From the NCBI GenBank assembly GCA_038231455.1, contig JBBRLI010000027.1, forward strand, positions 1 through 41,697: a stretch of 41,697 bases of DNA. Reading direction: 5' to 3'. This DNA is from Vulcanimicrobiales bacterium (GTDB lineage Bacteria > Vulcanimicrobiota > Vulcanimicrobiia > Vulcanimicrobiales > Vulcanimicrobiaceae). This document shows, piece after piece, positions 1 through 41,697 of the stretch; positions within the stretch are counted from its first letter, which is position 1, and each line of letters opens with the position of its first letter. A program made the position numbers and the translations under genes. The notes beneath the pieces are model-generated. The model saw only the letters and a program-made list of their open reading frames with translations, had not been told where the DNA came from and ran no database searches.

Positions 1-309
1 AACGGCGATGAGATGCCCTTTACGCACGTACCCGAGGCGATGCAATATTTCGGCCATGCGCATCGCGACGGTGGTTTTTCCGGTGCCCGGGCCGCCTGTG
101 AATGACATGTGCAGCGGCGGCGGCTCGGTCGCCAGGCCGATCTGCGCGCGCAGCCGGTCGACGAGGAGCAGTGCGGCGATCTCGCGGATGCGTGTCTTCA
201 CCGGTGCGAGGCCGATGAGGTCAACGTCGAGTTGGCTGAAGATTTCGCCGATGCGCGAATCGGCGAAAGCCGCGTCGATATCGAGCGCGGCTGTCTGCTC
301 GGTGATCAT
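1..309 (-). CDS. cbbX: CbbX RuBisCO activase (AAA+), N-terminal part; runs off window start
   Basis: Not in ORF track. Manual translation from ATG 309 (ATGA overlap with cbbS stop): [10 protein letters not shown]...[24 protein letters not shown]...[38 protein letters not shown], with Walker A; follows cbbLS. Confidence 0.95.
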
Positions 310-728
310 TCGCTGTAGCGCGATCCTTCGGGACGATCGAGGGCGTAGGCGTGCGTGCTGTAGTGCACCTGGCGGTCGGCGCCCTCCTGACGATCCAGAC
401 GGAAGCCGGGTTCGTGCGCGGGACGGTTCACGATGAAGCTCAGGGCCGTTGTTTGTCGTCCGTAGTTCGCGTCGTACGCGTTGATTTTGATGTACTTGTC
501 GCCGTGGGCGTCGCGTGCACGCTTCAGTTCATCCATGATGCCGGCAGCGTCGTGGATATCGAACATCGGCAGTCCCCACATCTCCCAGTAGTTGTTGCGC
601 GGGTGCGGGTCGTCGGTGTACTCGATCGAGATCGGCCATTTGTTATCGAGCGCGTATTGGACCTGCGCGCGGACCTGCGTGTCGGTGAGCGGGGGCAGAA
701 ACGAGAACGTGCCTTGCGTGAGAATCAT
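306..728 (-). CDS. cbbS: RuBisCO small subunit, red-type
   Basis: [35 protein letters not shown]-terminal extension [18 protein letters not shown] typical of red-type SSU. Confidence 0.97.
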
Positions 729-737
729 CGTGCGCTC

Positions 738-2286
<1,549 letters not shown>

Positions 2287-2293
<7 letters not shown>

Positions 2294-3165
2294 CACTCAA
2301 CCAGGTTCGCACGTTCCTCGAGGTCGCACGGACGGGCTCCGTCCGCGAGGCGGCGGAGTCGCTGGTCGTCTCGCAGCCGGCGGTCTCATCGGCCCTTGCC
2401 GGCTTGCAGCGCGAGATCGGGGCGCCCGTGGTCGAGCGTGACGGCCGGGGCGTGCGGCTCACTGCGGCCGGTTCGTGCCTTGCGACCTACGGTTCGCGTA
2501 TTTTCGCGCTCCTAGAAGAAGCGGTCGCCGAGGCGCGGCTGGCCGCCACTCCTGGCGCCGGGCGCGTTCGGATCGCGGCCGTCACGACGGCGGCCGAACA
2601 GCTCTTGCCAGAATTGCTCGGCGGCTTTCGTCACGCCGCTCCGCTGGTCGATGTCGATCTGGAAGTCGCCAACAAAGATCGGGTCTGGGAGCGGCTTGCA
2701 CACTGGGAGTGCGATCTGGTGCTCGCGGGTCGGCCACCGCAAGGCGCGCGGTTGCGAACGCTCGCGATCCGGCCAAACGGTGTCGTGATCGTCGCACAAC
2801 CGGGCCGAACGTTTGCGCCCGCAGATCTCGCGAGCGCGACGTGGCTCTTGCGCGAAGCGGGTTCCGGGACGCGCGATACGACGGAATTCGTGTTCGGCGA
2901 ACTCGGCATCTCGCCGCCGGTTCTCACGATCGGTTCGAACGGGGCGATCCGCGAGTGCGTGCGCGTCGGCCTCGGCGTCTCGCTGCTCTCGCGCGATGCG
3001 GTCGCGCGAGAAATTAACGATGGGACCCTCGCCGAAGTGCCGACGCCGGTGACGCCGCTCGTGCGCGACTGGCATTTGGTCGCAAGCGACGAACGACCAC
3101 TTTCGGCGGGAGCGCAGCGATTTCTCGACTACGTCATCGCCGGCGGAGCGTTTACGGCAACATGA
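2287..3165 (+). CDS. cbbR: LysR-family regulator CbbR
   Basis: LysR HTH (SVREAAESLVVSQPAVSSAL), SGTR and GSNGAIRECV motifs; divergent from cbbL. Confidence 0.9.
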
Positions 3166-4283
3166 TTCACGACGATGCGGCCCTGCGTGACGAAGGCGCG
3201 ATCCTCGATTTGCTCGTTGCGGCGTTGCCGCATCTGCGCGGCGGCCTGCGCGGCGAGTCGGCCGGATTCACCGCACAACTCTTGCACGATTACCTGGGAC
3301 TCGATGCCGCGGCCGTGGTCTCGCCCGATGCGGTGCTCGCATACGTCGGCGCCGGTTCGGACCATCATGTAGTCGGCGGCCCCAATCTCACCGATCTTAC
3401 CGCGCGCACGATGCTCTCCGGGAACCCGTATACCGCGCACGATCGAAAAGAAATCGGATGTCCCGAGCCTAGCTGTCCGCTCACGGCCGTCGTGATCGCG
3501 CCGCTCATCGTGCGCGGTAACGTCGTAGGCGCGTTCAAACTTTACCGCACGAACGGGCGTCCGATTCGCGAGCGGGATGAAAAAGTCGCCTTCGGCCTTG
3601 CGCGCGTGTTCAGCGTCTATCTCGAAGTCGCTGAACTCGATGCCCGCGCAGCGCTCGTCACGCGCGCGGAGCTCGATGCCTTGCGCGCACAAATCTCTCC
3701 GCACTTCTTGTTCAACACGCTCACGACGATTGCCGCGCTCACGCGTAAGAACCCGGCTCGCGCGCACGATCTAATCGTTGATTTCGCCGATTTCTTCCGC
3801 GAGACGCTCGCCAATCACGGCGAACTCGTGACGCTCGACGACGAACTGATCAACGTCGAACGCTATCTGCGCTTTGAAGAAGCGCGCTTTGGCGAGCGCT
3901 TGCAAACGACGTTTGCGATCGAACCGCGCGCGCGTCTAGCGCTCGTGCCGGTGCTCGTCGTGCAGCCGCTCGTGGAGAATGCGATCGCGCATGGGCTCGC
4001 ACCGCGCAATGGCCTGGGGACCGTTCGCGTTGCGGCGCATGCATTCGAGGGCGGCTACGAAATCGCCGTTACCGACGACGGCGTTGGCATCGCCGATGAG
4101 ATTCGGGCCCAACTCCTCGAACGCGGCGCCGGCAACGGCAACGGCAACGGCGTCGGACTCAGCAACGTGCACGAACGCCTGATCGGTCTCTTTGGGCCGC
4201 ACAGCGGCCTGCGGATCACCAGCTCCCGCGATGTGGGGACGACCGTCGCGTTTTGGGTTCCACCGACCCCGGCGAACGCATGA
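3162..4283 (+). CDS. LytS/YehU-family sensor histidine kinase, no transmembrane region
   Basis: H-box AQISPHFLFNTL, QPLVENAIAHG, DDGVG, GVGLSNV; GAF-like N-terminal region (IGCPEPSCPL); ATGA overlap with cbbR. Confidence 0.92.
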   Translation: MIHDDAALRDEGAILDLLVAALPHLRGGLRGESAGFTAQLLHDYLGLDAAAVVSPDAVLAYVGAGSDHHVVGGPNLTDLTARTMLSGNPYTAHDRKEIGCPEPSCPLTAVVIAPLIVRGNVVGAFKLYRTNGRPIRERDEKVAFGLARVFSVYLEVAELDARAALVTRAELDALRAQISPHFLFNTLTTIAALTRKNPARAHDLIVDFADFFRETLANHGELVTLDDELINVERYLRFEEARFGERLQTTFAIEPRARLALVPVLVVQPLVENAIAHGLAPRNGLGTVRVAAHAFEGGYEIAVTDDGVGIADEIRAQLLERGAGNGNGNGVGLSNVHERLIGLFGPHSGLRITSSRDVGTTVAFWVPPTPANA

Positions 4284-4999
4284 AGGCCCTCGTCGTCGAT
4301 GACGAGCCGCTGGTTCGCAGCGAGCTCGTCTACGCGCTCGGTCGTGTTGCCGAAGATCTGGACGTGACCGAAGCCGAGAGTGCCGTCACCGCCTTCGCGC
4401 TGCTTGCAGAACGGCCGTTCGACGTCATCTTTCTCGATATTGGGTTGCCCGATATCAGCGGCCTCGAAGCGATGACGGTCATCAAGAAGCTGCGTCGCCC
4501 GCCAGTCGTGGTGTTTGTGACGGCGTACGACGAACATGCGCTCGAAGCGTTCGAACTCGCCGCGACCGACTACGTCGTCAAGCCGGTAAGTGAAGCGCGG
4601 CTCGCGCAGACGGTCGCGCGCGTGCGCGCTCAAATCGAGCGTAAACCCGCGAGCGGCGACAAGAGCGCCGGTCGGATCCCGCTCGAACGTGACGAACGCA
4701 CGCTGCTCGTGCGCATCGATGATGTCCGGGTCGTGCACGCGAACGGTCATCTGGTCACCGCGCAGACCTTCGACCAAGCCCTGCGCTTTCGCGGCTCGCT
4801 CGGTGAGGCCGCCGCCCGCTTGGAGCCGCATGGATTCTTACGCGTGCATCGTAGCTATCTTGTGAACCCCGAACACGTGGTGGAAGTCACGCCGTTTTTC
4901 GGCGGTAGTTACGTCTTGCGCGTTGACGACAAGGCGCGCAGCGAGGTGCCCGTTTCGCGCGGCTACTTTCCGGTCGTTAAAAAAGCGTTCGGCCTCTAG
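4280..4999 (+). CDS. LytTR-family response regulator
   Basis: Receiver VVDDE...FLDI...FVTAY...DYVVKP; LytTR FLRVHRSYLVN and VPVSR; start ATG 4280 overlaps kinase stop. Confidence 0.95.
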   Translation: MKALVVDDEPLVRSELVYALGRVAEDLDVTEAESAVTAFALLAERPFDVIFLDIGLPDISGLEAMTVIKKLRRPPVVVFVTAYDEHALEAFELAATDYVVKPVSEARLAQTVARVRAQIERKPASGDKSAGRIPLERDERTLLVRIDDVRVVHANGHLVTAQTFDQALRFRGSLGEAAARLEPHGFLRVHRSYLVNPEHVVEVTPFFGGSYVLRVDDKARSEVPVSRGYFPVVKKAFGL

Positions 5000-5085
5000 C
5001 TCACGGCGGGTTTAGCAAGCGGTCGATTCGGGCACGAATCGCGTCCACGCCATCTTGCGTGCCGCTGAGGTCTCTTTTGGATCAA

Positions 5086-5295
5086 ATGTTGACGTGCCGG
5101 AATTGCGACCACGTGATTGGCGTTCATACGGCTCAGGGATGTACGCATCGTTTGCGACTACGCACCGACTGTGATTGTTTTTTCGACCAAACCGACGTCC
5201 TCGATGCGGCGCTCCTTGACGAAGAAGTTCGTCGCACGGGAATCCTCGGGACGGCCTATGCCGTGCCGGTCCGCCCGAGTCCGACGCGAGCATAG
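5086..5295 (+). CDS. Small Cys/His-rich hypothetical protein (about 69 aa)
   Basis: MLTCRNCDHVIGVHTAQGC...CDC; fills the gap between LytTR and thioredoxin on the same strand. Confidence 0.5.
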   Translation: MLTCRNCDHVIGVHTAQGCTHRLRLRTDCDCFFDQTDVLDAALLDEEVRRTGILGTAYAVPVRPSPTRA

Positions 5296-5361
5296 TCGAG
5301 GGATCGACGAACCAGATATTCCACGATAGCGATTTACGGTCGGGCACGATACAATACGCTC

Positions 5362-5718
5362 ATGCAAACAGCAGAACTGATCCAGACGGTAACCGGCAGC
5401 GCATTCAAAACTTCGGTTCTGGAGGGGACCGGGCCGATAGCCGTTGAGTTCATGTCGTACGGATGCGCGCACTGTCGCGTGCTGGAGCCGATTCTGCAGC
5501 AAGCGGCTGACCGGGTGAAGGCGCGAGAGCATGTTTTCCGCGTGAACGTGGCCGTTGAACGAGAGCTCGCCGAGCGCTACCAACTCGAGGGAACGCCGAC
5601 GCTGGTAATGTTTCTGAACGCCCAAGAGGTCGGACGAACGGAAGGACCGCACCCGACGCTCTCAGGGGTCATGTCCGCGATCACCGGGCCGTTCGATTCC
5701 CTCAAGCAAGGATCGTAG
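5362..5718 (+). CDS. Thioredoxin-family protein
   Basis: VEFMSYGCAHC CxxC, cis-Pro motif GTPTLVMF; TACAAT 6 nt before the ATG. Confidence 0.88.
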   Translation: MQTAELIQTVTGSAFKTSVLEGTGPIAVEFMSYGCAHCRVLEPILQQAADRVKAREHVFRVNVAVERELAERYQLEGTPTLVMFLNAQEVGRTEGPHPTLSGVMSAITGPFDSLKQGS

Positions 5719-5719
5719 G

Positions 5720-6241
5720 GTGCAGACGATACCGGCACCCATCTTGCTCTTCAATGGTGAATGTGCCGTCTGTCGCAGCATCGCGCACTGGGTGGGCGTA
5801 TCGGCACAAGGGGTTCCCGTTGGCGCGCGCATCGACGAACGACCGATCGGCGATGATCCTGCGGCCCTGCGTTCGCTCAATCCCGATCTCGACATCTGGG
5901 CGGCGTATGAAACCATTCATCTCCTGATGCCGGATGGTTCGATGAAAGTTGGGGGCGAGGCCGTCGCGGAGGTGCTACGGAGCCTGCCGAACTGTCGGTG
6001 GTTCGCTTGGACCTTCGATCTCAAATTGCTGGGATTCCGACCGTTTCAGCTACTCCTGGACGCCGGCTATTTCGTGCTGGCCGATGTGCGCCCGCTTCTG
6101 GGTTGTGAGAGTTGCGGTATCCCGAGTCCCCCGGTCAAATTCATTCGGTCGCTGATCGATCGGCTGCTGCAGGCTCGTCCGGGCAAGACTCGGGCTCCGC
6201 ATTTCACCGCTTCGAATCGCGCGGTGAAACCGACGGCATGA
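5720..6241 (+). CDS. DCC1-like thiol-disulfide oxidoreductase (DUF393)
   Basis: LLFNGECAVC N-terminal motif and GGEAVAEVL; starts 1 nt after the thioredoxin stop. Confidence 0.78.
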   Translation: MQTIPAPILLFNGECAVCRSIAHWVGVSAQGVPVGARIDERPIGDDPAALRSLNPDLDIWAAYETIHLLMPDGSMKVGGEAVAEVLRSLPNCRWFAWTFDLKLLGFRPFQLLLDAGYFVLADVRPLLGCESCGIPSPPVKFIRSLIDRLLQARPGKTRAPHFTASNRAVKPTA

Positions 6242-6291
6242 CGCGCGCGGGATAGTCGGCATTGCTCTCTCCGGCGAACGGGTACGCTTCG

Positions 6292-6429
6292 ATCGTGCTT
6301 CCGGCGATGCAGGCGTCCGACTACGAACGCGATTTGTTTTACGAAAGAGAGCTCCGAACCGTCACCGCAAACACGCGTGTCGACGGTTGGGAGTTCCTAA
6401 GAATGGCTGGCGAGATCGGGATCACCGGA
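6292..6429 (+). pseudogene. Remnant of a zinc-binding alcohol dehydrogenase (C-terminal segment)
   Basis: DYERDLFYERELRTVTANTRVDGWEFLRMAGEIGIT resembles the ERxxRSVTANTRxDxxEFL segment of AdhA-like enzymes; the rest of the gene is absent. Confidence 0.6.
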
Positions 6430-6432
6430 TGC

Positions 6433-7110
6433 TTAGCGGCCCGCAAGCGTTTTGATTGGCCGCAAGGCGAAGAGCGCCTCGCCGGAATCGCCGACCGCCC
6501 CGAGCGTGGCGAGCGCCACACTGCTTTCGCGAAACGTCGCGATCTCGGCAGTGTGTTCGAACTGGTAGATGAGCGCGGTTCCCACCGGATCGTCGGACGT
6601 CAAGGCGATCGCTCCGCGAAATCCGGACGCCGCGGCGAGCGGCTTGTGAAGACCGTCAAGCGCAACGTCTGCCTTTCCAATATGCTCGAACGAGCATGCG
6701 CTTTGGGTTCCGGGATCGAGCACGCTCTCGCCGAAAGTCTCCGCAACGCGGTGCAGCCTCAGCGTTCGTGACTCGGCGTTTGCCCGATGTTCGGCAAAAA
6801 CGTGGTGATCGTCCCAGGCCGCCGCGAGACGCCGATACGCCTCGTGGCCGTCGAGTTCGACAAGTGCCAAAACCCGCCGGTCGTTTGCCGAACGAAAGAC
6901 GACGGCGCTATGCGCGTGTGGGCCCGAGGTTTGCGCCTTTTCGATGAGGCTCTCGAAGCTCGCGATTTCCGCATCAACGCGTTGCGCTGCGACATTTGCG
7001 ATCGCGATCGCCCACCAAGAACCAGTCGAAAAACGAATCGCAGGTCCCCCGGTGCGATGATCCACCAGCGTGTGCCGCTCGCGGTCTTCGTGTGGTCGCG
7101 ACATCGTCAA
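6433..7110 (-). CDS. Hypothetical protein, possibly tandem ABM-like (dimeric alpha-beta barrel) domains
   Basis: 225-aa ORF with GAGGA upstream; two similar beta-beta-alpha segments (VVFRSANDRRVLALVEL / IALTSDDPVGTALIYQF). Confidence 0.55.
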   Translation of the reverse strand: MTMSRPHEDRERHTLVDHRTGGPAIRFSTGSWWAIAIANVAAQRVDAEIASFESLIEKAQTSGPHAHSAVVFRSANDRRVLALVELDGHEAYRRLAAAWDDHHVFAEHRANAESRTLRLHRVAETFGESVLDPGTQSACSFEHIGKADVALDGLHKPLAAASGFRGAIALTSDDPVGTALIYQFEHTAEIATFRESSVALATLGAVGDSGEALFALRPIKTLAGR

Positions 7111-7259
7111 TCCTCATTTCGGCAGTGCGCCCGCAAGCCGGGAGCCAGCTGGTTATGTCCCAACGATACCCAATCGGGTATCGTTGAAATCATTGGCAGC
7201 CTCACCCGACGGAAGCCGCGCCCGGCGAGCCTTCCCAGCCGAGCACGCGTGCGACGAGT

Positions 7260-7647
7260 CCGGTGCGGTTCCGGATGAGCGGCGAGCTCCGGCTCGAAGC
7301 CAGTCATCGCGATATGGTGTTGATCCCGAGCATTGCTTGCAAGGATCACCGTCAAATCTTCGTCGAGCACGTACAACGCTTCATCGGGCGCGCCGACGAG
7401 TGACGCGGAATGCTCGTCGCGTGCGGCGGCATGGGCGCTTGTCGTCGTTCGCCGAGGATCCGCGAAGAGGCTCGCGTACGGCATCGGTTTGATTGCTCTC
7501 AAATTCGCGTCTGATTTGTGCAAGCCTCAGGTCGTGTTCGTCGGATGCGAGCAGCCGTGCGATCTGCACGACGGAGTCGTTGAGCGCGAACGCCCAGCTA
7601 GAAGACGGAAAGACGCGAAGAATATCGCTGATGATGGTACGGAGCAA
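7260..7647 (-). pseudogene. Possible frameshifted gene remnant, function unknown
   Basis: Protein-like text switches frame (ISDILRVFPSSSWAFAL... then ...DEALYVLDEDLTVILAS); no intact ORF. Confidence 0.25.
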
Positions 7648-7769
7648 GCCGGTTTCGGGGATCGTGTCGAACGTGATGCAAAAAAAGATGACTCTATTTT
7701 TGTCCTTGGCTCATAGATATTGAACTTGCTCGCATTTTGTTAAATACTCTGGTGGCGAAACGCTGGCGC

Positions 7770-8042
7770 ATGCGAGTGGAAATCTGGACGAAGTTGCTCG
7801 GCAATTTGACGCTCGATCCGATCATGACGATCACGCATAGCTTCGTCGGCGAAGCCGCCGCCGACGAGCGCGTTGCGTTCGCGCCGCGCACAGGTTGATT
7901 CCGAGACGTCGATTTCCAGGATCGCGATGTGCGGCAGTCGATGACGATTGCGCCGAGCGTCCATACCGTCGTCGAACTGGGCGAGCGCGTAGGGGTGCCG
8001 GCGACGCGGCGTGTGCTCGCGCTCGTTTTGTTGCTCGACCGC
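7770..8042 (+). pseudogene. Remnant of 2-dehydropantoate 2-reductase (ApbA/PanE C-terminal domain)
   Basis: One frame gives MRVEIWTKLLGNLTLDPI..., in-frame TGA at 7896, then ...VVELGERVGVPATRRVLALVLLLDR; both blocks resemble ApbA_C, with the middle shortened. Confidence 0.6.
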
Positions 8043-8051
8043 ACGCCCCCG

Positions 8052-8122
8052 TGCCATTCGCGGGCGAAAATCGACGTTTCACGCACGGACCGGTGCGCCC
8101 GGGGCCATGCACGCGATAGTCT
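8052..8122 (+). promoter_or_regulatory. Candidate prk promoter with a LytTR-like degenerate direct repeat
   Basis: TGCCATTCGC (8052-8061) and GACGTTTCAC (8073-8082), 21-bp period; candidate -10 TAGTCT at 8117-8122. Confidence 0.3.
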
Positions 8123-8160
8123 TTGCGGACCAGCCTTGGTCTTCGGGAGTATCTTCTGCC

Positions 8161-9081
8161 GTGAAACGCCCTATCATGATCGCCGTGGGCGGCGATTCCG
8201 GTACCGGAAAATCGACGCTCTGCCGCGGTATTTACGATATCTTCGGCGAGGAGCGCATCGAGACGATCTGCTTGGATGACTATCACGCCCTCGACCGCGC
8301 GCAGCGCAAAGCCGTGGGACTCACCGCACTCGATCCGCGCGCGAACAACTTTGCGGCGATGGAAGAAGACTTGTGGACGCTACGCGAAGGCGGCCCCATT
8401 TCCAAGCCCATTTACGATCATGGCGACGGGACGTTTAAAGGCCCCGAAACGATCGTGCCAAAGGACATCATCGTGGTCCAGGGCCTCTTCCCACTCTACA
8501 CCCGTGCTCTGCGATCGCTTTTCGATGTGATGGTGTGGCTCGACCCGGAGATCGAACTGAAAATTGATTGGAAAGTCCGGCGCGACGTCACGCAGCGTGG
8601 ATATAGCGAAGCCGAAGTGCGCGCCGAAATAGAAAAACGGCAGCCCGATATTGCCGCACACATCAACCCGCAAGGCCAACACGCCGATCTGACGGTCAGG
8701 TTCATGCGTCCGGCCGACTATGCGAGCAAGCCCGACAACGCGCGCCTCTCGGCCCGCATTCGTAAGAGCAGCCGCTTCTCGCCGCTGGACTATCGCGAGT
8801 TCGCTGACTCGAGCACGCACTTCAACTTGATCGAGTCGACGAACGGTTTCCCAGAGACGATCATCGAGATCGACGGCGGAGTACCGGATTCGCTCTCGCA
8901 CGCGTTGCAAGATAAAATTTGGGCGCACATGGACTCGCATGCGCATTTGCGACCGGAGGCTTTGGGAACGTTTAGCGATTCCAGCGGTCTGCGTGTGAGC
9001 CACTCGCTCGCGCTCGCTCAATTGCTGATAGCCCGCCGCGTGTGTCTGGTTGAAAACGGGCTGATGCAGGGAGCCGCCTAG
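8161..9081 (+). CDS. prk: Phosphoribulokinase (cyanobacterial/plant-like type)
   Basis: GDSGTGKST P-loop, ICLDDYH, TALDPRANNF, KPIYDH; GTG start at 8161 preceded by GGGAG. Confidence 0.92.
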   Translation: MKRPIMIAVGGDSGTGKSTLCRGIYDIFGEERIETICLDDYHALDRAQRKAVGLTALDPRANNFAAMEEDLWTLREGGPISKPIYDHGDGTFKGPETIVPKDIIVVQGLFPLYTRALRSLFDVMVWLDPEIELKIDWKVRRDVTQRGYSEAEVRAEIEKRQPDIAAHINPQGQHADLTVRFMRPADYASKPDNARLSARIRKSSRFSPLDYREFADSSTHFNLIESTNGFPETIIEIDGGVPDSLSHALQDKIWAHMDSHAHLRPEALGTFSDSSGLRVSHSLALAQLLIARRVCLVENGLMQGAA

Positions 9082-10061
9082 TGCCGCGTCGGCGCGAGGA
9101 TGCGCGCATCGAATTCGAATTCGTGCGCGCGACCGAAGCCGCAGCAATCGCCTCGGGGCGGCTCATCGGACTCGGCGATAAAAATGCCGTCGACCAAGCC
9201 GCCGTCGATGCGATGCGCCTCGTGCTCGGCGACGTGGACGTAGCCGGCACCGTCGTGATCGGCGAAGGCGAAAAAGATGAGGCGCCGATGCTCTACATCG
9301 GCGAAGAAGTCGGCACGGGCGATGGTCCCGCGCTCGACATCGCAGTCGATCCGATCGATGGCACGACGCTCGCATCGCGCGGCGGTCCCGGAGCGATTTC
9401 GGTCGTGGCTGCGGCCGAACGCGGGTCGCTCTTCAATACCCGTCTGCCGTATATGGATAAGATCGTCGTCGGACCGGCGGGCCGAGGGCTCGTGTCGATC
9501 GGTGCATCCGTACGCAGCAACGTAAACGCGCTCGCGCGCGCGATGGGGCGGAACGTCGCGGATATCACCGTGGCTCTGCTCGATCGGCCGCGCAACGAAC
9601 ACTACGTGCGCGAGTTGCGCGAAGTTGGCGCGCGCGTACGGCTCTTCACGGACGGCGACGTTGCAAATGCGATCATCGCGACGTTGACCGAGCGCGAGCG
9701 CATCGACATGATGATGGGGATCGGCGGCGCACCCGAAGGCGTCGTCACCGCGTGCGCCGTCAAAGCGCTCGGCGGCGACATGCAGGCGCGGTTGTGGCCG
9801 CGCGACGAGCGCGACGAACTGCTCGCGCGCGAAGAAGGTCTGGACATCACGAAAATCCTCACGCTCGACGATCTCTGCGCATCCGATTACGCGCTGCTCG
9901 CGGCGACGGGCGTCACCGACGGCGAGATGCTCGCCGGCGTTCGTTACGCCGACGGCTTTGCGTACACGCAATCGATCGTGATCTCGACGCTCACCAATTC
10001 ACTGCGAACGCAGGACTGCCGGCACAAGCTGCTCTCCGTCCCGGCGATTTCCGTCCGTTAG
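9081..10061 (+). CDS. glpX: Class II fructose-1,6-bisphosphatase (FBP/SBPase)
   Basis: VVIGEGEKDEAPMLYIGE, DPIDGT, YMDK, DGDV, GIGGAPEGV, ATGVTDG. Confidence 0.96.
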   Translation: MPRRREDARIEFEFVRATEAAAIASGRLIGLGDKNAVDQAAVDAMRLVLGDVDVAGTVVIGEGEKDEAPMLYIGEEVGTGDGPALDIAVDPIDGTTLASRGGPGAISVVAAAERGSLFNTRLPYMDKIVVGPAGRGLVSIGASVRSNVNALARAMGRNVADITVALLDRPRNEHYVRELREVGARVRLFTDGDVANAIIATLTERERIDMMMGIGGAPEGVVTACAVKALGGDMQARLWPRDERDELLAREEGLDITKILTLDDLCASDYALLAATGVTDGEMLAGVRYADGFAYTQSIVISTLTNSLRTQDCRHKLLSVPAISVR

Positions 10062-10072
10062 CGAACGGCGCC

Positions 10073-10390
10073 ATGCACAAAGAGAATCTCCGCGCGGTCG
10101 CGGCCGCCATGGTCGCGCCGGGCAGCATGGTGATTGCCGGAAAGAAGTCGCCGGTGCAAGCCTCCGTCGCACAAGTCGCCGCTTCGACCCTCGACGTACT
10201 CGGACAAACGGTCCCGGCGGCGTGCGCCGGAATCGCATTTCTCTCCGGCGGTCAAGGCAACGAGCTTGCAACGCTGCACCTCGATGCGATGAACCGGCAA
10301 GATGCGCGGTTGAAGAAGTGGCCGCTGACGTTCTCGTGTGGACGTGCGTCGCAGCAGCCGACGCTCGAGGCACCGCGCAGCTCGCGGTAA
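10073..10390 (+). pseudogene. Class I fructose-bisphosphate aldolase with a large in-frame internal deletion
   Basis: N-terminus MHKENLRAVAAAMVAPG joined directly to SMVIAGKK...VPAACAGIAFLSGGQ...WPLTFSCGRASQQP; KGILAADES and the Schiff-base Lys segment are missing; C-terminus truncated. Confidence 0.85.
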
Positions 10391-10476
10391 AGTACGCGAC
10401 GGCGTAACATTTGTTCGGTTTGGTTCGTTCACGGGAAGACTTCCATCAAATTCCTTTCCGCTGGAGAACGAACCGA

Positions 10477-10959
10477 ATGCTTGCTTACCAATCTCGCGCA
10501 ATCGGCGCATCGCGCGCCGTCATCGCCGGCCTCGCACTCCTCGCTATGACTGCGTGCGGCGGCGGCAGCGGCAGTTCAGGTACCAGCCCCGTGCCAAATT
10601 CCGGCTACTGCGGAAACGATACACAGTACTTGCTTGCAAAGCCGCAGAGCGGCGGCAACATCTCGACCACCGGTCAGTCGTTCGAGATCGTGGTGAACGG
10701 AAATAACAACCAGATCGCGCAGAGTTTCCAGAACTTCCAACTCGTGCTCGTACCGCAAAACAACAGCAGCGGTGGCGTGACGACGGGCCCGTTCTCGCGC
10801 ACTTCCGATAACAACGGCTTCCATCCGTTCACGACGGACTTCTACTACTCCGCGCAACTGCAGTCGAATCTTCAGTTTGGTCAGACGTATAACGTGTACG
10901 TCAACGCGTTCACGTCGAACTGCACGCCGATCGGACCGATCGGGCAGCTCTACACCTAA
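10477..10959 (+). CDS. Hypothetical lipoprotein
   Basis: Signal peptide with lipobox LAMTA-CGGGSG; GGAG upstream; N/Q/S/T-rich body with two further Cys. Confidence 0.75.
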   Translation: MLAYQSRAIGASRAVIAGLALLAMTACGGGSGSSGTSPVPNSGYCGNDTQYLLAKPQSGGNISTTGQSFEIVVNGNNNQIAQSFQNFQLVLVPQNNSSGGVTTGPFSRTSDNNGFHPFTTDFYYSAQLQSNLQFGQTYNVYVNAFTSNCTPIGPIGQLYT

Positions 10960-10983
10960 TTGCAGCCAAAGCGCGTGTGGGTT

Positions 10984-11994
10984 TTAGCGCTCGGCTAGGA
11001 CTCGCACGCGCGCTTGCGAGACGAGTGTTTTGAGCGGCAACTGCGGGCGTCCGCCCATGTGTGTGATCACTTCGGCGGCGGCCATGCTGCCGAGGTAGCC
11101 GGATTCGACGAGCGTCGCGCCGTTCGTCATGCCGTAGAGAAATCCGGCGGCATACAGATCGCCGGCGCCGGTCGTGTCGACGACGCGATCGACATCGGTC
11201 GGCGGAATTTCGATGACATCGTCCTGCGTGACGACGAGCGAACCCGTCGGTCCGAGCGTGACGCTCGCAATTTCCGTGACCGAACGCAGCTGTGCGATCG
11301 CATCGCGCATGGTGGCCGTCCCGAAGAGCGCGTTGCTCTCCGCTTCGTTGGCGAAGAGTACGTCGACGTGGAGTTCGACGAGTTGCTTGAACGCATCGCG
11401 ATGGCGATGGACGCAAAACGAATCGGAGAGTGAGAGCGCGACCTTGCGGCCTTTGGCATGTGCGATCTGGGCCGCTTTATGAAAGGCTTCTTGCGCCATC
11501 GGCGGATCGTAGAGGTAGCCTTCGAGGTACGTGATTTGCGCAGACTCGATAAAAGTCGAATCGATGTCGTCCGGGTGGAGATTGACGCATGCACCGAGGT
11601 AGGTGTTCATCGTACGCTGCGCGTCCGGCGTGACGAGGATCAGGCAACGCGCCGTCGAGGGGCCGCTGGTCGCCGCCGGAATCCGGTAGTCGACGCCTGC
11701 GGCGAGGATGTCGTGACGGAATTCCATCCCCAGGTTGTCGTCGTGGACTTTGCCGATGTAGCCGCACTTGCCGCCCATCGAGGCGACGCCCGCCGCGGTG
11801 TTGGCGGCCGAGCCGCCCGAAGAGACAAGCGTCGGCCCCATCGTTTCATAGATGACCTTTGCTTGGGCCTCGTCGATGAGCATCATCGAGCCTTTGGTCA
11901 TTTCGTGGCGCACGAGAAAGCCGTCGTCGGCCGATGCCAGGACATCGACGATGGCGTTGCCGATGCCGATGACGTCAAGGGAGTCGTACTTCAT
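10984..11994 (-). CDS. PfkB-family (adenosine kinase-like) kinase
   Basis: GIGNAIVD, SGGSAANT, FANEAE, DTTGAGD. Confidence 0.92.
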   Translation of the reverse strand: MKYDSLDVIGIGNAIVDVLASADDGFLVRHEMTKGSMMLIDEAQAKVIYETMGPTLVSSGGSAANTAAGVASMGGKCGYIGKVHDDNLGMEFRHDILAAGVDYRIPAATSGPSTARCLILVTPDAQRTMNTYLGACVNLHPDDIDSTFIESAQITYLEGYLYDPPMAQEAFHKAAQIAHAKGRKVALSLSDSFCVHRHRDAFKQLVELHVDVLFANEAESNALFGTATMRDAIAQLRSVTEIASVTLGPTGSLVVTQDDVIEIPPTDVDRVVDTTGAGDLYAAGFLYGMTNGATLVESGYLGSMAAAEVITHMGGRPQLPLKTLVSQARVRVLAER

Positions 11995-12132
11995 GGATCC
12001 GATCGTTCAAGGAAGAAGAACACCCGCTAAAAGCGGGCCGTCCAAAGTGTGGGTTGTGAGCGCGAGCGAAGCGTAAGTCCTGCTTTTTCTCGCTCTACCC
12101 CAACCGCTGCATTCATGCACACGCGGCAAGAA

Positions 12133-12407
12133 AGCGTGGTATCGGACGGCTACGACACCATCTACAACGGCGCCGACGAATATCTCGCGTATTCGAGGGG
12201 CTTGCACTTTTCTATAAGAACGACCCGACAAAACGCTAGGAACGCTCGGAGACCCCGATGTGCGCTGCCTTTGAACCGTGGGAGCGGATCGGTCAGGTCC
12301 CCAACGTCGTCTTCGTCGAGGGACTCGTTGCGGAACGCCGCACGGTAACGTTCTATTACGGCGCGGCCGACACGCGCATCGGTGCGGTTCAAATAACCTT
12401 ACGTTAA
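12133..12407 (+). pseudogene. Remnant of GH130 glycoside hydrolase/phosphorylase (C-terminus)
   Basis: IYNGADEYLAY, then a frameshift to FYKNDPTKR, in-frame TAG, ERSETP...WERIGQVPNVVFVEGL...FYYGAADTRIGAV, TAA at 12405-12407. Confidence 0.8.
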
Positions 12408-12457
12408 GGGAAACCAAAAACCTCAACTGTTGCTTGGATAGCCCAGTCAAACCGAGC

Positions 12458-13108
12458 ATGAAAGCATTTCTCTTTGCCATTGCCTTTGCCAGCGCGACGC
12501 TGATCGTCGCAAGTTCGGCCCCGTCATCCGCGGCCGTCCAGACGGAAAACCTGCGCGGCACGATCGTCTCGTCAACGGCCGATTCTCTCGTCGTCCAAAC
12601 CGCCACCGGAAACGTAACGGTTCACCTAGGACCGAAGGTTGCCTACGCGGGTGCCGTAGCCGGAACGACCGCGGACATCGCCCCGGGCAAGTTTCTTGGG
12701 ATCGCAAGCGTCCCCGGCGGCGCCCTCAATCGCGCGCTCGAGGTCGTCGTTTTCGATGATTCGATGAAGGGCGTCGGCGAGGGCGACTATGCCTGGGATC
12801 TCGCAGCACCGCGTGGCAAGACCGCGATGACCAACGGTACCGTCGCCCCGGGTAAGCCGCATTCGACAATGACGAATGCTACGGTCGGCGCCGCTAGCGG
12901 CACGGTGCAGAAGACGATCACGATGAATTACAAAGGCGGTTCGCGCAAACTCGTCGTGCCGTCAAATGCTCCGGTTGTGAAAGTGGCTCCGGGAACGAGC
13001 GCGTTGCTCGTCACCGGTGCATCGGTGTTCATCATTGCTGCGAAAGCGGCAACACCCGATGCGGCGTTCGTCGTCGTCGGTAAAGACGGTGTCAAGCTCC
13101 CGATATAA
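12458..13108 (+). CDS. Secreted hypothetical protein (OB-fold/DUF5666-like repeats)
   Basis: Signal peptide MKAFLFAIAFASATLIVASSAPSSAA; LRGTIVS, GEGDYAWDL, and repeated MTNGTV/MTNATV. Confidence 0.8.
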   Translation: MKAFLFAIAFASATLIVASSAPSSAAVQTENLRGTIVSSTADSLVVQTATGNVTVHLGPKVAYAGAVAGTTADIAPGKFLGIASVPGGALNRALEVVVFDDSMKGVGEGDYAWDLAAPRGKTAMTNGTVAPGKPHSTMTNATVGAASGTVQKTITMNYKGGSRKLVVPSNAPVVKVAPGTSALLVTGASVFIIAAKAATPDAAFVVVGKDGVKLPI

Positions 13109-13130
13109 TCGTATGTCGTGACATGCAATC

Positions 13131-13173
13131 GAACGCACTTCGTCTCATGTCGAGGTGCGTTTCTCTTTTCTTT
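13131..13173 (+). terminator. Rho-independent terminator
   Basis: GAACGCACTTCG-8nt-CGAGGTGCGTTT hairpin followed by CTCTTTTCTTT, 22 nt after the stop at 13108. Confidence 0.75.
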
Positions 13174-13304
13174 CTGTCCTCGTGTGACGGGCTTCATACT
13201 CGCGTCCTATCAGCGTTTTTTAAGCAGAGTCTCAGCCTGCTTGAAGAAACGGTCGGCATTATTGGGGAACGGATAACCGTGCGCTATTTGTGAGGTCGAA
13301 AAAC

Positions 13305-14555
13305 ATGTCGAAGGTTCTGATTGCGGCGAGCCGCTTTATGCTCGTCGGGAGTTCTCTATTTGTCGTCGCGTGCAGTGGCGGCGGCGGCTCGTCGGTTCCG
13401 GTGATGCCCGCGGCGGCAACATCGGTCGCGGCTCTTCCGCTTCCGCCGCCGCCGACGCCGTCGCCGACGCCGACTCCGACTCCGACTCCAGCGGTGAATA
13501 CACTCTCAGCTGCGTCGCTCGCCTATCTTAATTTGGATTTGAAAACGCTTGCGAATTATGCGCGTCCGTCGCTGCCGTCGTTCTACGCTGGGGTGCCGGA
13601 GAATACACCCGCAAACAGCCCCCTCACCGACGCCGGTGCGACGCTCGGCCGCGTACTCTTCAACGATAAGCGCCTGAGCATCAACGGGGCGGTCTCGTGT
13701 GCGTCGTGCCACCAGCAATCGATCGGCTTCACCGATAGCCGGGCGCTGAGTCTTGGATTCGCAGGCGGGCTGACGACGAAGCACGCCATGCGCCTAGGCA
13801 ACGTGCGCTATTACGCGCCGGGGACGATGTTCTGGGATAAACGCGCCGCGTCGATCGAAGCGCAGGCTTCCGGTCCGCTCACGAGCAGCACCGAGATGGG
13901 ATTCGATGCGGCGCATGGCGGAATCACGGCGCTCGCCGGTTCGATGAGCGCGCTCCCGTACTATCCCGAACTTTTCCGCTTCGTGTATGGCGACACCGCG
14001 ATTACCGAAGCACGCATCCAGCAATCGCTCGCGCAATTCGAACGCAGCATGATCACCACGGGTAGCCGTTGGGATGTCGGCTACGCGACCGTTGCCAAGA
14101 CCGCGCCACCGCCGCAAAGCTTCGACATCGACTTGCCGAACTTCACCGCGATAGAAAATCGCGGACGTCACCTCTTCATGGCGGGCCCCGGCCAAGGCGG
14201 CGTCGGATGCGCAGCATGCCACGCGCCGCCGACCTTCGCACTGAGCGGAAACGCCAAGAGCAACGGTCTGGATGCGGGCGAAACGACGATCTTCAAAGCC
14301 CCGTCGCTCAAGAACGATTCGCGCGGCCCCTACATGCACGACGGTCGCTTTGCGACACTCGCGCAAGTCGTCGATCACTACGATCGCGGCATCCTCGCCG
14401 GCCCCGCGCTCGATCCGCGCCTCACACGCAACGGCGTGCCGGTCGCCCTCAATCTCTCGACTGCTGACAAAGCTGCACTCGTCGCGTTCTTGAGCACGCT
14501 CGACGATTCAGGATTCTTCGTCGACGCTCGCTTCACGAGCCCGTTCAAGAAATGA
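13305..14555 (+). CDS. Di-haem cytochrome c peroxidase/MauG-family lipoprotein
   Basis: CASCH and CAACH haem motifs, LGRVLFND, FWDKRA, FKAPSLKN, PYMHDG; lipobox VVA-CSGGG. Confidence 0.92.
   Translation: MSKVLIAASRFMLVGSSLFVVACSGGGGSSVPVMPAAATSVAALPLPPPPTPSPTPTPTPTPAVNTLSAASLAYLNLDLKTLANYARPSLPSFYAGVPENTPANSPLTDAGATLGRVLFNDKRLSINGAVSCASCHQQSIGFTDSRALSLGFAGGLTTKHAMRLGNVRYYAPGTMFWDKRAASIEAQASGPLTSSTEMGFDAAHGGITALAGSMSALPYYPELFRFVYGDTAITEARIQQSLAQFERSMITTGSRWDVGYATVAKTAPPPQSFDIDLPNFTAIENRGRHLFMAGPGQGGVGCAACHAPPTFALSGNAKSNGLDAGETTIFKAPSLKNDSRGPYMHDGRFATLAQVVDHYDRGILAGPALDPRLTRNGVPVALNLSTADKAALVAFLSTLDDSGFFVDARFTSPFKK
13443..13490 (+). repeat. Coding Pro/Thr linker microrepeat (CCGACK units)
   Basis: Encodes PPPPTPSPTPTPTPTP between the lipid anchor and the catalytic domain. 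Confidence 0.85.
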
Positions 14556-14659
14556 TCCGCCGACTCTACACGCTCTTCACCGCGCTTGCGACGACGGCCA
14601 AAGTCGGCTGGCAGTTCCGCGACCTCCCGTGGTGGGAGCCCGATCTACCGGCGCTTTAG
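14552..14659 (+). CDS. Candidate 35-aa Trp-rich small ORF
   Basis: ATGA overlap with the peroxidase stop; MIRRLYTLFTALATTAKVGWQFRDLPWWEPDLPAL; below the ORF-track cutoff. Confidence 0.3.
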   Translation: MIRRLYTLFTALATTAKVGWQFRDLPWWEPDLPAL

Positions 14660-14836
14660 CAGGTCGTTGAGTTCACGATCCATCTGCTGGGGATCGACGG
14701 CTCGCAGATGACGCTTCTTCGGAGGCCTCGGTGTGCGTTTCGGGAGCGAAATTCGCCCCCGCACCAGCGGCAGAACGATCAGCGTCGCGAGAAACGCTAC
14801 GAAAGCGAATGGAACGAACCGCAGGATGAGGTCCAT
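14645..14836 (-). CDS. Small single-pass membrane protein
   Basis: Hydrophobic N-terminal helix and basic tail; TG-G-TAGGAT 6 nt before the ATG. Confidence 0.7.
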   Translation of the reverse strand: MDLILRFVPFAFVAFLATLIVLPLVRGRISLPKRTPRPPKKRHLRAVDPQQMDRELNDLLKRR

Positions 14837-14859
14837 GGTGACATCCTACCACAGCCGCT

Positions 14860-15218
14860 GTTGTCTGCGGAGCAAGTGTCGGCAACGCAACGCTGAGTGC
14901 CACAGAAGAAGCCTGGTATTTCACCGATTCGGTTTGTGTTAGACGCGGTTGACCGTTCTTCGAGATTGGAACGGGATCCACGGTAATCGAGACCGGATTC
15001 TTAAAAAAGACGCGAAGCTTCGCCTGAAATCGGGTCGTCCCGACCGTCGTCGGTACGTTCGTCGCGCCGTCCGCTGGTGACACCAATGTCGCTACGTCAC
15101 CGCCGCTATAAACGGCCGAACCGCCGAGATACGGGCACTGCTTTGGGCCGCTGCCGCCGTCCGAACATCCGACCGAACTGACGATCCTCAGCGATAGCGC
15201 GCGGAGAAATCGAACCAT
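14860..15218 (-). pseudogene. Probable degenerate lipoprotein gene
   Basis: GAGG upstream; eroded signal ending VG-CSDGGSG; LVSPADGATNVPTTVG; the ORF runs on out of frame into the next gene. Confidence 0.35.
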
Positions 15219-15268
15219 CGTACAGACCTCACTCGGCCGACGGAATATCCCGGTGTGACTATGCGGCC

Positions 15269-15306
15269 AACAGAAAAAGACCCGCGCCCCATGCAGGTGC
15301 GGATCT
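15269..15306 (-). terminator. Rho-independent terminator of tRNA-Ala
   Basis: Minus strand AGATCCGCACC-TGCATGG-GGCGCGGGTCT then TTTTCTGTT, just 3' of the tRNA. Confidence 0.75.
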
Positions 15307-15313
15307 CGAAACT

Positions 15314-15389
15314 TGGTGGAGATGTGGAGATTCGAACTCCAGACCCCTTACATGCGAAGCAAGTGCTCTACCAACTGAGCTACATCCCC
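15314..15389 (-). tRNA. tRNA-Ala (anticodon CGC)
   Basis: GGGGATGTAGCTCAGTTGGTAGAGCACTTGCTTCGCATGTAAGGGGTCTGGAGTTCGAATCTCCACATCTCCACCA; 76 nt, G3:U70, TTCGAA T-loop, encoded CCA. Confidence 0.98.
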
Positions 15390-15403
15390 AAGGACCGACG
15401 CCG

Positions 15404-15432
15404 ATTCTAACAGGATGGTCGGTCGCTGTCAA
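15404..15432 (-). promoter_or_regulatory. Sigma70-type promoter of tRNA-Ala
   Basis: TTGACA-17nt-TAGAAT on the minus strand, with extended TG. Confidence 0.88.
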
Positions 15433-15478
15433 AGCTTCGGGGAGGCTTCTTCGTGTGCCCTGCCAAGTTGACGGCCGA

Positions 15479-16363
15479 ATGACCTGGTCTCTCGGCGCCG
15501 CCGCCCGATACGGTTTGCTCCTGGCCCTCGCGCTGACCGGTTGCAGCGTCCACGTTCCGTTTGCGGGTGAACCGCGACCGTACGTGCTCGCGACGACCTC
15601 CACGCTTGCTTCGATCGCTCAAGGCGTCGCGGGCGATCGTTTACGGGTGCGCAGCCTCGTTCCGATCGGCGTGTCGCCCGAAAACTATCAGCCGACGCCG
15701 CGCGATATCGAGACGCTCCACGCGGCCGACGTGCTCGTCGTGAACGGCTCGGGGCTCGAAGATTGGCTCGCGCATACCATCGACAACGCGAAGAATCCGG
15801 CGCTGCGGATCGTGAACTGCACCGCCGGCCTGCCCGTCGTTGGGGGCAACCCGCATTTGTGGATGGATCCGCTGCTCGCGCGCGCCTACGTTGAGAAGAT
15901 CCGCGCGGGATTCGCGCTCGCCGATCCGGCGAATGCCGCGACGTATCGCGCGAATGCGAGCGCTTACGACGCCAAGCTCGTCGCGCTTGCCGCGCGCACG
16001 CAGCGCGCGATCGATACGATTCCGCCCACGCAGCGCTCGATGATCGTCTTTCACAGTGCGTTCGAATATTACAATCGACGTTTCGGCCTGCGCACGGTCG
16101 GCGTCATCGAGGCCTCGCCCGGTCAGGAACCCAGCCCCGCGCTCATCGCGCACATCGTCACGCTCGCGCGCGCGGGCGGCGTGCGCGCCGTCTTCGCCGA
16201 GCCGGAATATAGCCCTAATCTCGTCGAGGCCTTGGCGCAAAGTGCGCACATCAACACCGTCGAAGACCTCTACGATGACTCCATCGGCACAAAACCAGCC
16301 GTGAGCGATTATATCTCGATGATCGACTACGATACCGCGACCATAGTGAAGGCGCTCAAGTGA
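15479..16363 (+). CDS. Metal (Zn/Mn/Fe) ABC transporter substrate-binding lipoprotein, TroA/ZnuA family
   Basis: Lipobox LTG-C, NGSGLE, NPHLWMDP, FHSAFEY. Confidence 0.92.
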   Translation: MTWSLGAAARYGLLLALALTGCSVHVPFAGEPRPYVLATTSTLASIAQGVAGDRLRVRSLVPIGVSPENYQPTPRDIETLHAADVLVVNGSGLEDWLAHTIDNAKNPALRIVNCTAGLPVVGGNPHLWMDPLLARAYVEKIRAGFALADPANAATYRANASAYDAKLVALAARTQRAIDTIPPTQRSMIVFHSAFEYYNRRFGLRTVGVIEASPGQEPSPALIAHIVTLARAGGVRAVFAEPEYSPNLVEALAQSAHINTVEDLYDDSIGTKPAVSDYISMIDYDTATIVKALK

Positions 16364-17103
16364 ACGCGATTCTCGTGCGCGATCTCGTCGTGCGCTACTC
16401 CGCGCGCGTCACCGCTTTGAATGGCGTCACGCTCTCGGTCGATACGGGTGTTGCGCTTGGCGTGGTCGGACCCAATGGATCGGGGAAGTCTACGCTGCTC
16501 AAATCGATCGCGGGGTTGATCCAACCGACCAGCGGCGAGGTCTTCGTGTTCGGCAAACCACCGCGCAAGCTCGAGCGCGGAGCCATCGGTTACGTGCCGC
16601 AGATCGAAGACGTCGATTGGTCGTTTCCCGCAAGCGTGCGCGACGTCGTTGCGATGGGACGCTTTCCGCGCATGAAGACGTTCTCGCAATTCGGCGCGCA
16701 CGACCGCGCGGCCGTTGATGAGGCACTCGCGGCACTCAAACTCGGCGATCTTTGCAACCGCCACATCTCCGAACTCTCGGGCGGCCAGCAGCAGCGCACA
16801 TTCGTTGCGCGCGCGCTCGCGCAGGAACCTCGCCTTTTGCTGCTCGACGAACCGACGACCGGAGTCGATGCCGAAACGGAAGAAGCCTTGCTGCACATCG
16901 TGCGCGGTTTGGTACAAGACGGCTTGCCCGTGGTGATGACCACGCACGATCTCGATCGCGCGCCCGAGTGGTTCGACCGGCTCATCGTGGTCGATCACAA
17001 GGTGCTCGCCGACGGCGATCCCGAGACAGTCCTTGCCTCCGGATCGTATGCGGCGATCCGCGAACATACGCACACGCACGGCCACACGCGGACGACGCCA
17101 TAG
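16360..17103 (+). CDS. Metal ABC transporter ATPase
   Basis: GPNGSGKST, LSGGQQQR, LLLDEP; His-rich tail HTHTHGH. Confidence 0.95.
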   Translation: MNAILVRDLVVRYSARVTALNGVTLSVDTGVALGVVGPNGSGKSTLLKSIAGLIQPTSGEVFVFGKPPRKLERGAIGYVPQIEDVDWSFPASVRDVVAMGRFPRMKTFSQFGAHDRAAVDEALAALKLGDLCNRHISELSGGQQQRTFVARALAQEPRLLLLDEPTTGVDAETEEALLHIVRGLVQDGLPVVMTTHDLDRAPEWFDRLIVVDHKVLADGDPETVLASGSYAAIREHTHTHGHTRTTP

Positions 17104-17915
17104 TGGATGTGCTGACCGCTCCGTTCGCGTTCGAATTCATGCAGCGCGCCTTCGTTGCGGCGCTAATCGTCGGCGCGCTTTGCTCGACGATGGGGACATA
17201 CGTGGTGTTGCGAAAACTCTCATTCATCGGCGATGGGATCGCGCACGCATCGTTTGCCGGAATCGTGATCGCGTATCTGCGCGGTTTCAACTACGCCTTC
17301 GGAGCGGCGATCGTCGCGGTGATCACGGCGCTGGGGATCGGCTTCGTGCACCGACGCGGGAAGATCTCGCTCGATACGTCGATCGGCGTGCTGTTCACCG
17401 GCGCCTTTGCGGTCGGCATCTTTCTCATGAGCCGCTCGCAGCGGTACTCCGTGGATCTCGAGGGTTTTCTCTTCGGGAATATTCTGGGCGTCTCGCGCGA
17501 CGATCTCATCATCGTTTGCATCCTCGCAGCGATCGTCGTGCTGTGCGTCGCTGTGCTGTATCGTCCGCTCCTGTATACGTCGTTCGATCCGGTCGTCGCG
17601 CAGGCAAGCGGCATCAACGCCGCCTTCGTCGACTACGTGCTGCTCGTGCTGCTCGCGCTCACGATCATCATCTCGCTGCAGTCGGTTGGGATCGTGCTCG
17701 TTGCGGCGCTCCTGGTAACGCCGGCGGCAGCCGCCGCACAACTCACGCGGCGGTTCGTGCCGATGCTCGTGCTCTCAGGGGCGATCGGGACGTTCTGTTC
17801 GGTGGGCGGATTGTATCTGTCGTACTACTTGAGTTCGGCGAGCGGCGCGACGATCGTCATCCTCGCAACGCTCATCTTTTTCGCCGCGCTTGCGCTGCGC
17901 CGACGTTCAGCGTAA
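17103..17915 (+). CDS. Metal ABC transporter permease (ABC-3)
   Basis: GTG at 17103; FMQRAF, GDGIAHASF, LFGNIL, SFDP; multiple TM helices. Confidence 0.93.
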   Translation: MDVLTAPFAFEFMQRAFVAALIVGALCSTMGTYVVLRKLSFIGDGIAHASFAGIVIAYLRGFNYAFGAAIVAVITALGIGFVHRRGKISLDTSIGVLFTGAFAVGIFLMSRSQRYSVDLEGFLFGNILGVSRDDLIIVCILAAIVVLCVAVLYRPLLYTSFDPVVAQASGINAAFVDYVLLVLLALTIIISLQSVGIVLVAALLVTPAAAAAQLTRRFVPMLVLSGAIGTFCSVGGLYLSYYLSSASGATIVILATLIFFAALALRRRSA

Positions 17916-19670
17916 AGCGTCGATCGCCGACTGCTCTTTGAGCGAACCAAGGCCCGTAACGGCGTTGTAGCCCGGTCGCAGACTGCACCCGTTGGGCTGG
18001 ACGCCTTTGCAGCCCTCGACGGTAGCGGGCGGCACGGGGAGCACGCCTTTGTACCCGATCGGCAGGGGCTTCTTCGGCGGACGAATGGTGTTGTCGACGT
18101 AACCGCGATCGTTCTCGCGCGTAATCTGGCGAAACGCCTGCGGATGCAGGGTTGCAAGCACATACAGATCGCCCGTCGAGATCAGACGCTTCGCCGGATC
18201 GACGGCGGAATTGATCGCAGCGAGTTGCGCGGCGACGATCGCTGCGCTCTCGCTGGTCCCGCCGACACCGCCGAAGGCGTAGCCGTGCCAGTACACGCGC
18301 AGATGTCCCGATGCATCTGCGCTCACGTCGGGTACGATGCGATGCTGCGCGGGCGCATATTGCGTTGAGAATTCAAACGCACTCGGCGCGCTCTGCCAGC
18401 GCGGACGCGGCTCGGCGGTGATTCCGCCGCCGGTTGCGTTCAGCCCGTCGTTCCAGGGCGCTTCATCGATGAGGGTATCACGGTCGCCGACTTGCGTGCC
18501 GCCCGCGCAAATGACGCTCGAGAGGATACACGGATAAGCGACCGCAGCCCGGTCGACACCGGCGATCGCAAAGCCGAGCGCGCCATCGTCACCCGCCGGT
18601 ACGACGACGCTAATTCCGCGCACGACGGCTTCGAGTAGCGGCAGCGGCGTTGGTCCCCACAGATCGACCGTATGTCCGTAAACGGGACCGAGTGTGAACG
18701 GAAAGACGATTTGTGTCGGATTCTCATCGAGCGCGCGTGCGAGTGCGACGGTTCCATCATTGCCCAGGCCGCAGACGTTGTCGTAGCGCAGGTCGATCGT
18801 TGCCTGCGGCGCCATCGTGATGGCCGCATCCAGATCGATTGCGGGTTCTTGACCACGGTCGTCGCGTCCGCAACTCGTCGTTTGGGCTTTCGGCGTGAAT
18901 ACGCGTTCACTCACGCGATCGGCCGAGCCGCTGGGTGCACCCTCGCCGCGCAAGAACGGCGGCAAATCGCGCGCGAGGTCCAGCCGGTCGGAGGCATCTT
19001 CGATCAGCGCGATGCGCTGACCGCGGCCGCCCTCGGGCGTCGCGTCGTAGATTTCACGGAAACGCGTCGGCAGATACCATTCGCCGCGAAAGAGCGTGAA
19101 GCTCGGGCGCACGTCGGCCAGGCGCGGTGATGTCGCCGCGACGACACCGCGCACGGCGCGGACGCCGGCGATCGGGACGTGCAGCGGCTGGGTCGGCGCA
19201 ATCGCGACGCGATCGCCGCGTTTGTACTCGACGAATTTCGTTGCAAAAACACGTTCGGCTTGGCCGACCGAGAGCACGCCGCCGATGATAAGGCCATCGC
19301 GTGAAACGTAGACTTCAGCGGCACCGCCCGTGCGCAAGAGTTCGGCCAGCGCGGCGCTCTCGGCAAGCGGGCGGCCGAAGCGCGCGGCAAATTCTTCGGC
19401 CGTAAGCGTAGCGCGATGCATCGGCGACGACGGATCGGCGAGTGCCTCCGCAAGCGATGCGAGTTGATTGTCTTTGGGTTCGAGTTCGATTGCAACGTGC
19501 AGTTCGGTTTGACGCGGCGCCGGGCCAACGACGCTCATGCCGTCCAATAAACCGAGCGCCGGTTTGACGACCGATGTCGCCGCCTGGGCTGCCCCGCCGA
19601 GCAGGGCGGTCGCAAGCGCGAGCGCCGACAGAAACCGGAGGCCATGGCCTCGGTTCATGGAAGCTGTCAT
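17907..19670 (-). CDS. Secreted S53 (sedolisin/kumamolisin-like) serine peptidase with propeptide
   Basis: Signal peptide, E-x3-D (QEPAIDLD), AGDDG, PDVSA, GGTSESA, GYNAVTGLGS; start 19670 or 19658. Confidence 0.88.
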   Translation of the reverse strand: MTASMNRGHGLRFLSALALATALLGGAAQAATSVVKPALGLLDGMSVVGPAPRQTELHVAIELEPKDNQLASLAEALADPSSPMHRATLTAEEFAARFGRPLAESAALAELLRTGGAAEVYVSRDGLIIGGVLSVGQAERVFATKFVEYKRGDRVAIAPTQPLHVPIAGVRAVRGVVAATSPRLADVRPSFTLFRGEWYLPTRFREIYDATPEGGRGQRIALIEDASDRLDLARDLPPFLRGEGAPSGSADRVSERVFTPKAQTTSCGRDDRGQEPAIDLDAAITMAPQATIDLRYDNVCGLGNDGTVALARALDENPTQIVFPFTLGPVYGHTVDLWGPTPLPLLEAVVRGISVVVPAGDDGALGFAIAGVDRAAVAYPCILSSVICAGGTQVGDRDTLIDEAPWNDGLNATGGGITAEPRPRWQSAPSAFEFSTQYAPAQHRIVPDVSADASGHLRVYWHGYAFGGVGGTSESAAIVAAQLAAINSAVDPAKRLISTGDLYVLATLHPQAFRQITRENDRGYVDNTIRPPKKPLPIGYKGVLPVPPATVEGCKGVQPNGCSLRPGYNAVTGLGSLKEQSAIDALR

Positions 19671-19691
19671 CCCGATTCTTTTCTGAGGGCC

Positions 19692-20489
19692 ATGCCCATG
19701 CAACGTACCGCGTTCATCGCCAGTCTCGCCACCGCCATTGGTGCAAGTCAATGCTGCAGCGCTTTGCCCGCGCTCGCTGCGAAACTCGATGAGGGGGATC
19801 TCGGGCATCAGTATTTTCTCCAGTTGCGTGAAGACGGCGACATTCTCTTCGACTCACCGTATTACGAGCATCTCAACGAAGTCGGCGAAGTCATCGCGAA
19901 CACGGTGAAGGACCGGTATCCCTATCCAATCCGCTACTACATCGTGCGCGGCGATTCAGCGAACGCCTTCTCCGTGCCGGGCGGGAACATCTACGTCAAC
20001 GAGCCGCTCTTGCGCCTCGCGAAGAACCGTGACGAACTCGGCGGCGTGCTCGCGCACGAGACCGGCCACATGGTTCTCCATCACGTCGCCAAAGGCATCA
20101 AAGGTCGGCAGACGACGGGCACGGTGGCGCAAGTCGGTTCGATCCTTGCAAACATTCTGCTCGGACCGCTCGGCGGCTATGCTGCGGGCTACGCGGCAAA
20201 TACGGCAGCGAACGCGCAAGACCTGAATATCTCGCGGCATATCGAAGCGGAAGCCGATGAAGAAGGCGCTCGTATCGCTGCGGCGACCAACTACCTCAAC
20301 CCGTACGGCCTCATTTGGTTCTTCCAAACGATGACCGCCGTGTACGGCACGAAGGGTGCCTTCTGGCAGCGCTCGCATCCCTTCGATCAAGCGCGCGTCG
20401 CCGATCTCGAAACGCTGTTCGCGAAAAATCCTGATGTGTTTGGCAAATTCAAAGACACGAAGCAACGCGACGTCGCGTACTGGACTTAG
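19692..20489 (+). CDS. M48-family zinc metalloprotease
   Basis: NAFSVPGG, LAHETGH (HExxH), EAEAD, SHP. Confidence 0.92.
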   Translation: MPMQRTAFIASLATAIGASQCCSALPALAAKLDEGDLGHQYFLQLREDGDILFDSPYYEHLNEVGEVIANTVKDRYPYPIRYYIVRGDSANAFSVPGGNIYVNEPLLRLAKNRDELGGVLAHETGHMVLHHVAKGIKGRQTTGTVAQVGSILANILLGPLGGYAAGYAANTAANAQDLNISRHIEAEADEEGARIAAATNYLNPYGLIWFFQTMTAVYGTKGAFWQRSHPFDQARVADLETLFAKNPDVFGKFKDTKQRDVAYWT

Positions 20490-21616
20490 TCGCCGCGTAT
20501 GACGAGCCAGCGATCCGCGCCCATCGATTCGAGAAACCCCGCTTCTTCGAGCGCGAGCAGCACGGCGGTCGTGAGCGCCCGCTCGTTTTTATTGGGCATC
20601 CCTGCCCAGCGCTGAGCGACATCTCCGAGTTCGAGCGTTGCGCCACGGACGAGCAAACCGCGTACGAACGACGTTTTCAAACTGAGTTTTTCCATTTTGC
20701 GCGCGTGCGGTTCGAGCGTTTCGAGTAGCGACTCGGTGCGTGCGGGTGGTGTCTCATCGGCCGGCGCCGGACGCGGCGGTGTTGCGGCCGGTGGCGCGAC
20801 GCTCTTGGGCATTTGCACCGGCGCAAGCGGAATTTGATCGGTGCTTCCGACGAGTTGCGGTGCGCGTTCGAGTACGAAGTCGATCAACTGCGGAAAGTTC
20901 TCGGAAAACGAGAGCAGCGCGACTTGCCACGGCACGGCGTTCACCTCGCGCAGACGCGTTGTAAAGCCGTTGAAGATCGCGCGCGCGACCGTTTCGGGCG
21001 AGACGAGAAACCGTGCGGGTGCGCCCGGCATTCCGGCCCGCGTCATGAACGGCGTATCGACCGCGCCCGGATCGACGTAGGTAACCGCGATGCCGTCGGT
21101 TTTGAGTTCGCGGCGGAGCGTCTGCGTTGCGGATTTGATCGCGGCTTTGGAGGCTGCGTAGGCACCGAGCCCGCCGACGGCGATGCGCGCTACGCCCGAG
21201 CCGAGCATGATCACCTGACCGTGCGTGGCCTGTAGAGCGGCGTGCGCTTCGCGCGTAAGCGCGAGCGGTCCGATGACATGCGTTGCAAACTGCTCGCGTA
21301 GCGCTGCGTCGCTTTGCCGGCCGATGGGTCCCACGGCAACGGCGCCCGCGTTGTTGCAGAGCACATCGATGCGTCCAAAACGCGCCATACAGTTCGCAAT
21401 CAAGCGCGGAGCGTTCGCGGGATCGCCGATGTCGGCGCTCGCCGTTGCGATGGTTCCACCGTCGGCTTTGATGCGTTCTTCGAGCAGCGCGAGCGCCTCG
21501 GTGTTGCGGCCCACGCCGTAAATGGCGTATCCGGCGCGCGCGGCGCGGATCGCAAGTGCGCGACCGATACCCGATGATGCGCCGGTGAGGAAGAGCGTTC
21601 GCTGGCCGTTGGTCAT
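20486..21616 (-). CDS. Short-chain dehydrogenase/reductase with C-terminal extra domain
   Basis: [17 protein letters not shown]; Pro-rich linker, then about 80 extra aa. Confidence 0.9.
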
Positions 21617-21631
21617 GCGTGCGCGGTTCGC

Positions 21632-21659
21632 GCTCGGCGGTCGATCCGACCCGCCGAGC
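21632..21659. repeat. GC-rich inverted repeat in the divergent SDR/purE spacer
   Basis: Perfect 9-bp arms GCTCGGCGG / CCGCCGAGC. Confidence 0.6.
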
Positions 21660-21708
21660 CGGAGATTTTAGTCCAGGCCGGGTGGGTGCCGGGGACGAAC
21701 GGCGCGGG

Positions 21709-22188
21709 ATGGCCCTCACTCCCCTGGTCGGCATCATCATGGGATCGACGTCCGATCTCGAAACGATGCGCGCTGCGGCGACGACCCTACAAGAACTCGA
21801 TGTGCCCTTCGAACTGCGCGTGGTTTCCGCGCACCGGACTCCCGATCTCATGTTTCGCTACGCAAGCGAAGCGGCCGGACGCGGTTTGCGCGTGATCATC
21901 GCGGGGGCGGGTGGCGCGGCGCACTTGCCGGGGATGGTTGCGACCAAAACGAATTTGCCGGTAATCGGCGTGCCGGTGCAATCGAAGGCTCTCAATGGCT
22001 TGGACTCGCTGCTTTCGATCGCGCAGATGCCCGCGGGCGTACCGGTCGCGACGATGGCGATCGGCAATGCCACCAACGCCGCATTGTTCGCCGCACGTAT
22101 CCTCGCGCTGAGCGATGCGAAGCTCGCACAAGCCCTCGACGAACGCGTCGCCGCGACCGCCAAGACGGTGGAGTCGATCGTTCTATGA
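21709..22188 (+). CDS. purE: N5-CAIR mutase
   Basis: [36 protein letters not shown]. Confidence 0.97.
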
Positions 22189-23327
22189 TCGAGACGATCG
22201 GCATCCTCGGCGGCGGTCAACTCGGGCGCATGCTCACGCTCGAAGCCAAGCGCATGGGGTATCGCGTCGTCGTGCTGGAGCCGCTGCCCAACTCGCCGAC
22301 CGGACAAATCGCCGACGAGCAGATCGTCGCGGCGTACGACGATCTGCGCGCGATCGGTGAACTCGGCGCGCGCAGCGACGTCGTCACCTACGAATTTGAA
22401 AATATCGCGCTCGCCTCGGTGCAAGCGCTCGAGAACGACCGCCGTCTCGTGCGCCCGGATGCCAACGTCCTGCGGATAACGCAAGAACGCATTTTAGAGA
22501 AGACGTTCGTGCGGTCGTGCGGTATCGCCACGGCAGACTTCGCGCCGATTGCGACGCTTACGGATCTGGGCCTCGCAATCGAGACGATCGGTTTTCCGGC
22601 GGTGTTCAAAACGACGCTCGGCGGATATGACGGCAAAGGCCAGTGGGTCGTGCGCGACGAGCACGAAGCAGCCGATGCGTTCGCCGAAGCGCGCGGACGC
22701 GCGCTCGTCTGCGAGAAGCTGATTCCCTTTGAGAAAGAGCTCTCCATCATTTGCGCGCGCAACGCCGCGGGAGAAATAGTCACTTTTCCGGTTGCGGAAA
22801 ATATCCACGACGCAGGCGTGCTCGCAACGACGATCGTCCCCGCACGCGTGAGCGACGATGTCGCACGACGCGTACGCGATAGCGCGGAGATCATCGCGCG
22901 CAAGCTCGACATCGTCGGAGCGTTTGCGATCGAGTATTTTCTCGCCGGCGACACGCTGCTCGTCAACGAGATCGCGCCGCGCGTGCACAACAGCGGCCAC
23001 TATTCACTCGATGCGACGCAAATCTCGCAGTACGAAGCGCACGTGCGCGCGATCTGCGATCTGCCGCTCGTCCAGCCCAGAATGCTCGTCCCCGCGGTCG
23101 TGATGGTCAACATCTTGGGTGACGGAACCGGCGACCGCCTCGGCGGCGGTGCGGAACTGCTGCGCGACCCGGATATCTCACTGCACGTCTACGGCAAAGC
23201 CCACGCGGCGCGAGGCCGGAAAATGGGCCACTTCACGGTACTCGGTGCGAGTCCCGATGACGCGCTCGCAAAAGCCGAACGCGGTCGCAAGCTCCTTCAT
23301 TGGGTCGATACGCGCGTCGGCGCGTGA
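22185..23327 (+). CDS. purK: N5-CAIR synthetase
   Basis: [38 protein letters not shown]. Confidence 0.97.
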
Positions 23328-23512
23328 TCCATCACGAACTAGGGTTGTGTTTCTCCGTCATATCATCGTGCCTAATTTAATAACAAAATGGTAAATTTCG
23401 GCTGTCGGCTTCGGTTGGGAATTTCATACAATTGCGGCAAGTCTTTTTCGGAAAACAAATAACTCTATACGTGTACCGTTTTCTATCGCCATAGCTAGCC
23501 GGGAGTTTCTAA

Positions 23513-26500
23513 ATGGGGGAAGGGCCGCTCGCGGAAAATGCGCTGAGCAATGCGCAGACCGAGGTCGCTCGCGACCGGGTAGTCCGACTTTTTAAATTTG
23601 TTTCGGCGTTGTACGAGCAGCGAAATCCCGCGACTCGCCAGATGTCCGACCACGAATGGATATTGAGGTTTAGTGATATCCCGGACCACGAGTCAATTAG
23701 TTTGGCTATTTCGATTCTCGATTCGGACGATGATTCTACTGCGGAATCACTAGAACCCCGCCCTTTGTTGGTCAGTACTCGACCGAAACTCACTAAGCGA
23801 CCCTCGGCTCTTGATTGCCTAGACTCTTGGCTCGACCGTGATTGGGACGACTGCCGTGCGAAGCCACTTCCTGTCGCGAGCAAAAACGAATTGATCGAAG
23901 GTGGCGAGACACGAGTAACTAGGTTTGAGGATAGCCTTGAACGAGTAGCCACTCTCGAGACATATCAAGCCGAGTGGACGTTGTGGGCGCAAAACGAGCG
24001 TATAGCACAATCCGCCGGTGAAATTTTTGAAAAATTGTACAAGCTTCACGGAATCTTACAGCGAGACGGGGAGCGGTACGAGCTTGTTGTCGCCGATGGT
24101 ATTTTATCGTGGTCCAGACCGGGCGGCGGCGTTCGACATCCTCTAATCACTCGCGCCGTTCGGCTCGATTTCGATCCTCAAACTCCAGCGTTCCGAATTG
24201 TCGAGAGTGGAGATCCATCTCAATTCTATTCGGCCCTGTTTAGATCGATGACCGACGTCGATGGATCGGCGGTGGGCCGGCTTCGTTCTGAGAGCGATGC
24301 GCTCGATTTGCACCCGCTTGGCGGCGCCGATGTGGTGGGTTTCTTGAAATCGGTGTCGTCCACTTTGTCTGCAAAGGGCATATATGTTGGACCCGAAGCA
24401 CCCGGGCCCGAAAGAGATTTTCCAGTAATCGGAAGGGGCCCAACTTTACTCCTCAGGCGCCGAACCGTGGGAGTCGCTCGGGCTTTTGACGCGATAATCG
24501 AAGATCTGAGCCAAGGCAAAGCCATTCCAGTGTCGCTCAAAAACGTCGTTGGAATAACGGACATTCCAAACGATGTGTCGCCACTCGTGTCTCACGAGAA
24601 CCAGCGACCAGGAATGACGTCGGAGGAGATGAGCGACGACTCGATTTTGTTCACCAAGGAGGCCAATCCCGAGCAACTAGACATCGCTCGGAGCTTAAAT
24701 CGCGATAATTGTGTCCTTGTGCAAGGGCCTCCCGGTACTGGAAAGACCCATACAATCGCAAATCTTTTAGGGCATCTTTTGGCCCAGGGAAAGAGCGTGT
24801 TGGTACTAAGCCACACAACTAAAGCCCTCAAAGTGTTGCGGGAGAAAGTTGTTCCTCAACTGCAGCCACTCTGCGTTAGTGTATTGGATTCTAAAGACGA
24901 CGATGCTGCGCTCAAATCTTCGATTGAGGGGATCGTAGAGCGTGTTGGGAACGTCGATATTGCAAAATTGGATCGCGAGATCGTTCGATATGGATCGGAG
25001 AGAAGCGGGTTAATTGGGGAATTGGCCCAGCTTAGAGAGTCGCTTGTCAACGCTCGTTTGGACGAACAGCGTGAGATTATTATCGGCGGGGAAGGCATTC
25101 GCCCCATTTCAGCTGCTGTTGAAGTATCGCGTGGTTTAGGCAGTCAGGATTGGATACCGGACGGCATTGCTATAGGAAGTCCGCAACCACTTTCTCAAAG
25201 TGAAGTTGCTGAGTTGTATGGTACAAACCGCTCGGTGACCCGGGAAGACGAAACGGCCCTCGCGTTGCGGTTGCCTGATAAAGGCGAAATCACACAGGCG
25301 GATGATTTCGCCGCTCTTTGCCAGGAAAGGCGCGAGCTTTCTGAGAGAGACCGCTTTTATCGACCCGGACTTTGGACGACGCCAAAGGGCGCAATAGCGG
25401 ACCAGCTTGATGCGGCTCTCCAAGTTGCGATTGACGCGGTGAGTGCGTGTGAATCGCTTCCATCATGGGTAGCTGGGCTCGTCGTCTCAGGTATATCTGA
25501 AGAGCGTTTTATTTGGGAAGAACTACTTGCTGAAGTTAGTGCACTACGAAGCGAAGCATTGGTCGGGCAACGGCTTGTACTAGTTCACACGCCTGTTCTC
25601 GCGCACGAGCTCGACGTCGAGCGCGCATCGGAAATTTACTCTGCTATCGAGAGTGAAATTAAAAAGACTGGAAAATTACCAAGCTTTCTAGCATTGCTTT
25701 CTCGACCCGAGTGGAAAAAAGCTATTCAAGGAGCAAGGGTTGGCGCAGGGTCGTCTCCACGCTTACCAGAGCACTTCTCGGCACTTGCTCGTTTGGCTCA
25801 AATCGAGTCAAGGCGTCAAGCATTTAGGAGACGCTGGGATGCTCAGGTAAAGCGAATTGGAGGACCATCAGCTGACTCGCTCGGGCGCGAGTGCGAGGTT
25901 GGGGCAAAGCTATTCTCTCCAATGATTTCAAACGCACTAGATTGGGTGCCTACGACGTGGGCGAAGGCCGAGAGCCTTCTTTCTGAATGCGGCCTGGCAT
26001 GGCACGCCTTAATCGCAGAAGCCAATTTAGCGTACCCCGATTTAGACAACGCTGGCAGAATCTCAAAGACGGTATCCGAGATACTACCGAAAGTTCTGGG
26101 ATCTGAACGAGCCAGAAGGCGTTGGAAATATGTGGATGACCAGCTCCAAATAATCAAACAGAAAACTATCTCATGGCCGGCCAATCAGGCGATTAGGCCG
26201 CTTCGCGACGCAATTGATGCGTATGATGAGAAATCATATCGACGCGAATCCTTTGAGCTCGAACGATTGCGCATGGTTTTAGATGTGTCAAACACGCGCT
26301 TTTCATTACTTACTCGGTTGGAGAGATTTGCACCAGGTTGGGCGAGCGCTATCAGGGGGCGAATCGGGATTCACGGGTTGTTTGATTGCCCTTCGGATGT
26401 CGATAAGGCGTGGAGGTGGCGACAATTCGAATCTGAGTTGAACCGGCGTAACGAGGTCTCGATACCGGACATCCTGCAGAATATCGAGCAGAAAAGAGGG

Positions 26501-28129
26501 CGACTTAGAGAAGTCACAACGAATTTAGTTGATCGCCGGGCGTGGCGTGCTCAGGCAGCGAGAACAACGTTATCCCAGCGCCAAGCCCTCCTGGGTTTTG
26601 CCGAATCAAAAAGACGTATCGGGCGTGGTACAGGAAAACGAGCCGCGCATTTCGCTCGCGCTGCTCGGGAGCGAATGGCAGACGCAAGATCAGCCGTTCC
26701 CGTGTGGATTATGCCTGTCGTGAAAGCCGCCGAGGTGTTCGACCCCCAAAATACGCGGTTCGATGTCGTAATCATTGACGAAGCTAGTCAGAGTGATGTG
26801 ACTGGCCTTTTGGCATTCTACCTTGGCGATCAAATTGTAGTGGTCGGCGACGACGAGCAAGTCAGTCCATCGGCGGTCGGAGAAAAGGCTGACGAAGCAC
26901 AGCATTTGATCGACGAAATGTTGCAAGGAATTCCAGATGCGCAACTTTTCGATGGAAAGCAGTCACTCTATGACATTGCAAAAAGATCATTTGGAGGGAC
27001 GATTTGCCTGCTCGAACATTTCAGATGCGTCCCTGAAATTATTCAGTTTAGCAATGAACTAAGTTATGCTGGAAGAATCAAACCACTTCGAGAGCGACAC
27101 GAGTCAGATCCCGAGCCGTCTGTAGTCGAGCATAGAGTCGTATCTAGTGTATCCGAAGGAAAAGTAAATGAACGCGAGGCCTTGGCAGTCGCCTCTTTAG
27201 TGCTGGCGGCGATCGAGCAACGCGAATACGACGGAAAAACTTTCGGAATAATTTCCATGGTCGGCGATGAGCAAGCATATCGAATCGAACAAATACTTCG
27301 CGCAGTTCTTACACCGGCGGTAGTGGAAGCTCGGCGCCTACTCGCTGGGAGTGCCGCTCAGTTTCAAGGGGACGAGCGTAATGTGATGTTCCTTTCGCTT
27401 GTTGATACGGGCCAGGGCGTGCCGTTGCCCCTTCGAGACACGCGCTCTTTTCAGCAAAGATATAATGTAGCTGCAAGCAGGGCGCAGGACCAGATGTGGA
27501 TAGTTCATTCACTGGACCGTGCGACAGAATTAAAACCAGGCGATTTAAGGCGGAGACTAATCGAACACGCGACAGATCCGGGTGCCGCAGAACGCAATAA
27601 GGCCGCCGCACTCAAGAAGGCCGAATCGAAATTTGAGGAAGCCGTCATCCAGCGACTTACGGGAGCAGGATTCTGGGTTGAAACGCAACGATGGGTTGGC
27701 GCTTATCGATTAGATATAGTTGTGCACGGAGAAAATCGAAAACGTTTAGCGATTGAATGTGACGGCGATCGTTATCACACAATCGAGACTCTACGGGAAG
27801 ATACAGAACGGCAGGCAATCTTGGAGCGCGTCGGCTGGACGTTCTCCCGCATTCGTGGAAGTAAGTTTTTTCGAGACGAGGATACCGCTTTACGCCCGGT
27901 TTTCGAGAAACTTGCTTCGATGGGAATCGAGCCCCATGCAGTTAGAACCGCTGTCGAATCTGGAAATAGTGAGTTAGTGTCTCGTGTAAAAGTTCGGGCC
28001 GCTGAATTAGAAACCGAAATTGGGTTAATTGATTTCAGCACAAAATCCCCGGTCCGAAAGAGCTGGCGAAAGAGTCTGGCTCAAGGTCGCGGCGGGGGAT
28101 TGGAAACAGTTCCCGGGGATGGGACGTGA
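23513..28129 (+). CDS. SF1 (UPF1/DNA2-like) helicase fused to a C-terminal Vsr/DUF559-like nuclease
   Basis: QGPPGTGKT, VIIDEASQ, VGDDEQ, EHFRC, FQGDERN, YNVAASRA; C-terminal ESKFE...YRLDIVV...AIECDGDRYH...RQAILERVGW; GGAG RBS. Confidence 0.92.
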   Translation: MGEGPLAENALSNAQTEVARDRVVRLFKFVSALYEQRNPATRQMSDHEWILRFSDIPDHESISLAISILDSDDDSTAESLEPRPLLVSTRPKLTKRPSALDCLDSWLDRDWDDCRAKPLPVASKNELIEGGETRVTRFEDSLERVATLETYQAEWTLWAQNERIAQSAGEIFEKLYKLHGILQRDGERYELVVADGILSWSRPGGGVRHPLITRAVRLDFDPQTPAFRIVESGDPSQFYSALFRSMTDVDGSAVGRLRSESDALDLHPLGGADVVGFLKSVSSTLSAKGIYVGPEAPGPERDFPVIGRGPTLLLRRRTVGVARAFDAIIEDLSQGKAIPVSLKNVVGITDIPNDVSPLVSHENQRPGMTSEEMSDDSILFTKEANPEQLDIARSLNRDNCVLVQGPPGTGKTHTIANLLGHLLAQGKSVLVLSHTTKALKVLREKVVPQLQPLCVSVLDSKDDDAALKSSIEGIVERVGNVDIAKLDREIVRYGSERSGLIGELAQLRESLVNARLDEQREIIIGGEGIRPISAAVEVSRGLGSQDWIPDGIAIGSPQPLSQSEVAELYGTNRSVTREDETALALRLPDKGEITQADDFAALCQERRELSERDRFYRPGLWTTPKGAIADQLDAALQVAIDAVSACESLPSWVAGLVVSGISEERFIWEELLAEVSALRSEALVGQRLVLVHTPVLAHELDVERASEIYSAIESEIKKTGKLPSFLALLSRPEWKKAIQGARVGAGSSPRLPEHFSALARLAQIESRRQAFRRRWDAQVKRIGGPSADSLGRECEVGAKLFSPMISNALDWVPTTWAKAESLLSECGLAWHALIAEANLAYPDLDNAGRISKTVSEILPKVLGSERARRRWKYVDDQLQIIKQKTISWPANQAIRPLRDAIDAYDEKSYRRESFELERLRMVLDVSNTRFSLLTRLERFAPGWASAIRGRIGIHGLFDCPSDVDKAWRWRQFESELNRRNEVSIPDILQNIEQKRGRLREVTTNLVDRRAWRAQAARTTLSQRQALLGFAESKRRIGRGTGKRAAHFARAARERMADARSAVPVWIMPVVKAAEVFDPQNTRFDVVIIDEASQSDVTGLLAFYLGDQIVVVGDDEQVSPSAVGEKADEAQHLIDEMLQGIPDAQLFDGKQSLYDIAKRSFGGTICLLEHFRCVPEIIQFSNELSYAGRIKPLRERHESDPEPSVVEHRVVSSVSEGKVNEREALAVASLVLAAIEQREYDGKTFGIISMVGDEQAYRIEQILRAVLTPAVVEARRLLAGSAAQFQGDERNVMFLSLVDTGQGVPLPLRDTRSFQQRYNVAASRAQDQMWIVHSLDRATELKPGDLRRRLIEHATDPGAAERNKAAALKKAESKFEEAVIQRLTGAGFWVETQRWVGAYRLDIVVHGENRKRLAIECDGDRYHTIETLREDTERQAILERVGWTFSRIRGSKFFRDEDTALRPVFEKLASMGIEPHAVRTAVESGNSELVSRVKVRAAELETEIGLIDFSTKSPVRKSWRKSLAQGRGGGLETVPGDGT

Positions 28130-28298
28130 CTTGAGAGATCCAGATGAACTAGATGCTTATAGCGCAATGGTCGACGAATTGGAGGAGCGTCTCGAAGAGA
28201 CTTCTGATACCCAGGGTGACATTGCCTTAAGACTTCAAATCATTCAGACTCGAGTGGTTATTCTGACGGCGAGAGAGATGCTTAATCTGCGGTTTTAA
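28119..28298 (+). CDS. Small helical hypothetical protein (59 aa)
   Basis: MGRDLRDPDELDAYSAMVDELEERLEE...; overlaps the helicase end by 11 nt; same foreign composition. Confidence 0.5.
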   Translation: MGRDLRDPDELDAYSAMVDELEERLEETSDTQGDIALRLQIIQTRVVILTAREMLNLRF

Positions 28299-29431
28299 GA
28301 AGTGCGCGGCTTCGCGGGGATCTCGGTAAAGGCCATCGGGCGGTCCCACCAGTCGTGGGCGCGCCAGCGTTCTTGGTCGGGTGTCGGCGGCGGTGGAAGC
28401 TTTTGCGCGAGCGCGATTTCGTAGGCGGCGATGTAGCGGTCTACCATCCGCTCCGATGAGAAGGTCGTCTCTACGCGCGTGCGGCACGCGCGGCGTGAGA
28501 GCGATGCCAGTTGCGGAACGCGTGCGACTGCCGCATCGACATCGTCGCACAGAAAACCGGTTTCGCCGTCGACGACGATCTCGGGGATCGAGCCCATGTT
28601 CGCGCCAAGGACCGGCGTGCCGCAAGCCATCGCCTCGATCATCGTGAGGCCGAAACGCTCCGGCCGCGTCGTCATGTGCACGAGCGCGAGCGCACCGCCG
28701 AGCAACTCGTCGCGCTTGGCACCGCGCACTTCGCCCAAGAATTCTACCGCGTCGCCATCGATGTGCGGCTCGACGAATTCCTTGAAATACGCGACGTCTT
28801 GCGGAATCGCAGCCATCTTCAATCGCACGCCGGCGCGCTTCGCGACCTCGATTGCGAGGTGCGCGCCTTTTTCGGGATGGAAGCGCGCGAGATACAGCAG
28901 ATAGTCGCCGGCCCGATCGACGAACGTGAACGCCTCGGGATCGATACCGTTGTATGCGGTGCTCACATAATTGAGGCCGGGATCGCGATCCGAATCGCTG
29001 ATCGAACAGAAGAAGCTGCGCTGCGCGGCGGCGTAGTACGCACCCAAAATCGGCGGCGAACTGAAACCGTGGATCGTCGTGAGCATCGGTGGGGTTTTGG
29101 TCGCGAGCGCGTACGTCAGCGGCTTCCAGTCGAAGTTGTTGTGGATCAGATCGAACTCGTGCGCACGTTCGAATAGCTTGCCGGTATGGATCGCGCCGTA
29201 GACATCGCCGTTTAAGCCGGGATCTTCGTTGACGCCCACGGGGACGACCGAGGCAAGTTTGCCTGCCGTTTGCGAGTTGCCCGTTGCGAAGAGCGTCACG
29301 TCGAGACCGCGACGCACCATGCCCTCAGCGATGTTCGAGGCCACTTGCTCCCAGGGTCCGTAACCCGGCGGTGGGGTCGGCCACGAAATCGGTGCGAGCA
29401 GCGCGACGCGCAGACCCGCAAGCGAACTCAC
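28295..29431 (-). CDS. Glycosyltransferase family 4
   Basis: PPPGYGPWE, YNGID, EKGAH, E-x7-E (ERFGLTMIE), AMACGTPV. Confidence 0.93.
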   Translation of the reverse strand: MSSLAGLRVALLAPISWPTPPPGYGPWEQVASNIAEGMVRRGLDVTLFATGNSQTAGKLASVVPVGVNEDPGLNGDVYGAIHTGKLFERAHEFDLIHNNFDWKPLTYALATKTPPMLTTIHGFSSPPILGAYYAAAQRSFFCSISDSDRDPGLNYVSTAYNGIDPEAFTFVDRAGDYLLYLARFHPEKGAHLAIEVAKRAGVRLKMAAIPQDVAYFKEFVEPHIDGDAVEFLGEVRGAKRDELLGGALALVHMTTRPERFGLTMIEAMACGTPVLGANMGSIPEIVVDGETGFLCDDVDAAVARVPQLASLSRRACRTRVETTFSSERMVDRYIAAYEIALAQKLPPPPTPDQERWRAHDWWDRPMAFTEIPAKPRTS

Positions 29432-29736
29432 GCGCTCGCCGCCCCGGCCAGCACCGAGGTCAACAGGCCGGGGAAGCGCTGTTCCAGACAGTCATAGCGA
29501 AGCTTCACATAGCGTTCTACCCCATCGATGCGCGTCCACGTGATTCCGGCCTCGCGTAGCACCTTGAAATGGTGCGAGCGGGTGGATTTTGCGATATCGA
29601 GGTGGATGGAACCGCACGAGACTTCGCGATGCTCGTGGAGTTCGGCCACGATCGCCAGGCGCACCGGGTCGCTCAGCGCGGCCAGTACGTCCGCGAGCAC
29701 GATCTCCTTGGCATCGGGTTGGGCAAGCTCGATCAT
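29428..29736 (-). CDS. ArsR/SmtB-family transcriptional regulator
   Basis: ALSDPVRLAIV, KSTRSHHFKVLREAG, RFPGLL; TATACT 7 nt before ATG 29736. Confidence 0.92.
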   Translation of the reverse strand: MIELAQPDAKEIVLADVLAALSDPVRLAIVAELHEHREVSCGSIHLDIAKSTRSHHFKVLREAGITWTRIDGVERYVKLRYDCLEQRFPGLLTSVLAGAASA

Positions 29737-29751
29737 CGCCTTCAGTATACC

Positions 29752-29807
29752 GTTCGATCGACGTCGAACAATGCGACTTTTGACGTATAGTTCGACGAGT
29801 GTCGAAC
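29752..29807. promoter_or_regulatory. Two palindromic operators GTTCGA-N6-TCGAAC
   Basis: GTTCGATCGACGTCGAAC (29752-29769) and GTTCGACGAGTGTCGAAC (29790-29807), each just upstream of a -10 box in the divergent ArsR/EamA spacer. Confidence 0.85.
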
Positions 29808-29821
29808 GGTAAGATGCTCGC

Positions 29822-30787
29822 ATGAGCAGTCGGACCCTCGGAATCAGCGCAGCCCTCACGGCGACCATCCTCTGGGGGATGCAGTTTCCCGTGCTTGGCG
29901 CCGTGCTACACGATCTCGACCCGTTCTGGCTGACGTTCGTGCGCTACCTGACGGCGACGTTGATTCTGGCCGCCGTCGTGCTGTTGCGCGAAGGGCGGGA
30001 AGCTTTTTCGCTCGAGGGCCGGGGCTGGACCGTCGCGGGTCTGGGCATTCTCGGATTCTCGGTGTTCAACGTCGCGCTGCTGTTCGGCATCCGCATCAGT
30101 GGACCGCAACACGGCTCGCTGATCATGGCGACGACGCCGCTACTCGTCGTACTCATTGGCTGGCTGCGCGGCGGTGCGAAGCCGACGGTACGGACGCTCG
30201 GATTTATCGCGCTTGCATTTTTCGGCGTCGCGCTCGTCGTCACCAAAGGCAATCCCGCAAGCGTGCTTGCGGCGGGCGATTGGATCGGCGATCTTTTGAT
30301 GCTCGGCGGCGCGCTCTGCTGGGCGACCTATACGTCGTGGATCCCGGCGTTCGCGTCGTGGTCGCCGCTACGCTACACGATGCTCGGCACGTTTTTCGGA
30401 ACGCTCTCGACGGCCGGCATCGCGCTCGTTGCAACGGCTCTTGGATTTTCACGTCTCCCGACGGTTGGCGGCTTCGTGCATGCGTTGCCCGGTATGGCGT
30501 TTCTTGCGATCGCCGGTGCGGTGATTGCTCTCGTTGCGTGGAACATCGGGATCGCCAAACTCGGTGCGGCGACGGCGGTCCTCTTCATGAACGTCGTGCC
30601 GATCACGGCGTTCGCTATTGCAATCGGCTTCGGCGCCCACTATCCGGCGATCGAATACGTCGGCGCTGCGATCACGATTCTTGCACTCGTGCTCAACAAC
30701 ATCGTCGCGCGACCGCGAATGCGGCCGGTCTTAGCCGCGGTCGAAGGCGATCGCTCCGCCTTTGATCACCAGCGCGGGGTCGCGTAG
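29822..30787 (+). CDS. DMT/EamA-family transporter
   Basis: About 10 hydrophobic helices in two repeats (LWG...R; GDLLMLGGALCWATY); TAAGAT 6 nt before the ATG. Confidence 0.92.
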   Translation: MSSRTLGISAALTATILWGMQFPVLGAVLHDLDPFWLTFVRYLTATLILAAVVLLREGREAFSLEGRGWTVAGLGILGFSVFNVALLFGIRISGPQHGSLIMATTPLLVVLIGWLRGGAKPTVRTLGFIALAFFGVALVVTKGNPASVLAAGDWIGDLLMLGGALCWATYTSWIPAFASWSPLRYTMLGTFFGTLSTAGIALVATALGFSRLPTVGGFVHALPGMAFLAIAGAVIALVAWNIGIAKLGAATAVLFMNVVPITAFAIAIGFGAHYPAIEYVGAAITILALVLNNIVARPRMRPVLAAVEGDRSAFDHQRGVA

Positions 30788-31912
30788 CGCCCGCGTTTCC
30801 ACATCGAGTTCGCCGTCGAGTGCGAGTAGGTCGGCCGGGCGTCCCGGTTCGATCACGCCTGCATCGACGCCGAGCAATTCGCCCGCGGATTTCGTTGCAG
30901 CACTCAGCGCTTGCGAGGCAGTCATGCCCAGAATCGTCTGCATGAGTTCGACTTCGTACCAGTAGTTTTCGTGAAAATTGTACGGCGTGCCCGCATCGCT
31001 GCCACCGGCAAACATCACGCCAGCCTCGAACGCGCGCCGTAGGTTTACGCGCATCTTATCGTAGATCTCGGTCGCTTTGCGTATGACGTAGTCGGGCTGC
31101 TTGCCGTTGTCGATGTTCTCGAAGATGCACGTGATGGCGGCGATCGTCGGCACGAGATAGGTGCCGCGTTCTTTGAAAAGCGCGATCGCCTCGTCGTCCA
31201 GCAAATGACCGTGTTCGATGGAGGTGACGCCCGCCCGCAAGGCGTTCTTGATACCGCTCGTGCCGATCGCGTGCGCGGCGACGCGCATGCCGTGCGTCGA
31301 GGCCTCGACGATCGCCGCCCGCATTTCTTCTTCGCTGAGCTGATCGCGGCCCGGGACCGCGCCCTTGGTGAGCACGCCGCCGGTCGCGATGAGTTTGATG
31401 CAGCCGGCTCCGGCTTTGAGCTGCTCGCGCACCGCTTTGCGCGCGTCCCACGGACCGTCGGCTTCGCGGCCGATGAAGAATCCGTGACCGCCCGTCATGC
31501 AGATCGCGCGGCCGGCGGGGATGATCGTCGGTCCGACGTGCTCGCCGCGCGCAACCGCATCACGGATCGCGATTGCATTCCCATCGGTCGCGCCGAGATC
31601 CCGACATGTCGTTACGCCGGCTTCAAGGGCCTTGCGCGCATTTGCAACCGCGCCGAGTGTTTTTTCCGCCGGCGTTTTGATGATGTAGACGCCCATCACG
31701 TCGGGTTCGCCGTTGACTTCCAAGTGCACGTGCGAATTGATCAATCCCGGGCTGACGGCGCGCGTTTCGATCGTGCGCTCGGCATCGATCGCCGTCGTGC
31801 CGTCGACGATCGAATGGATCGTCGTCCCCTCGATGAGGATCGTGACGTTGCGGCGCGGCGCGGAGCCGGTGCCGTCGTAAAGCGCGCCGCAGCGCAGAGC
31901 AAGAGAGTTCAC
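30731..31912 (-). CDS. Metal-dependent amidohydrolase (Xaa-Pro dipeptidase-like)
   Basis: PGLINSHVH, GVTTCRDLG, IKLIATGG, AAHA, SIEHG, GSDAG. Confidence 0.92.
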   Translation of the reverse strand: MNSLALRCGALYDGTGSAPRRNVTILIEGTTIHSIVDGTTAIDAERTIETRAVSPGLINSHVHLEVNGEPDVMGVYIIKTPAEKTLGAVANARKALEAGVTTCRDLGATDGNAIAIRDAVARGEHVGPTIIPAGRAICMTGGHGFFIGREADGPWDARKAVREQLKAGAGCIKLIATGGVLTKGAVPGRDQLSEEEMRAAIVEASTHGMRVAAHAIGTSGIKNALRAGVTSIEHGHLLDDEAIALFKERGTYLVPTIAAITCIFENIDNGKQPDYVIRKATEIYDKMRVNLRRAFEAGVMFAGGSDAGTPYNFHENYWYEVELMQTILGMTASQALSAATKSAGELLGVDAGVIEPGRPADLLALDGELDVETRALRDPALVIKGGAIAFDRG

Positions 31913-32163
31913 ACGGGACCTTTCGCGGATGGTGGAAAGAGGCGATCTGCGCCGAGCGCGGCGCGATCGAAGTAGCGCGCGTGCGTCACGAGCACGTCGG
32001 CACGCGAAGTCGCCTCTAAGAGCACGACTTCCACATCGGGCTTCGCGATCGATTCGAGTTCGAGCAGGAGCCGCTCGCGTCGCGCTTCGAGGGGATCCTC
32101 AAACCAGCGCTCGAGGGTCGTCGTCGCGGTTTGCCGGTCGTAGGCGATCAGGACGCTAATCAT
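31909..32163 (-). CDS. Putative CapRel-type antitoxin (84 aa)
   Basis: VLIAYD...F.D...A...E...EVVLLEATS...THARYFD parallels the CapRel antitoxin domain ending YPNYF; overlaps the upstream SAS stop. Confidence 0.65.
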   Translation of the reverse strand: MISVLIAYDRQTATTTLERWFEDPLEARRERLLLELESIAKPDVEVVLLEATSRADVLVTHARYFDRAALGADRLFPPSAKGPV

Positions 32164-32842
32164 CGAAACGCAGCGCTTCGAGGATTCCCGTTCGGCGACT
32201 CACGACTGTCGTCACGCGTTCGAGGGCTTCCATCGCCTCGTCGGTATCGATCGTCGCGCCGTCGGCGCGCGCGCGTCCGGCCGTCTGCAGATACTCGTTG
32301 TCGGCGACGAACCGGCTCATGGTCATGAGCGCCGCCACGACATGCGAGGGGCCGCCGCCGTATTTGAGGTCGAAGCCGTGCTTGTCGGCGAGGCGTTCGG
32401 AGAGCTGGGCCCAGCGGTGCTGGGCGAGAGTACGCACCTGGAATTCAAACGGGAGCGGAAAGCGCGCGAGCACATGCACCGCGCGATAGCCGTAGGTGGG
32501 AAACGAACGGCGGTCGACGATCTGCGTCGTTTCGATCCGCGCGCAGAGTTCGGCGGTGATGCGGTCCTGCTCGGCAATCGTCCGCACAACGATACGCGCG
32601 CCCGCGATGTCTTGCACCGACGAGAGTCGGGTCGGCGCGTTGCGGACGAGCTTATCGAGAATCGAACGAGCAGATTTATGACGCGCAACGATTGCGGTGT
32701 CGAGTTCGGCTGCGAGTTTGGGGATCGTCGTTGCGAAGATCGGTTCGAACGTCGCGCGGTACGCGTCGAGTTCCCGCAAGTCATCGGCCTCGGGCGCCGT
32801 TCGTAGGCGTGCGCCGAGACGGTCGATCTGTGCGCCGGTCAA
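32156..32842 (-). CDS. RelA/SpoT-domain small alarmone synthetase, CapRel-like toxSAS
   Basis: RHKSARSILDK, QDIAGAR, GYRAVH, EFQVRT.AQH.WA; N-terminal QIDRLGARLR; no hydrolase domain; TTG start overlaps the upstream stop. Confidence 0.88.
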   Translation of the reverse strand: MTGAQIDRLGARLRTAPEADDLRELDAYRATFEPIFATTIPKLAAELDTAIVARHKSARSILDKLVRNAPTRLSSVQDIAGARIVVRTIAEQDRITAELCARIETTQIVDRRSFPTYGYRAVHVLARFPLPFEFQVRTLAQHRWAQLSERLADKHGFDLKYGGGPSHVVAALMTMSRFVADNEYLQTAGRARADGATIDTDEAMEALERVTTVVSRRTGILEALRFDD

Positions 32843-34032
32843 TGGACCACGACCGAGATCAGGTCGTCGATCGCAGCGAAGCAGCGGTCGATATCCGCCG
32901 TCGTATTGTAGTGCGCAAACGACAGCCGCACGGCCGTTCCGCCGCGATCCGAGGCGATCGACTGCATCAGACGCGGGCTATAATAATCGCCGAAGCGCGC
33001 TTCGATGCCCGCGCTATCGAGCCCACGCGCGACGCTCTCGCCCTCTTCGCGCTCGACATTGAACGCGAAGAGGGGGAGCCGGTAGAATCCCGCCGGACGA
33101 CCGTAAAGCGTGATGACTTCTGCGCGAAGTTCGAATTTTGTGAGCGCGTATTTGCTCAGAGTGCGCTCGTAGGTTGCGATCGAATCCATCGCCGCGCGCA
33201 GCTTTCCGCCGCCGACATCGCGCAGATAATTCACCGTGCCGAGCCAGCCGGCAACGGCCTCGTGGCTCTGTGTCCCCGGTTCGATCGACCAGTACGCTGC
33301 GCCCGTTGGAACGAGCGGGTCGTCGCTGCGAAAGAATCGCTCGGAAAAATCCGGGTGCGCGTACCAGAATCCCATGTGCGGTGCGAATATCTTGTATGCG
33401 GAGAACATCACGGCATCGAACGCCGGATCGATATCGACGCGACGGTGCGGCAACATCTGCACGCCGTCGACCATAACGATGGCGCCGACGGCTTTGGCTT
33501 CACGCGCGTATGTCGTAACGTCGAACACCGTGCCCGTGCAGTTCGACGCCCACGGGAGCGCGACGAGGACCGGACCGCGCGCGAGTGCTTCGTGGTACGC
33601 GGCTTCATTGATGTCGCCGTTCTCATCGACGGGAACGATGTCGATCTCGGCGCCGAAGTTCGCGAGCCACATCCACGGCGAGACGTTGGCTGAGTGATCG
33701 GCGGCCGTCAGCACGATCCGGTCGCCCGGTCGGATCGACGGCGCGATGGCGCGCGAGAGATGCATCGCAATCGAGGTTGCATTCAGTCCGATACCGACCG
33801 TTGCGCTCGGCACCCCGATCAACTCTGCAAATGCGGACTTGCCCTCCGCGATGAGTGCGCTCGTGCGTATCGGGCGTGCGAAGATCGATCCTTTTTGCGA
33901 ATTCTCGACCACGAGATACGCCTGCATGCGCTCGATCGTCTCGAGTGGGAGCTGTGTCGAAGCGGCGTTGTCCGCAAGGATGCGGCCTTCGGCGCGCGCG
34001 GCGACGACGCCCGGAAAGCGGCTGCCGTTCAC
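32839..34032 (-). CDS. Class V PLP aminotransferase (cysteine desulfurase-like)
   Basis: DNAASTQ, DHSAN, ASNCTG, VDGVQ, FSAYK, VRLSFAHYNT. Confidence 0.9.
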   Translation of the reverse strand: MNGSRFPGVVAARAEGRILADNAASTQLPLETIERMQAYLVVENSQKGSIFARPIRTSALIAEGKSAFAELIGVPSATVGIGLNATSIAMHLSRAIAPSIRPGDRIVLTAADHSANVSPWMWLANFGAEIDIVPVDENGDINEAAYHEALARGPVLVALPWASNCTGTVFDVTTYAREAKAVGAIVMVDGVQMLPHRRVDIDPAFDAVMFSAYKIFAPHMGFWYAHPDFSERFFRSDDPLVPTGAAYWSIEPGTQSHEAVAGWLGTVNYLRDVGGGKLRAAMDSIATYERTLSKYALTKFELRAEVITLYGRPAGFYRLPLFAFNVEREEGESVARGLDSAGIEARFGDYYSPRLMQSIASDRGGTAVRLSFAHYNTTADIDRCFAAIDDLISVVVH

Positions 34033-34958
34033 GAGCGCGCCGCGGCGGCTTCGAGAGCGGTAAACGCGCGCGAGGTAAGCGGGTGATCGAGTTTGCTAGC
34101 GATGAAGCGCGACGCTTCGCGGATCTTCGTAAGGTCGATTCCCGTTTCGATCCCCATTCCGTGCAGCATATAGAGCAAGTCTTCGGTGGAAAGGTTGCCG
34201 CTCGCGCCCGGCGCGTACGGACAGCCGCCAAGACCGCCGGCCGACGAATCGAACGTTGCGATTCCCATTTGCAGTGCTGCCATGACGTTGGCAAGCGCTA
34301 TGCCGCGTGTATCGTGGAAGTGCATCGCCAGGCGCTCGACCGGCATTTTGTCTTGTAGTGCTCCGGCGACATCGACGACTTGGTTTGGCGTTGCAACGCC
34401 GATCGTATCGCCAATCGAGAGTTCGTCGATCCCCATATCGGCAAGCCGCTCGGCGACACGCACGACATTTTCAACCGGAACCGCGCCTTCGTACGGACAC
34501 CCAAACGCCGTCGAGATGTAACCGCGCACCCACATGTTTTCGGTGCGCGCGCGGCGCACGACGGCGGCGAACGTGGAGATCGACTCGTCGATCGTCATGC
34601 CGATATTGGCTTTGGTGAAACTCTCCGAGGCCGCGGTGAAGACGGCGATCGCCGTTGCGCCCGCAGCGATCGCGCGATCGAGTCCGCGGTCGTTCGGCAC
34701 GAGCACGAGGTACGTGACGCCGGGTCGCTTGTCGATGCGCGCGAAGACGTCGTCTGCATCGGCAAGCTGTGGGATGGCTTTGGGACTCACGAAGGACGTC
34801 GCCTCGACGATCGGCGCACCCGCGGCCGAGAGCAAGTCGATGTAGCGCACTTTATCAGCGACGGAGACGATGCTCGATTCGTTCTGCAGACCGTCGCGCG
34901 GTCCGACTTCACAAATCTTGACCCGCTGCGGCAGCGTCGTCAAACTGGTTGCGCTCAT
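34029..34958 (-). CDS. liuE: Hydroxymethylglutaryl-CoA lyase
   Basis: EVGPRDGLQNE, SFVSPK, DTIG, HFHDT, GGLGGCPYAPGASGN. Confidence 0.95.
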   Translation of the reverse strand: MSATSLTTLPQRVKICEVGPRDGLQNESSIVSVADKVRYIDLLSAAGAPIVEATSFVSPKAIPQLADADDVFARIDKRPGVTYLVLVPNDRGLDRAIAAGATAIAVFTAASESFTKANIGMTIDESISTFAAVVRRARTENMWVRGYISTAFGCPYEGAVPVENVVRVAERLADMGIDELSIGDTIGVATPNQVVDVAGALQDKMPVERLAMHFHDTRGIALANVMAALQMGIATFDSSAGGLGGCPYAPGASGNLSTEDLLYMLHGMGIETGIDLTKIREASRFIASKLDHPLTSRAFTALEAAAARS

Positions 34959-35731
34959 GGGGCCCGCTCCGATTTGAGAAAGTTCACCGTATGTTCGACG
35001 ACGCGCGGCCACATCGAGTCATCGTGCACGAACCCGCGGATGAGTGAGGTAAAGGGATTCGACAGGGCGCCGAGGTTGAGGTGGTTTGCGCGATCGTCGT
35101 CAATGAACACGGTGGGAATGTGTTCTTCTAGATGTGCCGATTCGCTTCGCACGACCCCGTCGCTTGCGGTCGGCCCGGCAAACCGGGGCACCCGGCCCAC
35201 GATGGCGAGGATGCGTGTGCCTTCCGGAACGACGAACGGTTTGCGGTCGAGAATCCAGAGTTTGTGTTTGGGATCTGCCGTCGGCACCCAGTGACCGCTC
35301 GTTCCATTGAGCCAAGTCATGAACGGCGATGCGACGTCGAGATCGGCGAGTTCTTCGGCGCGGATGCGAAAGCGCTGCGAGAGTTGCGCGAGATAGTTGG
35401 TGATGAGGCCGCCATTGGGTGATGCCAATTGCACGATCCCGGCGATCTCGTGCGCACGCTCGGGATACGCGCGCAAAAATCCGCGCGCGATCAACCCGCC
35501 GGCGCTAAAGCCGAAGATAGCGACCGGAAACGCCTGCGGTTCGCGGCTTTTGAGGCGATCCAGAAATCGCGCCAGCTCGTCGACGCGCGGCCGCAGACCG
35601 AATTTGCCTTGCGGAAAGATGATCGAGTCGAATCCGTACGCGGAAAAACCGTAGCGGCCATTGCGCCCCTGATCGAAAGTCTCCATCAGGTCGGCGACTT
35701 CGTGCCAGCCGGGAAGTAAGATGATCTTCAT
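34955..35731 (-). CDS. Alpha/beta-hydrolase (lipase/esterase-like)
   Basis: LLPGW oxyanion region, GFSAGG nucleophile elbow, LASPNGG, SDGVV, NHL. Confidence 0.85.
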   Translation of the reverse strand: MKIILLPGWHEVADLMETFDQGRNGRYGFSAYGFDSIIFPQGKFGLRPRVDELARFLDRLKSREPQAFPVAIFGFSAGGLIARGFLRAYPERAHEIAGIVQLASPNGGLITNYLAQLSQRFRIRAEELADLDVASPFMTWLNGTSGHWVPTADPKHKLWILDRKPFVVPEGTRILAIVGRVPRFAGPTASDGVVRSESAHLEEHIPTVFIDDDRANHLNLGALSNPFTSLIRGFVHDDSMWPRVVEHTVNFLKSERAP

Positions 35732-37611
35732 TCGTGCAGCTTCACAAGCGTTGCGCCCGCGGCGACCAGTTGGCCCGGTTCGACGAACACCTCACCGACG
35801 TTGCCGGCAAGGGGTGCCTCGATGCGATGTTCCATCTTCATCGCTTCGAGCACGACGAGTAGCGCGCGCGCTTCGACGCGATCGCCTTTGCGGACCGAGA
35901 CGCTGGTGATTTTGCCCGGCATCGGCGCGGTCACGGTGCCGGAGCCGGTCGTGGCGGCGTGTTCGGCGTCGGCGCTGGGCACCGCAGCGAACGCGAAACG
36001 ATAGGCGCATCCGCCCAGATCGACGCTGATGCCGGTCGGATCGATGCGCGCATTCGCCGGCAGATCGCGGCGCGCGATCCTTCCGGCGAGGTCGCCGCTT
36101 AGAACGAAGTCGTCGCCGCTGAGCGTGATGTCGGTCGCGACTGTTTTTCCGCCGATCGTGAACCGCACCGGCATGCCGACGCTCCCCATGCGCCACGCGC
36201 GTCCGCTCGCCGCGAGCGTTGCTGCAGCAATGCGCGCCGCATCGAAAACGGCCGCCGGGTGTGCAGCCAGCAAGTTGGCGAGGATCGGCCGCTCCTCAAG
36301 AAAGCGTGTCGTCGTATCGCCGGCAATGTAGGCGGAATCGGCAAAGATCGCGCGCAGCATGCCGAGGTTCGTCGTGACGCCGCCGACCTCGGTGCTCGCG
36401 AGTGTCGCCTGCATCCGCGCGATCGCAGCGTTACGATCGGCGCCCCACACGATGATCTTGGCAAGCAGCGAGTCGTAGTACACGCTCACCTCGCTGCCCG
36501 CGCGAAAACCGGTATCGACGCGCACGCCCGGCGCATTCGGAACCGAGAACGCGGTGAGGGTGCCGATCGAAGGCAGAAAGTCGTGCGCGGGGTCTTCGGC
36601 GTTGAGACGCGCTTCGATCGACCAGCCGCGCGGTTCGACGCTCCCGATCGTCAAGCGCTCGCCCTGCGCGATGCGCAGTTGCCAGTGGACGAGATCGACT
36701 CCGTAGACGAGTTCGGTGACGGGGTGCTCGACTTGCAAGCGCGCGTTGACTTCGAGGAAGTAGAAGCTACCGTCCTCATCGAGCATGAACTCGACGGTGC
36801 CCGCATTCGTGTACCCTACCGACTCTGCCGCTGCAATCGCCGCCGCAAACATCTGCTCGCGCAAACGTGCATCGAGCGCGACCGACGGCGCTTCCTCGAG
36901 CACTTTTTGGTGACGTCGCTGGATCGAACACTCGCGCTCGCCGAGCGCTAGCGTCGTTCCGTGCTGGTCGGCAAGAATTTGTACTTCGATGTGGCGCGGC
37001 CGGCGTAGGTAGCGTTCGAGCAGCACGGCGTCATCGCCGAAGGACGCTTTGGCTTCGCGCATCGCCGAGGCGAGCGCATCGTCGAACTGCGCGAGGTCGT
37101 CGACGACACGCATGCCGCGTCCGCCGCCGCCGGCACTGGCTTTGATGAGCAGCGGCAAGTCGATGCGTCCGGCTTCCGTACGCAGTCGCTCGAGCGAACG
37201 ATCCTCGCCGTCGTAACCGGGGACGACCGGAACGCCGCGTTCGCGAACGCGCTGCTTGGCCTCGATCTTGCTGCCCATCTGCGCGATCGCCGAGGGCGAC
37301 GGTCCGACGAAAATCAACCCGGCATCGGCGACGGCCTGTGCGAACGGCGCGCGTTCGGAGAGAAACCCGTAGCCCGGATGGATGGCATCAGCACCGAGCG
37401 TCTTGGCTGCGGCGATGACGCGTTCGCCTTGCAGATACGATTCCGTCGCGGGTGCCGGGCCGATGTTGATACTCGCATCCATCACCTCGCGGTGCAGCGC
37501 GTGGACATCGGCATCGCTATACACGCCGACGGGCGAGATGCCGAGTTCGCGCGCACCGCGTGCGATGCGCACGGCGATCTCGCCGCGATTGGCGATGAGC
37601 AGCCGCTTCAT
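35728..37611 (-). CDS. liuD: 3-methylcrotonyl-CoA carboxylase alpha subunit (biotin carboxylase plus biotin carrier)
   Basis: Start ATG 37611 (MKRLLIANRGEIA); HPGYGFLSE, GGGGRGM, RECSIQRRHQK, RLQVEHPVTE, EAMKME. Confidence 0.9.
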   Translation of the reverse strand: MKRLLIANRGEIAVRIARGARELGISPVGVYSDADVHALHREVMDASINIGPAPATESYLQGERVIAAAKTLGADAIHPGYGFLSERAPFAQAVADAGLIFVGPSPSAIAQMGSKIEAKQRVRERGVPVVPGYDGEDRSLERLRTEAGRIDLPLLIKASAGGGGRGMRVVDDLAQFDDALASAMREAKASFGDDAVLLERYLRRPRHIEVQILADQHGTTLALGERECSIQRRHQKVLEEAPSVALDARLREQMFAAAIAAAESVGYTNAGTVEFMLDEDGSFYFLEVNARLQVEHPVTELVYGVDLVHWQLRIAQGERLTIGSVEPRGWSIEARLNAEDPAHDFLPSIGTLTAFSVPNAPGVRVDTGFRAGSEVSVYYDSLLAKIIVWGADRNAAIARMQATLASTEVGGVTTNLGMLRAIFADSAYIAGDTTTRFLEERPILANLLAAHPAAVFDAARIAAATLAASGRAWRMGSVGMPVRFTIGGKTVATDITLSGDDFVLSGDLAGRIARRDLPANARIDPTGISVDLGGCAYRFAFAAVPSADAEHAATTGSGTVTAPMPGKITSVSVRKGDRVEARALLVVLEAMKMEHRIEAPLAGNVGEVFVEPGQLVAAGATLVKLHE

Positions 37612-38390
37612 GCGTGCCACGTCGCGGGACGGCGTTCGAGGAATGCGCGCAAGCCTTCTTGTCCTTCGGGTGAGGTGCGCACGCGCGCGATCGTGCGGGC
37701 GGTTAGCAACGCGCTCTCGTCGTACGTTGCCGCCCGAACGCGCTGAATCAGGTCTTTGGCCGCGACGACGGCGCTTGGGCCGGCGGTCCCGAACTCCGCG
37801 ATCAACTCGTTCAGGCGCCGCTCGAGCGCGTCGTCGTCGAGGACTTCGTGCACGAGGCCGATCGCTTTTGCGCGCTCCGCCGAAAAGCGTTCGCCGGTGA
37901 GAAACAGCGCGCGCGCGTGCGAGACGCCGATTTTGGCGATGACGAAAGGCGAGATGACCGCAGGGATGATCCCAAGCTTCGTTTCGGTGAAACCGTAGAT
38001 GGTCCCGGGGCTGCTCAGCACGATATCGCAGACGGCGGCAAGGCCTGCGCCGCCGCCGAGCGCCCCGCCGTGAATGCGCCCGATGACGGGCTTGGGACAG
38101 CGATCGATCGCGCGATACATCTGCGACATGCGCTCGGCATCCGCCACGTTTTCGGCCTCGGAGAGCTCGAGCGACCCCCGCATCCAGTTGACGTCGGCGC
38201 CGCCGCAAAACGTCTTCCCAGCCCCGTCGAGGACGATCGTGCGGACCGACGCGTCGGTTCCGAGGTGGTCGAACGCTGCCCGCAGTTCGGCGATCAGTTC
38301 GGCGTTGAAGGCGTTGCGCACGTCGGGGCGCTGCAGCGTCACGCGGGCTACTGCGCCGTCGCGGACGACACGGAGGACGGTGTCTGGCAT
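37608..38390 (-). CDS. liuC: Enoyl-CoA hydratase family, likely methylglutaconyl-CoA hydratase
   Basis: RPDVRNAF, FCGGAD, ALGGGAGL, ETKLGIIPAVISPFV; context of liu genes. Confidence 0.88.
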   Translation of the reverse strand: MPDTVLRVVRDGAVARVTLQRPDVRNAFNAELIAELRAAFDHLGTDASVRTIVLDGAGKTFCGGADVNWMRGSLELSEAENVADAERMSQMYRAIDRCPKPVIGRIHGGALGGGAGLAAVCDIVLSSPGTIYGFTETKLGIIPAVISPFVIAKIGVSHARALFLTGERFSAERAKAIGLVHEVLDDDALERRLNELIAEFGTAGPSAVVAAKDLIQRVRAATYDESALLTARTIARVRTSPEGQEGLRAFLERRPATWHA

Positions 38391-38453
38391 GAGGGCCGCT
38401 TTCCGTGGGCGCCCTTACGCACCCCGCCGCCGACTCATGGTAGTATTCTCATT

Positions 38454-39272
38454 ATGAAGACAGGCCAGAGAGTCTACCGTCATTCGATCGTCGCACGAGC
38501 GAGCCACTGGGTGTGGACGCTCGCGATGCTCGTGCTCTTGATGAGCGGCCTTCAGATTTTCAACGCCGCTCCGTACCTCGACGCCTCCGATAAGAGCGAT
38601 CCGGCGCGGCGCGTGCTTTCGATCGACGGGGGAACGCCGCGGGGCGCAAGCGCTCCGGTCGGGCAGACGACGATCTTCGGCCATACGTTCACGACGACCG
38701 GATGGCTCGGCTACACCAACGATGGCGCCGGCGGGAAGAGTGCCCGCGCTTTCCCGGGCTCGATTACACTGCCGGGCTATCAGAGTCTGGCCGACGGCCG
38801 TCGCTGGCATCTCTTTTTCGGCTGGTTCCTCACGCTCTCGCTCCTGGCTTACGTGATCGGCGGCGTGATCCGCAAAGATATCCGCGAACTCTGGCTGACG
38901 AAACGTGATATCGAGGGACTCATTCCGATGCAGCTCTACTACATGCGCCTGCGCAAAGAGAAGCCGCCGCACGGCACGTACAATCCGTTGCAGAAAGTCA
39001 CCTATCTCATCGTGCTCTTCATCATGACGCCGCTCATCATCCTGAGCGGTCTTGCGCTCTCACCGGGCGTCGATGCGATCGCACATCCGCTGGTGAGTTT
39101 CTTTGGCGGACGACAGTTCGCGCGGCTCTGGCACTTCGCGCTCATGACGCTCTTCATTCTGTACTTCTTCACGCATATGGTGCTCGTGTTTGCAACCGGG
39201 GCGTGGAACAATTTGCGCTCGATGATCACCGGCTGGTACCGGCTGCACGATGGCGATGGAGTCGGCGTATGA
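38454..39272 (+). CDS. Cytochrome b/b6-domain membrane protein (YdhU-like)
   Basis: RASHW, LMSGLQIF, RRWHL, YNPLQK, ARLWHF; TAGTAT 7 nt before ATG 38454. Confidence 0.9.
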   Translation: MKTGQRVYRHSIVARASHWVWTLAMLVLLMSGLQIFNAAPYLDASDKSDPARRVLSIDGGTPRGASAPVGQTTIFGHTFTTTGWLGYTNDGAGGKSARAFPGSITLPGYQSLADGRRWHLFFGWFLTLSLLAYVIGGVIRKDIRELWLTKRDIEGLIPMQLYYMRLRKEKPPHGTYNPLQKVTYLIVLFIMTPLIILSGLALSPGVDAIAHPLVSFFGGRQFARLWHFALMTLFILYFFTHMVLVFATGAWNNLRSMITGWYRLHDGDGVGV

Positions 39273-40009
39273 AGCGGCGTCTCTTCATTGCAACCTCGCT
39301 TGCAACGCTCGGCGCCGCCGGCTGCTCGCCGATCAGCAACGCGCTCAACGAAAGTCCCGCCCACGGCCTCTTGACGTTGGGCGAAAAGTGGAACCAAGCG
39401 GCGATCGGAACGCGCGGTCTTGCCAAGTTGTATTCGGATGCGGACGTCGATCGTACGTTCCGCGTCAACGGAAATTCGACGCCCAGCGATTCGAGCTACG
39501 CGTCGCTTGTGGCCGCAGACTTTCGTTCGTACAAACTCGTCGTCGATGGTGCGGTCGAGCGGCCGCAACACTTCACGCTCCCGCAGCTGCGCGCGATGCC
39601 GCTCCAAACGCAAATCACGCGTCACGACTGCGTCGAGGGTTGGAGCGCGATCGGTAAATGGCGCGGCGTTCCGCTGGCGACGATTCTTGCGATGGCGCAG
39701 CCCAAGTCCGACGCGCGTTTCGTTATCTTTCACTGCTTGGATATCGACGAACAGAGCGCCCCGTACTACGAGAGCCTCAATTTGCACCAGGCCGCCCATC
39801 CGCAGACGCTACTCGCGCTCGACCTCAATGACAAAGCGCTCGATGCGGACCACGGCGCGCCGGTCCGTCTGCGCATTCCAACCCAACTGGGCTACAAGAG
39901 TGCCAAATGGGTCGGCCGGATCGAACTCGCATCGACCTTCGCCAAAGTCGGCAGCGGGTCAGGCGGCTATTGGGAAGATCAGGGTTACGAATGGTACGCG
40001 GGTATTTGA
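39269..40009 (+). CDS. Sulfite-oxidase-family molybdopterin oxidoreductase with Tat-like signal
   Basis: MKRRLFIA twin-Arg, HDCVEGWS Mo-ligand Cys, HGAPVRL, LGYKSAKW, GGYWED; ATGA overlap with the cytochrome b gene. Confidence 0.92.
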   Translation: MKRRLFIATSLATLGAAGCSPISNALNESPAHGLLTLGEKWNQAAIGTRGLAKLYSDADVDRTFRVNGNSTPSDSSYASLVAADFRSYKLVVDGAVERPQHFTLPQLRAMPLQTQITRHDCVEGWSAIGKWRGVPLATILAMAQPKSDARFVIFHCLDIDEQSAPYYESLNLHQAAHPQTLLALDLNDKALDADHGAPVRLRIPTQLGYKSAKWVGRIELASTFAKVGSGSGGYWEDQGYEWYAGI

Positions 40010-40029
40010 GTTCGCCTTAGGCGACACGA

Positions 40030-40914
40030 TCACGCTTCACTAGGGGTCGCGACGCGGTCGCGGCGTAGCGCAAGCGCAACGCCGCCAACGACGAGCGCCG
40101 CGCCGAAAATCTCGCGGCTGCCGAACGTCTCGCCGCCGAAGACGACGCCGACGGCGACCGCGATCACCGGAATCACCAAGGCCGAGAGGCCGACGACCCA
40201 CGATTCGAGCCGCTGCAAGAGCCAGTGGTTGAGATAAAACGCGATCCCGCTGCCCATCACGGCAAGGTAGAGAACGGCGAGTACCGATGGAGGCGCGAGG
40301 GCCGCATGCCAATCGGGTCGCTCGAAAAGTAGACCGCTCGCGGTCATGACGACTCCGGCGAGCAACATCGCGGGCGGCAGCGTCGCGAACGGGTCGCTTG
40401 CGGCGTGTCGACGCAGGTACACGTTTGCGTAGGCGGAGAGGAACGATGCGCCGAGCGTCGCGGCTGCGAAAATCATGCCGCCGTGGACGTTGCCGCCGAC
40501 CGAGATCACCGTGACGCCACCGAGTGCAAGGATCGCTCCCGCAAGCGTGGCGCGCGTCGCGCGTTCGCCGAGCATCACCGCGCCCAGGCCGAACACAAAA
40601 AACGGCAGCGTGCCGAAGATGACGGCCACGAGCCCCGATGAGAGCCCGGTCTCGGCGTAGTACGTGAGCGCGTAGTTGCCGCCGAAAAGCGCGACGGCGA
40701 GCGTGAGGATCAGCGAGAGCGGCGGCGCGCTGCCGCGCCGCTTCCCCGCGATTGCGCCAAGCGCTGCGAGAAAAAGACCCGCGATGATGAAGCGCACGCC
40801 CGCGCCCGTAACCGGCGGCAAACCGTGCAGCCCAATTTTGATCGCGAGCCACGTCGTGCCCCAAATACCACACATCAGCGCGTACGCGCCGATGATTCGA
40901 ACGTCTACCGGCAA
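40030..40914 (-). CDS. DMT/EamA-family transporter
   Basis: IWGTTWLAIK, RF, SSGLVAVI, YLAVMGS; about 10 TM helices. Confidence 0.92.
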   Translation of the reverse strand: MPVDVRIIGAYALMCGIWGTTWLAIKIGLHGLPPVTGAGVRFIIAGLFLAALGAIAGKRRGSAPPLSLILTLAVALFGGNYALTYYAETGLSSGLVAVIFGTLPFFVFGLGAVMLGERATRATLAGAILALGGVTVISVGGNVHGGMIFAAATLGASFLSAYANVYLRRHAASDPFATLPPAMLLAGVVMTASGLLFERPDWHAALAPPSVLAVLYLAVMGSGIAFYLNHWLLQRLESWVVGLSALVIPVIAVAVGVVFGGETFGSREIFGAALVVGGVALALRRDRVATPSEA

Positions 40915-41166
40915 CTACGCGCCGAAGAGATACGAGATGGGGGTCGTCCGTCCGCCAAAGAAAGCCGCAACGTCGCAATCGTACGTGGCCGCAAGTGCTT
41001 CGAGTTCGGGGTCGGTCAGCGCGTCCTCACCGGATTCGGCCGACGCGAGCCGTTCGAGGTCGACCTGCGCCGCAGCCGCCGCATCTTCGAGTGAGAGTCC
41101 GCGCCGTGCGCGCGCCCCTACGAGTGCTTCGGCCACGGTGTCTAGTGCGCTTTGACGATCCATCAT
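40915..41166 (-). CDS. XRE-family HTH protein
   Basis: ARARRGLSLEDAAAAAQVDLERLASAESG; its start overlaps the carboxyltransferase stop. Confidence 0.8.
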   Translation of the reverse strand: MMDRQSALDTVAEALVGARARRGLSLEDAAAAAQVDLERLASAESGEDALTDPELEALAATYDCDVAAFFGGRTTPISYLFGA

Positions 41167-41697
41167 TACATCCGAAACACGCCGAAGCGGGTTGGTTCCG
41201 GCGGAGCCCAGCGGGCGGCGCGTAATCCCATCGCAAGCACGCGCCGCGTGTCGAGCGGATCGATGATGCCGTCATCCCACATGCGCGCGGTCGAATAGTA
41301 GGGATTGCCTTCAGTTTCGTATTTTTCGAGGATCGGCGCTTTGAAGGCGGCCTGCGCCCCGGCATCCAGCGGCGTGCCTTTGCCTTTGTCGGCTTCCATG
41401 CGCACCGTGAGCAACGTCGATGCGGCTTGCACGCCGCCCATCACGGAAATACGTGCGTTCGGCCACATCCAGAGCTGACGCGGCGAATACGCGCGACCAC
41501 ACATCCCGTAGTTCCCTGCGCCGAAACTGCCGCCGATGACGACCGTGAATTTCGGCACGTTCGCGCAGGCGACCGCGGTGACGAGTTTCGCGCCGTCTTT
41601 AGCGATGCCGCGATTCTCGTATTCTTTCCCGATCATGAAGCCGGTGATGTTCTGCAAGAAGACAAGCGGCGTGCCGCGCTGCGTGCAGAGTTCGATG
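41166..41697 (-). CDS. liuB: 3-methylcrotonyl-CoA carboxylase beta subunit, C-terminal part; runs off window end
   Basis: [48 protein letters not shown]. Confidence 0.92.

Follow-up and report, generated by a model that had tools for sequence, protein, structure and literature searches.

Two overlapping genes on the minus strand of a Vulcanimicrobiales contig raise the question of what a RelA/SpoT-type synthetase and a small companion protein are doing inside a chain of metabolic genes. The window, that is, the whole stretch of DNA analyzed, comprises 41,697 nt, and a sequence-only reading of it had proposed a split CapRel-like toxin with its antitoxin, acting either as a domesticated phage sensor or as a translation or alarmone switch tied to leucine catabolism. 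Here, we address what kind of module the two genes form, how the small protein might restrain the synthetase, and what the surrounding genes say about its role.

A synthetase-only RelA/SpoT homologue with conserved active-site residues

The first gene of the pair (32156..32842, minus strand), a candidate toxSAS gene recognized by its ORF, a Pfam match and our family profile A4, encodes a synthetase-only RelA/SpoT homologue of 228 aa. It starts with TTG; the open frame offers no other start codon before the conserved N terminus is reached, and this TTG overlaps the stop codon of the upstream aminotransferase gene as TTGA. The protein matches a single Pfam family, RelA_SpoT (PF04607), at 6e-12 and with 46.3 bits where the cut-off is 27, the HD hydrolase and C-terminal regulatory domains being absent. 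Judged by its sequence, the protein is a member of the RelA/SpoT synthetase (SYNTH) superfamily with the architecture of a small alarmone synthetase (SAS).

The SAS carries R54-x-K56, D78-x-x-G81-x-R83, G118-Y-R-A-V-H123, E133-x-Q-x-R137-T and Q-H142-x-W144-A, the first four being the catalytic motifs named RxK, DxxGxR, GYRAxH and ExQxRT in this superfamily. As first read from the sequence, the synthetase motifs are all present, and they coincide with invariant columns of the family alignments. That is, R54, K56, D78, G81, R83, Y119, R120, H123, R137, W144 and E149 are invariant among 83 sequences, and E133 and H142 are at least 90% conserved, with E133 being invariant in a smaller set of 28. 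The window SAS has every invariant or ≥90% conserved active-site residue of the 83-sequence alignment, and its synthetase active site is intact. Compared with most family members, its R-x-x-K loop lacks one residue; the resulting R-H-K gives back the R-x-K spacing found in RelQ and CapRel. In the G-loop (G118-Y119-R-A-V-H123; 32474..32491, minus strand), placed by sequence and by alignment to 9erv and 7ztb, Y119 aligns with Y155 of CapRelSJ46, just as R54 and R83 align with R79 and R116. The Y155A exchange in CapRelSJ46 abolishes defence (PMC9712102).

A small downstream gene with a highly conserved motif

The second gene (31909..32163, minus strand) encodes an 84-aa pZFD-like protein, which its ORF, homology to gp30 of Phrann, synteny and models identify as a putative antitoxin of the ATphRel/ATcapRel family. 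Its ATG overlaps the SAS stop codon by 8 nt (ATGATTAG), and its own stop codon overlaps the GTG start of the downstream amidohydrolase gene as GTGA. The ORFs and the junctions that chain them to an aminotransferase and an amidohydrolase are thus as originally described. The stretch EVVLLEATS...THARYFD includes T60-H61-A62-R63-Y64-F65 (31969..31986, minus strand), the motif with the highest conservation in the antitoxin: among 81 sequences, H61, R63 and F65 never vary, and T60 and Y64 are at least 90% conserved. The published form of the motif is Y-x-x-Y, as against H61-x-x-Y64 here; conservation and the complex model described below predict that it plugs the ATP donor site.

Searched as a single sequence, the 84-aa protein found no match in Pfam, NCBIfam, PADLOC or PDB sequences, and a word-based homologue search recovered only six relatives; the family emerged only when a profile was run on the fetched loci. 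Likewise, no Pfam family matched more than two of the 81 family members. Against PDB sequences, profile A3, built from these members, gave two chance-level rows only, neither of them CapRel or ATfaRel2, and there was no match of the small-protein profile to the sequence of fused CapRelSJ46 at E ≤ 10.

An AF2 model of the small protein (pLDDT 84) has the order β1-β2-α1-β3-α2 plus a short helix at residues 62 to 64, and so forms a three-stranded sheet plus helix. In antitoxins of the pZFD type, the expected fold is an antiparallel sheet of three strands, interrupted by one helix and trailed by a Y-x-x-Y 3-10 helix. While Foldseek returned no PDB match for the model at E ≤ 0.001, re-ranking by VIA-align put ATfaRel2 on top (8pu2, followed by 8pu1 and 8pu3), a weak match with Z 5.0 and 2.1 Å over 58 residues of 74. 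No solved structure ranked above ATfaRel2, which has a sequence identity of 12% to the small protein and is circularly permuted relative to the pZFD of CapRel (PMC11782079). The C-terminal domain of CapRel itself (9erv 285-350, 7ztb 285-363) superposes with Z 3.4-3.6; in fused CapRelSJ46, this pZFD plugs the ATP site with an aromatic x-x-Y motif (PMC9712102).

A probable two-gene module of the PhRel/CapRel branch

Both proteins have counterparts in the mycobacteriophage Phrann. The small-protein alignment A3 (81 sequences) matched Phrann gp30 by hhalign (97.5%, E 5e-12) over 65 columns that take in LIEFNR and THSRYF, and hmmsearch with the A3 model scored gp30 at 39.6 bits. The SAS alignment A4 matched Phrann gp29 at 99.6% (hhalign, E 1e-23). 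Profile A4 scored 112 bits on gp29 (PhRel), compared with 65 for fused CapRelSJ46 and 63 for RelQ; PhRel stands well clear of RelQ, and fused CapRel exceeds it only marginally. The top PDB matches of A4 were CapRelSJ46 structures (7ztb/9erv, 6.6e-17), with the N-terminal helices included (query 3-184); matches to RelQ (2e-16) left these helices uncovered, and the FaRel2 SAS was missing from the PDB sequence matches at E ≤ 0.1. In addition, the SAS matched the PADLOC candidate defence family PDC-S33 at 2e-23.

These homologies bear out the proposed assignment as a toxSAS with its cognate antitoxin, and gp29:gp30 as well as capRel:aTcapRel of Mycobacterium are validated toxin-antitoxin pairs with homologous antitoxins (PMC7229694). 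We think it quite probable that the pair is a bicistronic type II toxSAS toxin-antitoxin module of the PhRel/CapRel branch, for which toxicity and a tRNA target would be expected by analogy with its relatives. PhRel and CapRel inhibit translation specifically, and pyrophosphorylation of the tRNA CCA end was shown biochemically for FaRel2 and PhRel2; tRNA-using toxSASs are described there as having no clear sequence signature (bioRxiv 10.1101/2021.04.30.441581). Since the weakest toxicity and translation effects were published for precisely the CapRel and PhRel representatives (PMC7229694; bioRxiv 10.1101/2021.04.30.441581), the window enzyme may be mildly toxic or non-toxic.

The module resembles Phrann gp29/gp30 (PhRel:ATphRel) in having the toxin gene first, followed by an antitoxin of 71-84 aa, and in the antitoxin homology, which takes in the LIxYxR start and the THxRYF motif. 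However, gp29 is a prophage-borne protein of 292 aa, compared with 228 aa for the chromosomal SAS of Vulcanimicrobiota; the two are ∼35% identical over 133 residues, and in our tree, Phrann falls outside all 91 other rows, at the end of a very long branch. By description, a further likeness is to the unfused CapRel:ATcapRel of Mycobacterium sp. AB308 and M. terramassiliense, reported as a bicistronic pair that is sister to PhRel and whose antitoxin is a homologue of ATphRel (PMC7229694, PMC9712102). Unfused CapRel is reported mainly from Actinobacteria (Zhang et al., PMC9712102), whereas the clade of the window SAS spans Acidobacteriota, Pseudomonadota, Planctomycetota, Vulcanimicrobiota and others. 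Term look-ups in three supplements of PMC7229694 for the genera of the related loci gave no labeled SAS of this clade.

The idea of a split CapRel was not supported by this comparison. The window SAS shares the toxSYNTH domain, including the N-terminal helices, with fused CapRelSJ46 (7ztb, 9erv), but the latter is a single polypeptide of 373 aa that neutralizes in cis and senses a capsid protein, whereas the window antitoxin is a separate protein. The SAS profile is closer to gp29 than to CapRelSJ46, and the two-gene form is the one originally described and canonical for PhRel/CapRel modules (PMC7229694). Here, as in 78 of 80 related loci, two ORFs are separated by a stop codon. Among the best 150 matches of the antitoxin profile, none apart from P0129 is ≥300 aa long, and therefore none resembles a SAS-antitoxin fusion. 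P0129 (3555 aa), in which the profile matches internally, was dropped, having a repetitive or low-complexity look and several unrelated Pfam families but no single stretch that passed. Nothing points to the splitting of an originally fused gene. The module is of a known kind, already characterized in mycobacteriophage, to which the window pair adds one member.

A model of the complex suggests how the toxin would be held in check

Co-folding, which the sequence-only reading had suggested, gave a complex of SAS and small protein with a median score of 0.87, the best of three controls reaching 0.07. This passes a mark that 58 of 80 solved complexes also attained, as did 2 of 110 mismatched pairs, although the pass may reflect likeness rather than binding by the window copy, because the FaRel2:ATfaRel2 complex is solved. 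The runs have at least 91% of contacts in common, and the pLDDT of the partner is at least 84. The model supports binding of the window antitoxin to the SAS.

In the model, the T-H-x-R-Y-F turn is set between R54 and R83 of the SAS, at the ATP donor site. T60 and H61 contact R83, H61 contacts V52, and T60 contacts V85 and H142; T60 to R63 all belong to the predicted interface residues of the antitoxin. In addition, the third strand of the antitoxin (residues 44-51) pairs with SAS residues 50-55. These predicted contacts fit the earlier suggestion that THARYF corresponds to the neutralizing Y-x-x-Y-F motif of fused CapRel, and the modeled geometry is like that of FaRel2:ATfaRel2 (8pu1-8pu3), where neutralization in trans combines a β-sheet extension with a 3-10 motif between two arginines (PMC11782079). 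Similarly, a YXXY 3-10 helix in CapRelSJ46 sits between R79 and R116 and blocks the donor site for ATP (PMC9712102).

The mechanism proposed from the model is that strand 3 of the antitoxin would extend the β-sheet of the SAS, while the T-H-x-R-Y-F turn would plug the gap between R54 and R83, whose counterparts in CapRel and FaRel2 hold the donor ATP by its adenine. With the turn in this position, the modeled SAS could not bind ATP. Loss or displacement of the antitoxin would then free the SAS, plausibly during phage infection, as characterized relatives suggest.

The pair is conserved as a unit across diverse bacteria

The small gene lies directly downstream of the SAS gene in 78 of 80 related loci, the remaining two being at a contig edge. 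In 76 of these 78, the spacing ranges from an overlap of 32 nt to a gap of 33 nt. With a homologue behind the SAS this consistently, the pair is no chance ORF arrangement. The loci come from Acidobacteriota, Pseudomonadota, Planctomycetota, Gemmatimonadota and others, and the antitoxin family comprises 1497 representative clusters at E ≤ 0.001. Apart from L001, none of the loci (79 in all) has any neighbor in common with the window, and a diverse set of genes flanks the pair, which moves as a unit from one unrelated genomic setting to another.

These contexts are chromosomal and mostly housekeeping. Our scan covered 137 of 143 flanking ORFs, leaving out one each at L054 and L080 and two each at L062 and L076; the ORFs were called by a crude longest-ORF rule, and some may not be real genes. 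Few hints of defence or mobility turned up, namely SIR2_2 in L011, P63C in L019, Uma2 in L049 and Xre in L036. In 50,697 phage records, the antitoxin of L077 had no match by tblastn, and the SAS had 10 weak ones. Closer to home, the SAS was found in 4 of 40 related genomes searched, and in 2 of 24 from the same family.

Such patchiness among relatives, the housekeeping flanks and the scarcity of phage matches would suit a plain selfish or addictive cassette with no role in phage defence, which is kept since loss of its labile antitoxin kills the cell. We regard this reading as possible but doubtful: Phrann gp29/gp30 and fused CapRel act against phages (PMC7229694, PMC9712102), and the SAS matches a candidate defence family. 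Selfish and defence roles are also compatible with each other and inseparable by sequence.

A probable old insertion at a metabolic junction

In the window, the pair is preceded by a class-V aminotransferase or cysteine-desulfurase-like gene (32839..34032, minus strand) and followed by an amidohydrolase gene (Xaa-Pro dipeptidase-like; 30731..31912, minus strand), both outside the module. We compared presence and absence at this site among relatives, as had been proposed. The amidohydrolase is conserved beside an HMG-CoA lyase that usually abuts it directly, as in six published genomes from this family (G017, G019, G013, G008, G006 and G021); in other relatives, the junction holds a methyltransferase, an aminotransferase plus a methyltransferase, or the toxin-antitoxin pair. 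G004, from another genus, has a diverged pair at the same junction (40% and 34% identity), with the aminotransferase absent between HMG-CoA lyase and the pair. This recurrence could mean long-term retention rather than selfish turnover.

In G018 and G023 a methyltransferase occupies this slot, but tblastn found no trace of it in the window, and a repeat search around the pair revealed no direct repeats on its flanks, which would have indicated an insertion scar. The composition is host-like, as claimed before, with GC3 values of 0.76 (SAS) and 0.74 (small ORF) compared to 0.71-0.78 for the neighbors. We read the pair as having been inserted long ago between HMG-CoA lyase and amidohydrolase and as ameliorated in composition since. 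The accompanying claim that mobile genes are lacking stands for the cluster itself; however, a defence-like helicase gene of low GC (GC3 0.49) lies 3.8 kb away.

Between 30500 and 38500, a promoter scan predicted 4 sites, as against 1.6 ± 1.2 in shuffles, but the minus strand ahead of the SAS had none; a terminator scan of the same region gave 5 sites versus 6.5 in shuffles, and hence no signal. The pair is probably read through from upstream genes. Stop/start overlaps with metabolic genes at both ends, together with the lack of a promoter-like site for the SAS, are unusual for an autoregulated toxin-antitoxin operon.

This arrangement would suit the view that the pair has been domesticated, with the SAS making low, non-lethal amounts of (p)ppGpp or (pp)pApp or modifying tRNA, and the small protein tuning it as a growth brake coupled to the leucine-catabolism cluster. 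The host-like GC3 would agree, as would the diverged pair in G004, the grouping of Vulcanimicrobiota SASs in the tree (a 14-row clade, SH-aLRT 90), the 97% identity of the pair between G000 and G001, where it is conserved at least as well as its neighbors, and the presence in its own genome of just one other RSH, a long Rel. Yet the neighbors in the 79 other loci are unrelated, the junction is empty in the six published genomes and filled by a methyltransferase in others, the SAS is rare even within the family, and the closest characterized relatives are toxins, all of which makes domestication improbable. The pair is probably no functional part of leucine catabolism, and the link to a metabolic operon is weak. 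We give equally little credence to a version in which the pair, long kept at the leucine-cluster junction, has lost its own promoter in the window's genus and become translationally coupled, its tRNA-modifying toxSAS being a starvation-linked translation brake rather than a phage sensor; if true, expression of a toxSAS would track branched-chain amino-acid catabolism.

That the genes are decaying, functionless remnants is hardly credible, as nothing specific speaks for it beyond the TTG start and the one-residue deletion, for which R-H-K restores the spacing, while all invariant catalytic positions are kept and both ORFs are intact in G000, G001 and metagenome relatives (78-96% identity for the SAS, 65-93% for the small protein).

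Implications for toxSAS modules

Taken as a PhRel/CapRel-type toxin-antitoxin module, this single locus adds little, being one more toxSAS pair, from a poorly studied soil phylum. The unfused form of the module is far wider than its mycobacterial examples. Having no Pfam, NCBIfam or PADLOC model, the antitoxin family is missed by genome annotation; alignment A3 could be turned into a family model to label its members. The setting of the pairs in these lineages is mostly housekeeping rather than prophage, which bears on whether such modules serve defence or mere persistence.

A RelA/SpoT synthetase and a small ORF in a metabolic gene cluster

The 228-aa synthetase-only RelA/SpoT protein (SAS; positions 32156-32842, Pfam-supported ORF call) and the 84-aa small ORF (31909-32163, ORF call) both lie on the minus strand, between a class-V aminotransferase/cysteine-desulfurase-like gene (32839-34032) and an amidohydrolase (30731-31912). 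Further upstream on the same strand are an HMG-CoA lyase (34029-35012) and an alpha/beta hydrolase (34955-35731), which like the two flanking genes were assigned by ORF call plus Pfam and NCBIfam, and a biotin carboxylase-type ORF (35728-38208), read from its own sequence alone as the methylcrotonyl-CoA carboxylase alpha subunit. The stop/start chaining described in the sequence-only reading matched exactly: the aminotransferase/SAS junction is TTGA, SAS and the small ORF overlap by 8 nt, and the small ORF/amidohydrolase junction is GTGA. SAS starts at a TTG, the sole start codon 5' of the conserved N-terminus, and close relatives start at that position too. GC3 of SAS (0.76) and the small ORF (0.74) lies within the range of the neighbours (0.71-0.78).

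At its longest reading (826 aa), the ORF of the carboxylase alpha subunit opens with some 200 arginine-rich, low-complexity residues ahead of the conserved MKRLLIANRGEIA, and its true start is probably internal. The alpha/beta-hydrolase ORF as listed overlaps the HMG-CoA lyase by 58 nt.

SAS is related to PhRel and CapRel toxins

SAS matches Pfam RelA_SpoT and, in PADLOC, the candidate defence family PDC-S33 (positions 11-222 of the 349-position profile). A word-based search yielded 141 relatives, mostly of 220-280 aa and 38-47% identity, the named ones carrying no annotation beyond "putative GTP pyrophosphokinase" or hypothetical. Using a profile built from these relatives, we retrieved 80 genomic loci spanning Acidobacteriota (many Pyrinomonadaceae), Planctomycetota, Gemmatimonadota, Chloroflexota and others, including Pseudomonadota of the genera Roseateles, Xanthomonas and Stenotrophomonas; one Vulcanimicrobiota record is 97% identical to the window SAS. 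Invariant positions in an alignment of 83 SAS sequences include R54, K56, D78, G81, R83, Y119, R120, H123, R137, W144 and E149, with E133 and H142 conserved in at least 90%, so the active site is intact.

Gene 29 of mycobacteriophage Phrann is among the best phage matches of SAS, and gene 30 comes next. These genes encode PhRel:ATphRel, which together with Mycobacterium capRel:aTcapRel is described as an experimentally validated toxin-antitoxin module by Jimmy et al. (2020, PMC7229694), who place PhRel and CapRel as sister subfamilies sharing a homologous antitoxin. The profile of the 83-sequence alignment scores 112 bits against Phrann gp29 (hhalign probability 99.6%), as compared with 65 bits against the fused CapRelSJ46 (7ztb, 9erv), where the N-terminal helices are covered too, and 63 bits against RelQ. 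With respect to CapRelSJ46, SAS keeps counterparts of R116 and Y155 (R83 and Y119, by alignment) and of R79 (R54, by the ungapped R-x-K...S-I-x-x-K-L register). According to Zhang et al. (2022, PMC9712102), a Y-x-x-Y 3-10 helix of CapRel sits between R79 and R116 and blocks ATP binding. Kurata et al. (bioRxiv 10.1101/2021.04.30.441581) report specific inhibition of translation by PhRel and CapRel, and biochemical tRNA CCA pyrophosphorylation for FaRel2 and PhRel2.

The small ORF belongs to a large antitoxin family

As a single sequence, the small ORF had no match in Pfam, NCBIfam, PADLOC or the PDB sequences, and a word-based search found six relatives only. When a profile of these six was run across six-frame ORFs of the 80 loci, a homologue appeared directly downstream of SAS in 78; in the two exceptions (L037, L073), the locus ends one base past the SAS match. 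Overlaps of at most 32 nt or gaps of at most 33 nt separate the two ORFs in 76 of the 78. The resulting 81-sequence alignment has the consensus MIFLIEYDR...EVVLLEA.SE.ALRRTHRRYF, with Y8, E45, H61, R63 and F65 invariant. It aligns to gp30, the Phrann antitoxin, over 65 columns (hhalign probability 97.5%, E 5e-12), spanning the N-terminal LIEFNR and C-terminal THSRYF, and hmmsearch with the antitoxin profile gave gp30 39.6 bits.

A search of 1.84 billion representative proteins with the antitoxin profile returned 1497 clusters at E <= 0.001, of which 711 reach E <= 1e-10; the best 150 of the 1497 are nearly all stand-alone proteins of 68-120 aa. The C-terminal domain of fused CapRel is reported to be homologous to PhRel/CapRel antitoxins, and the fused form is said to prevail in CapRel except in Actinobacteria (Zhang et al. 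2022). The sequence-only reading had proposed a "split CapRel"; the more fitting description is a canonical two-gene module of PhRel/CapRel type, which by score is closer to PhRel.

One family member, P0248 (244 aa), fuses the antitoxin domain to a GNAT acetyltransferase domain, and a GNAT gene immediately follows the pair in two Blastocatellia loci and is found on the other strand in one Pyrinomonadaceae locus (L033 5971-6480; L066 3268-3786; L061 5967-6461). The pair seems damaged or miscalled in three loci: L026 (380-1362) has a truncated SAS ORF (142 aa) and a 269-nt gap, L062 (5025-5941) a 95-nt gap, and in L051 (5766-6002) the antitoxin match begins only at profile position 27.

Predicted fold and complex resemble FaRel2:ATfaRel2

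AlphaFold2 models the small protein (pLDDT 84) with three strands (2-9, 14-21 and 44-51) and two helices (24-37 and 54-60), and a further short helix (62-64) falls on the H-A-R-Y motif. Foldseek returned no significant match for this model, the best TM-score being that of the antitoxin ATfaRel2. Upon re-ranking of structures, ATfaRel2 entries took ranks 1, 2 and 4 (Z 5.0, 4.9 and 4.7; 2.1 A over 58 residues), and the CapRel C-terminal domain reached Z 3.4-3.6. Such Z values are insufficient alone for a fold relationship, yet they fit the link found by sequence.

Modelling the complex of SAS and the small protein gave a median score of 0.87, and the best of three controls reached 0.07; of 80 solved complexes 58 attained this mark, as did 2 of 110 mismatched pairs. 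The runs agree on at least 91% of contacts, with partner pLDDT of at least 84. In the predicted interface, antitoxin strand 44-51 pairs with SAS strand 50-55, T60 and H61 lie on SAS R83, and T60 on V85 and H142. The model thus has the same geometry as FaRel2:ATfaRel2, for which beta-sheet extension and a motif stacked between two arginines are described (PMC11782079). Likeness to this already solved complex may account for the high score; with that reservation, the model supports binding of SAS by the small protein.

The pair occupies a variable slot

SAS was found in 4 of 40 related genomes: G001 (same genus, 97% identical), G004 (43%), G032 (40%) and G040 (weak, partial match). We sought the amidohydrolase in the same 40 genomes. 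The HMG-CoA lyase abuts it directly in six published same-family genomes (G017, G019, G013, G008, G006, G021) and the unpublished G020. The junction holds a SAM-methyltransferase-like gene in G011, the aminotransferase plus that methyltransferase-like gene in G018 and G023, a diverged SAS/antitoxin pair (40% and 34% identical) without the aminotransferase in G004, and the aminotransferase plus the pair in the window's own genome and G001; none of the query genes lay upstream of the remaining surveyed amidohydrolases. The junction is thus a slot whose contents vary between genomes; the pair in it is an accessory insertion and no conserved member of the pathway. The ~250-aa ORF filling the slot in G018, G023 and G011 (L099 4225-5010, minus; L100 747-1496, plus; L114 745-1494, plus) is a putative SAM-methyltransferase from a by-eye reading of its GAGTG motif.

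Leaving L001 aside, the other 79 loci share none of the window's neighbour genes, and the 137 flanking ORFs scanned are diverse and mostly housekeeping (e.g., lpxC, S-adenosylhomocysteine hydrolase, peptide deformylase, ABC transporters, peptidases), with just a few defence or mobile hints. The proposed tie to leucine catabolism is thus positional and not conserved. In two Roseateles loci (L018 4060-4992; L067 4031-4963), the pair immediately follows lpxC, in the same orientation (gaps of -3 and +29 nt by crude ORF calls), another instance in which a housekeeping gene closely precedes the module.

The host-like GC3 speaks for an old insertion; scans around the pair found no flanking repeats and no promoter-like site ahead of SAS. 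In a quick maximum-likelihood tree, the window SAS, metagenome relatives, G004 and G032 form a 14-row clade (SH-aLRT 90), with long branches for G004 and G032 and a very long one for the Phrann outgroup. One old insertion at the junction and two independent insertions are both possible.

Another stretch of the window, of low GC (0.51-0.55; GC3 0.49), carries a 1538-aa helicase/nuclease-like ORF (23513-28129, plus) with PADLOC matches to candidate and known defence families (PDC-S37 2e-51, Hhe 5e-35, MkoC 4e-30). Synteny with G001 stops straight after the GT4 gene, and the 3.3 kb of G001 retrieved beyond that point yielded no helicase counterpart. The ORF, 3.8 kb away from the toxin-antitoxin pair, appears to be a defence gene of recent acquisition.

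A further PhRel/CapRel-type module

The assignment as a toxSAS with its cognate antitoxin is supported by the homology with a validated pair, by the conserved pairing, by the fold and by the complex model; we infer its toxicity, substrate and trigger. The pair adds one more module to an already known PhRel/CapRel-type kind. Its antitoxin family (~80 aa, MIFLIEYDR...THRRYF) is large and without a library model; no Pfam family matched more than two of the 81 aligned members, and this alignment would readily yield a model for the family.
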